Source: Parcubacteria group bacterium (GTDB lineage: Bacteria > Patescibacteriota > Minisyncoccia > Phycocordibacterales > DATDWN01). Taken from it: 52,949 nucleotides of DNA. Under the pieces are notes generated by a model. That model saw only the letters and a list, made by a program, of their open reading frames with translations. It made no database searches and was not told where the DNA came from. The DNA is taken from NCBI GenBank assembly GCA_039740895.1, contig JBCLGS010000003.1, forward strand, positions 1 through 52,949. Reading direction: 5' to 3'. How positions within the stretch are numbered: the stretch's first letter is position 1; the number at the start of each line of letters is the position of its first letter. The translations under genes were made by a program, and so were the position numbers. Shown one piece after another: positions 1-52,949 of this stretch.

Positions 1-47
1 CCTTCCGGTATAAGCGGAATGCTCTAAACCAACTGAGCTAAGGGCGG
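1..47 (-). tRNA. tRNA-Ile (anticodon UAU), 5' part only; truncated by window edge
   Basis: Reverse complement reads CCGCCCT-TA-GCTC-AGTTGGTTTA-GAGC-A-TTCCG-CTTATAC-CGGAA-GG. The D arm and anticodon arm are canonical and the 7-nt loop CU-UAU-AC gives anticodon UAU. The 3' half lies outside the window. Confidence 0.7.
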
Positions 48-103
48 ATATAAACTGACAAAACAATATTATCATATTGTTATTAAAAATCCATTTTCAT
101 TTA

Positions 104-355
104 TCAATACAATTCACTATGAGTACCCACTTCCATAAAAATACTATTATTCGACTCTTGTTTATAGATTATTCTTATGTCCCCAGTAACATCAATACTT
201 CTACACCCATCGTATTTTCCATGTAACAAATGATTTCTTAGTCTTGAATCAAAAGAGTTATTGTCAAAAATTTTAATAGCAGTATTAACTTTTTCTCGAA
301 TTTTTAAGTCCAGTTTTTTGTATTTCTTCTTAAATTTTGGGTGGTAGAAATTCAT
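104..355 (-). CDS. type II toxin, RelE/YafQ family mRNA interferase
   Basis: 83 aa. LRNHLLHGKYDGCRSIDVTGDIRIIYK...VGTHSELY matches the RelE/YafQ signature. It overlaps the upstream antitoxin ORF by 4 nt. Confidence 0.8.
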   Translation of the reverse strand: MNFYHPKFKKKYKKLDLKIREKVNTAIKIFDNNSFDSRLRNHLLHGKYDGCRSIDVTGDIRIIYKQESNNSIFMEVGTHSELY

Positions 356-624
356 GAATTAAGAGATGTGATCATTTCCTTTGTGGTCTTAAATGGTCCA
401 ACTAAATTCCTCCCTGCTTTTATATCAGCTAATATTTTATTCAATTCCCTCTCGGTTTTTTTATTAAACTTTGGCTCAACAGAAACTGACAACTCCTGAT
501 TATTAACGAAATCTCTCAATTGAGCATTTATAACAGCACTTAAAGAAAGCCCCAATTTCTCAGCAGTTTTTTGAGCTTGCTCTTTTATTTTTTTATCTGT
601 TCTTATGTGTATTAAAGTATTCAT
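352..624 (-). CDS. type II antitoxin, DinJ/RelB family
   Basis: 90 aa. N-terminal MNTLIHIRTDKKIKEQAQKTAEKLGLSLSAVINAQLRDFV looks like a ribbon-helix-helix DinJ/RelB fold. It is translationally coupled to the toxin. Confidence 0.75.
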   Translation of the reverse strand: MNTLIHIRTDKKIKEQAQKTAEKLGLSLSAVINAQLRDFVNNQELSVSVEPKFNKKTERELNKILADIKAGRNLVGPFKTTKEMITSLNS

Positions 625-641
625 ATTTTTTATATTTTATT

Positions 642-675
642 ATGTATACACAGAGTATATACAATGTATATTATA
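642..675. promoter_or_regulatory. candidate TA operator (clustered short palindromes)
   Basis: TGTATACA, GTATATAC and TGTATATT lie within 35 nt directly upstream of the antitoxin start. This layout is typical of autoregulated TA promoters. Inference only. Confidence 0.3.
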
Positions 676-683
676 AAGTCAAT

Positions 684-712
684 AAAAAAATAGACTGGTG
701 GGAGGCCAGTCT
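684..712 (-). terminator. rho-independent terminator of the 68-aa ORF
   Basis: Stem AGACTGG / CCAGTCT (692-698 / 706-712) with a 7-nt loop, followed on the minus strand by a run of 7 T. Confidence 0.7.
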
Positions 713-733
713 ATTTCTACGGCGCCCTATGAG

Positions 734-940
734 CTAGTGACGCACATTTTCGAAAATATCGCTGGAAAGAGGTCTGGCAATCAAAGGGGTGGGTTTCAGG
801 ATGAAGGGTTCGAGACTTATCCTCGTACCACATACTGAGCAAACTGCTTGGATACCCCTTCCTTCAATATACTTATCGATCATCTCTCCCCCACACTTAA
901 CAAGTTCACAATCAACAAACCTCCGAGAACGACAATTCAT
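734..940 (-). CDS. small Cys-rich protein, possible zinc ribbon (GC-elevated islet F)
   Basis: 68 aa containing a CSVCG motif and three more Cys. SD GAGGTG lies 4 nt before the ATG and the ORF has its own terminator. Local G+C is visibly above the flanks. Confidence 0.55.
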   Translation of the reverse strand: MNCRSRRFVDCELVKCGGEMIDKYIEGRGIQAVCSVCGTRISLEPFILKPTPLIARPLSSDIFENVRH

Positions 941-982
941 AAAATCACCTCTTCCAAAAGAATACTACTTTTTTAATTAAAA

Positions 983-1015
983 GTAAAACCCCAAAGATAA
1001 TCCTTGGGGTTTTAC
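983..1015 (-). terminator. rho-independent terminator of ftsH
   Basis: 12-bp stem GTAAAACCCCAA / TTGGGGTTTTAC, followed on the minus strand by TTTT. Confidence 0.75.
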
Positions 1016-1028
1016 TTTTTAGACTTTT

Positions 1029-3014
1029 TTAAACTTGGTGTTCAATATCCAACTTCTTTTTTGGTGTAATACCATGAGCAACTAAAATAGTTTCAAATTC
1101 TGCTCGCTCGATTGTTTCTTTTTCAATAAGCCGTTTTGCAATAGCATCGAGTAGAACCCGATTTATCGTAATTACTTTCTCTGCCTTGTCATGAGCTTCA
1201 TTCATTATGCGAGAAACCTCTGCATCAATGTCCGCTCCAACTTTTTCTGAATATTCTTTTTCCCCTACTCCACGGCCATACAAAACTTTTCCTCCTTGAC
1301 CTTCAAGTGCAACTGGACCAAGCTTGTCCGACATACCATATTTTGTAACCATGTCTCGAGCCAAAGCAGTAGAGACCTGTAGGTCGTTTGATGGACCAGT
1401 AGTCAAATCATCGAAAAGCATTTTTTCTGTAACATATCCTCCAAGAGAAACGGCAATGTCATCTAAAAATTCTTTCTTCGATTGCATTTTTCTATCTTCA
1501 AGTGGAAGTTTCAAAACATATCCAGCAGCACGACCGCGAGCAATAATTGAGATTTTGTGAACAGGGTCAGCGTATTGCAAGAGTGACGCAAGCACAGCGT
1601 GTCCTGCTTCGTGATATGCAGTAATTTCTTTTTCTTTCTTTGAAAGAATATGACTCTTGCGTTCTGGCCCGAGCATTACCTTCTCAATTGAGCGAATTAG
1701 ATCATATTGAGAAACTTTTGTTCTGTCTTCTCGAGCGGCCAGTATAGCCCCTTCGTTCATCACTGAATAAAGGTCTGCACCAGAAAATCCAGGAGTTCTT
1801 TCTGCAATAACAACTAGATTCACATCTTCAGCAAACGGCTTTGTTTTACTATGAACTTTCAAGATTTCCTCTCGGTCTCCTCTATCTGGCAAGTCCAGTG
1901 TCACTCGTCGGTCAAATCTTCCTGGTCGAAGTAGTGCAGGGTCTAATACATCAGGACGATTTGTTGCAGCCATAACAATAACTTTTTCGTTTGGTTCAAA
2001 ACCATCCATCTCAACTAGAATTTGGTTTAATGTTTGTTCTCTCTCATCGTTTCCTCCACCAGCACCCACACCTCGCACTCTTCCGACGGCATCAATCTCG
2101 TCTACGAAAATAATAGATGGTGAATTTTTCTTAGCCATTTGAAATAGGTCTCGCACTCGTGAAGCACCCACACCGACAAACATTTCCACGAACTCCGAGC
2201 CTGAGATGGAAAAAAACGCTACCTGACTCTCACCCGCAACAGCACGAGCAATTAAAGTTTTTCCTGTGCCCGGTGCCCCCATAAGCAAAATACCTTTTGG
2301 AATTCTGGCACCAATTTCTAGAAACTTTTTAGGATTTTTTAGAAAATCAACAATTTCAGAAAGTTCTTCTTTCGCTTCCTTACAACCAGCAACATCGCTA
2401 AATGTCACTCGTTGAGATTTATCATTCGGATCTATCATTCGAGCTTTTGACTGGCCAAAAGTCATTGCTTGCATTCCAGCACCTTTGATTTGTCGAGTTA
2501 TAAACCAAATGAAAATTAGTATAAAAAGAATTGGAAAAATTATCGGTGCGAGATTTATCAGCCAATATGCAAGACCATTTTCGTTTTGAATATCAATTTT
2601 TACAGGTGCGAGTTCTTCCCTTGTCACACCGTAGTTCACAAAAGTCTGTGAGAGGGCAGTGCCTGGCTCTTTCTTTGAAGTTTTTGTTATTGGTGTAGTG
2701 GATGCGGTGAGCGCCGTAGATGTGGCGGTAGTAGATGAAGCATATGAAATATCTAAATTATCACCCCTGACAATGATTGATATAACCCTTCCAGCCTTAA
2801 TATCTGCAGAAAGTTGTGAGATAGGAATTTCAGGAATCTTTTTTGAAGAGTCTGCTAGAAAAGAATAAACCAGCGAAAGCACAAGAAAAATAACGATGAT
2901 AGAAACAGCATAGCTCAGAATAGAGCTTCCATCTGGTTTATTTCTAGATGGAAGATTGTTTTCTGTCTTTTTTATAATATTTTTTGGTTTTTGGGGTTTT
3001 TCTGGAATATTCAT
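1029..3014 (-). CDS. ftsH: ATP-dependent zinc metalloprotease FtsH
   Basis: 661 aa with two TM segments, Walker A GAPGTGKT, Walker [10 protein letters not shown], and zinc motif HEAGHA. Confidence 0.95.
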
Positions 3015-3046
3015 AAGTATGGCTATTATACATAATAGTATGTAAA

Positions 3047-3496
3047 ATGATAGATATGTCTCTAATAACGAATAGAAAAGCTGGATTTAATTACGAAATA
3101 TTAGAAAAATATGTTGCAGGCATAGAGCTTTTTGGCTTTGAAGTGAAATCCCTCAAAGGAAGCCAAGGGTCTCTGGAGGGCGCACATGTCACTATTCGCG
3201 GAGGTGAGGCATATATAGTAGAAATGTTTATCCCGCCATATCAAGTCAATAACACCCCGAAAGAATATGAGCCACGCCGAAACAGAAGACTATTACTGAA
3301 CAAAAAGGAGGTTTTGGAGCTCGAGAAAGCCGAGAAGACCAAAGGATTGACAATCGTCCCACTTTCAGTATATAATAAAGGTTCAAAGTTGAAGCTAGAT
3401 ATCGCTATAGTTAAGGGTAAAAAGAAGTTTGATAAACGTGAGGTGTTGAAAAAGCGTGACACTGAGCGAGATATAGCCAGAGATTTGAGAAATTAG
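3047..3496 (+). CDS. smpB: SsrA-binding protein SmpB
   Basis: 149 aa with GFEVKSLK, RRNRRLLLNKKE and KGKKKFDKRE motifs. It lies next to the tmRNA gene. The start could instead be 3056. Confidence 0.9.
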   Translation: MIDMSLITNRKAGFNYEILEKYVAGIELFGFEVKSLKGSQGSLEGAHVTIRGGEAYIVEMFIPPYQVNNTPKEYEPRRNRRLLLNKKEVLELEKAEKTKGLTIVPLSVYNKGSKLKLDIAIVKGKKKFDKREVLKKRDTERDIARDLRN

Positions 3497-3519
3497 TTTT
3501 TTGACAACAGAACCTGAGT

Positions 3520-3670
3520 CCCGACTTTAAAAGAAGAATTTCGTTGAAGTCATGTCTTTTTTGGAGGCTTCGCAAGCCGGGTAGGCGAGACTTGAGGAAA
3601 ATTTCAACAGAAATTTATCCGTACTCCAAAAAAGATATGACGAAAAAGAAATTCTTCTTTTCAAGTCGGG
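3520..3670. repeat. long imperfect palindrome, family 3 (core TTTTGGAGGCTTCGCAAG.CGGGTAG.CGAGACTTGAGGAA ... ATCCGTACTCCAAAA)
   Basis: Outer arms CCCGACTTTAAAAGAAGAATTTC / GAAATTCTTCTTTTCAAGTCGGG. The core matches 36423-36616. The 3' arm overlaps the first 3 nt of the tmRNA. Confidence 0.8.
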
Positions 3671-4062
3671 GGTGACAGGTTTTGACATAAAGTGTGCGTT
3701 AATTCGCGCAATGCGGAGTTCCGAAAACTCCTTAATAATTTCGGAAACCATACGTGCAAAGAATTCTCTTTCACAGGTAAAATCTCCATACTTCGGTATG
3801 TCAGACTTTGCTTTCGCTCGCGTTTAAGTTTTACTTAAACCCCTGCGGGGTGTGCCATTTTGATATCTGATACGAATGGTTGCATCTTATAACTTCAGGT
3901 CCGGATTATTGTCTGCCTCAGCAGTAATCTCAAAAAATGAGACTCGCCTTTGTTGTGTTTTGTTTATTTTTTAGTAACAAAGTCTAAACATCAAAATATG
4001 CTATGCATTGTAGACCCGTTTTAATCTGCTTTATGGATGCGACTTCGATGTCGCCATCTCCA
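3668..4062 (+). ncRNA. ssrA: tmRNA (ssrA)
   Basis: The 5' end GGGGGTGACAGGTTTTGAC pairs with the 3' strand CATCTCC, giving an acceptor stem with a G3.U70 pair. T arm is GCGAC-TTCGAT-GTCGC, with discriminator A and no encoded CCA. It sits directly downstream of smpB. A tentative tag ORF starts at GCA AAG AAT ... and ends ...GAC TTT GCT TTC GCT CGC GTT TAA (AKNSLSQVKSPYFGMSDFAFARV). Confidence 0.85.
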
Positions 4063-4186
4063 CTCGACTCACCTTTCCCGAAGAAAGGTTCGCTCGTGGC
4101 AAGCCACCTAACACCGCTCTTAATTGAGTGGTGTTTTGCGTATTAAGGTGAGTCGAGTGCCCTGAGCGTAGTCGAAGGGCTGAATT

Positions 4187-4315
4187 GTATTTTTAGAAAA
4201 ATATCAAACTCTTGCAGAAGCTAGACAAAGAGAAATTCAAATCAAAAAATAGCGACGAGATAAGAAGGAAGTATTGATTGAAAAATACAAACTTGGACTA
4301 GAAACAAAATTATAA
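4187..4315 (+). pseudogene. C-terminal fragment of a GIY-YIG (UPF0213-like) nuclease gene
   Basis: Translation is VFLEKYQTLAEARQREIQIKK*RRDKKEVLIEKYKLGLETKL. It matches the usual GIY-YIG small-protein tail (..EA..RE.QiKkWsR.KK..LIE), with TAG where Trp is expected. The N-terminal catalytic half is absent. Confidence 0.45.
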
Positions 4316-4509
4316 AAATAATGATCTCTGTATAGTTATTTTTAGTTTCTAATATTTTATAATGACCTTAATTTAAACTTTATAATCTTTTTAAGAATTA
4401 ACCAACAAAATATTTCCTTTCCACCCATTAATAGATTTATTGTATCCATTATCAAGGAATAGTTTTTTGACACTATCATAGATTTTTTCTTGGTCTTTAA
4501 TTCATCCAT

Positions 4510-4593
4510 CTATTTAATATCAATAATTGTCTTAATTTTTTGTAGTACTTCCTGAATAATAAATTCTGACGCTTCAAAAGCATAACCTTTACT
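4510..4593 (-). pseudogene. MazF/PemK toxin remnant fused behind mazE
   Basis: Immediately after the mazE-like stop, and in the same frame, comes SKGYAFEASEFIIQEVLQKIKTIIDIK*. SKGYAFEA resembles MazF SKGYPFEV (E. coli sequence from memory) and the tail resembles EELQLIKAKINVLI. The N-terminal two thirds of the toxin are missing. Confidence 0.55.
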
Positions 4594-4845
4594 TTACCAT
4601 ATTTCTTTCCCCATAGGTTTACCCCAATCTGTCTCAGGGTGGATGTTCTCTGGAGTAATACCTTTCAATAATTCTTCTAGTGTATATTTAGACTTTTTTG
4701 TTTTAACTTCTGGCTTTACCTCAAAGCTAAAATCCTTACTTATCAAAGTAACTTCGGAGCCAGCTTTCAAATTAAAATTCTTCGCCAACTCTTTTGGTAA
4801 ACGCATAGCTAGACTATTCCCCCACTTTTGAACCTTTGTAATCAT
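4594..4845 (-). CDS. AbrB/MazE/SpoVT family antitoxin
   Basis: 83 aa. MITKVQKWGNSLAMRLPKELAKNFNLKAGSEV is the classic swapped-hairpin MazE/AbrB N-terminus. Confidence 0.8.
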   Translation of the reverse strand: MITKVQKWGNSLAMRLPKELAKNFNLKAGSEVTLISKDFSFEVKPEVKTKKSKYTLEELLKGITPENIHPETDWGKPMGKEIW

Positions 4846-5048
4846 AGGAGAAGTATATACTTTGTAGATACATTAAGCAAGTACCCCTAGGCGTTGCCTA
4901 GGGGTAGAAATAAGGTCTAATTTTGGTATAAGGTATTATAAAACGACATACCTCCCCTCCGGCACATCAAATAGTGAGCAGGGTCTCCAAATAGTGTTCC
5001 AAAATGTTTCTGTTTCTTTCATAATATATTTGCATAACTAGAGCATAC

Positions 5049-6455
5049 CTAAAACTCTTTTTCCAAAATTTTTGGATTTGTTTTGTAGATTTTCAATATC
5101 AGTTCCCCAAACAACGAATTTGTCCAGCCGAACCAAGGTCTGGTGTAATCTTTTGGTTTATCTACATTTACACTTTCGTGCATAAAATAAGTTCCAGCAT
5201 GTGTTTCTTTCAAGATTTTCAGGCAGGAAATTATTTCCTCTTCATTTTCTGTGGTGAGTGCTTGCATAATAGTAGCCATAGGCCAAAAATGATCAACTGT
5301 GCCTGTGTGAGGACTTGTTAGACCGGAAAATTTTCCCTTTGCGTAAAATGGGTTCCATTCACTAAATATAAACTTCTTTGTTGCTATATAAATGGGATCG
5401 TTTATTGAACAGTAACCTAGATATGGCAAACTCAAAAGGCTTGGAACATTTGGGTCATCCATCATACAAACCGAGCCAAAGCCATCAACTTCATAGGCAT
5501 ATATATCGCCAAATTCTTTGTGATTTATAATTCCGTTTTCATTTATTCCCTTATCAATCTGACTGGCGAGTTCAACCGCCAAATCTTTTAATTCCAATTC
5601 TCCAATTTTCTGAAGTATTTTGGAAACTTCCCGAAGACTGACTGAAGCCATGGCATTTGAAGGTATAGAATAAGGAAAAACGGCTTCATCGTCGGACGGA
5701 CGGAAAACACTTCTGACCAAACCACATCTTTTACCGGGATAACCAAAACCTCGCATCCTGACGGCGGGGTGGGGATTTTTGTCTGGGCCATAAAATTGAA
5801 ATAAGTTTTTGAGATTTTCTTTTGAAAGTGTTTTTTGTTCTTTTTGCAAAACTTCTATCAATTTTCTAAACGCCAAGAGCCATATTTTATCAAACGGAGT
5901 CATATCCGAAGTTTGTCCGAAATATCCAGTGGATAATCGCATAAATGCACATAAACTATCCAATTCATATTTTCTCTCCCAAACACCTTTTTGCCAAGCA
6001 TTTCCTTTTTGCCAGCCAGGATTTAATTTTTGTTTCTCATCTACATTAAAAGCATTGGCGTATGGGTCAATTAAAATATTTTTTGACTGTCTGTGAATTA
6101 AACCTATAAACAAATTTTTAATTTTCTTGTCTTGATTTATAAATTGCAAATAAGGCCAAACTTGGTTTGTAGAATCCCGAAGCCACATCGCTGGAATATC
6201 ACCAGTAGAAATATATGTATCTGGTCTGCCATTTTTCTCCGAATAGTGTGTCATTGTGTCAAGCGTGTTTGGTAAACATTGAGAAAACATCCGTTTAATA
6301 TCCTTGTCCTTAATATTTTCTGAAATTTTAACAATTTCCCGATCAATAAAATCACTAACAAATAAACGGTCTTTGACTTTTGGCCGAGATTTGAGGTGCA
6401 TAAATTTATTATCTTTTTTCTTGTTCTTTTTTATCATATAGACATTATACAACAA
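5049..6455 (-). CDS. glycoside hydrolase family 125 (DUF1237, exo-alpha-1,6-mannosidase-like)
   Basis: 468 aa. The motif [19 protein letters not shown] and the length fit GH125. The start could be an internal Met (MIKKNKK). Confidence 0.7.
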
Positions 6456-6540
6456 TATTCAAGTCATGGAACATATCAAACTGTTGCTTTTTTCTGCAAA
6501 TAGTGCTATATTTTTTCTGTTAATTATAAATAAACGCATG

Positions 6541-6660
6541 GAAATTTCAGATTTGGATGAAATCCGAGGCGGACGATGAAAAATATGAGGAGATGTATCG
6601 AGTATACATTGACGAAAATTTTTCAAGTCCAACGAAGGAGTTCGCCAAATATGGAATTTC
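6541..6660. repeat. long imperfect palindrome, family 2
   Basis: Arms GAAATTTCAGATTTGG / CCAAATATGGAATTTC. It shares the blocks GGATGAAATCCGAG.CGGA and TCCAACGAAGGAGTTCGCCAAAT with 10035-10156. Confidence 0.8.
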
Positions 6661-6669
6661 TCACATAAA

Positions 6670-7179
6670 TTGTCTACATATATAAGAATCAATAATCAAA
6701 TACAGGCACCAGAACTTCGTGTAATCATGGAGGATGGAGACAACTTGGGAGTAATTTCTTTCAAGGAGGCATTGGATAAAGCCCGTGAACTTGGACTTGA
6801 TTTAATTGAAATTTCACCGAAAGCCGAGCCACCAGTTGCAAAAATCATGGATTATGGTAAGTTTCAGTATGCTGAAAACAAAAAGCAAAAGGTAGCAAAA
6901 GCTAAAACTCATATAGTAGAGGTTAAGAATATTCAGGTAAAGGTGGGCACAGGAGATAATGACCTCCAGCTCAAGGCAAAAAAGGCTTCGGAATGGCTAA
7001 AAGAAGGAAATCGCATCAAAATTGATCTCTTTCTACCAGGCAGAACGAAATATATGGATTTGAACTTTTTGAAAGAGAGAATGGACCGAGTTTTGAAGCT
7101 CATCACAGAGGAATTCAAAGTAGCAGACCCTGCGAAGAAAAGTCTAAAGGGACTATCAATTGTAATAGAGAAAGCATAA
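6670..7179 (+). CDS. infC: translation initiation factor IF-3
   Basis: 169 aa containing IRINNQIQAPELRVI and the conserved C-domain. The ORF opens with TTG and has no clear SD. Non-AUG starts are the rule for infC. It is followed by rpmI-rplT. Confidence 0.9.
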   Translation: MSTYIRINNQIQAPELRVIMEDGDNLGVISFKEALDKARELGLDLIEISPKAEPPVAKIMDYGKFQYAENKKQKVAKAKTHIVEVKNIQVKVGTGDNDLQLKAKKASEWLKEGNRIKIDLFLPGRTKYMDLNFLKERMDRVLKLITEEFKVADPAKKSLKGLSIVIEKA

Positions 7180-7303
7180 AAAACTTCCAAATCTAGCACA
7201 TTTCTTCGGTACTCGTTTTGTTTGTTAGAAGCAGTATACTTATACAGCTTCGTCACAAACAAAACTCCGCCCATCGAAATGTATCTAGATTATGAAAGTT
7301 TTT
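7180..7303. repeat. long imperfect palindrome, family 1 (apical GTATACTTATAC)
   Basis: Begins right at the infC stop codon and is about 90% identical to 23663-23784. Arms AAAAACTTCCAAATCTAG... / ...CTAGATTATGAAAGTTTTT. Confidence 0.85.
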
Positions 7304-7317
7304 AATAAATAATTAAT

Positions 7318-7512
7318 ATGTCAACAAAAACAAACAAATCATTCACAAAGCGTCTAAAAGTCAGTAAAAATGGCAAGATTAGAGCGCGCAAGACTGGCCA
7401 AGGACATTTCAATGCAAAGGAATCACGCCGAAGCCAATTGGCAAAGAAGCGAGGAGTCTCTTTTCCAATGAGCAACAAAGACAAAGCTTTTTATATAGGT
7501 AACAAGTTCTAA
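7318..7512 (+). CDS. rpmI: 50S ribosomal protein L35
   Basis: 64 aa and basic, with KRLKVSKNGKIRARKTGQGH. It lies in the infC-rpmI-rplT arrangement. Confidence 0.9.
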   Translation: MSTKTNKSFTKRLKVSKNGKIRARKTGQGHFNAKESRRSQLAKKRGVSFPMSNKDKAFYIGNKF

Positions 7513-7539
7513 TTATTAAACTGAAAATCAAAAACTACC

Positions 7540-7935
7540 ATGACAAGAGTTAAGAAAGGAGTAAATGCTCTAAAAACAAGAAGAAATGTCCTAGCAAAGG
7601 TAAAAGGTTACCGATTTGGACGATCGACAAAAGAGAGGCAGGCAACTGAAGCTATTTTCCATGCAGGTGCTTATGCTTTTGCTCACAGAAAAGACAAGAA
7701 GGGTGATGCACGAAGACTTTGGAATGTTAAAATCTCATACGCTTTGAAAGCTATGGGCGGAGAAAATAAATTGTCGTATAGCAAATTCATTGGTGCAATG
7801 AAGAAAAAAGATATGTTAATTGACCGAAAAATCCTAGCTACTTTCGTTGAAGAAAATCCAGAAACATTTAAGAAAGTTGTAGATATGGCTTTCTCAGCTC
7901 CCGCACCAGCAAAAGCACCCCTAAAAAATTCCTAA
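7540..7935 (+). CDS. rplT: 50S ribosomal protein L20
   Basis: 131 aa containing MTRVKKGVNALKTRRNVLAKVKGYRFGRS and RRLWNVKI. Confidence 0.92.
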   Translation: MTRVKKGVNALKTRRNVLAKVKGYRFGRSTKERQATEAIFHAGAYAFAHRKDKKGDARRLWNVKISYALKAMGGENKLSYSKFIGAMKKKDMLIDRKILATFVEENPETFKKVVDMAFSAPAPAKAPLKNS

Positions 7936-8016
7936 AGAATTTCCGGGCGAACATTTTTGTTAATACAAAAATGTTTTAGCCAGCCAAAGAAAAAGTCCTA
8001 GCATAATATAAATATT

Positions 8017-8049
8017 TAAAAACACCTGCTACTCGGCAGGTGTTTTTTT
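8017..8049. terminator. bidirectional rho-independent terminator
   Basis: Stem CACCTGC / GCAGGTG (8023-8029 / 8036-8042), flanked by an A-run and a 7-T run, between convergent rplT and the MBL gene. Confidence 0.8.
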
Positions 8050-8051
8050 GT

Positions 8052-9413
8052 TTAAAGTTGATACGGAACTCCCCTCTCAGGATAAATTGCGTCTACCATG
8101 ATTTCCTCATGGAGGCGTTGAGCTAGATATGTCGCTGCTTTCGGCTCACCCAGCACCACAAAAACTTTTTTGACTGTCTGGGCAGTATCTGCCACCATCG
8201 CAACTAGATTATCTGAATCTTTATGAGAAGAAAAACCTGAAATCATTTCTATTCTGGCTTTTACTTGTATCATCTCACCATTTATTTCTATCTGTCTTGG
8301 TTTATTTTCTATTTCTCGTCCAAGTGTGCCTATAGCCTGATAGCCCATAAGCAGTATGGTGCTTTTTGGGTCTGGCAGAAAATGTACTTCATGGCCAACA
8401 ACTCGTCCACCAGAAGACATTCCTGAACCTGCGATAATTATTTTTGAGTTCAATTTGTATTCAATATCCTGTGATTCTCTGGCTCCGTGAGTAATAGAAA
8501 GTTTTGGAAACTGAAAAATATCATCGCCACCTTTTATTTCATCCTGAACAACTTGATTGAAATTATCAGTCGAGCGTCTATATATGTCTGTAACCTTTTC
8601 TGCTAGAGGTGAGTCTAGAAAGACTGGAATGGATGGAATTTTTTTATCTTCCACCATATTGTTTAATTCGTATAAAATAACCTGAGTTCTCTCCAAGGCA
8701 AATGCTGGTATGACTATAGTCCCGCCCAAAGCTATCGTTTCCAAAATAATTTCTTTAAACATCAAATTCCTCTCCTCTTTTGGCTCATGGTTTCTGTCTC
8801 CATAGACACTATCCATAATCAAATAGTCTGCATCTGTAATCTTATCTGTGTCTTTCAATAGTGGTGAGGAAGAATTACCAGAGTCACCAGTGAAAACTAT
8901 TTTCTTTCCGCCGTATAGAAACTTATACATTGCTGAACCCAAAATGTGACCTGCATTCATAACAAAAACTTCAAACTCATCGTTTATTTTTTTGGTCTCG
9001 TGATAGGAAATAGTTTTCCATAAAGAAAAGGCCTTTTCTGCATCTCCCTTGGAATAAAGTGGCTCAACTCCAGATTCTCTTTTATTTATTTCCATTATCT
9101 TTATGGCATCCATAATCATGACCTGCGCCAGCTCAAATGTCTCTGGGGTTGAGTAAATTGTTCCATGAAAACCATCTTTGACTATTTTACCAACTCTTCC
9201 AATGTGGTCCATATGGGCATGGGTGATAAAAAGAAAATCTATAGTTTTTGTGTCGTATGGAAATTGCTTTTGATTCTCCATATCCGAGTCCTCTGTTCCC
9301 TGCACCAAACCACAATCAACAAGAATTCTTGTTTTATCATCTTCAAGTAGAAAATTTGCGCCAGTCACTGTACCCACGCCAGACCAGAAAGTTAAATTTA
9401 GTCTATTGTTCAT
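8052..9413 (-). CDS. MBL-fold metallo-hydrolase with beta-CASP/RNA-specificity domain
   Basis: 453 aa with HAHMDHIG (HxHxDH). Length and C-terminal region fit the CPSF/RNase J-like beta-CASP family. Confidence 0.75.
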   Translation of the reverse strand: MNNRLNLTFWSGVGTVTGANFLLEDDKTRILVDCGLVQGTEDSDMENQKQFPYDTKTIDFLFITHAHMDHIGRVGKIVKDGFHGTIYSTPETFELAQVMIMDAIKIMEINKRESGVEPLYSKGDAEKAFSLWKTISYHETKKINDEFEVFVMNAGHILGSAMYKFLYGGKKIVFTGDSGNSSSPLLKDTDKITDADYLIMDSVYGDRNHEPKEERNLMFKEIILETIALGGTIVIPAFALERTQVILYELNNMVEDKKIPSIPVFLDSPLAEKVTDIYRRSTDNFNQVVQDEIKGGDDIFQFPKLSITHGARESQDIEYKLNSKIIIAGSGMSSGGRVVGHEVHFLPDPKSTILLMGYQAIGTLGREIENKPRQIEINGEMIQVKARIEMISGFSSHKDSDNLVAMVADTAQTVKKVFVVLGEPKAATYLAQRLHEEIMVDAIYPERGVPYQL

Positions 9414-9811
9414 TATTTATTTTTTGAAAGATTAATCCCATATATTGCTCCGAAAAAACCGCCCAAAATATCCATTAATAAATCCGATATGGTATCTGTG
9501 ATGTAAGGCATTCCATCTGAAAGCATGGTGATGCCAAAATATAATTCATATAATTCCCACAATACTCCAATGGTCAACGCTCCAAGTATTCCAAGCCAGA
9601 TTAGTCTGGTGTTGCTAATCATCTCAAATTTTTTTCGATAAAAAATAACAAGCAAAACTGCCATTCCTACACAGGCTCCTGCTAGAAAATGCATTAGAAT
9701 ATCTATCCACCAAATAAACTCGTACAAATATAATTTTGATGCAATAAAATTAAGTAAGCCAATTATGGCAAGCAAAATGAAAGTATTTTTAAAAAGTTTC
9801 GTATTCATCAT
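9413..9811 (-). CDS. small integral membrane protein (4 predicted TM helices)
   Basis: 132 aa and hydrophobic throughout. It overlaps the downstream gene start by 1 nt. Confidence 0.5.
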   Translation of the reverse strand: MMNTKLFKNTFILLAIIGLLNFIASKLYLYEFIWWIDILMHFLAGACVGMAVLLVIFYRKKFEMISNTRLIWLGILGALTIGVLWELYELYFGITMLSDGMPYITDTISDLLMDILGGFFGAIYGINLSKNK

Positions 9812-9835
9812 TCACTAATTGTATCATAGCCGTAA

Positions 9836-10029
9836 ATGAAACTGTGCAAGAGATATTTTTAAATTTCTTTCTCGTTGTATATCTCAGGGAGCACACGATA
9901 AGTCTTGGTAGACTTTCGCTCCGTCGAGCTCCTGAGCCTCACGGCACGATTTACTAATCGCACGCTCCGAAGTCTCCCTTCGATACACAACTTCAACGAA
10001 ATTTAAAAATATCTCTTGCACAGTTTCAT
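9836..10029. repeat. long palindrome with 32-bp perfect terminal arms
   Basis: ATGAAACTGTGCAAGAGATATTTTTAAATTTC (9836-9867) is the exact reverse complement of 9998-10029. The interior is partly self-complementary. Confidence 0.9.
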
Positions 10030-10034
10030 AAACG

Positions 10035-10156
10035 GAAAATTCCAAATTTGGATGAAATCCGAGACGGATGAGAAATTTGTTTGGAGCCATACTTTCTGTA
10101 TGGTGACAAATAAATTTTGACATCCAACGAAGGAGTTCGCCAAATTTGGAATTTTC
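10035..10156. repeat. long imperfect palindrome, family 2
   Basis: 17-bp perfect arms GAAAATTCCAAATTTGG / CCAAATTTGGAATTTTC. The internal blocks are shared with 6541-6660 and the apical hairpin is CCATAC-TTTCT-GTATGG. Confidence 0.85.
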
Positions 10157-10394
10157 AGTAGGACTACGGCTGATACTTCCCTAGCTTGATACTATAAGTG
10201 GGTGTTCTCACATGTACTCGTCAGAACAAATAATGCTCATCGTGGTGCAAAAATATTGAACTCCCTGAATTAAAGTTAGATAGAAAATATCAAACGCAAT
10301 CCTTTTTATATTATACTCTAAAATAAATTATTGGTAAACACATACTGATATTCACCTACTACTTAAAAAATTATATCAGATTATTTTAGAATAT

Positions 10395-10422
10395 GAAAAG
10401 GCCCCGCACGAATGCGGGGCCG
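10395..10422 (-). terminator. rho-independent terminator of islet A
   Basis: Stem GGCCCCGCA / TGCGGGGCC (10401-10422) with loop CGAA, followed on the minus strand by TTTT. Confidence 0.8.
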
Positions 10423-10441
10423 AAGACTAAGGTCAAAGGAT

Positions 10442-11068
10442 CTAAGATATCTGAGTGACCAAGCCAAGAGCTACTCGAAGGCCAGCAAACCACCAGATGC
10501 CATCCCAGACGCCGTCGTCACGGCCGACGCGCACAAAGCTCACGCCGAACCAGCGACTGAAGGCAATGTAACACCATTTGTCGGTATCCTTCCAGTGAGT
10601 GCAGTTGGGGTGACTATCAGCAAAAGCCGGGTCTGCCTCGTTAACCGCTGATAGTGAATACGGATCAGCAGGCTTGAGTCCGCGGAGGTCGTACTCATTT
10701 TCCAAATCGGCGTCGCTGACATACTTACCAACCTTGAAGAAAATGACCTCCACCTCGTTACCCTCGCCTTTTGGCATGGTGGCGACGACAAAATCTTGAA
10801 TATGCTTTTTTCGGCCGGTGGCATTGATTGCCTCTTCCGGCGTGCGGTTGCGATTGACAGTGACTCTACGAGTGATCATGTTGCTGACCTCCTCTACGAA
10901 TTTTTGTACGACCGCAACCAAATCTGAAACCAAAACATCACCCCGATGTTCCAGCACCTGCTGGGTTGGTTCGCTCATGAGTCCGGACTTTCTCAGTCCA
11001 GCTCCGAGCAGTTCTTGGATTTTGCCGATCTGGCCGGCAGTTATTATCGATGGGGTCATGTTTTCCAT
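10442..11068 (-). CDS. hypothetical protein, GC-rich islet A (208 aa from MENMTPS)
   Basis: ATG at 11068 is preceded by GGAG 8 nt upstream. Hand counts give 40/60 G+C at 10501-10560 and 30/60 at 10741-10800, against 20/60 at 12481-12540. The C-terminal half (..GLKPADPYSLSAVNEADPAFADSHPN..WKD..WWFAG) resembles a widespread uncharacterised family that I cannot name with certainty. Confidence 0.7.
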   Translation of the reverse strand: MENMTPSIITAGQIGKIQELLGAGLRKSGLMSEPTQQVLEHRGDVLVSDLVAVVQKFVEEVSNMITRRVTVNRNRTPEEAINATGRKKHIQDFVVATMPKGEGNEVEVIFFKVGKYVSDADLENEYDLRGLKPADPYSLSAVNEADPAFADSHPNCTHWKDTDKWCYIAFSRWFGVSFVRVGRDDGVWDGIWWFAGLRVALGLVTQIS

Positions 11069-11106
11069 GGCGTCATCTCCTTTTTTCAATCCCATTCTTG
11101 CGAATG

Positions 11107-11169
11107 ACCTGCTCTAAAAGTCAGGATTTATCTAATGATAGGGATATCATACTTTAATTTTTCTGTCAA
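11107..11169 (-). promoter_or_regulatory. islet A promoter plus shortened leader motif
   Basis: Minus strand reads TTGACA (11169-11164), 17 nt, TATCCC with an upstream TG, then ATCCCTAT..ATAAATCCTGAC-TTTTAGA-GCAGGT (11107-11130). Confidence 0.5.
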
Positions 11170-11278
11170 GTAGATGTATCCGTCCATAACATATGAGACT
11201 CCTCGGCTGTTAATTTACTGACAAATAAAAATAGACCTTGCGGACAGGCACTAAATGGTGTGTAAATGGAAAATTTTA

Positions 11279-11440
11279 TTAGACCTGTTCCCAAATAAGC
11301 TTTCGGAGTAATTTCATCAATTTTAGAGCGAAACGAAGAGAAAAAGATAAGGAATATCGAGATATTTCGAATATTTTTCTCAAAGTTGTAGCCCAAAATT
11401 GATGAAATTAGCCGAATTTGTTATTTGGGAACAGGTCTAT
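11279..11440. repeat. long imperfect palindrome abutting the ndk stop codon
   Basis: Arms TTAGACCTGTTCCCAAATAA / TTATTTGGGAACAGGTCTAT match at 19 of 20 positions. There is an inner pair TAATTTCATCAATTTT / AAAATTGATGAAATTA. The right arm overlaps the ndk TAG. Confidence 0.85.
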
Positions 11441-12021
11441 TGATCAACACCAAATCTTTTATAAGAATAGGTTGGAGCTGAACCAAACCAATGTTTTACT
11501 TCGTGTAAAGCTTCTTCAGGGGTTTCAGAACAATGAATAATATTCATTACAGCCCTTTTCTCTTTGTTGGCTAAGGCAGGCGAATCTATTGAGAAATCAC
11601 CACGAATAGTTCCCATATCAGCTTTGTATGGCAATGTATCGCCAGCAATTTTACGAACGACATCCACAGAATGAACACCCTGAATTACCATTTTGACCAG
11701 AGGAGCCGATTTCATGTAGTCAATAAGCCATTTTCTAATTTCTGGACCAATTTTTGCTGGATCGGATGTGCCAAAATCAGCTACCAAATCTTCGCCATAT
11801 TTTTCGTATGTCGCTCTAGTTTTGTGACCAAGGCGCGTAACCCATTCCTCATTTTTTGGATAATGGTTATCTAATTGGTCGTGTGAGGGCTGGAACATCT
11901 CTAAAGCAATAATTTTCAAATCACGCTTTTCAAAACGTTGAATAACTTCACCAATCAAGCCTTTTCTAACACCGTCAGGTTTTATCATTACAAATGTTTT
12001 TTCTTCTTTTGGATGTGACAT
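11437..12021 (-). CDS. ndk: nucleoside-diphosphate kinase (long form)
   Basis: 194 aa with FVMIKPDGV and NIIHCSE (active-site His). It carries an internal insertion relative to the roughly 140-aa forms. Confidence 0.85.
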   Translation of the reverse strand: MSHPKEEKTFVMIKPDGVRKGLIGEVIQRFEKRDLKIIALEMFQPSHDQLDNHYPKNEEWVTRLGHKTRATYEKYGEDLVADFGTSDPAKIGPEIRKWLIDYMKSAPLVKMVIQGVHSVDVVRKIAGDTLPYKADMGTIRGDFSIDSPALANKEKRAVMNIIHCSETPEEALHEVKHWFGSAPTYSYKRFGVDQ

Positions 12022-12103
12022 AAAAAATTTATTTTGTTGTTAATGCAATAATTATACACAGTATTATACACAATTTGTAGATTTTGCTACAATATATATA
12101 AAT

Positions 12104-13123
12104 ATGCCTCCGACAAATCAAAACAAAAAAGAATTGACTCTCCAAGAAAAAATTGAAAAGGAAGCTCTCAATAGACCCGTCCCTACTCCGGAAAGAACAA
12201 GTAATGTTCTTAAATCATTGCGTACATATCAAGGCGATGTTCAAGAGATTTTAGCCAAAACAAAAGGATCTGTGGCCTCTGTTGTAATGGCAGAAAAAAG
12301 AAGAGATGATAGAGAGAGAGAAATAGTTCCAGAAGAGAGTTACGAGCAGAAAAAAGAAGAGGTTACCAAAATGGCCTCAGGTTTTGACATAAGTTCTCTT
12401 CCTCGACAAGATTCAACAGACAGCTTCACCTACAACACCAGACCAGAACAACCAGCATCTTCTGATATTAAAAATAAATTTTTCTTTTATTTGGGAGCAT
12501 TACTTTTTTTGTTGGGTTTGATAACCATTGCGACTGTCTTCTATCTTAAATCACAAAATGTTGCAATTACTGTAAATGGAGAACGAACAATAATAAATTA
12601 TTCACAAATTAAAAATCTTGATATGGCCACTTCAACTAAAAAGGCGTTGATTGCTACTATTCTAAATGAGAAACAAAACTTCAAGCTTCCAATAAATTCC
12701 GTACTTTATTTAAGTTCTGGAAGTATAAATGATTTCACATCAAAAATGACCACTCGGATGCCTGAAAGTTTGATAAGAGCACTTGATAAAAAATATATGA
12801 TGGGAATATACGCATATGATACCATTGAGCCATTTATTATATTTACAGAAACTGATTTTGGACTGAGTTATTCAGGAATGCTTCAATGGGAAAAAGGTAT
12901 GATCAGTGACATCGGTGAAATCTTCGGAATACCAGCAAATACTGTGGCTGTTTTTGAAGATGAATTTTTGAAAAACAAGGACCTTCGTGTAGTCAAAGAT
13001 GCAAGCAGAAAAACTATTCTGCTTTACACATTTCTTGATAAAAACACAATACTCATAACTTCAAACAAAAACATCTTTGGGGCTATTCTAGGCAAATATC
13101 TAACAAGCTCCGTGTCACGATAA
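12104..13123 (+). CDS. hypothetical membrane-anchored protein
   Basis: 339 aa. A charged N-terminal region is followed by a single TM (FFFYLGALLFLLGLITIATVFYL). No recognisable domain. Confidence 0.5.
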   Translation: MPPTNQNKKELTLQEKIEKEALNRPVPTPERTSNVLKSLRTYQGDVQEILAKTKGSVASVVMAEKRRDDREREIVPEESYEQKKEEVTKMASGFDISSLPRQDSTDSFTYNTRPEQPASSDIKNKFFFYLGALLFLLGLITIATVFYLKSQNVAITVNGERTIINYSQIKNLDMATSTKKALIATILNEKQNFKLPINSVLYLSSGSINDFTSKMTTRMPESLIRALDKKYMMGIYAYDTIEPFIIFTETDFGLSYSGMLQWEKGMISDIGEIFGIPANTVAVFEDEFLKNKDLRVVKDASRKTILLYTFLDKNTILITSNKNIFGAILGKYLTSSVSR

Positions 13124-13158
13124 AAGTAGTGAGAGAAGGTAAATTATAAAATAATAAT

Positions 13159-13180
13159 GCCCACCAATTTCTTGGTGGGC
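13159..13180. terminator. bidirectional terminator hairpin
   Basis: Stem GCCCACCAA / TTGGTGGGC with loop TTTC, between convergent 12104-13123 (+) and 13212-13424 (-). Both flanks are T-rich. Confidence 0.7.
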
Positions 13181-13211
13181 ATTTGTTGAGCGGGATTTGG
13201 AATTGTTGCTT

Positions 13212-13424
13212 CTACTTTTCGATCTTCCTTGGGATACTTTCCCAAGCGGCTTGTGCCGACTTGTGGAAGGTAGTTGCAAATCCGATAGTGCCGAGCAAAG
13301 AGCCGACAGCCATCAATATCCATATCTTCTCGTTGGGAACATTCTGGAATGCGCGGAACGCAATCCACCCATAAGTCAGAGCACAGAAAAACATCAATGT
13401 ACGAAACTTGATTAATCCAAACAT
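13212..13424 (-). CDS. small 2-TM membrane protein (GC-rich islet B, cassette B2)
   Basis: 70 aa with two hydrophobic helices. It has an AAGGA SD, is preceded by the leader motif, and is followed by a terminator. Confidence 0.6.
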   Translation of the reverse strand: MFGLIKFRTLMFFCALTYGWIAFRAFQNVPNEKIWILMAVGSLLGTIGFATTFHKSAQAAWESIPRKIEK

Positions 13425-13441
13425 ATTTTATCCTTTTCCAT

Positions 13442-13486
13442 ACCTGCTATTTATAGTCAGGATTTACTGGATTTTAATTCAAAGAA
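13442..13486 (-). promoter_or_regulatory. leader motif copy upstream of cassette B2
   Basis: Minus strand reads TTCTTTGAATTAAAATCCAGTAAATCCTGAC-TATAAATA-GCAGGT. It matches the islet D leader over 30 nt with one extra A. Confidence 0.7.
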
Positions 13487-13603
13487 CTTCCTGAATCTTG
13501 GCTAACAAACTTTCGTTTGTGAACCCAGTACAGGAGTCGAGCTTTCCCAAAGGATCACTCGACTCAAACCTTTTTACAGCTGGTAAGGCTGACACTGAAA
13601 GTG

Positions 13604-14128
13604 TTAGAAGTGGAAGAAACGGAAACCTTCGCGGATGGTTTGACGACTATACAGTTCAGTCATGGCTTCGACGAATTCTCGAGCTTCCACAAACTGAATG
13701 CCATCAATCCTACCGTATCGTTTCTCCCATACGTGAGCATGCCGCATGAAGAGGGTATTGATACCCTGTGCTTTGCAAGTGGCTTCGACAGCTCCCTTAA
13801 ACATTGCACGCTTCTCTTCCTCCCATGCTTTGTATGCATCTTTCTCAGTCTCTGAATTCGGACCTTTCAGTCCGTGGAGCTCTGAAGAACAGCAGGCGCA
13901 AACGACCGGGTAATAACCGCTTGTTGCGTCGTTTGGCAGATTAAATTGCATCTGCGTCCGTGTCCCAGTCATTTCCGAGACCCACATAACGAAAGCGAAT
14001 GCTGACATCGCCTTGTTGCGAAGAAGTGTAATCGGCTCACCATCCACAGGAACGTCAATAAGTTCGACATCCTCTACATGTACGGCGGTCTTTATCACTT
14101 CATGAATGCTCAAGCGCATGGTTTCCAT
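13604..14128 (-). CDS. hypothetical cytosolic protein (GC-rich islet B, cassette B1)
   Basis: 174 aa from METMRLS, with GAGGAG SD 6 nt upstream. An in-frame upstream ATG at 14158 would add MAAGVDEEID. No recognisable domain. Confidence 0.65.
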   Translation of the reverse strand: METMRLSIHEVIKTAVHVEDVELIDVPVDGEPITLLRNKAMSAFAFVMWVSEMTGTRTQMQFNLPNDATSGYYPVVCACCSSELHGLKGPNSETEKDAYKAWEEEKRAMFKGAVEATCKAQGINTLFMRHAHVWEKRYGRIDGIQFVEAREFVEAMTELYSRQTIREGFRFFHF

Positions 14129-14304
14129 ATCAATCTCCTCATCCACACCTGCCGCCATTGTTTCCAATGCTGGTCAGGATTTACTGGATTTTACAAAGAA
14201 CATAGGGATTACTCCCACCAAAGCATTCTTTCGCAAAAATGTTTTGGTAGAAGTCCGAATTAACCTTCTGCAAAAAGTATACACTAGTTCACATATTTTG
14301 TCAA
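14129..14304 (-). promoter_or_regulatory. islet B1 promoter and about 150-nt leader containing the conserved module
   Basis: Minus strand reads TTGACA (14304-14299), 17 nt, TATACT (14281-14276). The leader core at 14129-14219 matches islet D at 52 of 56 positions. Confidence 0.7.
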
Positions 14305-14376
14305 TAGTTTATGTATAGATAATATGTTATTATGATTATATCATTATAATTCACCATATTTTTAACATATATTTTT

Positions 14377-15117
14377 ATGACAAAAAACAATAAACACATC
14401 ATTGAACAGCTCCATGACATCGGCCTCAAGCAGAACGAGGCTGAAATCTATTTATTCCTCCTAGAAAACGGTCTCTCTACTCCGCCACAAATTGCCAAGG
14501 CGACAAGTATCGCCAGAACAAACTGCTACAACATCCTGAAATCGCTTCTTGAGAAAGATGTGGTCAATGAACAAATGAAAGGCAAGAAAAAAATCTACAC
14601 TGCACGAGACCCGAAATCACTTAAGCTAAACTTGGAACGGAAAATGGAGTCTATCAATCGTCTCTTGCCAGATCTTGAGGCTTTGCATAAAACCCAGAAA
14701 AACAAGCCGTTATTTCGATTCTACGATGGTTTTGACGAATTACGATTTATATATGAACAATCACTTGAAGCTCAAGAAATATATTCTATTGCTTCAATTG
14801 AAGGTTTACACCGGCTGGATAGCCAGTTCTTCGAGGAATATAACAAAAAATGCACTAGGAAAAACATACGGTTCCACGATATTTTGACTGCAGGGTCGCG
14901 AAAATCGGCAGAAATCATAGAAAATATCCAAGACAAGAATCATACGATTCAATTTTTGCCACCAGAATATTCTGAAAATATCACGGAGATGCTTATGTGG
15001 GATGATAATATCGCCTTAATATCTCTCGAGACTCCGATATTCGGCACAATTATCACAAGCAAGCCACTGGCAAACACCCTGAGAACCATTTTCAAATTCA
15101 TTTCTTCGAAACTTTAA
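14377..15117 (+). CDS. TrmB-family transcriptional regulator
   Basis: 246 aa. The N-terminal winged HTH (LKQNEAEIYLFLLENGLSTPPQIAKATSIARTNCYNILKSLLEKDVV) is typical of TrmB-like regulators. It is divergent from islet B. Confidence 0.65.
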   Translation: MTKNNKHIIEQLHDIGLKQNEAEIYLFLLENGLSTPPQIAKATSIARTNCYNILKSLLEKDVVNEQMKGKKKIYTARDPKSLKLNLERKMESINRLLPDLEALHKTQKNKPLFRFYDGFDELRFIYEQSLEAQEIYSIASIEGLHRLDSQFFEEYNKKCTRKNIRFHDILTAGSRKSAEIIENIQDKNHTIQFLPPEYSENITEMLMWDDNIALISLETPIFGTIITSKPLANTLRTIFKFISSKL

Positions 15118-15257
15118 AGTGGAAATTGGGTCAGTGAAATGTACCCCATTTTTCAAATTTTGGTAGCAAACTTTGAATAGGGTTTCGTTTGGGTATTGTT
15201 TTGCATTGGAGGATACTCTCGGTTGCAAGACTTTTGATGCATGATATAGTAGTGTAT

Positions 15258-15488
15258 ATGGTGATTAAGAACTTCTCAGTCATAATAGAGCAAGATAAAC
15301 ATGGCTTCGTAGCTGAATGTTTAGATTTGCAGGGATGTTACACTCAAGGTAAAACATACGAAGAGGTTATTGAGAATATCAAAGATGCAATAAAACTCCA
15401 CATTCAAGATAGTTTCAAAAAGAAAGATAAAGTAATCATACCAGAGAGATCTTTTAGTTTATCTAATCTGCAAATAGCAATTGCTTAG
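15258..15488 (+). CDS. hicB: HicB family antitoxin
   Basis: 76 aa from MVIKNFSVIIEQDKHGFVAECLDLQGCYTQGKTYEEV, a UPF0150/HicB fold. It sits 3 nt upstream of hicA. Confidence 0.75.
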   Translation: MVIKNFSVIIEQDKHGFVAECLDLQGCYTQGKTYEEVIENIKDAIKLHIQDSFKKKDKVIIPERSFSLSNLQIAIA

Positions 15489-15491
15489 ATT

Positions 15492-15698
15492 ATGTCTCCG
15501 AAGCTTATTCGAGTAACTGCCAACCAAATAATAAAAATTATAGAAAAGGCAGGATTTTCCCTTTCTCGACAAAATGGAAGTCATATGATTTTCTATCATC
15601 CTAAGGGAATCCGCATAACTGTCCCAAATCACGGCTCAAAAATACTTCATCCGAAGATAGTCAAGAATATACTGAGAGATATAGACATGGTGAAGTAG
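15492..15698 (+). CDS. hicA: HicA family toxin (mRNA interferase)
   Basis: 68 aa. KAGFSLSRQNGSHMIFYHPKGIRITVPNHGSKILHPKIVKNILRDI matches the HicA/YcfA signature. Confidence 0.85.
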   Translation: MSPKLIRVTANQIIKIIEKAGFSLSRQNGSHMIFYHPKGIRITVPNHGSKILHPKIVKNILRDIDMVK

Positions 15699-15775
15699 TT
15701 ATTAAAAATTTGTTTCGCTTTTCTGTAAAATTTTGAGGTTGCAAACCCCCTTAAATTTATCTATAATTGTGCTAT

Positions 15776-16138
15776 ATGAATATAGACACAATGCATTTTA
15801 AGAATCTATTAGAAGCAGAATTGAAGACTCTCGAGGAAGAGCTTTCAACTATTGGTAGAAAAAACCTAGATAATAAAGGTGATTGGGAACCAATTGAGTC
15901 AAATGCAAACGAAGGTGCTGCCGAAGAAGGTGATTTGGCCGAAGGAATGGAGGAATTTGAAAATAATAGAGGTATCCTATATCAGCTTGAAACTCGCCTA
16001 AACGAGGTTAAGTTGGCTTTGGAAAATATCGAGAATGGTAAGTTTGGTCTTTGTGAAGTAGATGGTGCGGAAATTGAACTTGATAGATTGGAAGCCAATC
16101 CAGCGGCTAGTACCTGCAAGGCTCACATGAACGATTAA
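15776..16138 (+). CDS. DksA/TraR-like protein with degenerate zinc finger
   Basis: 120 aa with a coiled-coil N-terminus. The C-terminal GKFGLCEVDGAEIELDRLEANPAASTCKAH resembles the DksA/TraR C4 region but keeps only 2 Cys. TATAAT at 15762-15767 lies 8 nt before this ATG. Confidence 0.55.
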   Translation: MNIDTMHFKNLLEAELKTLEEELSTIGRKNLDNKGDWEPIESNANEGAAEEGDLAEGMEEFENNRGILYQLETRLNEVKLALENIENGKFGLCEVDGAEIELDRLEANPAASTCKAHMND

Positions 16139-16260
16139 ATCTTGGTCTTTTTGTCCGATTTTTTTGTTGTTCGTTCCGTTCGCTTCCGCAGAGTATACTT
16201 ATACACTTTAGTCGCGATACTCACTCACAACTTCAAACTCGAACAAAAATCCTCAAGATT
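16138..16260. repeat. long imperfect palindrome, family 1 variant (apical GTATACTTATAC)
   Basis: Starts inside the stop codon of the preceding gene. Arms AATCTTGGTCTTTTTGTCCGA / TCGAACAAAAATCCTCAAGATT. Confidence 0.8.
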
Positions 16261-16289
16261 CATTTTACATTAAAATTATTTTTGCCAGA

Positions 16290-18443
16290 ATGGAAATAAA
16301 AACTTTTACGACAGACTTTGGTGGCAAGGAATTGCAGGTCGAGTTTAATGATATGGTGGACCAAGCACATGGTTCTTGTCTTGTGCGATATGGCGATACA
16401 GTAGTACTCGCTACTGCTGTGATTAGCAAATGGGCAAAGGATGGAACTGACTTTTTCCCTCTAACTGTTGATTTTGAGGAGAAATTTTACGCTACAGGCA
16501 AAATATTGGGCTCACGCTTCCAAAAAAGAGAGGGTCGTCCTACGGATGAAGCCATCCTTTCTGGAAGAATTGTCGATAGAACAATCCGTCCCCTATTTGA
16601 TGGATGGATTAGAAACGAAATTCAAGTTGTTGTGACAGTTTTGTCTATTGGAGAAGATGATCCAGATGTTTTGGCCGTACTTGCTTCATCAATAGCTCTA
16701 GGAACATCACATATTCCATGGAATGGACCAGTCAGTGCTGTTCGTATAGGCCTAATCAACGCTAACAGCATTGACGGCCGAACAGGTTTACCTGTTTTAG
16801 GCAAAAATAGCGAATTCAGGGTCAATCCAACATATACAGTCCGAAACACAGATGCATATGCTTTAGACCTACTAGCTTGTGGCTATGATGAGAAAATAAA
16901 TATGATTGAAATTGGAAGTAGTGAAGTGTCCGAGGAGGATATTATGGTTGCAATGGATTTGGCCAAGGTAGAGCTCGGTAAGCTTCAGAAATTTCAGGAA
17001 AAAATAATCGCAGAAATCGGAAAAACCAAAATTAAAATTCCAAAACCAGACATTTCAGACAAAATAATATCTTTGTTCAAAGAAAAAATCCAACCAATAT
17101 TTATGGATAAGGTTTTTTCAGGTAAACCGGGAAAGGAAGATTTGTCAGAGTTGGTTACATTCTGGAATAAAGAAATTGAGATTTTAGAGGATAAAAATGA
17201 AATTGCACTAGCAAAAGACTTTTTGCAAGAAAAAATTGATGTAGCTATTCACAAAGAAATTATAGATAACAAAAACAGACCGGATAAAAGAGGAATGGAT
17301 GAGCTTCGTTCTTTGTTTGCTCGAGCTGGCGGTATTTCTAAAATAATACACGGCTCAGGACTTTTCTATAGAGGAGGAACGCATATTCTTTCTGTGCTTA
17401 CGCTAGGAGGTCCTGGCGATGCACAGCTTATAGACGGTATGGAAGGCCAAACAGACAAGACTTTTATGCTTCACTACAACTTTCCTCCATATTCAGTTGG
17501 TGAAGTCGGAAGAATGGGTGGAACAAACCGCAGAATGATTGGTCACGGAGCACTAGCGGAAAAAGCTCTCGTTGCAGTATTACCAAAGAAAGAGGTTTTC
17601 CCTTATACTATCCGTCTTGTTGCCGAATCAATGGCTTCAAATGGCTCTACCTCAATGGCTTCAGTCTGTGCTGGGTCTATTGCTCTTATGGATGGTGGTG
17701 TATCTATCAGTCGCCACGTAGCAGGTATCGCCTCTGGACTGATGATGCGTGATGAAAAAAATTATGTTATTCTGACGGACATCCAAGGACCAGAAGACCA
17801 TCATGGTGATATGGATTTCAAAGTGGCTGGAACAGAAGTCGGAGTGACAGCAGTGCAAATGGATGTGAAAGTTGGAGGTATTCCGCTACATATATTGAAG
17901 GAAGCCTTTGGAAAAGCAAAAGAAGCTCGTCTTAAAATTTTGAAAGTTATGAATGAGGCCATTTCCGCACCAAGACCAAATATTTCTGAATATGCTCCAC
18001 ATATTGTCACAATAAAAATAAAACCAGACCAAATCGGACTAGTTATCGGAACTGGTGGAAAAACAATCAAAGAAATTAAGGATGCTACTGGTGCTCAGAT
18101 AGATATTGAAGACGACGGAACTGTTTACATCACAGGTAAAGGCGATAGTGCTGAAAGAGCTCAAAAAATAATTGAAGATATGACTCACGAGTTCAAAGTT
18201 GGTGAAAGATTCCGAGCTGAAGTTGTCAAAATCGCAGAGTTTGGAGCCTTTGTCAGATTTAATGGAAGTAACGAAGGGCTCGTTCACATTTCTGAAATCT
18301 GCCCTCGCCGTCTTGCTACAGTTGATGAAGTTCTCCATGTCGGCGACATCGTTCCAGTGGTTCTAAAAGAAATAGACGACCGCGGACGACTAAAACTCTC
18401 AATCAAAGACATCGACCCTAATTGGTTTGATAAAATCAAGTAA
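16290..18443 (+). CDS. pnp: polyribonucleotide nucleotidyltransferase (PNPase)
   Basis: 717 aa with two RNase PH domains plus KH and S1 domains (GERFRAEVVKIAEFGAFV). Confidence 0.95.
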   Translation: MEIKTFTTDFGGKELQVEFNDMVDQAHGSCLVRYGDTVVLATAVISKWAKDGTDFFPLTVDFEEKFYATGKILGSRFQKREGRPTDEAILSGRIVDRTIRPLFDGWIRNEIQVVVTVLSIGEDDPDVLAVLASSIALGTSHIPWNGPVSAVRIGLINANSIDGRTGLPVLGKNSEFRVNPTYTVRNTDAYALDLLACGYDEKINMIEIGSSEVSEEDIMVAMDLAKVELGKLQKFQEKIIAEIGKTKIKIPKPDISDKIISLFKEKIQPIFMDKVFSGKPGKEDLSELVTFWNKEIEILEDKNEIALAKDFLQEKIDVAIHKEIIDNKNRPDKRGMDELRSLFARAGGISKIIHGSGLFYRGGTHILSVLTLGGPGDAQLIDGMEGQTDKTFMLHYNFPPYSVGEVGRMGGTNRRMIGHGALAEKALVAVLPKKEVFPYTIRLVAESMASNGSTSMASVCAGSIALMDGGVSISRHVAGIASGLMMRDEKNYVILTDIQGPEDHHGDMDFKVAGTEVGVTAVQMDVKVGGIPLHILKEAFGKAKEARLKILKVMNEAISAPRPNISEYAPHIVTIKIKPDQIGLVIGTGGKTIKEIKDATGAQIDIEDDGTVYITGKGDSAERAQKIIEDMTHEFKVGERFRAEVVKIAEFGAFVRFNGSNEGLVHISEICPRRLATVDEVLHVGDIVPVVLKEIDDRGRLKLSIKDIDPNWFDKIK

Positions 18444-18455
18444 AATAAAAATAAT

Positions 18456-18488
18456 AAAAACTACCAAGGCTTAGCCTTGGTAGTTTTT
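18456..18488. terminator. bidirectional rho-independent terminator
   Basis: 10-bp stem CTACCAAGGC / GCCTTGGTAG with loop TTA, flanked by an A-run and a T-run, between convergent genes. Confidence 0.85.
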
Positions 18489-18521
18489 ATTTGTTTGGAT
18501 AATTCTAAGTTTAAATATTTA

Positions 18522-19196
18522 TTACAATATTACAATAGTTGCCTTTGCTTTAAGAGCAGCTATAAACTCAATGACCAAAGCCTGCTGTTTGTTCTGTGTA
18601 ATCTGCTGTTTGATTTCAGTACTAATGGTTTTTAATGCTGGTGTGCTTGCACCATTTGCTGTTTTATATTGGTCATAAAATATTGAAACTTCAGCATCTG
18701 TCACTGTGATACCATCAACTTTTACATTTGCGGACAAATATTTCTGAATATTAAGTTGATTGAAAATATTTTCTCGAAGTTTTGCCTCTGTAAGACTTGC
18801 AGTAGTAAGCGCTTTCTGAAATCCTTCCGCGCCCCCATTTTGAGTAACAATAGTCTGGAACTGTGTTTCTACTTCAGCATCTGTTGTTACTATTCCAGCA
18901 GATTTAATTCCCTGTGTAATTAACTCATTATTTATAAGATTATCCAATACTTGCTTCTTAATTTCTACCTGCTTTGCAGGATCTTCCGTGTTCACTCCTT
19001 GAGCTTTTAGAGAAGCAACCATAGTTATCATCTGCTCATCGTACGCTGTCTTTGTAATAACAACACCATTTACCGTTGCAACTTTGTCAGGAGCAACCAT
19101 AATTTTTGACTTACCTGAACCCATAACCGCCCATACTACAATGGCCACTACAATAAGTGCGAATACTCCCCACATTGTTATTTTACTTTTATCCAT
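18522..19196 (-). CDS. membrane-anchored SurA-N/PpiD-like chaperone domain protein
   Basis: 224 aa. An N-terminal TM is followed by VATVNGVVITKTAYDEQ, typical of SurA N-terminal domain proteins. No PPIase domain is visible. Confidence 0.4.
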   Translation of the reverse strand: MDKSKITMWGVFALIVVAIVVWAVMGSGKSKIMVAPDKVATVNGVVITKTAYDEQMITMVASLKAQGVNTEDPAKQVEIKKQVLDNLINNELITQGIKSAGIVTTDAEVETQFQTIVTQNGGAEGFQKALTTASLTEAKLRENIFNQLNIQKYLSANVKVDGITVTDAEVSIFYDQYKTANGASTPALKTISTEIKQQITQNKQQALVIEFIAALKAKATIVIL

Positions 19197-19375
19197 ATTT
19201 ATATTTAATAAATTTACCTGATTAATGTACTGGAAATTTTATCACAGTAATATTATTTTTAACAGCACCACTGCAGACGATTTCTCTGCTAGAGAAATCG
19301 AGTCGAAAAGAATGTTTGACGAAAGCCACAACATTTTTTTGGCTAATCTTGCAGAAGAGAGCCTTCTGCAGATCA

Positions 19376-20080
19376 CTAAATCAAAAATAAACTTGATACG
19401 GCGATAGCAGCTGTTTCAGCGCGGAGAATTTGTGAGCCAAGAGAAACTATTGGAACATTGTATGTTTTGAAAAGAGCAATTTCTTTGTCACTAAATCCCC
19501 CCTCTGGGCCAATGAATACGGCAGAGGAAACTTGGCTCGTACTATTTTTATATTGTTCAAAAGAAATTCCTCCTGGATGAAAAACTACTTTTTCTTGTGG
19601 TAAGATTCCACTTTCAAATAAATCGGGAATAGTGGTGGGACTGTGGACTTTTGGAATATCTCCCCTGCCCGATTGCTCTGAAGCCTCAATAACAATTTTT
19701 TCCATTCTTTCCATATTTATTTTTCTTTTTTCAGAGTGCTCGCAAATTATTGGAACAATATTTGTCACACCAAGCTCTGTAGCTTTCTGTGCAACCCATT
19801 CAAAATTATCTTTTTTTATTAGAGCCACACAAAGCCAAACATTTTTCCTTTGGGTGATATCTGGCGTTTGTTTTTTCTTGAAAACTGAGACTGTAGCCCC
19901 TAGATTTCTAATTGAAGAAATTATACATAGATAGTCTGTGCCTGAGCCGTCAAAAATAATGACTTGAGAGCCAACATTGTATCGAAAAACTTTTGACCAC
20001 TGATGAACCAAATCCCTATCAGTAATATCAAAAGTTTCGCTTGTAATAGGAGTGTGAACAAAAAATCGATGTAGCCTCAT
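19376..20080 (-). CDS. rsmE: 16S rRNA (uracil1498-N3)-methyltransferase RsmE
   Basis: 234 aa with an MRLHRFFV start and a C-terminal SPOUT region GPEGGFSDKE...LGSQILRAETAAI. Confidence 0.85.
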   Translation of the reverse strand: MRLHRFFVHTPITSETFDITDRDLVHQWSKVFRYNVGSQVIIFDGSGTDYLCIISSIRNLGATVSVFKKKQTPDITQRKNVWLCVALIKKDNFEWVAQKATELGVTNIVPIICEHSEKRKINMERMEKIVIEASEQSGRGDIPKVHSPTTIPDLFESGILPQEKVVFHPGGISFEQYKNSTSQVSSAVFIGPEGGFSDKEIALFKTYNVPIVSLGSQILRAETAAIAVSSLFLI

Positions 20081-20119
20081 AATAGATATACATTACGACA
20101 TATTTTTATAAAAGAAAAG

Positions 20120-20147
20120 CCTAGGAACTCATGTGGGAATTCCTAGG
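20120..20147 (-). terminator. terminator hairpin of islet C
   Basis: Stem CCTAGGAA / TTCCTAGG, followed on the minus strand by CTTTTCTTTT. Confidence 0.65.
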
Positions 20148-20165
20148 ACTTTGTAGGCAATGGCG

Positions 20166-20597
20166 TCAATTAGATGTTGAATGATTGAACCGAATGAGAG
20201 TCGTTACAGTGCGACCAAGCTGGGACAATTCCTCATCGCTACCTGCTACAACGATAATCAGTTCTGGATCTTCAGAAGACCTTTCAGAGCCAAGGATAAA
20301 CATCTCTACAGTGGACGCATATGTTGGGTACCTATGGGCTGTCGCCGCCTTGATATCCCGCAATGTAACCTTGCTCCCATGAACAACAACACAACTAAAC
20401 ACTTCAGGAGAATCTTCCATTCGAGGATCAATCGCCTGAATGATCCTAGCAAGCTCAAGGGCAACAACAGGAGTCACCCTTAAGGAACGAAGAATGTCAT
20501 TTCTTATCAGGAAAGTATTTTTGGAATCTTCAATATGCTCCTCCACACGATCATTTAACATTTTTAAAACCTCCAAAAGATACTCTAGCATATCCAT
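20166..20597 (-). CDS. hypothetical cytosolic protein (GC-elevated islet C)
   Basis: 143 aa with no recognisable domain, no clear SD and no leader motif. Composition is clearly richer in G+C than rsmE or clpP. Confidence 0.5.
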   Translation of the reverse strand: MDMLEYLLEVLKMLNDRVEEHIEDSKNTFLIRNDILRSLRVTPVVALELARIIQAIDPRMEDSPEVFSCVVVHGSKVTLRDIKAATAHRYPTYASTVEMFILGSERSSEDPELIIVVAGSDEELSQLGRTVTTLIRFNHSTSN

Positions 20598-20679
20598 ATT
20601 ACTTTTGCAATCTGAAAAATTCTGCTATAATAGTTAACATATTAACAATCAATTATTCTAGATAATCGCGATCTTTCAC

Positions 20680-20781
20680 AATTTAGTCAAGGCCGCGTAT
20701 AAAATTTAAAAAGGCTCGAATGTGTATACTATATACAGCGAGAACCTTTTTCAAATTTTAGACGATAGGATTGGCTAAATT
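20680..20781. repeat. long imperfect palindrome (apical GTATACTATATAC)
   Basis: Arms AATTTAG..AAAATTTAAAAAGG / CCTTTTTCAAATTTT..CTAAATT. Confidence 0.75.
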
Positions 20782-20801
20782 TAGAAGCTCCATACAAAAA
20801 C

Positions 20802-21377
20802 ATGTCTTATTTAATACCCACAGTTATAGAGAAATCACAGTTTGGCGAGCGAGCGTATGACATCTACTCGCGACTTTTGCGTGAAAATATCATCTTTCTT
20901 GCTGGTCCAATAGATGACCATATGGCAAGTATTGTCATAGCCCAGCTTCTTTTCTTGCAATCTGAAGATTCAAAAAAAGACATTTCAATCTACCTAAATT
21001 CCCCTGGAGGCTCTGTTTCCTCAACTTTGGCCATTGTGGACACAATGAACTACATAAAAAACCAAGTTTCCACAGTTTGTGTCGGTATCGCAGCTTCTGG
21101 AGCAGCCATTATTCTCTCATCTGGAGCAAAAGGTAAGAGATTTATACTTCCAAACGCAGAAGTAATGATTCATCAGCCACTTGGAGGTGCCGAGGGTCAA
21201 GCATCAGATATTGAGATTTCTGCCAGACACATCCTCAAAACTCGCGAGAATTTGAACAAAATGCTGGCCAAAAACACAGGCAGAACTCTGTCTCAGATAG
21301 AAAAGGATGTTGACCGAGACTTCTTCATGAACGCCGAGGAAGCCAAAAAATACGGCATAGTAGACAAAATCCTCTAA
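20802..21377 (+). CDS. clpP: ATP-dependent Clp protease proteolytic subunit
   Basis: 191 aa containing [18 protein letters not shown] and the catalytic Ser context GIAASGAA, with MIHQP. Confidence 0.95.
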
Positions 21378-21589
21378 AAACAGAATTTCTCTTCCTTTCT
21401 GCTAGCTACTTGCTACTTTCTACTATTTGCTATATAGTGTATGTATTATTTAATTTAATTTTATAGCTGATAGTTATCGTTTTTTTCCGGAATACTTAAA
21501 AAAATATGTTAAAAAATTTGAACATTTACAGTTTTGATTTCAGAATACTTATACCATAAAAAACTAAACTCTCGGTTATTCGTACATTT

Positions 21590-23119
21590 ATGTCATTAAA
21601 AATAGTAATGCTCTTCGTGAGCATAGCGATCACAGTAGGTGTGGTCTTGGGTTACTATTTGCGACTTCTTATCTCTCTCGGACGAAAAGGTTCGATGGAA
21701 ATAAGATTGAAACAAATAGAAATGTTAGCAAATGAAAAAGAGAAAGAAATAATTACGGAAGCAGAAAAAAAAGCGGAAGGATTATTGAAAGTTGCTAGAC
21801 TAGAAATAAAGGAGAAAGAACATGAGAATAAAAAGAACGAAGACAGACTTATAAAAAAAGATGAGCTTCTTGACCGTAGACAAGTAGATATCGACCGTGA
21901 GGTAGAGGAAATCAAAAAACGAATTGAAGAAATTAAAACAATTCGCGAGCAAACAGAAAAAGTTGAAGCTCAAAAACAAGATGAGTTGCAAAAAATTGCC
22001 AAGCTTTCATTCGAGGAAGCAAAGGATGTAATTTTGAAAACCGTTGAGAAACAATCTGAGGAGGATATTTTGGCAAGAATGAAGAAGTTGGAAAAAGATG
22101 GTGAAGACAGGTTGGAACAAAAAGCTAAAGATATTTTAACCACATCTATTCAAAGACTTTCCAGCTCTGTTTCTTCAGATATGTTTACCACCCATGTTTC
22201 AATTCCAAACGATGAAATCAAAGGGAAAATAATCGGCAAAGAAGGACGAAATATAAAAGCATTTGAGCGAGCCACTGGAGTTGAAGTTATCGTTGATGAT
22301 ACTCCTGGTTCCATCACCATCTCATCATTTGACCCAGTCAGAAGACAGGTTGCAAAATCTGCCTTGGAAAAACTTATTGCCGATGGAAGAATTCAACCAG
22401 CAAAGATTGAGGAGTTCGTTCAGAAGTCAGAACAAGAAATAAATAAGGTTATAAAAGAGAAAGGTGAACAAGCTGTGTACGAAACAGGAGTTCTCGGACT
22501 TGATCCTAGAATTATTTCTATCCTCGGTAGACTTCACTTCCGAACAAGTTACGGACAAAATGTTCTTCAGCACTCAATAGAAATGACACATATTGCCGGA
22601 ATGCTCGCTGAAGAGATTGGGGCAAATGTAATGATTGCAAAGGCAGGAGCACTTGTTCACGATATTGGAAAAGCTTTGGACCACGAAGTTGTCGGCACAC
22701 ATGTGGAAATAGGAAGAAGAATTCTACAAAAATTCGGCGCAGATGAAAATATAATTAAAGCAATGCAAGCTCATCACAATGAGTATCCTTATGAAACACT
22801 TGAATCAAAAATAGTAAAATCAGCAGACTCAATATCTGGTGGTCGTCCTGGTGCGAGACGAGATAGTGTTGAAAATTATTTGAAACGACTATCAGAACTA
22901 GAAGCCGTAGCAAGTTCATTCAAGGGTGTTGAGAAATCATACGCCCTACAAGCTGGCCGTGAAATCAGAATATTCGTTACTCCAGCAGAAATTACAGACT
23001 TGGAAGCAAAGAAAATGGCAAGAGATATCGCAGTAAAGATTGAAAGTGAGTTAAAATACCCTGGTGAAATTAAAGTGACAGTCATCCGTGAGTCACGAGT
23101 TATAGAGTTCGCAAGATAA
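21590..23119 (+). CDS. rny: ribonuclease Y
   Basis: 509 aa with an N-terminal TM, a coiled coil, a KH domain (GKIIGKEGRNIKAFE) and an HD domain (HDIGKA). Confidence 0.95.
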   Translation: MSLKIVMLFVSIAITVGVVLGYYLRLLISLGRKGSMEIRLKQIEMLANEKEKEIITEAEKKAEGLLKVARLEIKEKEHENKKNEDRLIKKDELLDRRQVDIDREVEEIKKRIEEIKTIREQTEKVEAQKQDELQKIAKLSFEEAKDVILKTVEKQSEEDILARMKKLEKDGEDRLEQKAKDILTTSIQRLSSSVSSDMFTTHVSIPNDEIKGKIIGKEGRNIKAFERATGVEVIVDDTPGSITISSFDPVRRQVAKSALEKLIADGRIQPAKIEEFVQKSEQEINKVIKEKGEQAVYETGVLGLDPRIISILGRLHFRTSYGQNVLQHSIEMTHIAGMLAEEIGANVMIAKAGALVHDIGKALDHEVVGTHVEIGRRILQKFGADENIIKAMQAHHNEYPYETLESKIVKSADSISGGRPGARRDSVENYLKRLSELEAVASSFKGVEKSYALQAGREIRIFVTPAEITDLEAKKMARDIAVKIESELKYPGEIKVTVIRESRVIEFAR

Positions 23120-23239
23120 ACAAATAAAATCACCTCATCTGCGTTGTTGCGGTGCAAGTTTGCTCATTCACCGTACATTAGTACGGCTCATTCACAAACT
23201 TTTCCACGCCTAGCATCTGAGGCAATTTAATTTGTTTAT
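23116..23239. repeat. long imperfect palindrome starting at the rny stop codon (apical GTACATTAGTAC)
   Basis: Arms ATAAACAAAT..CCTCA..AAGTTTG..CCGTAC / GTACGG..CAAACTT..TGAGG..ATTTGTTTAT. Confidence 0.8.
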
Positions 23240-23389
23240 CAGAAAGTTTTTTACACAATATTTTAATCCACAGTCAATATGTTGCATTAAAAAAGTGTTG
23301 GTATATAATACCATTATAGTAGCTAGTGGTAGAATCTAAAAAATTCTACTGAGTTGTTTTATTATTAGTGGTTAATCAAAATCATAATT

Positions 23390-23662
23390 ATGAACAAGGC
23401 ATCAATAGTGGACGCAGTCCATGAAAAACTTGGCGGAACAAAAGTTCAAGCAGAAGAAGTTGTTGATTTAGTTGTTGACTCAATAGTTGGCACACTAAGG
23501 AATGGTGGTGAGGTCTCAATCGCGGGCCTAGGAATCTTCTCAACAAAAACTCGAGCTGCACGACAAGCTCGAAACCCACGAACAGGTGAAGCTATCTCTG
23601 TTCCAGAGATGAGAGTGCCTAAATTCCGCGCAGCGAAGGCTCTTAAAGAAGCAGTTAAATAA
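23390..23662 (+). CDS. hup: DNA-binding protein HU
   Basis: 90 aa containing GFGTF-like LGIFSTKTRAARQARNPRTGE, the HU/IHF signature arm. Confidence 0.95.
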   Translation: MNKASIVDAVHEKLGGTKVQAEEVVDLVVDSIVGTLRNGGEVSIAGLGIFSTKTRAARQARNPRTGEAISVPEMRVPKFRAAKALKEAVK

Positions 23663-23784
23663 AAACTTCCAAATCTGGCGCATTTTTTCGGTACTCATTT
23701 TGTTTTCTAGAAGCAGTATACTTATACAGCTTCGTCACAAACAAAATTCCGCCCTTCAAACTGCATCCAGATTAGAAAGTTTTT
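23663..23784. repeat. long imperfect palindrome, family 1
   Basis: Starts directly after the hup stop codon. It is about 90% identical to 7180-7303, with paired (compensatory) differences in both arms. Confidence 0.85.
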
Positions 23785-23852
23785 GAAAAATAATTCTTTT
23801 GAAAGAAACCAAAAAACTCCTGAATAGGAGTTTTTTGGTTATTTAATGAATA

Positions 23853-24176
23853 TTATTTGAAAAGCAGTTTCAATTTTTCCATTATCATTTTCAAATAAGG
23901 TAATTCAAGAACACCGAACTTGCCCAAAATAATTTTCTTTTGAAGTGTTGCTAATTTACTGACCCTAATAACAGAATTTATTTTCAACCCATTGATTTGT
24001 GACATTTTAATTGAAATATCAAACTGCCCCAACTTTTTCTCTTTTTTAGAAGATATGAAAGCAACTATACAATCCTCTCCTTTGTCTTGACTATATAAAA
24101 CAATAGCTGGTCTGACTTTCTGTCCAGACATATCTGTAAATGGAAACGGTATGAGTACAATATCTCCCTTAAACAT
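23853..24176 (-). CDS. type II toxin, PemK/MazF family endoribonuclease
   Basis: 107 aa. MFKGDIVLIPFPFTDMSGQKVRPAIVL is the PemK/MazF N-terminal signature. It overlaps the upstream antitoxin ORF by 8 nt. Confidence 0.8.
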   Translation of the reverse strand: MFKGDIVLIPFPFTDMSGQKVRPAIVLYSQDKGEDCIVAFISSKKEKKLGQFDISIKMSQINGLKINSVIRVSKLATLQKKIILGKFGVLELPYLKMIMEKLKLLFK

Positions 24177-24420
24177 ATTTTTCCTTTAAATCAGCCAGTG
24201 AGTAAATCTCTTTTTCTTTAGCAAGAAAATCAAAGCTTTTTGAGTAACTATTTATATTAGTTATATCGTTTAATTCTGAGTTGTAGGCACTTGGAAACTG
24301 AATAAGCAGAGCATCAATAGAATTTCGCCGACCAATACCAAATACCTGGCCAGAGTACTTGACTTGGTTTATTATATTACATATATCTTTTCTGGCTTTA
24401 GTTGTTGTGATTATTTTCAT
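24169..24420 (-). CDS. cognate antitoxin (Phd/YefM-like)
   Basis: 83 aa from MKIITTTKARKDICNIINQV. Assigned by position and size; family assignment is weak. Confidence 0.5.
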   Translation of the reverse strand: MKIITTTKARKDICNIINQVKYSGQVFGIGRRNSIDALLIQFPSAYNSELNDITNINSYSKSFDFLAKEKEIYSLADLKEKYV

Positions 24421-24546
24421 AATGTACATATTGTACAAAATTGAAATAATAAATGCAAGTCAACTAAATCTGAGAGTTTTTTAATTTTCTGTGCGTTTAT
24501 GTTTTAAGGGGTGGTGCAGTTCAGATTAGAATTCAAGTCAGAGTAC

Positions 24547-24670
24547 TTGACAAATATCAAACTTTAGTTTAGTATTGCGGTAGGAGAAATCCTAATATTC
24601 TTTGAATTAAATCCAGTAAATCCTGACCAACATTGGAAATAATGCTGGCAGGTGTGGATGAGGAGAATAA
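24547..24670 (+). promoter_or_regulatory. islet D promoter and conserved leader module
   Basis: TTGACA (24547-24552), 17 nt, TAGTAT (24570-24575). The leader carries three AAATCC hexamers (24587, 24609, 24618). Stem-loop 24622-24652 is CCTG-A-CCA-A-CATTG-GAAA-TAATG-C-TGG-CAGG. SD is GAGGAG. Confidence 0.7.
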
Positions 24671-25111
24671 ATGAAGAGAGTATTGTTCGTTGCGGTGATT
24701 GCCATGACCTTGGTGGGTTGTGGTGTTGTGGATAAGGTCTCGACAGACCACAATAATCCGCCGTGCAACCTGACGTCTCTGAAGATCAAGGAAATCAAGA
24801 TCATTGGGGATAAGGAGGGTTTTGTCGCTCGTGCAATTAAGTCCGAACTCTACAAGTTCGGCGCACGGGTCGACAAGGACGGGGTGGAGATGTTGGGAGA
24901 TGTCCACTGGAATGTCAATGGTACAATCCCGATGTCTCTGTCACTGGAGGCACCATCGCTTTCTTTCGCGTCGACTGCGAGAATTAGCGGGGCCTACATA
25001 GGAATGGACACGGTAAAGGGGTCGGAGGAACTCGGGGAGGAAGTCGGAAAGGACTTCTGTGCCTGCTTCGCAGCACTCATGCTGCCGCCTTCTCTGCCGA
25101 TAAAAAAATAA
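24671..25111 (+). CDS. lipoprotein (GC-rich islet D)
   Basis: 146 aa. Signal peptide MKRVLFVAVIAMTLVGC ends in a lipobox (LVGC). No recognisable mature domain. Confidence 0.7.
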   Translation: MKRVLFVAVIAMTLVGCGVVDKVSTDHNNPPCNLTSLKIKEIKIIGDKEGFVARAIKSELYKFGARVDKDGVEMLGDVHWNVNGTIPMSLSLEAPSLSFASTARISGAYIGMDTVKGSEELGEEVGKDFCACFAALMLPPSLPIKK

Positions 25112-25190
25112 ACAAGGGTTGAGACCCCTCAAAAAATCTCAATGGGTAAGACTCCGTATTCAGTAAAATGAAAACGGACATCAAACCCTT

Positions 25191-25224
25191 GGTGACGGCG
25201 CTTTCGAGCCCGTCACCTTTTTTT
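25191..25224 (+). terminator. rho-independent terminator of islet D
   Basis: Stem GGTGACGG / CCGTCACC followed by 7 T. Confidence 0.85.
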
Positions 25225-25244
25225 AAATAAAATTAAAAAGTTGT

Positions 25245-25275
25245 GTTCCCCAAGGACTCTCCTTGGGGAACTTTT
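25245..25275. terminator. second strong hairpin at the islet D boundary
   Basis: 11-bp stem GTTCCCCAAGG / CCTTGGGGAAC with loop ACTCT, followed by TTTT. It could also stop read-through from the tRNA-Gly side. Confidence 0.6.
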
Positions 25276-25513
25276 GAACTTCCCATCATTTTAGATACAT
25301 TAAAAAAATTCCTAGCATCACTCCGTGAAGGTTAACTACGAGAGGCAATCAAAGTAATTGCCGAAAGAGATTAAATAACTCAGGCTCCACCTCGGCTGTT
25401 TTGCCTACTAGCAAAACACGCATCCGACCAGTTCGACCCCCTCGCAAGAGTGTGCAGACACTCTTGCTCCATCCCGCACAGAAACCAAAAATAGCCCGAT
25501 GGCTCTTTCTTTG

Positions 25514-25584
25514 TGCGGGATAGGGGAATCGAACTCCTACTAATAGATTGGAAATCTATTGTTCTACCATTAAACTAATCCCGC
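25514..25584 (-). tRNA. tRNA-Gly (anticodon UCC)
   Basis: Minus strand reads GCGGGAT-TA-GTTT-AATGGTA-GAAC-A-ATAGA-TTTCCAA-TCTAT-TAGT-AGGAG-TTCGATT-CCCCT-ATCCCGC-A. 71 nt, no encoded CCA. Confidence 0.9.
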
Positions 25585-25675
25585 GTCAAGTAGTACTCTC
25601 ATGCTTTACTACTATATTCCTTATTCTAACATAAAACTAAATTAATCCAAGCCATATTTACATATGATATAATGA

Positions 25676-26833
25676 ATGTCATTCATGATTACCCGAAACA
25701 AATTATTGTTACTGCTTCTAATTTCCATATCTCTATGGATGTTTTCTGTGTCTCCCCCACCAAACAAACAGGACGAAAATACAAATGTTGTAGATAATTC
25801 ACAAATATCAACAACTACCAATGAAAAAATTGTAATTAAACAAATAATTACACCGATAAACCATGCGACTTCATCGAAAAAAATCATAGAAAAGACAGCT
25901 GTGAAGCCATCTGAAAAAACTTCACCGAACACAAACACAGCCAAACAAATACTCCCCTCTCCGCCAACTGAAATAAAACCAGCAGAACCTCAGCCAGACT
26001 TTGAAGCAATCAACCAATTTGCCCGCAAAGCTGTTGTAAATATTCTCTGCACTTCAAATTCAATAGGAATATCGGGTACTAGCGGAACAGGGGTATTGAT
26101 AGATTCTCGTGGAATTATTTTGACCAACGCTCACTTGGGACAATACTGGTTGCTTAAAGATTATCCTTCAAAAGATTCTATTGAGTGTGTGATTCGCACA
26201 GGAAGTCCTGCTTATCCTAGGTATAAAGCAGAGCTTATGTATATTCCACCTAGCTGGGTTGAAGGTAATCCAAACGCAGTAAGAGAGCAAAAAGGCACAG
26301 GTGAGAAGGATTTTGCTTTTCTGCGTATTACAGGTAGCATTGATGGCTCCCCACTTCCCCCTTCATTTGACTATACTCCAATAGACAGAAGTGGGGATAT
26401 AACAAAAAATGAAATTGTTGTTTTAGTTTCGTACCCTGCAGGGTTTCTAGGTGGTCAAACCATTTTACAAAGTTTAAATATGACTAGTGCATTTACATCA
26501 ATCCAAGATTTTTTTACGTTCAAAGAAGGTACCATTGATTTAATTTCTGTTGGAGGAACGGTCATATCTCAAAAAGGTGCCTCTGGTGGGGCTGTGATAG
26601 ATGGAAAATCATCTCTTATCGGCATAATAACTACTAGCACCAACGCCACTACAACAAGTGCCAGGCAGTTGAATGCAATAACACTTTCCTATATAAACAG
26701 AATCCTCTGGGAAGAAGCTGGAGAGGGTTTAGCGGAACTATTATCACAAGACTCGAGTGTAGTAGCAAAAACTTTTAATGACACAGTTGCTGGAACACTG
26801 ACAAAGATATTAACTGATGTTTTAAATAAATAA
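25676..26833 (+). CDS. secreted/anchored trypsin-like serine protease
   Basis: 385 aa with an N-terminal signal anchor. GTGVLIDSRGIILTNAHL provides the His context and GASGGAV the Ser context. The start may be 25685. Confidence 0.6.
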   Translation: MSFMITRNKLLLLLLISISLWMFSVSPPPNKQDENTNVVDNSQISTTTNEKIVIKQIITPINHATSSKKIIEKTAVKPSEKTSPNTNTAKQILPSPPTEIKPAEPQPDFEAINQFARKAVVNILCTSNSIGISGTSGTGVLIDSRGIILTNAHLGQYWLLKDYPSKDSIECVIRTGSPAYPRYKAELMYIPPSWVEGNPNAVREQKGTGEKDFAFLRITGSIDGSPLPPSFDYTPIDRSGDITKNEIVVLVSYPAGFLGGQTILQSLNMTSAFTSIQDFFTFKEGTIDLISVGGTVISQKGASGGAVIDGKSSLIGIITTSTNATTTSARQLNAITLSYINRILWEEAGEGLAELLSQDSSVVAKTFNDTVAGTLTKILTDVLNK

Positions 26834-26902
26834 ATAACTTGTTATTTAAATTTATTTTTTGCGTTCTCGGCACCTCAAAATGTTCTTGTCTACGACAAAA
26901 CA

Positions 26903-27226
26903 TTATTGATGCGTGATTTTTGTAGTGCAAAAATCAGCGGAGATTTGTACCAGCATATCAAAATTATCTTCCTTAACAGCCTTGTTTGACAAATCTAGCC
27001 CGCATTTCACACATTTATGAATTATGATGTATTCCCTATTCTTCACTTCCACTCGGACCGGCTCCATTAATCCCCTACAAATCCCCGCTCTATCGCCCGG
27101 AGTAACATCAACATGTTTGGACCACAGGCATTGTGGGCAATGATTGGTATACCCGTTCCCTTCCACATCAAACCCGCATTTTTCGCACACAAAGTCTTCG
27201 ATATTTCTTTTAAATTGAGATGACAT
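26903..27226 (-). CDS. RNHCP domain-containing protein
   Basis: 107 aa. CEKCG...YTNHCPQCLWSKHVD...CVKCG matches the RNHCP zinc-ribbon family. Confidence 0.7.
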   Translation of the reverse strand: MSSQFKRNIEDFVCEKCGFDVEGNGYTNHCPQCLWSKHVDVTPGDRAGICRGLMEPVRVEVKNREYIIIHKCVKCGLDLSNKAVKEDNFDMLVQISADFCTTKITHQ

Positions 27227-27235
27227 ATATATTTT

Positions 27236-28171
27236 TTATTTAAACCCACATAAATTTTTCAACGCCGTTAAATCATTTACCGTCAATGTATCATTCAGTC
27301 CCGAATTGAAACTGTACATGATGTCTTTCGTACCATCTGTATGTTCCAAGCTAAGAGCATGACCAAATTCGTGAGCCAAAACTCTAATTAGTTTTTGTTT
27401 ATTATCGTATTGAAAAATATCAATAGCTTCGCCATTTGCATCTCTGTGATACAAACCCCCTGTAAACTCTTCCCCATGGGCCGTAGCTATTGTGTTTATT
27501 TTCAAAACGTTCAAATTAAGTTTTCTTGCCATTAAATTTACATCTTCCACAACACTATTTATGTTTTCAATCAACAAATTGTTTTGTGTCTGCATGTTCT
27601 GCAAGTTTTGGAGCTCCTGTTGTAGGGAAGCCTTGTCTGCAGTGAGTTTATCATAAACATCTTTTATAGATCCCCCACGCTTATTCCAATAGTCAACTTC
27701 AGTATTATATGCATCTTGATGCGCATTGTAAGCGGAAATTGCTGAAGTATATGCGACTTTTTGCCTTACAAAATCTGCTTGCATTGAATTATATTTAGAA
27801 AGGAGAGCATTGTATGAATCCTGATCATTTTTGGAAAGTGATTTTAGTTCCTGGATTTTAACTGTACCGCTTTGGCGACTATCATATATAAGATTTATTT
27901 TTAATCCCCCATCTGGCTTATAGACAAATAGCTGCTTTCCAATAGAACTTTCCCAGATATTCTCTGCAGATGAAATATTTTTCAGGAAATCTGACTTTGA
28001 TAAGCCAAAGCGTACATCAAATGTACCGATACTATAAGCGATCGGTCTCTGGCAAGGAAAATATTTGTTATATAGAAAATTATAATTCTGTCCAATCTGG
28101 GTTTTAAATACAAACCAAAAAATACCAATGGCTAGAATAATTATTAATGTCTTTAAAATTTTTTGGAACAT
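27236..28171 (-). CDS. membrane-anchored matrixin-like zinc metalloprotease
   Basis: 311 aa with an N-terminal TM, a central coiled coil and HEFGHALSLEH (HExxHxxxxxH). Confidence 0.7.
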   Translation of the reverse strand: MFQKILKTLIIILAIGIFWFVFKTQIGQNYNFLYNKYFPCQRPIAYSIGTFDVRFGLSKSDFLKNISSAENIWESSIGKQLFVYKPDGGLKINLIYDSRQSGTVKIQELKSLSKNDQDSYNALLSKYNSMQADFVRQKVAYTSAISAYNAHQDAYNTEVDYWNKRGGSIKDVYDKLTADKASLQQELQNLQNMQTQNNLLIENINSVVEDVNLMARKLNLNVLKINTIATAHGEEFTGGLYHRDANGEAIDIFQYDNKQKLIRVLAHEFGHALSLEHTDGTKDIMYSFNSGLNDTLTVNDLTALKNLCGFK

Positions 28172-28409
28172 TTTTTAAATAACAAAAAGTTGTTGAGGGA
28201 ATGAAAATTCTTTTCTTTGTCGGGGTGCCGGGAAATTCTTCCTCAACTTTTTCCTCCTTACAGGAGCAGTACACCTTTCGCATCTGAATACAGATGTTCA
28301 AGGTCTTGCGAAGTGATACCATCACTTCTCACCCGCTCCGTTTTTCGATTCTCGATGTAAAGTCATAACATGACTTTACTGCACACCGAAAAAAACTTTG
28401 AGTTTTTTG

Positions 28410-28480
28410 TCGGGGTGCCGGGAATCGAACCCGGGCCGCCTGATCCCAAATCAGGTATACTACCGCTATACTACACCCCG
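28410..28480 (-). tRNA. tRNA-Pro (anticodon UGG)
   Basis: Minus strand reads CGGGGTG...CCTGA-TTTGGGA-TCAGG...CCGGG-TTCGATT-CCCGG-CACCCCG-A. 71 nt with G37, no encoded CCA. Confidence 0.9.
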
Positions 28481-28563
28481 AAATAAACAGATGTAACAAA
28501 AGCAGTTTACCATAGAACAAATAAACTACCAAATAAAAAGTTGTGTTAATTTGGAAATTTTAT

Positions 28564-29082
28564 CTATAAGACAATGTCTTCTAGCAAAAAAACTCTCGAC
28601 ATCCTCTTTTCAATATCTACATATACAGTTACTACATCAAACTGCCAATCTGTTTCATCTGAAACCCGTCCAGCTGAACAGTCGTTAGGGCGGGCATCTT
28701 TTTCTAATAAATAGGACTGGATTACACGCGAAAGTCTTTTGAGCTTCCATGGATGCATATTATCCTCTGGCCTGTAGGAGTCATTATTTGTTCCACGTGT
28801 AACTTCCCTATTCTGAGAATGCGGGATTTCACCGGAAACACTTTTTACTTCAATAAAATGTAAAATTTTGTTATTTTTAACCATAAATATATCTATAATG
28901 GATCGGATGATTGAGTTTGTAGGACTAGATGTAGCCACGATATCAATTTCTCCCCACTTTCTTGAATAGTTACGGTCAACAATCTTCCAACCCAATTTTT
29001 TCAAATATTGGCACGCGCAGTCCTCACCAATCTGGCCGATTACTTGTTTCTGGGTAGGATTTAAGGGTTTTTTGTTGTACAT
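28564..29082 (-). CDS. YraN-family (UPF0102) endonuclease-like protein with insertions
   Basis: 172 aa, against about 120 aa typical. GEDCACQYLKKLGWKIVDRNYSRKWGEIDIVA and HFIEVKS are the YraN motifs. It contains a 30-nt palindrome at 28665-28694. Confidence 0.65.
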   Translation of the reverse strand: MYNKKPLNPTQKQVIGQIGEDCACQYLKKLGWKIVDRNYSRKWGEIDIVATSSPTNSIIRSIIDIFMVKNNKILHFIEVKSVSGEIPHSQNREVTRGTNNDSYRPEDNMHPWKLKRLSRVIQSYLLEKDARPNDCSAGRVSDETDWQFDVVTVYVDIEKRMSRVFLLEDIVL

Positions 29083-29512
29083 GAAACTAAATTATACATC
29101 ATAGCGGTTTAATTAACTCAATATATCTAATTTTGTTACACATGTAACATTTTTGTAGTTTTCACGTGAAACGGTACGCATATATTCTATAAAACAGACA
29201 TTAAAAGGACTCTTTGTCTTGTATAAATCCATATTTTAAGCCATATTTTTTAAATAGACATAATTTTGTCTCAAAGTTTGACGGTAGTCAAAGACTAGTC
29301 CTTAATCCCCATATCCACAGACTTATCCACAGTTTGTGTATAAATATAGCTAAATAGGGAAGTCTAAGACTTGTGTCTTTTCGATTGTTCTTTATTTAGT
29401 CTCTGATATATTTTTTTGAAAATGATATGAAATAGTAGTAATATGTAATTCTATATTCATTTATATTTTGAATTTACTTATCATTTGTGTATACTTAATA
29501 AGTGTTACTTTT

Positions 29513-29583
29513 GCGGGCATGGTTTAGTGGTAGAACACGTCCTTGCCAAGGACGAGACGGGGTTTCGATTACCCCTACCCGCA
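29513..29583 (+). tRNA. tRNA-Gly (anticodon GCC)
   Basis: GCGGGCA...CGTCC-TTGCCAA-GGACG...GGGGT-TTCGATT-ACCCC-TACCCGC-A. 71 nt. Confidence 0.9.
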
Positions 29584-29611
29584 CAGAATTAATAAAGTTT
29601 CTTAATTCAAT

Positions 29612-29683
29612 GCGCCCGTAGCTCAACGGATAGAGTACCGGTCTTCGGAACCGTGGATGTGGGTTCAATTCCTGCCGGGCGCA
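29612..29683 (+). tRNA. tRNA-Arg (anticodon UCG)
   Basis: GCGCCCG-TA-GCTC...CCGGT-CTTCGGA-ACCGT...TTCAATT...CGGGCGC-A. 72 nt. Confidence 0.85.
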
Positions 29684-29903
29684 CATGATAGAAAAATATG
29701 AACTGCTTCATATTTTTCGATACATGTGCGAGCCACAGTCATGTTTTTTCACCAGAAAAAACAGACGAGGCGGGGTCGCGGAAATTTCCGAGTGATGACG
29801 AGGAAATTATCTGTGACCACAAGCCTGCTTCATATTTTTCGATACAAGTGCGGGGACGGAGCGATGTTTTGTCTTTAGACAAAACACGTGAGTCCAAAAT
29901 GCC

Positions 29904-31376
29904 ATGAAAACAATCTTCCCCATCCCAAAAAAAGTTTCATATGTAACAAAAACACTCGAAAATGCTGGTTTTGAAGCTTTTTTGGTTGGTGGATGTGTTC
30001 GAGACTTGATACTCGGTAGGGAACCGAAAGATTGGGATGTGACTACAAACGCCACACCAGAGCAGATTATCTCTGTTTTTCCTCACACTTTCTATGAAAA
30101 TACCTTTGGTACTGTAGGTGTAGTGGTAGATGAGACTGAAAATGAGACCCTCAAAACCATTGAAGTGACACCGTATCGTCTGGAATCTGAATATTCTGAT
30201 AATCGCCACCCAGACAAAGTTACTTTCAGCACAAAACTAGAGGATGATTTGAAAAGGAGAGACTTCACAATGAACGCTTTAGCTTACTCTGTCTCAGAAG
30301 AAAAACTTGTTGACCTTTATGAGGGCCAGAAAGATATAAAAGACAAAGTCATAAAAACAGTAGGGAATCCAAGCGATAGATTTAACGAAGATGGACTTAG
30401 AATACTTCGAGCAATCAGATTTCAGTCTGAAATTGGTTTTGATATTGATCCTGAAACAGAGAAAGCTATTTTAGAAAATGGGCATTTGCTTGAGAATATA
30501 TCCAGAGAGAGGATCCGAGATGAGTTTACAAAAATTATTATGTCAGAAAACCCTATGAGTGGGCTTTTGGCTATGAAGAGGTTTGATATTTTAAAATATA
30601 TTATTCCTGAACTTATGGACACTATCGGTGTAAAACAAAACTATGCCCATAAATATGATGTTTGGGGGCATTTGATTCGCAGTGTTCAGACTGGTGCCGA
30701 CAAAAATTTCCCTCTAGAAATCCGTTTAACGGCTCTATTTCACGATATTTCTAAACCAGCAGCCAGAAGATGGTCTGAAGAACAAAAACAATGGACATTT
30801 TATGGTCATGAGGTACTTGGCGCACGAGTAACTAAAAAAATATTATCTGATTTAAAATATTCTTCAAAAATTATTGAAAAAGTCACCAAGCTTGCACGAT
30901 GGCATATGTTCTTTTCTGACACAGAGCAAATTACGCTCTCAGCGGTCCGTAGAATGATTGTAAATGTGAACAGGGATAACATATGGGATTTGATGAATGT
31001 ACGCATATGCGACCGTATAGGGACTGGTAGGCCCAAAGAAGAGCCATATCGTCTGAGAAAATATCATGCAATGATAGATGAAGCACTTCGCGACCCAGTT
31101 TCAGTGGGAATGCTAAAAATAGATGGTAAAAAATTAATGGATGTATTGAAAATAACTCCCGGACCAAGAATTGGTTTCATTTTGAATGCTTTACTTGAGG
31201 AGGTTTTAGAAGATCCAAAGAAAAATACAGTTGAATACCTAGAAGACAAAGCACAAGAACTGTTTTTGCTTCCACTGAATGAACTGCAATCCTTAGGTGA
31301 GAAGGGAAAGGAAACGAAAGAAGAGGCAGATGAAGCTGAAATCAAGAAAATACGTGAAAAACATTGGGTGAAATAA
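29904..31376 (+). CDS. cca: CCA-adding tRNA nucleotidyltransferase with HD domain
   Basis: 490 aa with the GGCVRDLILGREPKDWDVTT head domain and RRDFTMNA, plus a C-terminal HD region (LFHDISKP). This fits the observation that all tRNAs and the tmRNA here lack encoded CCA. Confidence 0.85.
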   Translation: MKTIFPIPKKVSYVTKTLENAGFEAFLVGGCVRDLILGREPKDWDVTTNATPEQIISVFPHTFYENTFGTVGVVVDETENETLKTIEVTPYRLESEYSDNRHPDKVTFSTKLEDDLKRRDFTMNALAYSVSEEKLVDLYEGQKDIKDKVIKTVGNPSDRFNEDGLRILRAIRFQSEIGFDIDPETEKAILENGHLLENISRERIRDEFTKIIMSENPMSGLLAMKRFDILKYIIPELMDTIGVKQNYAHKYDVWGHLIRSVQTGADKNFPLEIRLTALFHDISKPAARRWSEEQKQWTFYGHEVLGARVTKKILSDLKYSSKIIEKVTKLARWHMFFSDTEQITLSAVRRMIVNVNRDNIWDLMNVRICDRIGTGRPKEEPYRLRKYHAMIDEALRDPVSVGMLKIDGKKLMDVLKITPGPRIGFILNALLEEVLEDPKKNTVEYLEDKAQELFLLPLNELQSLGEKGKETKEEADEAEIKKIREKHWVK

Positions 31377-31734
31377 AAAACAGCCCGACGGCTAGTAAGA
31401 TTAGAACTAGTGTTCGGACTGTTGGGGTAAGGAGTGATCCAGTTCCCATGACAAGAAAGCTAAAATAACGAGACTCCAAAAAAAATAGTAGATAGTGAGA
31501 AGTCGTATTATTACTTTATTTATCGGGACCAGACGGTCCTAAATAGAGGGTGGCCTACCCTGAGAAAACAAAACTTAAACAAAAGAACAAACGCGTATGA
31601 AGAACAAATGAAATGGTCTGTCCTTGAAATTTCTCAAGGACTTATTATTTCGGTTCTGAAATCATTGTATCAAACATAAAAGACATGTAAAGGACATAGT
31701 ATATAGTAACTGTGGATAACTATGGAAAAAGATA

Positions 31735-31761
31735 ACTTAAAATTCCTAGGAATTTTAAGTT
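31735..31761 (-). terminator. terminator hairpin of xth
   Basis: Perfect palindrome ACTTAAAATTCC-TA-GGAATTTTAAGT, followed on the minus strand by TATCTTTTT. Confidence 0.65.
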
Positions 31762-31779
31762 AAATAAATAGTTTTGAAT

Positions 31780-32577
31780 TTATAAATCAATATCTAACTC
31801 AACTGGGCAGTGGTCTGAGCCCATAACTTCAGGAAGTATTTTTGAATGTTTAATTTTTGGTACTAGCTTTTTACTTGTAAAAAAATAATCTATTCTCCAA
31901 CCAACATTTCTTGCACGGGAATTGGCCCAATGAGTCCACCAGCTGTAGTGACCTTTGCCTTGAGTAAATAGTCGAAATGTATCAACAAAACCTTTCTTGA
32001 CCATATTATCCATTCCTTCACGCTCTTCGTCTGTAAAGCCATGCTTGCCCACATTTTCTTTTGGGTTAGCTAAATCCTCCTCTGTGTGAGCCACATTTAA
32101 GTCCCCGCAGAAAACAACTGGTTTCTTCTCATCCAAATCGGAAACGAATTCCAAGAAAGCTTTGTCCCATTTCTTGTGACGTAAAGACAAACGAGATAAA
32201 TCTTGCTTTGAATTTGGTGTGTAGACGGTGACCAGAAAGAAATGTTCAAATTCTGCGGTCAAAACCCGTCCTTCTGTGTTTGGATTTCCGTATTGATCAT
32301 CAGCAAAATGGTATTTTGAAACCAACTTCTCAGGCAAGCCGTATATGATTTGTATGGGCTTTATCTTAGTAAAGATAGCCGTTCCACTATATCCAGCCCT
32401 CTCTGCTGAATTCCAATATTCTTCATACTCTGGCAAATCCACATCGCTCTGGTGTTGTTTAGCCTTGGTTTCCTGAAGACAAACAATATCTGGTTTATAT
32501 TTTTCAATAAATGGCAAAAATAATCCTTTATTATGAACTGCTCTTAAGCCATTTACATTCCATGAAATAATTTTCAT
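31780..32577 (-). CDS. xth: exodeoxyribonuclease III
   Basis: 265 aa from MKIISWNVNGLRA. It has the QETK, GDLNVAH and SDHCPV motifs. Confidence 0.9.
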   Translation of the reverse strand: MKIISWNVNGLRAVHNKGLFLPFIEKYKPDIVCLQETKAKQHQSDVDLPEYEEYWNSAERAGYSGTAIFTKIKPIQIIYGLPEKLVSKYHFADDQYGNPNTEGRVLTAEFEHFFLVTVYTPNSKQDLSRLSLRHKKWDKAFLEFVSDLDEKKPVVFCGDLNVAHTEEDLANPKENVGKHGFTDEEREGMDNMVKKGFVDTFRLFTQGKGHYSWWTHWANSRARNVGWRIDYFFTSKKLVPKIKHSKILPEVMGSDHCPVELDIDL

Positions 32578-32640
32578 ACCTTCATTATACCAGTATTTTA
32601 GGTCTTGCAAAAGGGTTTGAGATATGCTACCCTTGTATCA

Positions 32641-32907
32641 ATGCTTACTAAAATAAAGAAATCAAAAATAGTGAAAAATGTCCAGATTCACGAGACAGAT
32701 ACTGGCTCTCCAGAGGTTCAAATCGCCATTTTGACTAAAAGAATTGACGAGCTTGCTTCACACCTAAAGAAAAACCCAAAAGATAACCACTCAAGAAAAG
32801 GTCTTTTACAGATGGTTGCAGACAGAAAAACTCACATCAAATATTTAGAGAAGAAGTCTCCAAAGCGTTTCAACGCACTTAACAAAAAGCTAGGTTTGAA
32901 GAAATAG
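32641..32907 (+). CDS. rpsO: 30S ribosomal protein S15
   Basis: 88 aa from MLTKIKK. It contains TDTGSPEVQIAILTKRIDELASHLKKNPKDNHSRKGLL. Confidence 0.9.
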   Translation: MLTKIKKSKIVKNVQIHETDTGSPEVQIAILTKRIDELASHLKKNPKDNHSRKGLLQMVADRKTHIKYLEKKSPKRFNALNKKLGLKK

Positions 32908-32982
32908 AAAATAAGGTAGGTTTTTTAACTAAAAGAGGTGGGGTGGGGTGGCAAACAAAACTGGATATGGTATAATTTCACA

Positions 32983-33477
32983 ATGACTAACTTCCTCCAG
33001 CTAAATAAAATAAAGTTTGTTTTATTAATTGTTTTGTTTGTGTTATTGGTGCCATTTATTGAAGTTGAAAATAGAATTCAATGTATCAAATCTCCATGTC
33101 CTTCAACTCCTTCAGAATCTATAGCAACTTTTGTATTTCATAACAGTGATATGGAAGGTATTAATATTGTCTATGTACTTATTGGTTTAATCTTTTCTTA
33201 CCTTGTTTCTTGTGTAATAACGACGCTAAGCAGAAGGGATTTTATGACAATAATTAATGTTGGATTGTTGCAATTTAGTTCTGCCTTTGTTGTTCATGCA
33301 TTTGTATACAATAACCGTTCCCTTAGTGAAATTGTTACATTTTTTACAATGATTATCTTTGCAATTTCTGGATTTTTTCTAGGGGGAAAAAGGAAAAGAA
33401 CGCTTGTATTTACTTTAATTTTTCCGGCAATTCTGTTCTTATTTTTATCTGGCCTTTTTTATCAACTCAGATTTTAG
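32983..33477 (+). CDS. hypothetical integral membrane protein
   Basis: 164 aa from MTNFLQL with 4-5 hydrophobic helices. TGGTATAAT at 32968-32976 ends 6 nt before the ATG, so the mRNA may be leaderless. Confidence 0.5.
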   Translation: MTNFLQLNKIKFVLLIVLFVLLVPFIEVENRIQCIKSPCPSTPSESIATFVFHNSDMEGINIVYVLIGLIFSYLVSCVITTLSRRDFMTIINVGLLQFSSAFVVHAFVYNNRSLSEIVTFFTMIIFAISGFFLGGKRKRTLVFTLIFPAILFLFLSGLFYQLRF

Positions 33478-33647
33478 GAGCGTAGCATAGATGTCATTTT
33501 TTTATCATATGCATGCCTTGGACGAAGACTTCGATGTTGATTTATTGAGTTTAGGCATGTTGTTTTAAAATTATATTGAGGTTCATGCTATACTTAAATT
33601 GTTCTTTTTTATATGCATTGTTTTACTTAATTTTTTAATATTTATAT

Positions 33648-34184
33648 ATGTCAGTTATAAAACACAAAAATCAACGCGTAGGGATTTTTATTGATACACA
33701 AAATTTGTATCATAGCGCAAAAAATATTCACGGTGCGAAAGTAAATTTCGACCAAGTAGTCAAAGATGGTCTAGCAGGTAGACTCCTGACAAGAGCAGTG
33801 GCTTATGTCATCACCACCGAATCAGGTGAAGAAAAAAGTTTTTTCGATGCTCTTGAAAAGATGGGCATAGAAACTAAAACAAAAAACCTTCAAATATTTG
33901 CTGGTGGGTCAAAGAAGGGGGATTGGGATGTTGGTCTTGCTGTTGATGCTATTAAATTGGCACCCAAACTTGATGCAATCATTCTAGTCACAGGGGACGG
34001 GGATTTTGTTCCTTTAGTTGAATTCTTAAAAAATGTTGGTTGCCAAGTAGAAGTAATGTCATTTGGTAAATCTTCATCCGCAAAACTAATAGAAGCTTGT
34101 GATGACTTTATCGACTTAGATAAAAATCCTCGCAAGTACCTCATAGGTTATGGTGCAAGAAGAAACAGGAGACCTATGCAATAA
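33648..34184 (+). CDS. NYN domain (LabA/DUF88-like) protein
   Basis: 178 aa containing VGIFIDTQNLYHSAK and ILVTGDGDFVPLVE, the acidic residues typical of NYN/PIN-like nucleases. Confidence 0.7.
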   Translation: MSVIKHKNQRVGIFIDTQNLYHSAKNIHGAKVNFDQVVKDGLAGRLLTRAVAYVITTESGEEKSFFDALEKMGIETKTKNLQIFAGGSKKGDWDVGLAVDAIKLAPKLDAIILVTGDGDFVPLVEFLKNVGCQVEVMSFGKSSSAKLIEACDDFIDLDKNPRKYLIGYGARRNRRPMQ

Positions 34185-34192
34185 AATATATT

Positions 34193-35263
34193 TTATTGAT
34201 TTTCTAGGAATTTGAAAACAAGTTCATTGGTCATAAATGCCTCCACATACATTCGTACTCTAAAACGATCTGAATCTTTGTAGTGAGCCAGAATATTTTC
34301 CATTTCTTTTTTTACTTCAGTTTCTTCTGGAAAAATTCCTTCATCTTTTGCAATTCTATTTAAAACAACTTGTGATTTTGCTCTTTTCACAGCTACACCT
34401 TTCCACTCTGCTCTCAAGTCGTCCTCTGTTTTTTTTATGTGCTTCAAATATTCTTCATATGAAACACCTGAGCGAGCAATATCATCTTTAAATTGAGCCA
34501 ACATTTTTTCCATTTCTCCATCAACGATGATTTTTGGCAATTCTACTGTTGATGCAGTGATAATAGCTTCAAGAATAGCTGTTCTTTTTTTGTCTTTCTC
34601 TTTCATTCCTTTCTCAATGGCAATATTTTCTTTGATTTTCTCTTTCATTTCAACAACATTTGGTAATCCCATCATCATAGCGAAATTGTCATCTACAGCA
34701 GGTAAATCTTCATCTTTGACTTTGCCATGGCTGTGATCATGTTCTCCATGTCCACCTTTTTCATGCATTTTTTGGTGAGCTATGTTTTGCTGAAGACTTT
34801 TTACAACATCTTCCACTTCACTATCTGAAACAGCTGGAGTTACTGATTTTTTAGAATTTTCCGTTCCAGATAGTTTTTTATAATCCGCGAGTTTAATTTC
34901 TGGTATGAGGGCAGTCTTGGCTTTAAACTCAAGATGGCTACCAATGCCTATTTTAGTAATAGTCATTTCTGGTCGGCCAATTGCATCAATGTTATGCTCT
35001 TCCAAAATTTGAGGATATTCCTCAGATAAAGCGATTTCAGCTGCCTCTTCCAGTAGATTTGCCTCACCAATTCTTTGAATAACAACAGTGTCTGGTGCAT
35101 TTCCTTTGCGAAATCCATCTACTTCCAAGTTTTCCTTGAATTTTTTTATAGCTTTTTCTCTCATTAAGGTCATTTTTTCAACTGTAATTTCGCCAATAAT
35201 CTCAACTTCCCTGTCTGGAAGGGAATTAATTGTAATATTTCTATAATTTTTTGTTTTTTCCAT
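34193..35263 (-). CDS. tig: trigger factor, short form lacking an evident PPIase domain
   Basis: 356 aa from MEKTKNY, with GGAG 5 nt upstream. The ribosome-binding motif GFRKGNAP is present. A His-rich linker HEKGGHGEHDHSHGK sits where the FKBP domain normally lies. Confidence 0.75.
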   Translation of the reverse strand: MEKTKNYRNITINSLPDREVEIIGEITVEKMTLMREKAIKKFKENLEVDGFRKGNAPDTVVIQRIGEANLLEEAAEIALSEEYPQILEEHNIDAIGRPEMTITKIGIGSHLEFKAKTALIPEIKLADYKKLSGTENSKKSVTPAVSDSEVEDVVKSLQQNIAHQKMHEKGGHGEHDHSHGKVKDEDLPAVDDNFAMMMGLPNVVEMKEKIKENIAIEKGMKEKDKKRTAILEAIITASTVELPKIIVDGEMEKMLAQFKDDIARSGVSYEEYLKHIKKTEDDLRAEWKGVAVKRAKSQVVLNRIAKDEGIFPEETEVKKEMENILAHYKDSDRFRVRMYVEAFMTNELVFKFLENQ

Positions 35264-35373
35264 ATTGTCTCCCAGTCTATATGGACTATCAGTTTTTAGC
35301 AAGTAACCTGCATCTAACAAAAAAACCAACCCGTCGGATTGGTTTTTTATAATAAATTATGTTAGAAAGTATA

Positions 35374-35679
35374 CTATTGAACTTTTAATTCTGCATCTAA
35401 GTTAGTTAAGTTAGTGGCCTTCATATCTGCTTCGATATCACTGACTTCATCTGATGAACTTGTAGTTTTTATCAAATTTGCTTCTTGTTCTTCAGGTGTC
35501 AAAACTACTGTCTCTGGTACAGATGCTGGTGCTGGTGCTGTTTCAGCAGTCATTTGCTTGATAGTCTTTGCTTCCTCCAAACGCTTTCCCCAGAAGTATA
35601 GACCTCCGAGTACAATCAGGGCAATTATGATTATTGTTCCGATTATTGAACCCATTCCAGTTTTTTTTGTTTCATCCAT
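35374..35679 (-). CDS. small membrane-anchored protein with acidic tail
   Basis: 101 aa with one TM (GSIIGTIIIIALIVLGGLYFW). Confidence 0.45.
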   Translation of the reverse strand: MDETKKTGMGSIIGTIIIIALIVLGGLYFWGKRLEEAKTIKQMTAETAPAPASVPETVVLTPEEQEANLIKTTSSSDEVSDIEADMKATNLTNLDAELKVQ

Positions 35680-35711
35680 AATATTTTGATTAGTTTTTAA
35701 TAATTAATTAT

Positions 35712-35839
35712 TATAGAACTTACGCAGTCGAGTCAAGTTCGAGGCGAAAACTATATTTTAGAACGAGATGTACTCTTGTACATTGAGTGATAAAATATAG
35801 TTTTCAACAAAGAAATTGGCCGAATGCGTAGGTTCTATA
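35712..35839. repeat. long imperfect palindrome, family 4 (blocks AGTTCGAGGCGA ... GTACTCTTGTAC ... TCAACAAAGAAAT)
   Basis: Arms TATAGAACTTACGCAGTCG / CGAATGCGTAGGTTCTATA. It abuts the stop codon of the 35840-36400 gene and has the same architecture as the insert inside rsmA. Confidence 0.85.
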
Positions 35840-36400
35840 TTAGTTAGTTGTTCTCTCCGTGGTAGTGGCCTTATCTCCAACTCTTAATCCTTTCAGACTA
35901 CCGATGGCCTTTGTTAAGGAAGTGTGAGCTTGATTTAGTAGTTTTTTAGTTGATTTTGTTATCTTCTGAAGATCTGCAAAATGTCCTTTAAACTCTTTTG
36001 TGGTGCTAGCATTTGCATATGTATTATCTGCCCCGTCGCTATGTATTTTCATTGTGGCCATTAATAGCTTTGCATCGGCAATGAATTTTTTCGCGTCCGC
36101 TATGGCTTTTTCAGCTACTGTCGTGTCTGGAGCTTTTGCTGTAACACTTTCAGACTTTATTTTTGCGATTCTTGTCTCCATACGAGTTATAATATTTTCC
36201 AATCGCTCAATGGTTGCCTGAAATCTATTTATAATTTTATTGTAGCGCTTTTCTACTTTTATGGCTTCAGTGGTATTTACTTTAATTACATCTCTTACAG
36301 GTGTTGGTTTTACTAATTCATTTTGAGCTAATGCAATTCCAGTAATACCAAATAACAAAACTACAGCTGACATTCTTAATAAGATTTTTTTATTTTTCAT
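35840..36400 (-). CDS. secreted coiled-coil protein
   Basis: 186 aa. Signal peptide MKNKKILLRMSAVVLLFGITGIALA, and the mature part is predicted to be alpha-helical. Confidence 0.5.
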   Translation of the reverse strand: MKNKKILLRMSAVVLLFGITGIALAQNELVKPTPVRDVIKVNTTEAIKVEKRYNKIINRFQATIERLENIITRMETRIAKIKSESVTAKAPDTTVAEKAIADAKKFIADAKLLMATMKIHSDGADNTYANASTTKEFKGHFADLQKITKSTKKLLNQAHTSLTKAIGSLKGLRVGDKATTTERTTN

Positions 36401-36422
36401 TTATGAAATATTAATTGATAAT

Positions 36423-36616
36423 TATAACTTACTTTGAATTACGAAACTCGTTGAAATCATATCATTTTTGGAGGCTTCGCAAGGCGGGTAGCCGAGACTT
36501 GAGGAATTTTAAGGGAACACTTATGCATGAGGTAATCCTCAGGCGGAACCAGAAAAATATCCGTACTCCAAAAATGATATGATGAGAAAGAGTTTCGTAA
36601 TTCAAAGTAACTTATA
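36423..36616. repeat. long imperfect palindrome, family 3
   Basis: 27-nt arms TATAACTTACTTTGAATTACGAAACTC / GAGTTTCGTAATTCAAAGTAACTTATA with 1 mismatch. The core is shared with 3520-3670. Confidence 0.85.
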
Positions 36617-36642
36617 ACATTATATCACAAAAAAATACCCAC

Positions 36643-36711
36643 AAGCGAATTTGCCACCAGCAAATTCGTGCATGAAATAATGTTTGCTGTAAGCAGAACA
36701 TTTTTCAGGCC
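36643..36711. repeat. half copy of the 52821-52929 compound palindrome
   Basis: 36661-36710 is the exact reverse complement of 52821-52870 (50 of 50). Confidence 0.9.
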
Positions 36712-36738
36712 TTGGTGATTTTTCTATTTTGTCGGTTT

Positions 36739-37896
36739 TTACTCTGAATCTCCTACTGGGGCATCATCTTTATCTGCTTCTGCTTCTGTTTGAACCTTTG
36801 CAGATTGGATATCTATCTTCCAACCAGTCAGTTTTGCGGCCAAGCGAACATTTTGTCCGCCTTTTCCAATAGCAAGTGATTGCTGGTCTTCAGAAACAGT
36901 CACGACAGACTGCTTATTTACATCATCAATCTTTACAGAAAGAGTTTTTGCTGGAGAAAGTGCATCTTCTATAAACTTCTTTGGGTCTTCTGACCACTCA
37001 ATGATATCTATTTTCTCCCCACCAAGCTCTGACATAACAGTAGAAACACGAACTCCTCGCTGTCCTACCATTGAACCAACAGGGTCAACATGAGAATCAA
37101 TAGAACTAACTGCGATTTTTGTTCGTGAACCAGCTTCTCGGGCAATTGATTTTATTACAACTGTGCCGTTTGCGATTTCTGGAACCTCAGTTTCAAATAA
37201 TTTCTCCAAGAATTTTGGATGTGAACGAGAAAGTCGTAGAAAAACTCCCTTGCTGTTTTCTTCAACTCGGTATAGATAAGCTCGAAGTCTTTCACCTTGA
37301 GCAAATCTCTCTCCTGGAATTTGTTCTTCGTATGGAAGAAGTCCAGTAGCCCGACCCATATCAATGAATATATTTCCTCTTTCTATTCTTTGAACTGTTC
37401 CGGAAACGATCTGACCTTCTTTCTCTCCGTACTGTTGCATAATAGAAACTTTTTCAGCTTCTCGGATTTTTTGCATAATAACCTGCTTTGCAGTCTGAGC
37501 TGCAATACGGCTATAATCGTCTTGGGCTTCAAGAGGGAAGACCATTTCATCTCCAAGGGCAATATCTTTCTTAATTCGTCGTGCTTCAGCAAGTAAAATG
37601 TGATGTTCTGGATTGTATAGAACTTTTTCATCAACTTCTCCTTCTGGAAGTTCTGGTCTGTCTTCTTCGTCCATATAAACAGTGGAATCATCTACGACAA
37701 TTTTAACCTGAAACATATCAGTTTTCCCAGAGTTCAAATCAAATTTAGCACGAATAATCTGGCCTTTTTTGCCATATTCTTTTTTGTAAGCAGTTGCCAG
37801 TGCAAGCTCTATTGCTTCTATTATTTTTTCCTGTGGAATTCCTCTTTCTTCTTCTAATTGAGCAAGAACGCTATTTATTACTTTTAGATCTAACAT
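36739..37896 (-). CDS. nusA: transcription termination/antitermination factor NusA
   Basis: 385 aa from MLDLKVINSVLAQLEEERGIP, with S1 and two KH domains (GQRGVRVSTVMSELGGEKIDII; GKGGQNVRLAAKLTGWKIDI). Confidence 0.95.
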   Translation of the reverse strand: MLDLKVINSVLAQLEEERGIPQEKIIEAIELALATAYKKEYGKKGQIIRAKFDLNSGKTDMFQVKIVVDDSTVYMDEEDRPELPEGEVDEKVLYNPEHHILLAEARRIKKDIALGDEMVFPLEAQDDYSRIAAQTAKQVIMQKIREAEKVSIMQQYGEKEGQIVSGTVQRIERGNIFIDMGRATGLLPYEEQIPGERFAQGERLRAYLYRVEENSKGVFLRLSRSHPKFLEKLFETEVPEIANGTVVIKSIAREAGSRTKIAVSSIDSHVDPVGSMVGQRGVRVSTVMSELGGEKIDIIEWSEDPKKFIEDALSPAKTLSVKIDDVNKQSVVTVSEDQQSLAIGKGGQNVRLAAKLTGWKIDIQSAKVQTEAEADKDDAPVGDSE

Positions 37897-38078
37897 AATT
37901 ATTTTTAATTTAAGGACTATTTTGATAAAAAAATGGACCGCCAACGGGGCGACCTTTAACTCCTACATACTATCATACCATAAACTAACTTGTCAACTCT
38001 TTTAATTGTTATGCACATTTTTTGTGTGAATGTATAAATTTTTTGATATAATAAATATAATATGATTGGTCATCTGGA

Positions 38079-38256
38079 AGATTTTTAATTTTAAAAAAAC
38101 ATTCGCAGGTTTTGGATTCAGATGACAACAATTTTTTCTAGCCGAGAGCGCGTGGTCCTATGCAATAAGGACCGACTGAAAGGAGTCCGCGGTAGGCAGA
38201 AAAAATTGTGTTTCATCTGACGAAAACCGAGGACGTTTTTTTAAAATTAAAAATCT
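38079..38256. repeat. 178-nt long palindrome ending 6 nt before the pilB-like start
   Basis: 22-nt perfect outer arms AGATTTTTAATTTTAAAAAAAC / GTTTTTTTAAAATTAAAAATCT. Inner arms are imperfect and the apical hairpin is GGTCCT-ATGCAATA-AGGACC. Confidence 0.85.
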
Positions 38257-38262
38257 GAAATT

Positions 38263-40017
38263 ATGCACATTGAGGAAAAACAATTAAAAGAATTTATTCT
38301 TGACTCTGGACTGGTGTCTAGGGCTGATGTTGCCACGGCAGAAAAAGAAGGGGATAAAACCAAAGAAAGCATCGGAAAAATTCTCATAAACAAAGGTAAA
38401 TTAACCGAGGACGACTTGCGCCGTATGCAAGCATATATTTTGGGAATACCTTTTATTGACCTTTCTGGTGAAAAACTTCCTTTTGAAGTACTCTCTCTTA
38501 TTCCAGAACCTATTGCCAGAAACCACAACATTGTTGCTTTCAAAAAAAACGACAAATCATTAGAGGTGGCCATGCTGGACACTGAAGACCTGACAGCTAT
38601 CGACTTCATCAAAAAGAAAGTGGATTTGAAAATCTTACCACGGCTTACAAGTAGTGAGTCAATGAAGTCGGCTTTGCTTCAATATCAAAAAAGCCTAAAA
38701 GCTGAATTCGGTGATTTAATCCAAAAAGATGCAGTCTCGCTAAAAAGTATTCCTGATAGAGCAGAGGTAGATAATTTGTCAGACCAAGATTTGAAAAAAC
38801 TTGCTGATGATATGCCTGTCGTTCGTATTGTGGACACACTTCTAAAGCACTCAATTCTACAAAATGCATCAGATATTCACATAGAGCCACAAGAAAACGA
38901 GCTTCTAATTCGTTATCGTATAGATGGTATTCTTCATGACGCTATGATTTTACCAAAAAGTGTAGGCACAAGTATTGCTGCTCGTATTAAAGTTCTTTCT
39001 TCTCTAAAACTGGATGAAAAAAGACTTCCTCAAGATGGACGATTTAAAATTGATATGAATGGTGAAAAAGTTTCTTTTCGTGTCTCTCTATTACCAACAT
39101 ACTACGGAGAAAAAATTGTTATGAGACTTTTGAGAGAAACAGTTTCTGGATTTACATTGGAGCTTTTGGGCTTCCATGGCACTGGTTTGGAAAAAATTCA
39201 CAAAGCAATTAAATCAACTACTGGAATGATTCTTGCTACTGGACCAACGGGCTCAGGAAAGACCACAACTCTTTACACTATTCTAGATATTTTGAATACA
39301 CCAAATGTAAATATTTCTACCATTGAAGACCCTATTGAATACCAGATGAATAGAATAAATCAAACTCAGGTTCGCCCAGAGATTGGTTTTACATTTGCCA
39401 ATGGACTCCGAACCCTAGTTAGACAAGACCCAGATATCATTATGGTTGGAGAAATTCGTGATAATGAAACTGCCTCCTTAGCCGTCAATGCTTCTCTTAC
39501 TGGACATGTGGTCCTCTCAACTCTTCACACAAATTCCGCGGCGGGCGCGGTTCCTAGACTTATAGATATGAAAGTTGAACCATTTTTAATTGTTTCAACA
39601 GTCAATATTATTATTGCTCAACGGCTTATTCGAAAACTTTCTGGAACCAAAGAAAAATATTTTCTTTCAAAAGACGAATTACAGACATTGGGTAAATCAG
39701 TCAATCTAGAAAAAGTACTATCTATTTTAAAAGAAGAAAAAGTTGTAGGAAAATCAGATAAGTGGGAAGATATCTCATTTTGGAGACCAAAAAAAGGTGC
39801 CGCTTCTGAAGAAGGGTACTCTGGAAGAATTGGGATACATGAAATTCTAAAAGTTTCTAGTCCAATAAAAGAAATTATTATGAGAGGTGGAACGGCAGAT
39901 GAAATTCAAAAACAGGCAGAAAGTGAAGGAATGCTTACTATGATTGAAGATGGTTTTTTCAAAGCTGTTCAAGGTATTACCACAATAGAAGAAGTTTTGA
40001 GAGTAATATCTGAATAA
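38263..40017 (+). CDS. GspE/PilB family type II/IV secretion (type IV pilus assembly) ATPase
   Basis: 584 aa with an N-terminal T2SSE_N-like domain, Walker A GPTGSGKTT, Asp box, Walker B IIMVGEIRD and His box. Confidence 0.9.
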   Translation: MHIEEKQLKEFILDSGLVSRADVATAEKEGDKTKESIGKILINKGKLTEDDLRRMQAYILGIPFIDLSGEKLPFEVLSLIPEPIARNHNIVAFKKNDKSLEVAMLDTEDLTAIDFIKKKVDLKILPRLTSSESMKSALLQYQKSLKAEFGDLIQKDAVSLKSIPDRAEVDNLSDQDLKKLADDMPVVRIVDTLLKHSILQNASDIHIEPQENELLIRYRIDGILHDAMILPKSVGTSIAARIKVLSSLKLDEKRLPQDGRFKIDMNGEKVSFRVSLLPTYYGEKIVMRLLRETVSGFTLELLGFHGTGLEKIHKAIKSTTGMILATGPTGSGKTTTLYTILDILNTPNVNISTIEDPIEYQMNRINQTQVRPEIGFTFANGLRTLVRQDPDIIMVGEIRDNETASLAVNASLTGHVVLSTLHTNSAAGAVPRLIDMKVEPFLIVSTVNIIIAQRLIRKLSGTKEKYFLSKDELQTLGKSVNLEKVLSILKEEKVVGKSDKWEDISFWRPKKGAASEEGYSGRIGIHEILKVSSPIKEIIMRGGTADEIQKQAESEGMLTMIEDGFFKAVQGITTIEEVLRVISE

Positions 40018-40064
40018 AAAATCCGTAAGTTTTATAAATTGGGCCATATGATACAATTATCAGT

Positions 40065-40823
40065 ATGAAAAAACTGAAAAAACTTGTGGTGGGAAATTGG
40101 AAAATGAATCCGTCTACCGTTGAGGAAGCAAAAAAGATTGCGTTGGGTATCAAACGCAATCTAAAAACAATTAAAAAAACTCAGGTGGTAATATGCCCCC
40201 CCTTTGTGTACCTCTCATCTCTTTCTAGCACTCCAAACACAATGCTATTTCTAGGGAGTCAGGATGCTTTTTATGATCGGTTGGGCTCGCACACAGGGGA
40301 AGTCAGTTTCAGCCAGCTTCACCAATTCAAAACGAGCTTTGTTATTGTCGGACACTCAGAGAGAAGGTCTAGGGGTGAAACTGATGAAATAGTAAATAAA
40401 AAACTTTTAAGTGTCATTAATGAAGGAATGACCGCTATTATTTGCATCGGGGAAAAAGTTCGAGATACAAACGGTGAATACTTAAACTTAATAAAACAGC
40501 AACTGACGCTTGGTATGAAAGATGTTTCAAAAAAATTACTAGACCATCTTGTGGTAGCCTACGAGCCAATCTGGGCGGTGGGAGCAAAAGATGCAATGAA
40601 TGCCAGAGATGTTCATGAAATGGCCATTTTCATAAAAAAAGTTTTGAGAGATATGTTTGGAATACTTTCAGATGGTATTAGAATCTTATATGGTGGAGCG
40701 GTAAATGAATTCAACTGCAATGATATTGTCAAGGGAGATTTTGTTCATGGTTTTCTTATTGGGCGAGAAAGTTTGAAAAGTGATAGCTTTATTAAAATCA
40801 TTAAACTTGTTGATCAATCATGA
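40065..40823 (+). CDS. tpiA: triose-phosphate isomerase
   Basis: 252 aa containing VVGNWKMN, VGHSERR, AYEPIWAVG and YGGAV. Confidence 0.9.
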   Translation: MKKLKKLVVGNWKMNPSTVEEAKKIALGIKRNLKTIKKTQVVICPPFVYLSSLSSTPNTMLFLGSQDAFYDRLGSHTGEVSFSQLHQFKTSFVIVGHSERRSRGETDEIVNKKLLSVINEGMTAIICIGEKVRDTNGEYLNLIKQQLTLGMKDVSKKLLDHLVVAYEPIWAVGAKDAMNARDVHEMAIFIKKVLRDMFGILSDGIRILYGGAVNEFNCNDIVKGDFVHGFLIGRESLKSDSFIKIIKLVDQS

Positions 40824-42034
40824 TTAAATATATTGATGAAATAAAAGACCTGAAAGGTAAGAAAGTTTTATTGCGTTTGGACTTAAATGTTCCGATTGAA
40901 AATGGGGTAGTGACAGATACTTACAGAATAGAGAGGGTAATAGAAACCATTGATTTTTTGAGAAGTGAAGAAGCTCAAATAATTATTATTTCTCACTGCG
41001 AAGGAAAGGAGTCAGAAACGCTTGCTCCGATGTGGCGTTATTTGAATGGATATTTTCCAGTGCAGTTTAGCGAAACTTATTTTACACCAGAAGCATTTGA
41101 TAAATTATTAAAATTAGAAAATAGGGGGGTTTTGATGTTTGAAAATTTAAGAAACAATCCCGGAGAAAAAGAAAATGATTTAGATTTTGCAAAAAAATTA
41201 GCACAGATGGCAGATATATATGTCAATGATGCATTTGGAGTTTCTCACAGAAAACATGCTTCCATTGTTGGTGTTCCACAATTTCTTCCACACTATGGTG
41301 GACTTTTAATGTTTCAAGAAATAGAACATCTTTCAAAAGTTTTTCATCCTGTTCATCCTTTTATTTTTATTCTTGGTGGCGCAAAATTTGAAACCAAAAT
41401 GCCACTGATAAAAAAATATCTGGAATCTGCAGACTGTGTTTTTATTGGAGGAGCTTTGGCAAATAATATTTTCAAAGAAAAAGGTTTTGAAGTAGGAACA
41501 TCCTTAATCTCAGAAGGGGAGTTTGGAATAAAAAAAATGTTACAAAATCCAAAACTATCTTTTCCTGTAGATGTGACTGTGTTAAAATCGAATGGCTCTG
41601 TCTCTTTCAAAGGATTTAAAAAACCATCCGCCTCATCGGCGGACTCGCCGATGAGGCGAGAAAAATCAGATCAAGTTGAAAAAGACGAATGTATTGTAGA
41701 CGCTGGGCCAGAAACAATTATTCAGTTGAAAAAAATTATTGATAATGCTAAAACAATTGTTTGGAATGGACCTTTTGGAAATTTTGAAAAAGGATTTGGT
41801 GACAAAACAGAACAACTTGCAGAAGTTATTGCTAATGCCACCCGCCCGACTGAACAGTCGTTCGGGCGGGCTTCTCAAGGAACGGTAAGTATTGTTGGTG
41901 GAGGGGATACATTGGCATCAATAAACAAACTTGGATTAAATGATAAATTTAGTTTTATATCCACTGGTGGTGGAGCGATGCTAGACTATCTTGTCAACGA
42001 AACTCTTCCAGGAATTGAGGCATTGGAAAAATAA
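40820..42034 (+). CDS. pgk: phosphoglycerate kinase (carrying two 30-nt palindromic in-frame inserts)
   Basis: 404 aa containing VLLRLDLNVP, NDAFGVSHR, GGAKFETK, WNGPFG and STGGGA. Confidence 0.95.
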   Translation: MIKYIDEIKDLKGKKVLLRLDLNVPIENGVVTDTYRIERVIETIDFLRSEEAQIIIISHCEGKESETLAPMWRYLNGYFPVQFSETYFTPEAFDKLLKLENRGVLMFENLRNNPGEKENDLDFAKKLAQMADIYVNDAFGVSHRKHASIVGVPQFLPHYGGLLMFQEIEHLSKVFHPVHPFIFILGGAKFETKMPLIKKYLESADCVFIGGALANNIFKEKGFEVGTSLISEGEFGIKKMLQNPKLSFPVDVTVLKSNGSVSFKGFKKPSASSADSPMRREKSDQVEKDECIVDAGPETIIQLKKIIDNAKTIVWNGPFGNFEKGFGDKTEQLAEVIANATRPTEQSFGRASQGTVSIVGGGDTLASINKLGLNDKFSFISTGGGAMLDYLVNETLPGIEALEK

Positions 42035-42051
42035 AATTATAAAAATAATTT

Positions 42052-43623
42052 ATGGCCGTTTCAAAAATTTACAGCGCACAGACAACATTACTCTCTGCGC
42101 AAATAATTGATATTGAAGTTGATCTATCAAAAGGATTACATGCTTTTAATATTGTCGGGCTTGCAGACACATCTGTAAATGAATCAAAAGATAGAGTCTC
42201 TGCTGCCATAAAAAATTCTGGTTTTAAATCTCCAAAAAATAAAAATCAAAAGGTGGTAGTATCACTGGCACCAGCGGACATTAAAAAAGAAGGTCCGCTT
42301 TTTGATTTACCAATTGCGGTGGCTTATCTCATCGCTGCAGAAGAAATAAAAGCTGATACAAAGAATAAAATATTTGTCGGTGAGCTTTCTCTTGATGGAG
42401 ATTTGAGACCCATCAAAGGTGCGCTTCCTATAGCACAAAAAGCTAAAGCAGAGGGTTTCACTGAGATTTTTCTTCCTTTAAAAAATGCAGAAGAGGCTGG
42501 AAATATTGAAGGAATAAAAGTATATGGTGCAAAAAATCTGATGGAAATTCTACAACATATAAATACCAAAAAAATGGATAAGGGTGATGAAGAAAAAATT
42601 TTTATTCCTCATATAGAAATCAATCAATATAAAAAATCAAAGAGAAGCAAAACTGTGCAAGAAATCGATATCGACTTTGCTGATATTAAAGGACAAGAGT
42701 CTGCAAAAAGGGGATTAGAAATTGCTGCAGCAGGTGGACACAACATTATTATGTTTGGACCTCCGGGTACTGGCAAAACAATGTTGGCTAAAGCCTTCAC
42801 ACATATTCTTCCTCCACTTTCTTTTGATGAAATGCTTGAAGTCACATCAATATATTCAATTGGAGGATTACTCTCTGAAGGTTTAATCGAAAATCCTCCG
42901 TTTCGCTCACCACATCATACAGCTTCTTATGTTTCATTAGTCGGCGGTGGAAGTAATTTAAAACCTGGCGAAGTCACGCTAGCACATAAAGGAGTTTTAT
43001 TTCTTGATGAGTTTCCCGAGTTTGATACAAAAGTTTTAGAGTCTTTGAGACAACCACTGGAAGACAGAGTTATAACAGTTTCTCGAGCAAAAGGTTCAGT
43101 GCGATATCCTGCAAATTTTTGTTTGATTGCTACAATGAATCCGTGCCCGTGTGGAAATTACGGAGTTAAAAATAAAGAGTGTATCTGTTCTGCAAATAAT
43201 TTGGAAAGATATCGAAGAAAATTATCTGGACCAATTGTTGACCGTATTGATATGTGGGTTGAAGTCTCAATTGTGGAACACAGCAAACTTACAGATGCCA
43301 GGGAGATGCAAGAGGGAACAGAAAAAATAAAACCTCGTGTAGAAAATGCTAGAGAAATTCAAAAAGAAAGATATGAAAATGCTGGATTAAAAATAAAAAC
43401 AAATTCAGAATTGTCGCCAAAAGATTTGATAAAATATATTTCTCTTTCAGAAAAAGTAAAAAATGTCTTAAATAAATCCGCAAAACAACTAGACCTTTCA
43501 GCACGAGCATACCACCGTATAATAAAACTAGCTAGAACAATTGCCGATTTAGAAGGTACAGAAAATATTTCTGAAAATCACATACTAGAATCTTTGAACT
43601 ACCGATTCAAAAGGAGTCATTAA
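42052..43623 (+). CDS. YifB/ComM family Mg-chelatase-like ATPase
   Basis: 523 aa with an N-terminal Lon-protease-like domain and an AAA+ core (GPPGTGKTM, VLFLDEFPEF). Confidence 0.9.
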   Translation: MAVSKIYSAQTTLLSAQIIDIEVDLSKGLHAFNIVGLADTSVNESKDRVSAAIKNSGFKSPKNKNQKVVVSLAPADIKKEGPLFDLPIAVAYLIAAEEIKADTKNKIFVGELSLDGDLRPIKGALPIAQKAKAEGFTEIFLPLKNAEEAGNIEGIKVYGAKNLMEILQHINTKKMDKGDEEKIFIPHIEINQYKKSKRSKTVQEIDIDFADIKGQESAKRGLEIAAAGGHNIIMFGPPGTGKTMLAKAFTHILPPLSFDEMLEVTSIYSIGGLLSEGLIENPPFRSPHHTASYVSLVGGGSNLKPGEVTLAHKGVLFLDEFPEFDTKVLESLRQPLEDRVITVSRAKGSVRYPANFCLIATMNPCPCGNYGVKNKECICSANNLERYRRKLSGPIVDRIDMWVEVSIVEHSKLTDAREMQEGTEKIKPRVENAREIQKERYENAGLKIKTNSELSPKDLIKYISLSEKVKNVLNKSAKQLDLSARAYHRIIKLARTIADLEGTENISENHILESLNYRFKRSH

Positions 43624-43628
43624 AAAAA

Positions 43629-43644
43629 CACTGCCCATGCAGTG
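43629..43644. terminator. bidirectional terminator hairpin
   Basis: CACTGC-CCAT-GCAGTG, flanked by A7 and CTTTTT, between convergent genes. Confidence 0.6.
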
Positions 43645-43648
43645 CTTT

Positions 43649-44716
43649 TTAGAAAGGATTTCTAGCTCCACGGATCTCGAAATGGAGGTGAACTCCCGTT
43701 GATTTTCCTGTGCTTCCCATTTTCCCAATAATTTGTCCCTGCTCCACATGATCCCCTGAGGAAACATTCACTGCACTCATATGACTATACAATGTTTGAG
43801 TTCCGTTTGGATGACTGATAACGACATACTTACCATAACCACCATTCCACCCTGAACCTTTTGCGATAATAACATCACCTTCGGCAGAAGCTAAAATATT
43901 TGCTCCATAACTAGAGGCCAAATCAACACCGTTGTATCCATGTATACCTTGGGTTTTTAAACCACCAATAATTGGTCTCATGTAGTAACCATCATAAACT
44001 GGGTAGACACTTGCTCTACCCATCACACTCTTTCCTGAATTTGCCGATGTTCTAATTGGTGTTATTACCGTAACCTCACCATCGGGTATTACAATTTCAT
44101 CACCAACTGCAAGTTTTGAATTTTTTGAAAGGTCATTGAATTGTAAGATTTCATCCAAATCTGCTTTATATTGTTTTGCTATGCTTTGCAATGTATCTCC
44201 TTTTTTAACTAAATGTTGAACTCCAGAAATTGGTAAGATGACAAGCTTCTGACCAACTGTAATTGGTTTTCCTTGCAAATCATTTGCCCAGATAATTGTA
44301 TTTTTTGTAACACCAAACATTATGGCTATTTCCGACAATGTGTCGCCTTTATGAACAACATACAAACTAATCTGGTCTGAAGATGGGAAAATAACTTTTG
44401 AGTCACTGGCGTTTTGAGCATCAGCAAGAAGAGATGTTCCTCCAACAATAGAAACACTGCCGTCTGAAGTTGGGGCATGAGGATTTGGTGAGTTTACAGC
44501 CATAAGTGCTGTAGCTACTGATTGGGAATTTTCAATTTTTACATCTAACTGTTTTGTTCCATAAAAACAAAAATCATCTTTCCATGGCAAAAGACTACAG
44601 GCACTAACCTTAATTGGTGTAAAAATTGACGCTAGGAGTATCATCATTACTGATGTAACCGTCATTATGTTCACCGCAGAATTTCTTCCTAATCCCGCTT
44701 TACGCTTTTGGCGCAA
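43649..44716 (-). CDS. LysM-domain M23 family peptidoglycan metalloendopeptidase
   Basis: 355 aa with two LysM repeats (HKGDTLSEIAIMFGV; KKGDTLQSIAKQYKA) and an M23 C-terminus (GVHLHFEIR). The ORF opens with TTG, and an internal ATG at 44665 is a possible start. Confidence 0.9.
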   Translation of the reverse strand: MRQKRKAGLGRNSAVNIMTVTSVMMILLASIFTPIKVSACSLLPWKDDFCFYGTKQLDVKIENSQSVATALMAVNSPNPHAPTSDGSVSIVGGTSLLADAQNASDSKVIFPSSDQISLYVVHKGDTLSEIAIMFGVTKNTIIWANDLQGKPITVGQKLVILPISGVQHLVKKGDTLQSIAKQYKADLDEILQFNDLSKNSKLAVGDEIVIPDGEVTVITPIRTSANSGKSVMGRASVYPVYDGYYMRPIIGGLKTQGIHGYNGVDLASSYGANILASAEGDVIIAKGSGWNGGYGKYVVISHPNGTQTLYSHMSAVNVSSGDHVEQGQIIGKMGSTGKSTGVHLHFEIRGARNPF

Positions 44717-44970
44717 ATCGCTTTTTAGACTAGGGTCAAAATGCGGATCGTGTTGTAAGCTTTCTATAAGCCAAAGTTTAAAGAATATTCAGTATTTCTG
44801 AAACAAAAACGACTCTAATTAGCCATATTTTATTGTTCATTACCGTATGCATTCATTATACATTTCTGACCCCAGAGGTCAACAAAGTTATCAACATTTT
44901 ACACACAACCTTATCTTTCGATTTGAACCGAAAAAATAAATTTTTGGTCATTTAATGATATAGTATTTGA

Positions 44971-46965
44971 ATGAATTATTTAGAAAGTCTCAATACCGAA
45001 CAGAGAAAAGCAGTACTGGCCACCGAAGGGCCTGTTTTAATTGTTGCTGGAGCAGGAGCTGGCAAAACCAAGACTATCACACACAGAATCCTTCACTTAA
45101 TCCAAAACGGGGTAAATCCGGAAAATATCTTGGCCATAACCTTCACCAACAAAGCAGCCAAAGAAATGCGCGATAGAGTTCTTAATTTATTAGAGAACAA
45201 TGGTCAAAAGTTTGGCATACCTACTATCAGTACATTTCACTCTCTCGGTGTTAGAATTATCAAGGAAAATGCATCTCTTCTAAACCTGCCGAGACATTTC
45301 ACTATATATGACAAAACTGACTCAAAAAAAGCCATTAAAGATGCTGTGGTTCAAATGGGTTTAGACCCAAAAGAGCACTTGGATAAAATCCAACATATTA
45401 TTTCCAGTGAAAAAGGTAGAGGTATCAGCGTCAAAGAATTTATGGAAAATGGAGCTTATGACTTTTCCTCGGAAATGACAAAAAAAATTTGGCAAAAATA
45501 TGAAAAAATACTAAAGAGAGAATCGGCTCTGGACTTTGACGACCTGCTTTTAAAAACCTTAAAACTTTTGAGAAATAAAGAAATCCGAGAAGTATATCAG
45601 GATCGTTTCAAATATATTCATATAGATGAATACCAAGACACCAACAAAGTTCAAAATGATATTGTTACATTTTTAGCTGAAAAACACAGAAACCTTTGTG
45701 TGGTGGGAGATGGAGATCAACTAATCTACGAATGGCGAGGAGCTGAAATAAAAAATATGTTGCATTTTGAAAGAAGTTATCCAGAAGTTCAAACTTTTTT
45801 TTTGGAACAAAATTATCGTTCAACAAAAAATATTTTGGCAGTAGCAAATGAAATAATTCAAAAAAATAATTTTCGTATACCAAAAAAACTTTTCACAGAA
45901 AATATAGAAGGGGAGAATATTGGACTTTTTAAAGGGAGGAATGAAATGGATGAAGCGCATTTCATCGCACTGAAATCCAGAGACCTTATAGAAAAAGGTG
46001 TTTTACCTGAACAAATTGCTGTACTATACAGAGCCAATTTCCAATCACGAGTATTGGAAGAAGCCTTCCTGGCATATGCAGTTCCGTACCAAATGCTTGG
46101 AACAAAGTTTTTTGAAAGAAAAGAAATTAAAGATGTAATGTCCTTCATAAAAGCTTCACTAAATCCTGAAGGGTTCAGTGACTTTGCTAGAATTATAAAT
46201 ATTCCTGCCAGAGGAATCGGAAAAGTTACAATTCAAAAAATAATAGATGGAAAAGAAAATGAACTACCTGGGAGCTCAATAATAAAAATAAATAATTTTA
46301 GAGAAATGTTGGTGGATTTCAAAAAAGTTTTAGAAAAAGAAAAACCATCTGTGTCTTTGAAATATATAATTGAAAAATCTGGAATGGAAAAAATGTATTC
46401 AACTGGTCTAGAAGAGGATACAGAAAGATTGGAAAACATTATGGAACTTGTTTCACTTGCTAAAAAATACGACCCCGATAATAAGGCAGGTACCGAAACT
46501 GCAGAAGGCTCTCTTCTGCTTCCTGCAGAAGAGAGCCTTCTGCAGGAAAAAAACGAAGATGGTTTGGAGAAATTTCTGACGGACTCTGCTTTGGCCTCGG
46601 ACCAAGACTCATTGGATGAACAAGTAAAAGGAGTTAAACTTATGACAGTACACTCATCAAAAGGTCTTGAATTTGATTATGTTTTTATTTGTGGACTTGA
46701 AAATGACCTTTTCCCACACAAAGGGTTTGGTCAAAAAAGAAAGAATAGCGAGGAAAGGGAGGGAGAAAGAAGACTGTTTTATGTGGCCATAACTAGAGCT
46801 GGAAAGAAACTTTTTTTGACTTATGCCGAGACTCGTACTATCTTTGGTACTATGCAGGTCAATGCTCCATCTGAATTCATAGATGACATCCCTACAAAAT
46901 ACATTGAGCAAGAAGGGTTTAGTGGGCAGAAAGCACATAAACCATTGTTTAGTATTGACTTCTGA
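44971..46965 (+). CDS. pcrA: UvrD/PcrA family ATP-dependent DNA helicase
   Basis: 664 aa with motif I AGAGAGKT, motif II DEYQD, and the HSSKGLEF and VAITRA motifs. Confidence 0.9.
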   Translation: MNYLESLNTEQRKAVLATEGPVLIVAGAGAGKTKTITHRILHLIQNGVNPENILAITFTNKAAKEMRDRVLNLLENNGQKFGIPTISTFHSLGVRIIKENASLLNLPRHFTIYDKTDSKKAIKDAVVQMGLDPKEHLDKIQHIISSEKGRGISVKEFMENGAYDFSSEMTKKIWQKYEKILKRESALDFDDLLLKTLKLLRNKEIREVYQDRFKYIHIDEYQDTNKVQNDIVTFLAEKHRNLCVVGDGDQLIYEWRGAEIKNMLHFERSYPEVQTFFLEQNYRSTKNILAVANEIIQKNNFRIPKKLFTENIEGENIGLFKGRNEMDEAHFIALKSRDLIEKGVLPEQIAVLYRANFQSRVLEEAFLAYAVPYQMLGTKFFERKEIKDVMSFIKASLNPEGFSDFARIINIPARGIGKVTIQKIIDGKENELPGSSIIKINNFREMLVDFKKVLEKEKPSVSLKYIIEKSGMEKMYSTGLEEDTERLENIMELVSLAKKYDPDNKAGTETAEGSLLLPAEESLLQEKNEDGLEKFLTDSALASDQDSLDEQVKGVKLMTVHSSKGLEFDYVFICGLENDLFPHKGFGQKRKNSEEREGERRLFYVAITRAGKKLFLTYAETRTIFGTMQVNAPSEFIDDIPTKYIEQEGFSGQKAHKPLFSIDF

Positions 46966-46977
46966 TTCCTTCAGTCA

Positions 46978-47200
46978 TTTTACCAATAAGTTTTTTGAGA
47001 CTTCGCAGGCGATTTAGAAAACAACGACGAAAATTAAATAAACCTGAAGCACTGTTTGAGCACAGGTAAGGGAGTGAAACGACACTTATCCTGGCGAGTT
47101 TGCGAGAAGGCTATGAATTGAGGAGATTGTTTTCTTAGAGCGCCGAGACAAGGAAAATCGTACCAACGATTTATCCGGTCTCTAAAAACTTATTGTAAAA
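46978..47200. repeat. 223-nt long imperfect palindrome, related to family 3
   Basis: Arms TTTTACCAATAAGTTTTTTGAGAC / GTCTCTAAAAACTTATTGTAAAA. The inner TTGAGACTTCGCAGGCG ... ATCCGGTCTCTAAAAA parallels the family 3 core. It fills the whole uvrD-rsmA spacer. Confidence 0.8.
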
Positions 47201-47207
47201 TAAAACT

Positions 47208-48092
47208 ATGTTTCAAAAAAAATCACTAGGACAAAATTTTCTGAAATCTCCAAAAATAATTGGTGATATTGTTTTAGCATCTGGTGTAAAAACAAGCGAT
47301 AATGTTTTGGAGATAGGTCCAGGAGATGGAATACTTACAAAGGAATTATTGAAAACTGGAGCAAATGTGGTTACGGTGGAAAAAGATGATAGACTCATAC
47401 CAATTCTTTCCGAAAAATTTTCAAAAGAAATTTCTAGCGGTCAACTTAAAATAATTCACGCAGATATTCTAGATTTAGATATTGATTCTCTTGTACTTTC
47501 AGATTTGAGTGCAGTTCGAGGCGACAGTGAGGCTTGTGACCAAACTGTACTAATGTACAGTGCGGGAACAAACGGAGCTGTCAACAAAGAAATGCGCGAA
47601 ATCTGGAAGTACAAGCTAGTGGCAAATATACCTTACTATATAACTGGGCAACTAATTAGAATTTTTTTGGAATCAAATAATCAACCAGAATCAATGACTC
47701 TGCTTTTACAAAAAGAAGTTGCTGAAAGAATTGTAGCGAAAAATAAAAAAGAAAGTTTGTTATCTCTTTCAGTCAAAGCTTATGGTGTGCCGAAGTATAT
47801 CAGGACGGTGGGCAGGGGAGCATTTACCCCATCTCCAAATGTGGATTCTGCAATAATTCATATAAGCGGTATTTCAAAAAAGAATTTTGAAAGCGTAAGT
47901 GAAGAAAAGTTTTTTGAAATTCTTCATCTTGGATTTGCTCACAAAAGAAAACAGTTACTGCCAAATCTAAGCGAAAAGTATCCGAGAGAAAAAATTACCG
48001 AAGTTTTCGAAAAGATAGGTTTAGATAGTAAGTGTAGGGCAGAGGATATTGCGATAGATACATGGATTCGTTTATGTCTTGAACTAAAATAG
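47208..48092 (+). CDS. rsmA: 16S rRNA (adenine1518/1519-N6)-dimethyltransferase RsmA/KsgA, with a 42-codon palindromic insert
   Basis: 294 aa containing LGQNFL, EIGPGDGILT and VANIPYYIT. Confidence 0.9.
   Translation: MFQKKSLGQNFLKSPKIIGDIVLASGVKTSDNVLEIGPGDGILTKELLKTGANVVTVEKDDRLIPILSEKFSKEISSGQLKIIHADILDLDIDSLVLSDLSAVRGDSEACDQTVLMYSAGTNGAVNKEMREIWKYKLVANIPYYITGQLIRIFLESNNQPESMTLLLQKEVAERIVAKNKKESLLSLSVKAYGVPKYIRTVGRGAFTPSPNVDSAIIHISGISKKNFESVSEEKFFEILHLGFAHKRKQLLPNLSEKYPREKITEVFEKIGLDSKCRAEDIAIDTWIRLCLELK
47490..47615. repeat. family 4 long palindrome inserted in frame inside rsmA (codons 95-136)
   Basis: CTTGTACTT..CAGATTT..AGTTCGAGGCGA, then 56 nt including GTACTAATGTAC, then TCAACAAAGAAAT..AAATCTG..AAGTACAAG. 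The intergenic copy 35712-35839 has the same two blocks with the same 56-nt spacing. Confidence 0.8.
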
Positions 48093-48160
48093 AATCAGTG
48101 GCAGGTATCGTTTTTAGGTCTCCAGAAAATAATATGGTAGGGATGTGCTATGATGGCTGA

Positions 48161-49729
48161 ATGATATTATTCAATATAAAATCGGAGGGTATAAAAATTC
48201 TTTTCCTCGCATCATCATTTATTGCTGGATTTTCTCTCATGACAGTACAGCTTATTTCTGCACGAATGATTGCTCCATTGGTTGGTAATTCTATTTTTAC
48301 ATGGACTTCAGTTATAGGCATCACGCTCTTGGGTTTGGCATTGGGAAGTTTTGTTGGTGGTAAAATCGCGGATGCGTATACTCACAAGTCAACGCTTCCT
48401 TTGTCTTTTGTCCTTTCATCAATTTCTGTTTTTTCAATTCCGTTTTTCTTAAACAAAACAAGCTGGCTCTTGGAATCATCCGAGTCAATTATATTCTTGA
48501 ATGTAGCTCTCTCAACTTACCTATTTTTGGTTCCGGCTTTTTGTCTCGGAATAATTCAACCTATAATTCTCAAAAAATTTTCAATTGACCATGCCCGTCT
48601 TGGTTCAGAGTATGGATTGTTATCTGCGGTCTGGTCGTTTGGGAGCATAGCAGGAGTGTTTTTAACAGGTTTCTATTTCATATCAAACATAGGAAACACT
48701 GAAACCGTGTTCCTTGTTTCGGGAATGCTCGCCATTACGGGTGTAATACTCGCGACTCGTACACAAGAAAGGAGACTTTTTTATTTAATTATTGGGGTTC
48801 TTATGTTACTTATCGTTGCATGCTTTTACTATTACTATTTTTTTAATATCAAAAAACAAAATGTAATTTTTACCAAAGAAACCGATTATTACAACGTCCG
48901 AATTGTCGACATATACCTGCATAAATACGGGAAATCAAGAATTTTAATGCTGGATTTTGATACTCACAGTATTGAATCAGAATATATTATAGAAAATGTA
49001 TACACTGAGATATATCCTGCTTTTGCGGTGTTCAAGAAACAAATACAGGATATAGCCGTGCTAGGTGCTGGTGCATACACACTCCCCAAGCACCTTCAAA
49101 GCTTTTATAAAAATTCAAAAGTAACAGTCATAGAAATTGACCCTGCCATAAAAGATATTGCGGAAAAATACTTTAAACTAGATAGCACAAAAATAGCCTC
49201 TATTACAGGAGATGCGAGGCAAATCATAAAACAGTCCAACAAAAAATACGATTTAATTTTCGGCGACACCTACAATTCATTCATTTCCGTCCCTGGATAT
49301 ATGCTAACTAATGAATTCAATAACGAAATAAAAAACAAACTTAACCCAGGTGGTATATACGCGATAAATTTTATCAGCTCCATCGTGGGTGAGAATTCGG
49401 ACTTATTCAGAAGTATTCTTACGACAATGAAGAAGACCTTTCCTTCTTTTTATGTTTTTGCGTTCGAGGATCATCCAGAAGCAACCCAAAATATTATTAT
49501 CATCGGGGTAAATGATGATATACACATTCCAGAAAGTAAAGTGAAACAAGAATTATCTCGTAGTAAAAACCCATCTCTCGCGGATAATCTTGTGGATAGT
49601 AAAAATCATTTAAGCACTGAAGGTGGAATACTTCTCACGGATAATTTTTATCCTGTAGAAAAATTGATGGTGGATACTATTAGAGAATACTTTCAAAAAA
49701 ACCTTGCTTCCAATGAGCTTATCCTGTAG
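48161..49729 (+). CDS. fused polytopic membrane domain / spermidine synthase-like methyltransferase-fold protein
   Basis: 522 aa. About 7 N-terminal TM helices are followed by a Rossmann region (VLGAGAYTLP, DLIFGD). Confidence 0.6.
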   Translation: MILFNIKSEGIKILFLASSFIAGFSLMTVQLISARMIAPLVGNSIFTWTSVIGITLLGLALGSFVGGKIADAYTHKSTLPLSFVLSSISVFSIPFFLNKTSWLLESSESIIFLNVALSTYLFLVPAFCLGIIQPIILKKFSIDHARLGSEYGLLSAVWSFGSIAGVFLTGFYFISNIGNTETVFLVSGMLAITGVILATRTQERRLFYLIIGVLMLLIVACFYYYYFFNIKKQNVIFTKETDYYNVRIVDIYLHKYGKSRILMLDFDTHSIESEYIIENVYTEIYPAFAVFKKQIQDIAVLGAGAYTLPKHLQSFYKNSKVTVIEIDPAIKDIAEKYFKLDSTKIASITGDARQIIKQSNKKYDLIFGDTYNSFISVPGYMLTNEFNNEIKNKLNPGGIYAINFISSIVGENSDLFRSILTTMKKTFPSFYVFAFEDHPEATQNIIIIGVNDDIHIPESKVKQELSRSKNPSLADNLVDSKNHLSTEGGILLTDNFYPVEKLMVDTIREYFQKNLASNELIL

Positions 49730-49812
49730 TACTTTGAATTACGAAATGCGTCTATACTAATGAGGAATTGGGACAGCCACCATTTTTATATGATATGTTA
49801 TAATATCCACAT

Positions 49813-50640
49813 ATGCCAAGTAGAAAAATAATTTCAATTCTTATTGTATGTGTTGGTGCTATTCTATCAGTTTGGCTCTTTTCAAGTGGAACAAAATTTG
49901 CAGGAAAATTCGGAAGCAAATCTTCAGAAAATTCTGCAATAACCGTGGCAACCAGTACGGCAAGATTATATGACGAAAATGATTGGAAGAAAATTCTGAC
50001 AAATATTAATCCAGAGACTTCTACAAGTACGACAAGAGAAAATTCATTAGTCTATCCAAATGAGGGGACACAGACTGATCAAATGGCGAGGGACTTCTTC
50101 TCTCAATATCTAAGTGCTAAACGAGGTGGAGCCCCCCTCACTGCAGACCAAGCTATAAAAATAGCCGAAAATACCTTGGCTTCTGGAGATTATACAAAAG
50201 CAGTCGGTGTTCAATACACATTTAGAGATTTACATATCAGTTCAAAGTCGGACAAAGAAACAGCCCTAATATATGGAAATGCAGTAAGCCAAAGTTTTAT
50301 AAATAGAAAACCAAAAAATGTTGAGAGCGTGGCTGTTATAATAGAGAGAGCAGTAAGAAACGAAAGGGAAAGCGAATTAGCTCAATTAGACCCAATTATT
50401 AGTTCTCTTAGAGGAGTACTTTCTGATATGCTCAATATGACAATACCATCTGATGCAGTTGTTCCGCATTTAGACTTTATCATCGCACTAAGTAATGTTC
50501 TAGCTAATACAGAAGCAATGCGTCAAGCTTTCACAGACCCTGTCAGAAGTTTTGCTGCACTTAGCATGTATGATGAACATACCCAAGATCTAGCAGTGGC
50601 TATAAATAATCTTAATAAATATTTTACTTCAAAAAAATAA
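49813..50640 (+). CDS. hypothetical protein with N-terminal signal anchor
   Basis: 275 aa with one N-terminal TM and no recognisable domain. Confidence 0.45.
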   Translation: MPSRKIISILIVCVGAILSVWLFSSGTKFAGKFGSKSSENSAITVATSTARLYDENDWKKILTNINPETSTSTTRENSLVYPNEGTQTDQMARDFFSQYLSAKRGGAPLTADQAIKIAENTLASGDYTKAVGVQYTFRDLHISSKSDKETALIYGNAVSQSFINRKPKNVESVAVIIERAVRNERESELAQLDPIISSLRGVLSDMLNMTIPSDAVVPHLDFIIALSNVLANTEAMRQAFTDPVRSFAALSMYDEHTQDLAVAINNLNKYFTSKK

Positions 50641-50673
50641 TTATCTAATGTATAATATAAATATAATAAAAAT

Positions 50674-52023
50674 ATGTCTTTATTTAAATTTATAAATAGT
50701 AATAAAAAAATAATCGGTCGCGGACTTATTATTCTGCTCCTTGTACCAATTATGTTTTTTAGTATACCTGGAAAGACTGAAGCACTAGTGGGTAAAATGT
50801 TTGTGACAGAGATCGGCCCAAGTGGTTGGTCTGCAATAGCCCATGCTATTTCTGGTGGGGTAACTGCCGGAGCAACAACTGCCAATGCAGTTAATTCTAC
50901 AGCATACAATATAAAGGAGTTCATTGCTAAACCTCTTGCTGTTCTTTTTGCTAAAAATATCCTTAGAGGAATAACGGCTCAAACGGTAACCTGGATTAAT
51001 ACTGGATTCAAAGGAAACCCTGCATATCTTACTGACCCAGAACAATTCTTTCTGAGCCAAGCAGATAATATAGCATCTACCTTCCTGACGATAGTTACGC
51101 CAAGGTTATGTTCTCCATTCAGAGCTCAGGTGCGTCTAGCCTTGGTACAAAATTACATGCAAGAAACAGCACCTCAGGGTATTTGTACCCTAGGTGGAAT
51201 AGAGCGAAATTTCAATAATTTTACAAATGATTTTGAACAAGGTGGATGGGATTCATGGTTTATGGTTACTCAAAACAGTAATAATAACCCTTATGGTTCG
51301 TATCAGAATGCAAAAAACACCCTCTCAGCCCAAATTGGTAACAAACAGGTTCTAAAAAATAAAGAATTAGACCAAGGAGGTGGTTTTCTTTCTTTCAAAA
51401 AGTGTGCAAAAAGGGGAAATGTCGCAAGAAGAACACTAGAAGTAACTCGTCGTGGTATATGTGAAAAAATAATACCATTTGGAGAACCTGGTGGTGGCAC
51501 ATGTTTAAAGTATGGACCAGACATCAAAGAAGGAGAGGATGGAGAGGTAGTAGATGAGGATGTTTGTCTGAAAGAAGAAACTGTAACACCCGGTAGTGTT
51601 ATCGGGGCACAATTGAATAAAGTTGTTAGTAGTCCTGTATTACAGTTGGAGCTAGTAAACGATGTCAACCAAATAGTTGGTGCTCTTATGCAACAACTCT
51701 TTGAAAGTGTATTAGGGGGAATAGGTGGACTAAGAGGAACAAGTCAGCCAAATTCGGCTGCATCTGGATCAAGGTCACTCCTAATGCAAATGGCTTCCTC
51801 ATCTCCAGAATCGAGAGAGGAAAATACTGAACAAGATGCAGATATAAATGAAGGAATACCTGAAAACATACAACCTGTACTGCCTGGAGAAGAACCATAT
51901 GTATATTTTTCTCCACCAACAGATGAAGAAATACGGGCGGACATAGATGCTTTCAATCAAAAATATGGAGATACCAGTAATCCGCCAGATACTTCACCAG
52001 ATAGTGACATAATAGTGCCCTAA
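50674..52023 (+). CDS. hypothetical secreted/membrane-anchored protein with acidic Pro-rich C-terminus
   Basis: 449 aa with an N-terminal TM/signal (GLIILLLVPIMFFSIPGKTEA) and no recognisable domain. Confidence 0.45.
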   Translation: MSLFKFINSNKKIIGRGLIILLLVPIMFFSIPGKTEALVGKMFVTEIGPSGWSAIAHAISGGVTAGATTANAVNSTAYNIKEFIAKPLAVLFAKNILRGITAQTVTWINTGFKGNPAYLTDPEQFFLSQADNIASTFLTIVTPRLCSPFRAQVRLALVQNYMQETAPQGICTLGGIERNFNNFTNDFEQGGWDSWFMVTQNSNNNPYGSYQNAKNTLSAQIGNKQVLKNKELDQGGGFLSFKKCAKRGNVARRTLEVTRRGICEKIIPFGEPGGGTCLKYGPDIKEGEDGEVVDEDVCLKEETVTPGSVIGAQLNKVVSSPVLQLELVNDVNQIVGALMQQLFESVLGGIGGLRGTSQPNSAASGSRSLLMQMASSSPESREENTEQDADINEGIPENIQPVLPGEEPYVYFSPPTDEEIRADIDAFNQKYGDTSNPPDTSPDSDIIVP

Positions 52024-52040
52024 AAAATTAATATAAAAAA

Positions 52041-52062
52041 AGACCCAGGGTTTCCTGGGTCT
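52041..52062. terminator. bidirectional rho-independent terminator
   Basis: AGACCCAGG-GTTT-CCTGGGTCT, flanked by an A-run and TTT, between convergent genes. Confidence 0.8.
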
Positions 52063-52092
52063 TTTAGAGGTAACGCAATGCGTGGTTACCTC

Positions 52093-52764
52093 CTATCGCC
52101 TCCATATTTCCCAGGAATTTGCATCCTGGAGATTGTTCTGATTGTTCATTGTCTGGAACCCAATGTTCCTCATCTCTACTATAGCCGCCGAGTTTGGCGG
52201 TCTGGCTGTGAACACCAGCGTTATTGGGATAAAATTGTTATTATCCAACAACCACTGAAATATTCTTATGGAGAAATAGAGACTCACGGATCCTCCAGGG
52301 CACAGGTTGGCAACGGCCTTGCCAATCCCCAGGTAGTTCGTGTCAACATCTCCTGGGTAAGGAGTGTTATTCGTGATCCGAATGCTCGTCCTCGGGAGGC
52401 CGATGGGGTTGTTAAGGGCTCCACCATCGACAACCACCTCATCCCAAGAACAGCCCGTTAGGTTGGCCAGATTGCGTAACCGCAATTTAGCCTTGAGGTT
52501 CTTTTCCGCCACTTCTGCGGATTTCTTCTCCTTCTCTCGAACCTCCCTCATTGAGGCAGGTTCGACCTTTCTGGCATCCTTCTTGACCCGCTCCGCCTCT
52601 TGCCGGCGCTCAGCTTCCTGAGCTTTCCCACATACCGCCTGATCGTGCGGGTCTCTGAATGACTCACAAAAAATGCTTAGTGCCGACTTCTCCTCCGCCT
52701 TAAGGGCGAATGAGAAAGCCACAGTCAGGACAAAAAAACTGATAAAACTGATAAAACAACGCAT
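52093..52764 (-). CDS. secreted hypothetical protein (GC-rich islet E)
   Basis: 223 aa from MRCFISFISFFVLTVAFSFALKA (signal peptide), with GGAGGT SD 6 nt upstream. A charged coiled region is followed by a beta-rich C-terminal part. Confidence 0.65.
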   Translation of the reverse strand: MRCFISFISFFVLTVAFSFALKAEEKSALSIFCESFRDPHDQAVCGKAQEAERRQEAERVKKDARKVEPASMREVREKEKKSAEVAEKNLKAKLRLRNLANLTGCSWDEVVVDGGALNNPIGLPRTSIRITNNTPYPGDVDTNYLGIGKAVANLCPGGSVSLYFSIRIFQWLLDNNNFIPITLVFTARPPNSAAIVEMRNIGFQTMNNQNNLQDANSWEIWRR

Positions 52765-52770
52765 TGTGTT

Positions 52771-52812
52771 ACCTCCATCTACAATTATATACCTATTTAG
52801 GTAATATGTCAA
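52771..52812 (-). promoter_or_regulatory. consensus sigma-70 type promoter and SD of islet E
   Basis: Minus strand reads TTGACA (52812-52807), exactly 17 nt, TATAAT (52789-52784), then GGAGGT (52776-52771) and ATG at 52764. Confidence 0.75.
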
Positions 52813-52820
52813 GCGAATTT

Positions 52821-52929
52821 GGCCTGAAAAATGTTCTGCTTACAGCAAACATTATTTCATGCACGAATTTACCACTCGCAAATTCGTGCATGAAAGAACA
52901 TTTTGCGTAGCAAGAATGTTTTACAGGCC
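52821..52929. repeat. compound long palindrome
   Basis: Left arm is 52821-52870 and right arm 52879-52929. Each arm has its own internal hairpin (AATGTT...AACATT). The central hairpin is GCACGAATTT-ACCACTCG-CAAATTCGTGC. Confidence 0.85.
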
Positions 52930-52949
52930 GAATTTTCTGGTGGAAAACA

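Follow-up and report, generated by a model that had tools for sequence, protein, structure and literature searches.

In the adenine (add) riboswitch of Vibrio vulnificus, a translational ON switch, the helix P1 competes with an alternative that sequesters the Shine-Dalgarno (SD) sequence, and stabilisation of P1 frees the SD. The leader module analysed here, which is present four times in the window (the whole stretch of 52,949 nucleotides, from a Parcubacteria group bacterium, that was analysed), is similar in that its outer helix P1 is oriented, its 5' strand resembling an anti-SD and its 3' strand an SD, and has an alternative about 2 kcal/mol away; it is different in that it has no sequence or fold relation to the add riboswitch, no three-way junction and no function common to its genes, and its aptamer role is putative. 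With the preQ1-I riboswitches and other mini-aptamers next to the SD it shares a very small core, close apposition to the ribosome-binding site and conserved unpaired adenines, but unlike preQ1-I it has no Rfam match and no evident H-type pseudoknot, and its SD is outside the conserved fold. The coat-protein hairpins of phages MS2 and PP7 and the thrS operator are also hairpins near a ribosome-binding site in which a bulged A is essential, and phage T4 RegA is an example of a single kind of operator shared by numerous unrelated genes. The apical loop of our motif, on the other hand, is not conserved, and recognition would be at the internal loop and lower helix. An MS2/PP7-type operator was rejected for this reason and because its fold contains neither the SD nor the AUG, even though the bulged A is invariant, and no candidate binding protein that co-occurs with the motif was found among 150 neighbouring proteins.

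Two kinds of mobile units also bear comparison. Like the attC sites of integrons, the motif is found between unrelated ORFs of arrays as a hairpin whose structure is conserved, whose terminal part varies and in which some bases are extrahelical; unlike them it is tied to the downstream start codon, and its cassettes often have their own promoter and terminator. The attC core sites (RYYYAAC ... GTTRRRY) are lacking, as the P1 ends are sequence-free and the 3' flank is a purine-rich SD, and the context does not suggest attC either, since no integrase is among the 25 families listed of the 105 found (150 neighbouring proteins) and none is recurrent. Phage morons are self-contained promoter-ORF-terminator units of deviant composition between resident genes and are not defined by a shared structured leader. 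The units described here answer to the first part of this description, but they do share a structured leader, and they are present between housekeeping genes in Patescibacteria-type chromosomes as well as in viral contigs.

The Patescibacteria (candidate phyla radiation) make up a large, mostly uncultured share of bacterial diversity. A recent perspective on the group mentions riboswitches solely as possible engineered tools and not as native elements; with this motif, Patescibacteria and uncultured phages would have a regulatory RNA that is native to them and defined in sequence. It would be a new small aptamer if it binds a ligand and would define a post-transcriptional regulon if it binds a protein, and in either case it would be a compact part usable for expression control where genetic tools are only now emerging. 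In addition, accessory orphan genes of foreign composition can be traced in these genomes by the leader architecture that they share.

Four copies of the leader in the window

An earlier note on this DNA had placed four copies of the module upstream of four ORFs, and all four (A to D in table 1) are found in place. The sequence TAAATCCTGAC occurs exactly four times in the window, at 24617(+), 14183(-), 13466(-) and 11130(-); when up to one mismatch is allowed there are 8 matches (1.36 expected), a number that 0 shuffles reach. The pattern AATCCTGA-N5-35-CAGG finds the identical four sites with 0.20 expected, and the statement that every copy keeps TAAATCCTGAC followed by GCAGGT holds (4 observed, 0.2 expected). 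A covariance model trained solely on copies from outside the window gives copies A, B and C scores of 35-42 bits (E 1e-7 to 1e-9) and finds a fifth copy nowhere in the window. Against the covariance model the core of copy C scores 41.8 bits (E 8e-9) and copy D scores 14.1 bits (E 0.39), the latter over model positions 9-32 only.

By reading, copies A and B are identical at 52 of 56 positions from ATCCAG to GAGGAGA, as had been counted, and one of the four differences is indeed a change from G.U to G-C beneath the GAAA loop. Leader A does carry three AAATCC hexamers (starts 24587, 24609 and 24618, 22 and 9 nt apart). The alignment and its column counts bear out the proposed CCUG(A)C/GCAGG stem and the variability of the part that it encloses; to these our analysis adds the outer helix P1 (AUCCA/UGGAU), an extra A-U pair with a bulged U, and the distribution beyond this genome, all absent from the earlier description.

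The predicted transcript of copy A would start at about 24582, and in a fold 2.7 kcal/mol above the minimum its AUUCUUUGAAU tract pairs with GAGGAGAAUA. The promoter scan of the window found no promoter-like site for copy C itself, so copy C is probably co-transcribed with B. In copy D, the GGAUU behind the extra hairpin may pair with AUCCC (11145-11141) as a tentative distal P1; locus L249 (1398-1425) has the same layout of a core plus an extra hairpin.

The four ORFs are mutually unrelated, with no protein or coding-DNA similarity at E<=10 and no Pfam family in common. The conserved unit is therefore the non-coding module, as had been proposed, and the loci are not segments of one recent duplication with coding similarity. 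There is a negligible chance, in our estimation, that the module has no function and that the four copies are relics of a single recent duplication or a chance or compositional repeat. The close identity of A and B would fit such an origin, but the coding regions are unrelated, four copies are present where 0.2 would be by chance, and about 100 more copies elsewhere show covariation and compensated variants; the covariation and the distribution (below) already contradict it.

Table 1. Positions of the elements of leader copies A to D and of the downstream ORFs in the window
Feature	Position	Strand	Details
A, module	24577-24670	+	
A, sigma-70-like promoter	24547..24575	+	TTGACA-17-TAGTAT; 10/12, consensus matches only
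A, P0 hairpin	24582..24593	+	AGGA-GAAA-UCCU, GNRA loop; Module 1 remnant; P0 covaries in Patescibacteria-type leaders
A, pyrimidine tract	24597..24607	+	AUUCUUUGAAU; conserved GUUCUUU element, SD-complementary
A, P1 5' strand	24611..24615	+	AUCCA (covariance model)
A, internal loop	24616..24621	+	Asymmetric, G-UAA; A24620 (pairs U24653), bulged U24621
A, P2	24622..24652	+	CCUG 24622-25, bulged A24626, CC 24627-28
A, P2 upper/3' part		+	18-nt extension with GAAA loop 24629-46, GG 24647-48, CAGG 24649-52
A, P1 3' side	24653..24659	+	U24653 (pairs A24620), G24654 loop, P1 3' strand UGGAU 24655-59
A, SD and start	24660..24673	+	GAGGAG 24660-65, spacer, ATG at 24671
ORF A	24671..25111	+	146 aa, lipoprotein-like (MKRVLFVAVIAMTLVGCG...), 52% GC, GC3 0.63
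Terminator-like hairpin behind ORF A	25113-25131	+	
B, module	14129-14219	-	
B, sigma-70-like promoter	14276..14304	-	TTGACA-17-TATACT; 11/12 consensus matches
B, complete Module 1	14194..14253	-	H1 5' strand 14253-14243, H2 hairpin 14241-14224 (GCGA loop), H1 3' strand 14222-14212
B, Module 1, rest		-	Alternative P0 hairpin GGGA-GUAA-UCCC 14216-14205; GUUCUUUG 14201-14194
B, core	14141..14189	-	P1 5' AUCCA 14189-85, G-UAAAU 14184-79, CCUG 14178-75, bulged A14174, CC 14173-72
B, core, 3' part		-	Extension 14171-54, GG 14153-52, CAGG 14151-48, U14147, G14146, P1 3' UGGAU 14145-41
B, SD and start	14126..14140	-	GAGGAG 14140-35, ATG 14128-26
ORF B	13604..14128	-	174 aa, 48% GC, without assigned family
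C, module	13425-13490	-	
C, pyrimidine tract	13476..13487	-	GUUCUUUGAAUU
C, core	13436..13472	-	P1 5' AUCCA 13472-68, G-UAAAU 13467-62, CCUG 13461-58, bulged A13457, CU 13456-55
C, core, 3' part		-	6-nt loop, AG 13448-47, CAGG 13446-43, U13442, A13441, P1 3' UGGAA 13440-36
C, SD and start	within 13212..13435	-	AAGGA 13435-31, ATG 13424
ORF C	13212-13424	-	70-aa membrane protein
Terminator-like hairpin behind ORF C	13183-13156	-	
D, module	11069-11146	-	
D, core only	11107..11131	-	A-UAAAU-CCUG-A-CU..AG-CAGG-U; adjacent P1 absent
D, extra hairpin	11088..11106	-	GNRA-capped, CAUUC-GCAA-GAAUG 11106-11093, directly 3' of core, then GGAUU
D, SD and start	within 10442..11082	-	AAGGAG 11082-77, ATG 11068
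ORF D	within 10442..11082	-	208 aa, 52% GC, ATG 11068
Terminator-like hairpin behind ORF D	10421-10400	-	

Consensus fold, natural variants and distribution

A combination of pattern scans, in collections of viruses, genomes and metagenomes, with the subsequent covariance model recovered at least about 86 distinct canonical copies and at least about 22 of a compensated variant (the matches listed from the genome-collection scan and the relaxed viral scan were mostly chance). These define a core of about 35-40 nt that consists of two helices, an outer P1 that is variable in sequence and, above an asymmetric purine/UAA internal loop, the near-invariant CCUG/CAGG, topped by a hairpin that is free in length and sequence. 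From P1 upwards the consensus reads P1 (3–6 bp), R-UAA, an A–U or G–C pair, a bulged Y, CCUG/CAGG, a bulged A, CY/RG and the variable hairpin, after which come P1', 2–8 nt, the SD, about 7 nt and AUG. In P1, 208 double-sided changed cells were counted (shuffles, 70.7); none of 500 shuffles comes up to the observed values, and slid controls collapse. RNAalifold, run on an ungapped MAFFT alignment, independently predicts the identical fold. Nearly all of the copies were gathered by patterns with an exact core, and part of the seeming invariance of CCUG/CAGG is therefore built in; the compensated P2 variants CCUC/GAGG and CUUG/CAAG occur in diverged tandem copies. An aptamer-like conserved core with covarying helices in a 5' UTR, by which riboswitches are recognised, is thus present, and it is found on contigs that span 25-67% GC.

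The natural variants are numerous enough to serve as a mutagenesis series, and they define the structure almost to the nucleotide level. Variants were compared in the viral collection by scans of comparable specificity, with the presence of P1, SD and start codon as the variant test. The change from A-U to G-C (UAAGU...GGC) is present at 40 loci, and 22 of its 32 distinct matches pass, whereas the mismatched A.C (9 loci) passes in 0 of 6 and the wobble G.U (9 loci) in 1 of 8; of these, only the compensated pair is enriched. When C, G or U stands in for the bulged A, 0 of 39 cases pass against 8 of 27 for the canonical form, and at U14 the variant scans show tolerance of C only.

Three explanations of the module had been offered in the earlier note, and among them a cis-regulatory RNA is favoured by the P1 covariation, the enrichment of the compensated A-U to G-C change and the fixed distance to the SD and start codon. 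An operator array for one regulator, and likewise a promoter or dimeric DNA operator, does not suit the core, whose halves, GACY and RGCAGG, are not at a fixed spacing but from 3 to 19 nt apart, and P1 covariation is not expected of a duplex DNA site. The end of a mobilising element finds no support in recombinase neighbours, yet the cassettes are modular.

The hosts of the motif are Patescibacteria MAGs and uncultured viral contigs. Leaders and cassettes of the window are shared with Patescibacteria-labelled MAGs, and the core occurs also in single, non-arrayed phage genes; BLAST searches with six common core variants found no match in cultured phages and plasmids. When the window and 20 motif loci were compared with Rfam 15 (4227 covariance models), only tRNA and tmRNA reached the gathering threshold, and the matches in permissive E-value scans of leader A and the L013 array are all far below gathering scores. 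Literature searches, by full text for the core sequence and by topic, brought up no relevant work among the papers listed. The earlier impression that no described motif matches is thereby upheld, and the motif is a structured leader RNA family new to Rfam 15. The sole dataset found to hold the window is a glacier DNA metagenome, and related loci turned up in no RNA run.

Downstream genes and their cassettes

The four ORFs have a GC content of 46-52% and GC3 values of 0.50-0.63, in a window of 37% GC whose other genes have GC3 values of mostly 0.27-0.40. The suggested association of the motif with compositionally foreign ORFs holds in cellular genomes but not in viral contigs. Four motif-led, foreign-looking orphan genes are present here in 15 kb, and elsewhere there are up to five in succession; the cassettes of the window sit between housekeeping genes at several sites. 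The leader and ORF of copy C are 86.5% identical to metagenome contig L282, a similarity that stops at the cassette borders. One and the same ORF can be accompanied by different leader versions and lie in different contexts. Four homologues of ORF A were found, and those in L415, L416 and L419 have no upstream core-model match (E<=1), so the core is dispensable in orthologous cassettes. In the tandem arrays L156, L182 and L013 the intergenic modules are near-identical and the ORFs unrelated.

Across the copies, 77 downstream proteins form 63 unrelated clusters and are mostly orphans. Pfam searches of 78 downstream proteins found twelve families, each matching a single member; the single-member matches to Pfam and PHROGs include SSB, pentapeptide repeats, DUF3846 and a sigma-70 region 4 protein, as well as an RNAP alpha-CTD/GerE protein, Cas_VVA1548 and DUF7249. 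The 63 clusters show, by Pfam and PHROGs, no common function that would hint at a ligand, whereas metabolite riboswitches usually have genes that do. No neighbour family recurs beyond 2 among the 150 neighbouring proteins (105 Pfam families).

Relation to the ribosome-binding site and possible roles

The ORF starts about 9-17 nt past the end of the model in most of about 85 usable copies, and the element keeps a constant spacing to the SD and start codon that follow it, and not to the upstream stop. Sigma-70-like sites lie shortly upstream in the window, and many other copies have promoter-like hexamers (consensus matches) at a distance that ranges from a few to about 40 nt upstream, which would often place P1 close to the 5' end of the transcript. 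An intrinsic terminator or attenuator was rejected, as the terminator scan lists none at motif sites and the hairpin is followed by R-P1'-SD rather than directly by a U tract.

P1 is markedly asymmetric. C-G outnumbers G-C by 41 to 1 at its closing pair, and the two orientations of the pair after that stand at 48 vs 13; its 5' strand is pyrimidine-rich and anti-SD-like and its 3' strand SD-like, a bias of the latter that could merely reflect a purine-rich ribosome-binding-site context. Default folding gives a folded core and a free SD in most leaders (median P(SD unpaired) 0.62). The median cost of freeing the 3' strand of P1 is 2.1 kcal/mol; among 83 leaders there are then 36 in which the 5' strand pairs with the SD, and the fraction of paired SD guanines goes from 0.18 to 0.47. 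In Patescibacteria leaders the conserved GUUCUUU and UCCC are predicted to pair with the SD, and in Module 1 the helices H1 and P0, which share nucleotides and are mutually exclusive, both covary. Over all copies, anti-SD complementarity upstream shows only a weak enrichment (mean z -0.34) and characterises the Patescibacteria-type leaders rather than every copy.

What the analysis shows is the structure, its conservation pattern, its set distance from the SD and AUG and how near in energy the two states are. Our best reading is a cis-acting 5'-UTR RNA element that would bind a trans-acting factor and gate translation, its transcription, binding and regulatory direction being what we infer; we judge the chances that this is correct to be about even. 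Against it count the 63 unrelated clusters of downstream genes, the default fold with its free SD, the weak overall enrichment of upstream anti-SD complementarity, the orthologous cassettes that do without the core, and the alternative origins given above for the bias of the P1 3' strand and for the invariance of CCUG/CAGG. The conserved loop, bulges and helix would form the pocket for the factor, a small molecule or a protein, whose gene need not be nearby. Stabilisation of the folded core by the factor would make P1 hold the anti-SD strand, with its 3' strand as an SD-like decoy, and leave the real SD free and translation on; in an unstabilised core the 5' strand of P1 would pair with the SD and block initiation. 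In Patescibacteria-type leaders, where the core would be combined with a second, bistable leader module, the SD would likewise be blocked by GUUCUUU further upstream and by UCCC from Module 1.

A purely constitutive role would also fit the default fold with its free SD. The fold would then sense nothing, and as a 5'-proximal structure it would block 5'-end-dependent decay (of the RNase J/RNase Y type) and/or keep the SD accessible in an open linker, and mobile genes would carry it along to boost their expression. The 5' stem-loop stabilisers of ompA and aprE, and Stab-SD, are precedents, and the nearby promoter-like hexamers, the unrelated downstream genes and the RNase J-like and RNase Y-like genes of the window would all fit. 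We nevertheless think this role rather unlikely, in that a stabilising hairpin needs no specific sequence, whereas the UAA loop, the bulged A and CCUG/CAGG are kept over the whole range of GC content and the bulged A is never replaced in a functional context (0 of 39); moreover, the variable promoter distance means that P1 is not always 5'-terminal, and the oriented P1 and bistable Module 1 point to switching.

The clear modularity of the cassettes could also reflect an element that acts as DNA, a single-stranded hairpin that by analogy with attC might be a recombination or junction site for the insertion or shuffling of ORF cassettes. Its resemblance to attC (P1 conserved more in structure than in sequence, extrahelical bases, terminal hairpin of variable length), the several sites between housekeeping genes within 15 kb, the near-identical modules of the three arrays and the ORF with differing leaders and contexts would agree with this, but the distance that stays fixed is the one to the following SD and start codon, the upstream promoter-like hexamers would place the motif within the mRNA, no integrase or HUH/Y1 transposase is recurrent among the 150 neighbouring proteins, AAC/GTT-type core sites are absent from the helix ends in the alignment read by eye, and the non-arrayed phage genes have the core as well. 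Such a DNA role seems improbable to us. We give very little credence to a small self-cleaving or endoribonuclease-directed processing site, at which cleavage would separate the cistrons of an array and leave a defined, base-paired 5' end; in size and conservation (invariant unpaired A's, a variable peripheral hairpin) the motif is like small ribozymes, and it is found in phage and mobile contexts and between tandem-array cistrons, but it matches no Rfam ribozyme family and has neither the pseudoknot nor the multi-helix junction typical of the known small self-cleaving classes. A number of other elements were dropped as unfitting on inspection by eye, namely the kink-turn, sarcin-ricin/loop E, the 11-nt tetraloop receptor, the permuted T-loop/tRNA T-arm, the 16S 790-loop complement, CsrA sites, N4-type hairpin promoters, ssDNA Frpo promoters, ops/LoaP sites and CRISPR repeats.

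A wider form of the factor-binding, translation-gating element, which we put forward tentatively and with a good deal less than even confidence, is that the core may be a new riboswitch-class aptamer or a widely conserved site for an RNA-binding factor, a portable sensor that would time the translation of accessory genes to a cell-state signal in phages and in Patescibacteria cassettes. In the latter it would be wired in series with the bistable H1/P0 and GUUCUUU anti-SD switch, and both modules would be the standard junction of an unrecognised system of GC-rich cassettes between housekeeping genes. Accessory genes of this sort are possibly concerned with host interaction or anti-defence.

Four copies of a leader motif and their relatives elsewhere

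Our search of the window finds the exact 11-mer four times, just as the earlier note had described, and the pattern AATCCTGA-N5-35-CAGG matches these known sites and no others (4 matches versus 0.20 expected). Read directly, the four sites (copies A to D, table) have a common layout of TAAATCCTGAC, a variable insert, GCAGGT, a purine-rich Shine-Dalgarno (SD) sequence and ATG. Copies A and B are identical at 52 of 56 positions, with one of the differences being a change of G.U to G-C beneath the GAAA loop, and leader A has three AAATCC hexamers whose starts are 22 and 9 nt apart; both of these claims were reproduced. The downstream ORFs A to D (a 146-aa lipoprotein-like protein, a 174-aa protein, a 70-aa membrane protein and a 208-aa protein, respectively) gave no Pfam family in a Pfam search, and the previously claimed absence of similarity among them holds in both protein and DNA comparisons. 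Their GC content is 46–52% and their GC3 0.50–0.63; the window has 37% GC, and GC3 of its remaining genes is mostly 0.27–0.40. They occupy three separate insertions amid low-GC housekeeping genes, with sigma-70-like promoters (by consensus match) just 5' of copies A and B, terminator-like hairpins after C and D, and another such hairpin on the opposite strand shortly downstream of A.

The chromosomal setting is otherwise ordinary (tmRNA, IF3/L20, an RNase J-like beta-CASP protein, NDK, PNPase, tRNAs and a MazF pair), and the window sequence itself was found in only one glacier DNA metagenome. The tmRNA is of the standard one-piece type, and the four tRNA genes, which end in ..CAC or ..GAC, all lack an encoded 3' CCA. 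The MazF/PemK-like toxin gene and the ORF that overlaps it lie immediately upstream of cassette A and are both very AT-rich (30% GC); the 89-aa ORF is probably the antitoxin.

Coordinates of the features discussed (L-numbers are viral, genome or metagenome loci outside the window)
Feature	Location	Remarks
Motif copies A, B, C, D	window 24577-24670 (+), 14129-14219 (-), 13425-13490 (-), 11069-11146 (-)	
Exact 11-mer	window 24617 (+), 14183 (-), 13466 (-), 11130 (-)	window search
GC-rich insertions	window 10400-11170, 13156-14304, 24547-25131	three, with four ORFs, within 15 kb
Core variant without adjacent P1	window 11088-11131 (-); L249 1398-1450 (+)	
Second leader module (Module 1)	window 14194-14253 (-); L156 5495-7815; L415 3574-3633; L416 3280-3349, 3760-3818; L153 245-301, 694-750	
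Tandem arrays	L156 ~5400-7820 (-); L182 5779-6772 (-); L013 2500-3126 (-)	L156: MAG JAUYLN010000019
TrmB-family winged-helix regulator gene	window 14377-15117 (+); L415 844-1605; L416 146-895	
MazF/PemK-like toxin and upstream ORF	window 23853-24438 (-)	107 aa; overlapping ORF 89 aa
tRNA genes	window 25513-25584, 28409-28480, 29513-29584, 29612-29684	
tmRNA	window 3668-4065	
tRNA gene row	L240 3654-3979	
TAAATCCTGACTTGCAATCA.TCT.CAAGCAGGT hairpin	L114 1129-1162, L126 6980-7013, L160 4151-4184	three Alkalimonas species
Identical pattern matches	L168 852-907, 7353-7408	two; 10-bp inner stem; Thiomicrospira MAG

Beyond the window most copies were gathered with exact-core patterns. Such a scan of viral contigs gave 94 loci, mostly chance or coding matches, of which about 12 show a closed hairpin with an SD and ATG behind it, in front of small ORFs; contig GC spans 26–51%. 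Among the matches listed for the genome collection, the credible ones are nearly all in Saccharibacteria, Doudnabacteria, Nomurabacteria, Parcubacteria or Patescibacteria MAGs (three tandem copies in some), and one is in a Clostridia MAG whose leader is the same as that in a viral contig. With GGAG downstream as an additional requirement, 89 loci were obtained from metagenomes, and about 65 of these are credible. The earlier note had suggested phages and plasmids as places to look; cultured ones, as searched here, gave no match, but uncultured viral contigs did. The Rfam 15 scan that it also proposed, run on the window and 20 loci, found no family at the motif, and literature text searches returned nothing relevant to it. 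The element is real and well defined, a predicted structured leader RNA without a match in Rfam 15 and a new family within a known kind (the cis-acting 5'-UTR elements), and it is tied to orphan, cassette-like genes of Patescibacteria-type genomes and uncultured phages.

Two sets of pattern matches stand apart. The Alkalimonas hairpin is conserved, with a 535-aa lipoprotein-like gene about 38 nt downstream; it has neither P1 (see below) nor an SD next to it, and may be unrelated, fitting the pattern by coincidence. The Thiomicrospira pair, 6.5 kb apart on one contig with no SD or ORF downstream, look less like the leader motif than like a repeat element, of which they would be the ends or copies. 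Four consecutive tRNA genes accompany a motif copy on a metagenome contig of low GC (29%); many phages likewise carry tRNA genes in a row.

Downstream genes and cassettes

In most of about 85 usable copies an SD-bearing ORF starts roughly 9–17 nt past the end of the model described below, and many copies have readable promoter-like hexamers between a few and about 40 nt 5' of them. The 77 downstream proteins fall into 63 clusters, and Pfam and PHROGs identify only single members (SSB, pentapeptide repeats, DUF3846, Cas_VVA1548, DUF7249, a sigma-70 region 4 protein and an RNAP alpha-CTD/GerE protein). No family recurs among 150 neighbouring proteins, those of MAG loci being encoded by housekeeping genes. 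The idea that the motif precedes compositionally foreign ORFs holds for cellular loci, where the GC of motif-linked ORFs exceeds that of their flanks by 10 points on average (12 of 13), but not for viral contigs, where there is no such excess.

ORF C and its leader are 86.5% identical to a metagenome contig, with the similarity stopping at the cassette borders. ORF A has only four detectable homologues, and for three of them the gene neighbourhood is not that of ORF A. At L415 and L416 the homologue is preceded by the upstream leader module with the core absent, and at L419 by a more diverged module, again without core; at L416, L418 and L419 the core instead lies ahead of an adjacent 344-aa ORF. 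These differing contexts and leader parts show that the cassettes and the parts of their leaders are modular. Tandem arrays contain three to five cassettes with near-identical intergenic leader modules and unrelated ORFs; L156 has five consecutive Module 1 leaders, three of them with the core. A TrmB-family regulator gene adjoins the window cassette cluster, divergent from cassette B, and is also present in two unrelated contigs with ORF A homologues; its product could regulate the cassettes, or the gene could simply be conserved beside a hot spot for insertions near rpsO/pnp.

Structure of the core and of the upstream module

Inspection of the flanks of the conserved core revealed a helix, P1, whose sequence differs in almost every copy (CUCCC/GGGAG, UGCC/GGCA, AGUUU/AAACU, UGUGUC/GACAUA, CCCGGC/GCCGGG and others). 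A covariance model seeded with 18 equal-length copies, those of the window left out, scores A, B and C at 35–42 bits, matches D as core only, and finds no further site in the window; over 99 sources it gives 109 matches (72 at >=30 bits), including diverged tandem copies missed by exact patterns. In the alignment of these matches, P1 has 208 cells changed on both sides versus 70.7 in shuffles, 0 of 500 of which reach the observed value, and slid controls fall to 29–79. This alignment was fitted to the model, but RNAalifold gives the same answer on the ungapped seed alignment, where it predicts the identical fold. In the column counts, UAAAU is preceded by a purine and GCAGGU is followed mostly by A or G, which usually gives the loop a closing purine-purine pair; above the bulged A there is C-G or U-A pairing, and the apical 3–19 nt show no conservation. 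The consensus reads P1 – R-UAA – [A-U or G-C] – bulged Y – CCUG/CAGG – bulged A – CY/RG – variable hairpin. The constancy of CCUG/CAGG (P2) is imposed by the search patterns, and the few copies collected without that bias include the compensated forms CCUC/GAGG and CUUG/CAAG.

Natural variants serve as a mutagenesis series. Diverged copies suggested pairing between the fourth loop base and the one that follows CAGG (A with U in 81 copies, G with C in 4, G with U in 1). We examined this pairing with viral scans of comparable specificity in which each distinct hit was scored for P1, SD and start codon. The G-C form UAAGU..GGC (40 loci) passed in 22 of 32 distinct hits and the canonical form in 8 of 27; the A.C form UAAAU..GGC (9 loci) passed in 0 of 6, the G.U form UAAGU..GGU (9 loci) in 1 of 8, and replacement of the bulged A by C, G or U (49 loci) in 0 of 39. 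At the final loop base U to C is the only change tolerated; CAAAC and AAAAU loops were seen too, among the matches listed in a relaxed scan. The core variant without adjacent P1 has an extra GNRA-capped hairpin directly 3' of GCAGGU (CAUUC-GCAA-GAAUG or UAUCC-GCAA-GGAUA) and may be a three-way-junction form. As GNRA loops are also frequent in P0 (below) and at the P2 tip, docking of a tetraloop onto the CC/GG helix is conceivable.

A second module, Module 1, lies upstream of the core in copy B and many MAG copies and occurs elsewhere without the core. Its first element is a long helix, H1 (CUYCNNNNAAA / UUUNNNNGRGAG), around a small hairpin; the NAA-UYCC that follows has the alternative of pairing with this GRGA, which gives a GNRA-capped hairpin, P0, after which comes a conserved GUUCUUU tract able to pair with the SD. 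H1 is 92% paired with seven pairs changed on both sides, and P0 is 100% paired with two. H1 and P0 are mutually exclusive and both covary, so Module 1 carries the signature of a bistable RNA. In the minimum-energy fold of the core-less L415 leader, H1 is formed and UCCC and UUCU are paired to the SD, AGGAGGGA; in near-optimal folds of A and B the UUCUUU tract pairs with GAGGAG at the base of P1. Leader A begins past the H1 5' strand and so retains only P0 and the tract, leader C retains the tract alone, and leader D has neither.

Possible mode of action

P1 is strongly oriented (its closing pair is C-G in 41 cases and G-C in one), which makes its 5' strand anti-SD-like and its 3' strand SD-like. 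Unconstrained, most leaders fold into the motif and leave the SD free. Forcing the P1 3' strand open raises the best fold by a median of 2.1 kcal/mol; in 36 of 83 leaders this fold has the SD paired to the P1 5' strand, and the paired fraction of SD guanines is 0.47, up from 0.18. Together these features favour a plausible competition in which a factor would stabilise the folded core (ON) against a state with the SD sequestered (OFF); Patescibacteria leaders would add the GUUCUUU/UCCC anti-SD and a toggle between H1 and P0. The main rival is a constitutive role, with the folded element acting as a stabiliser or enhancer, and lesser ones are an attC-like role at the DNA level and a processing site or ribozyme. 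A fixed-spacing promoter or operator, the latter among the options of the earlier note, is excluded by the variable length of the insert.

For the favoured ON/OFF competition, that no protein co-occurs with the motif and that it spans 25–67% GC speaks for a small molecule, or some ubiquitous component of the cell, as the factor, and the unrelatedness of the downstream genes argues against a metabolite of a specific pathway.

Follow-up and report, generated by a model that had tools for sequence, protein, structure and literature searches.

An RPE-like, in-frame copy of a structured hairpin repeat family new to Rfam lies within rsmA of a Parcubacteria group bacterium

Rickettsia palindromic elements (RPEs) are multi-copy repeats of about 100-150 bp which lie in frame in conserved genes and are translated in a manner compatible with the fold of the host protein (PMC10969869). 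REPINs, which are hairpins made of REP doublets, are extragenic and show long vertical persistence (PMC3116915). ERIC, QMITE2 and SPRITE-type MITEs are imperfect palindromes of about 127 bp that occur at the 3' ends of genes and occasionally inside ORFs, and they can affect mRNA processing (PMC10969869). The element described here resembles the RPEs in being a multi-copy repeat that is palindromic over its whole length and of which one copy, in rsmA, lies in frame; this likeness is one of behaviour. It differs from them in that its hosts are Patescibacteria instead of Alphaproteobacteria and in that intragenic copies are the exception, whereas RPEs account for 44 integrations in genes of one genome. 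The RPE-like behaviour which an earlier note on this DNA had proposed thus holds as regards the in-frame insert in a conserved ORF and needs qualification as regards the family, whose intragenic copies are rare.

The DNA analysed here is a stretch of 52,949 nucleotides, hereafter the window. We put at roughly 0.8 the probability that nucleotides 47490-47615 of the window are a copy of an interspersed hairpin repeat which sits in frame in rsmA and is translated as a disordered loop, with the fold kept. The segment can be described as an RPE-like in-frame copy of a structured repeat family new to Rfam; ways in which the family may move and act are proposed below. The features of the locus are as follows.

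47208 to 48092, plus strand: rsmA/ksgA coding sequence, host of the element; ORF of 294 aa, Pfam RrnaAD, KsgA fold
47490 to 47615, plus strand: in-frame hairpin element, codons 95-136, sense orientation; 126 nt; 107 bits with the covariance model
47514 to 47524, plus strand: 5' conserved block GTTCGAGGCGA; purine-rich internal loop and left edge of the ~83-nt core; codes for V-R-G-D
47544 to 47561, plus strand: apical hairpin P4, ACTGTAC-TAAT-GTACAGT, the pairs of which covary across the family
47581 to 47593, plus strand: 3' conserved block TCAACAAAGAAAT; right edge of the core module; codes for V-N-K-E-M

Profile, motifs and fold identify the host gene as a KsgA/RsmA (RrnaAD) methyltransferase. 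Pfam RrnaAD covers residues 4-293 of the window RsmA (184 bits, E 2.8e-54), the KsgA invariant columns are all retained (G37/G39/G41, E58, D86 and N140-I-P-Y), and the AlphaFold2 (AF2) model is a confident KsgA fold that resembles KsgA structures in Foldseek (TM ~0.8) and has pLDDT values below 50 solely at residues 1-7 and 97-131. The model predicts residues 97-131 to be a disordered surface loop of about 35 residues which leaves the KsgA fold unharmed. The surface loop that receives the insert connects methyltransferase motif III (D-I-L) with motif IV (N-I-P-Y); an example peptide across the insert is SDLSAVRGDSEACDQTVLMYSAGTNGAVNK. The ORF is open and its catalytic motifs intact, as the earlier note had read them from the DNA, and its long spacer is confirmed as well: from D-I-L to A-N-I-P-Y-Y it measures 50 aa in the window, and 69 of the 120 RsmA orthologues closest to it, which are Parcubacteria-type proteins of ~260 aa, have 15 aa there. 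The palindrome does span 42 codons, but the net gain in RsmA is ~35 aa (105 nt), the outermost ~9 bp of the stem being codons at native positions (LVL and KYK). Likewise, the idea of a repeat copy that has colonised an essential gene without inactivating it is upheld by membership in the family and by the intact ORF, motifs and predicted fold, yet "essential" is too strong a word, since model bacteria can dispense with ksgA/rsmA even though the gene is conserved universally.

The arms 47490-47506 and 47599-47615 constitute a continuous 17-nt inverted repeat (CTTGTACTTTCAGATTT / AAATCTGGAAGTACAAG, 94% complementary), and the 126-nt segment folds as a single hairpin (dG -59.5 kcal/mol, z -8.72) that was matched by 0 of 200 shuffles, in agreement with the arms and apex originally described. 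The two blocks said to be shared with the intergenic element at 35712 are indeed exact at two places only, GTTCGAGGCGA at 35737 and 47514 and TCAACAAAGAAAT at 35804 and 47581, and the distance from block to block is 56 nt in both copies. The intergenic copy (35712-35840) has the same hairpin shape (dG -61, z -11.95). Because stop codons interrupt the rsmA reading frame in the intergenic copies, the shared blocks are conserved as nucleotides and not as protein. In rsmA the conserved x-Y-K codons form the outer stem together with codons that precede the insert, and in the orthologue L036 this stem carries a GTA/TAC to ATA/TAT double change. When the rsmA copies are taken by themselves, compensation is seen at 19 of 37 pairs. 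The rsmA hairpin is thus kept by structure-preserving substitutions, and the homologous segment in the aligned orthologues is encoded by palindromic DNA with compensatory changes, not by non-palindromic DNA.

A scan for the two blocks in species-representative genomes yielded 29 loci, all of which except one chance match form the same hairpin and almost all of which are in Patescibacteria MAGs (Kaiser-, Lloyd-, Morani- and Zambryskibacteria and others), with several copies per genome. A covariance model (R1) was built by aligning 32 copies from outside rsmA; compensatory double changes occur at 31 of the 38 consensus pairs of this alignment. This model recognises the rsmA segment with 107 bits (E ~1e-22) and all eight orthologous rsmA inserts tested with 56-95 bits. 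In the 53-kb window it finds eight copies besides that in rsmA, and nine with filters off, which brings the number to ~10, or ~1 per 5 kb, where two had been assumed. The copies outside rsmA are these.

6537 to 6665, plus strand: family copy directly upstream of infC, sense; 79 bits
7176 to 7305, minus strand: family copy at the infC stop codon, antisense to infC; 45.7 bits
10032 to 10160, plus strand: intergenic family copy; 89.7 bits
11307 to 11413, plus strand: shorter family copy, 24 nt past the opposite-strand ndk stop codon; 29.8 bits
16134 to 16263, minus strand: family copy at the stop codon of an opposite-strand dksA-like gene; 40.6 bits
20666 to 20795, plus strand: weak, diverged copy between divergent genes, upstream of clpP; 22.4 bits, E ~0.005-0.01
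23113 to 23241, minus strand: family copy at the stop codon of opposite-strand rny (RNase Y); 54.9 bits
23658 to 23786, minus strand: family copy at the stop codon of the opposite-strand HU gene; 57.1 bits
35712 to 35840, plus strand: intergenic family copy; 119.8 bits; 3' end adjoins the stop codon of the minus-strand gene 35840-36400

The copies at 23658-23786 and 7176-7305 are ~88% identical across their full length, and those at 6537 and 10032 have outer stem and blocks in common and differ in their inner stems. Length anomalies of ndk and UPF0102 were considered as further hairpin insertions and proved not to be hairpins. In annotation, repeats of this kind give rise to spurious small ORFs and to core proteins of odd length.

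Patescibacteria MAGs hold ~50 further family copies, and ~60 are known overall; the blocks and their spacing recur in dozens of copies from independent assemblies. When 59 copies are aligned, 91.5% of cells are paired, as compared to 66.5% in shuffles; double changes occur in 36 of the 38 pairs, and the covariation score is 0.67 against ~0.1 with the partners slid. These data show that the rsmA segment belongs to a family of hairpin repeats of ~125-130 nt that is abundant in Patescibacteria (Parcubacteria-type) genomes. With Rfam 15, a gathering-threshold scan of the window returned tmRNA and tRNAs only, and an E-value scan of one copy (copy B) returned noise. The exact block pattern is absent from viral contigs, and our literature search found no description of this repeat family. 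Comparison by eye with known RNA motifs (hammerhead, hairpin ribozyme, twister, K-turn and sarcin-ricin) gave no convincing match, nor is any of them found by Rfam.

Within the family the outer stems P1/P2 are locus-specific, and the ends are weakly conserved (0.4-0.8 bits). The conserved blocks GTTCGAGGCGA and CAACAAAGAAAT are non-complementary and oppose each other as purine-rich internal loops in the order UUC:GAA, then GAG over AAA, G:C, and CGA over CAA; seven of the 13 facing positions are purine-purine or A-C mismatches, and the loops are 3x3 and purine-rich. The inner stem P3 and the apical P4 vary with compensation, and some copies are expanded to multi-hairpin domains. This organisation is modular. 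Paralogues within one genome have cores that are 96-100% identical and outer stems that are unrelated in sequence and nevertheless self-complementary (core 100% and outer stem 50% in the L002 pair, 96% and 40% in the L010 pair), whereas in an orthologous-locus pair core and outer stem have diverged alike (87% and 88%). The limits of the ~83-nt core are exact, from AGTTCGAGGCGAAA to TTTCAACAAAGAAAT, and as identity ends at the conserved blocks, the blocks are the module boundaries. A mobile core could have its ends there, or else the blocks could be junctions of conversion or template switching. In the window we found no transposase, target-site duplication or autonomous parent element, the 43 Pfam-scanned ORFs being housekeeping genes, and the junctions inspected have no consistent flanking direct repeat.

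How does such an anatomy compare with the known classes of extragenic palindrome? The family is REPIN-like in forming a two-arm hairpin of ~100-130 nt that is extragenic, lies near gene ends, occurs in many copies and folds strand-specifically as a single strand. It differs in that GTTCGAGGCGA and CAACAAAGAAAT are not reverse complements, and hence not two inverted REP copies, and in that the copied unit seems to be the ~83-nt core with locus-specific outer stems. A RAYT or Y1 transposase was not seen in the window. From the MITEs the family is set apart by its strict antisense orientation to the abutting gene and by being conserved in internal-loop blocks rather than at its termini; the signature of terminal inverted repeat plus target-site duplication, and a parent IS, were not identified for it. 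Integron attC sites are imperfect palindromes, 57-141 bp long, that start on or close to the stop codon of the ORF before them and are recognised as a folded single strand with conserved unpaired bases; their core sites, RYYYAAC ... GTTRRRY on the cassette sense strand, are terminal. The family shares with them the imperfect palindrome near a stop codon. We nevertheless reject an attC assignment, since the conserved blocks lie internally rather than at the termini and come in the wrong order, GTT preceding AAC on the strand that folds. Moreover, the elements have housekeeping genes such as infC, rny, HU and ndk next to them instead of cassettes, and no integrase was found near family copies among the window ORFs.

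The elements have a preferred strand and a preferred position. The GTTCGAGG strand is more stable than its complement in 59 of 60 copies (mean difference 10.5 kcal/mol), and the stems contain 133 G-U pairs as compared to 31 A-C mismatches, or 48 as compared to 26 when four G-U-rich pairs are left out. This bias is equal in the rsmA copies, where the GTTCGAGG strand is the mRNA, and in the intergenic copies, where it usually is not, which makes it look intrinsic to the single-stranded form of the element rather than a feature of the host mRNAs. As for position, the 3' end lies -6 to +16 nt from an opposite-strand stop codon in 29 of 50 non-rsmA copies, with one more ambiguous, a count that takes in abutting ORFs of at least 100 codons and thus leaves the HU gene (90 aa) outside. 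A same-strand stop codon is adjoined by only 2-3 of the 50. A typical copy thus sits immediately past a stop codon and has its GTTCGAGG strand antisense to the gene that ends there, and the rsmA copy has the opposite orientation. It is also the sole internal coding copy that we found, one of ~10 in the window, and a census inside versus outside coding sequences placed none of the 50 non-rsmA copies in a credible CDS. A profile of the insert peptide run against 1.84 billion protein representatives gave full internal matches in RsmA only; the remaining matches are short ORFs, gene termini and partial, repeat-like matches in a few long proteins. Replication direction was considered as the cause of orientation and rejected, because the elements flip with each local gene. 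That the folding-favoured strand is antisense to the neighbouring genes fits none of the explanations cleanly, and we count it against our own best explanation as well.

This tight coupling to stop codons (-6 to +16 nt) is one of the observations in favour of the likeliest of the other readings, which is that the family is primarily a host-useful element of gene 3' ends, be it a terminator, a protector of mRNA ends, a shield against antisense transcription or a protein-binding module. The copy in rsmA would then have arisen as an accidental duplicate of this module, and no mobile element would have inserted there. Copies persist at orthologous positions across genomes, their covariation is very strong, and the expanded apical domains are reminiscent of structured RNAs. 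In addition, the plain intrinsic terminator that the window has at the comM/M23-peptidase junction is replaced in two related genomes by two different subfamily members, and in one of these genomes the outer stem takes in the last native codons of the peptidase gene. On the other hand, a U-tract after the hairpin is not consistent across copies, and the elements are consequently not canonical terminators. Nor does a sequence logo upstream of the copies show a positional promoter signal, which leaves an sRNA gene with its own promoter unsupported. Furthermore, the better-folding strand is not the mRNA strand, canonical terminators are present elsewhere in the window, and both the exchange of cores between paralogues and the presence or absence of copies at orthologous sites indicate mobility or conversion. 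On balance we regard the 3'-end reading as possible but rather doubtful.

The strong covariation, the purine-rich conserved loops and the exact placing at stop codons also speak against our best explanation, in that they would suit a structured RNA of use to the host rather than a selfish element. As a tentative proposal of about the same modest standing as the 3'-end reading, we also entertain that the repeats are a new, Patescibacteria-specific class of structured ssRNA or ssDNA whose loops are docking or recombination sites of a dedicated protein and whose cores are cassettes, with the rsmA copy exapted. The ~83-nt cores would then be swapped as cassettes between locus-specific stems set on stop codons, and the rsmA copy, together with the other hairpins found at the same loop (see below), would serve the expression of rsmA or the RsmA protein.

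We nonetheless favour the interpretation of the rsmA segment as a copy of an interspersed repeat, and with it comes the question of how long this copy has been in place. The insert is not private to this genome. Of the 120 orthologues nearest to the window RsmA, at least 10, the window included, have a spacer of 50-52 aa, all insert-bearing orthologues have the element at the same RsmA loop, and the insert is found in at least nine independent assemblies (JGI, NCBI, ENA and Logan). The insert-bearing orthologues are not monophyletic, and one of them (P0002) is 89% identical to a protein without insert (P0057). The inserts fall into the subtypes alpha (window, L030, L034 and L035) and beta/gamma (L031, L036 and L037 / L032 and L033), which in the element tree are interleaved with intergenic copies. 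Within subtypes the insert can be far better conserved than its gene: between L034 and L035 the insert is 98% and the host gene 74% identical (100% as compared to 55% at third codon positions), with the tract of high identity reaching ~75 nt into both flanks in the manner of a recombination tract, and between L031 and L036 the values are 91% and 69%. Across subtypes the order is reversed, and it is the gene that is better conserved. Other orthologues have at this loop a diverged hairpin of 140 nt (L045, -60.7 kcal/mol), a GC-rich hairpin of 60 nt (L046, z -7.7), a remnant-like hairpin of 23 nt (L038) or peptide remnants (P0060 and P0086). The rsmA insertion is thus old or shared and patchily distributed, and does not represent a recent event confined to one genome. 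The pattern may go back to one or a few old insertions into a single permissive loop, followed by spread through allelic recombination and erosion through hairpin deletion.

The same observations bear on the notion that the rsmA hairpin is, or has turned into, a functional cis-acting mRNA structure that is kept for that role and is not a tolerated passenger. It might be a processing site for RNase III or RNase Y, it might make ribosomes pause between the sub-domains, or the RNA-binding enzyme might use it for autoregulation. Such a role would agree with the compensatory evolution among the rsmA copies, with the reach of the outer stem into native codons and the double change in L036, with the unrelated hairpins at the same loop in L045, L046 and L038, and with the higher conservation of the insert than of the host gene in several pairs. 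However, most orthologues and even an 89%-identical relative are without the insert, the structure and the strand bias are as in the intergenic copies and hence look intrinsic to the element, and the hairpins at the RsmA loop could merely mark one permissive site. We consider a cis-acting role unlikely.

Is the insert part of the protein? In all nine rsmA copies for which DNA is at hand (the window and eight orthologues) the element has the same orientation and is in frame 0, stop-free and of a length divisible by 3, whereas of the 49 family copies from elsewhere only 5 are open in this frame; since the rsmA copies came to light via intact protein calls, the open-frame count is subject to ascertainment bias. 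A frame-independent metagenome scan for rsmA-resident copies gave five loci, in four of which a full-length family copy overlaps the match; L040 is the contig of L034, L042 is without a family copy, and the scan scored family match. One glacier DNA sequencing run contained 6% of the words and had no coverage of 47282-48605, and a word-index peptide search for the insert found two short ORFs alone. The conservation of the frame suggests that the insert is read through and translated with the gene, and on the same sequence-based grounds it is probably retained in the mature RsmA protein. Its removal by intron-like excision, translational bypass or as an intein, leaving a mature RsmA without it, might be suspected from so stable a hairpin within a CDS. 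Yet the open frames divisible by 3 in nine of nine rsmA copies as compared to 5 of 49 others, the lack of an Rfam ribozyme or intron match, a size of 42 codons that is far below that of an intein, and the absence of a stop codon and of a matched take-off/landing pair for bypassing make removal highly improbable, and we have rejected an intein, self-splicing intron or bypass element.

Finally, an origin unrelated to the intergenic repeats, as a lineage-specific protein insertion, a de novo coding palindrome or an assembly artefact, for which one might point to the de novo-looking coding palindrome nearby in pcrA (46499-46545), is refuted for practical purposes by the match (E ~1e-22) to a model trained on other copies, by the stop codons of the intergenic copies in the rsmA frame and by the occurrence of the insert in at least nine independent assemblies.

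But how would an interspersed repeat come to reside, and stay, in a coding sequence? We suggest that the opposite orientation of the copy in rsmA lets one reading frame stay stop-free, so that the element would be transcribed and translated with the gene. The family itself may be a non-autonomous REPIN/MITE-like element. Its GTTCGAGG strand, folded and single, would be the form that is copied or homogenised, and the conserved blocks would serve as putative recognition or recombination points. Once in place, the rsmA copy would spread among rsmA alleles by homologous recombination and be lost by hairpin-mediated deletion, and the two processes together would explain its patchy distribution.

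Translated selfish palindromes in conserved genes have been best known from Rickettsia, and the phenomenon now reaches the Candidate Phyla Radiation, where strong streamlining is held to act on the tiny genomes. A family that is absent from Rfam, of which ~60 copies are known, in which 36 of the 38 pairs covary and whose strand and position relative to stop codons are fixed, offers a handle on how hairpin repeats are copied without a visible transposase. It is relevant to annotation as well, where it accounts for spurious small ORFs and for length variants of core proteins, and it gives access to the organisation of gene 3' ends in Patescibacteria and to protein loops born from repeats.

Coding palindromes are recurrent in rsmA of Parcubacteria. 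The RsmA surface loop between methyltransferase motifs III and IV, where the hairpin element of the window sits, holds different hairpin-coding inserts in orthologues from three other retrieved loci (L045, L046 and L038), and in locus L036 a hairpin lies in an extra C-terminal segment of the gene:

L045:552-699, diverged copy of 140 nt, same RsmA loop
L046:571-630, perfect GC-rich hairpin of 60 nt, same RsmA loop
L038:~1692-1714, remnant of 23 nt, same RsmA loop
L036:3847-3875, 13-bp hairpin, extra C-terminal segment of rsmA

The remnant in L038 and the GC-rich hairpin have TTGCCAAGGG in common. In the insert-free rsmA of locus L039 (10271-10290) the "empty" loop is CAGTTCGGAAGAAAT, which resembles both conserved blocks of the family fused; this block-like sequence may be due to chance, since the spacer keeps its ancestral length.

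A coding palindrome was also found in pcrA (window 44971-46965):

window 46499-46545, perfect coding palindrome of 21 bp inside pcrA, dG -48 kcal/mol, z -7.5

It codes for ...AEGSLLLPAEESLLQE... and has the native LPAEE codons at its centre, and the PcrA segment that holds it is about 23 amino acids longer in the window than in L035 and L036, with L039 being intermediate. The palindrome is not a member of the rsmA-element family, and by its appearance it looks like an inverted duplication. The products of ndk (window 11437-12021) and UPF0102/YraN (28564-29082) each extend about 50 amino acids beyond the Pfam profile length and give split or stretched Pfam matches; no significant hairpin was detected in the extra segments (UPF0102, z -1.7; ndk, without inverted repeats).

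The intergenic spacer 5' of rsmA (window 46966-47207) is, at 242 nt, unusually long. Folding gives a hairpin some 215 nt in length (z -4.4), whose 5' arm carries TTTGAGACTTCGCAGGCGA, similar to the family 5' block. The spacer matched neither Rfam nor R1, the covariance model built from 32 non-rsmA family copies. It is a possible relative, either expanded or degenerate. Another candidate lies close to the tmRNA gene (3668-4065):

window 3545-3646, hairpin of 100 nt just 5' of tmRNA, whose outer stem resembles that of the family and which carries a TTTCAACAGAAAT block

Its match to R1 is weak (14.7 bits, E 0.3), and it is therefore probably a degenerate copy.

Family copies lie on both sides of infC (window 6537-7305), the first in sense orientation and ending 5 nt 5' of the predicted TTG start, the second antisense and overlapping the stop codon. 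Outside Patescibacteria, one structurally good copy (L029:963-1092, 45 bits) is present in an isolate genome of Paraferrimonas sp. (Gammaproteobacteria), where it adjoins a stop codon, the usual position of the family; horizontal transfer and contamination are the candidate readings.

The window also contains classical bidirectional intrinsic terminators, consisting of an A-tract, a short GC stem and a T-tract:

window 43624-43650, intergenic terminator
window 18453-18491, intergenic terminator
window 975-1023, intergenic terminator

The terminator at 43624-43650 is the "empty" counterpart of a site that bears family copies in L035 (6668-6798) and L039 (6466-6596). Between comM and the family copy L039 has a second long palindrome (~6290-6400; ACACATACTTTTTGGAGCACGG ... 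TCTCCAAAAAGTATGTGT), which differs from the family and suggests that these genomes harbour further families of hairpin repeats.
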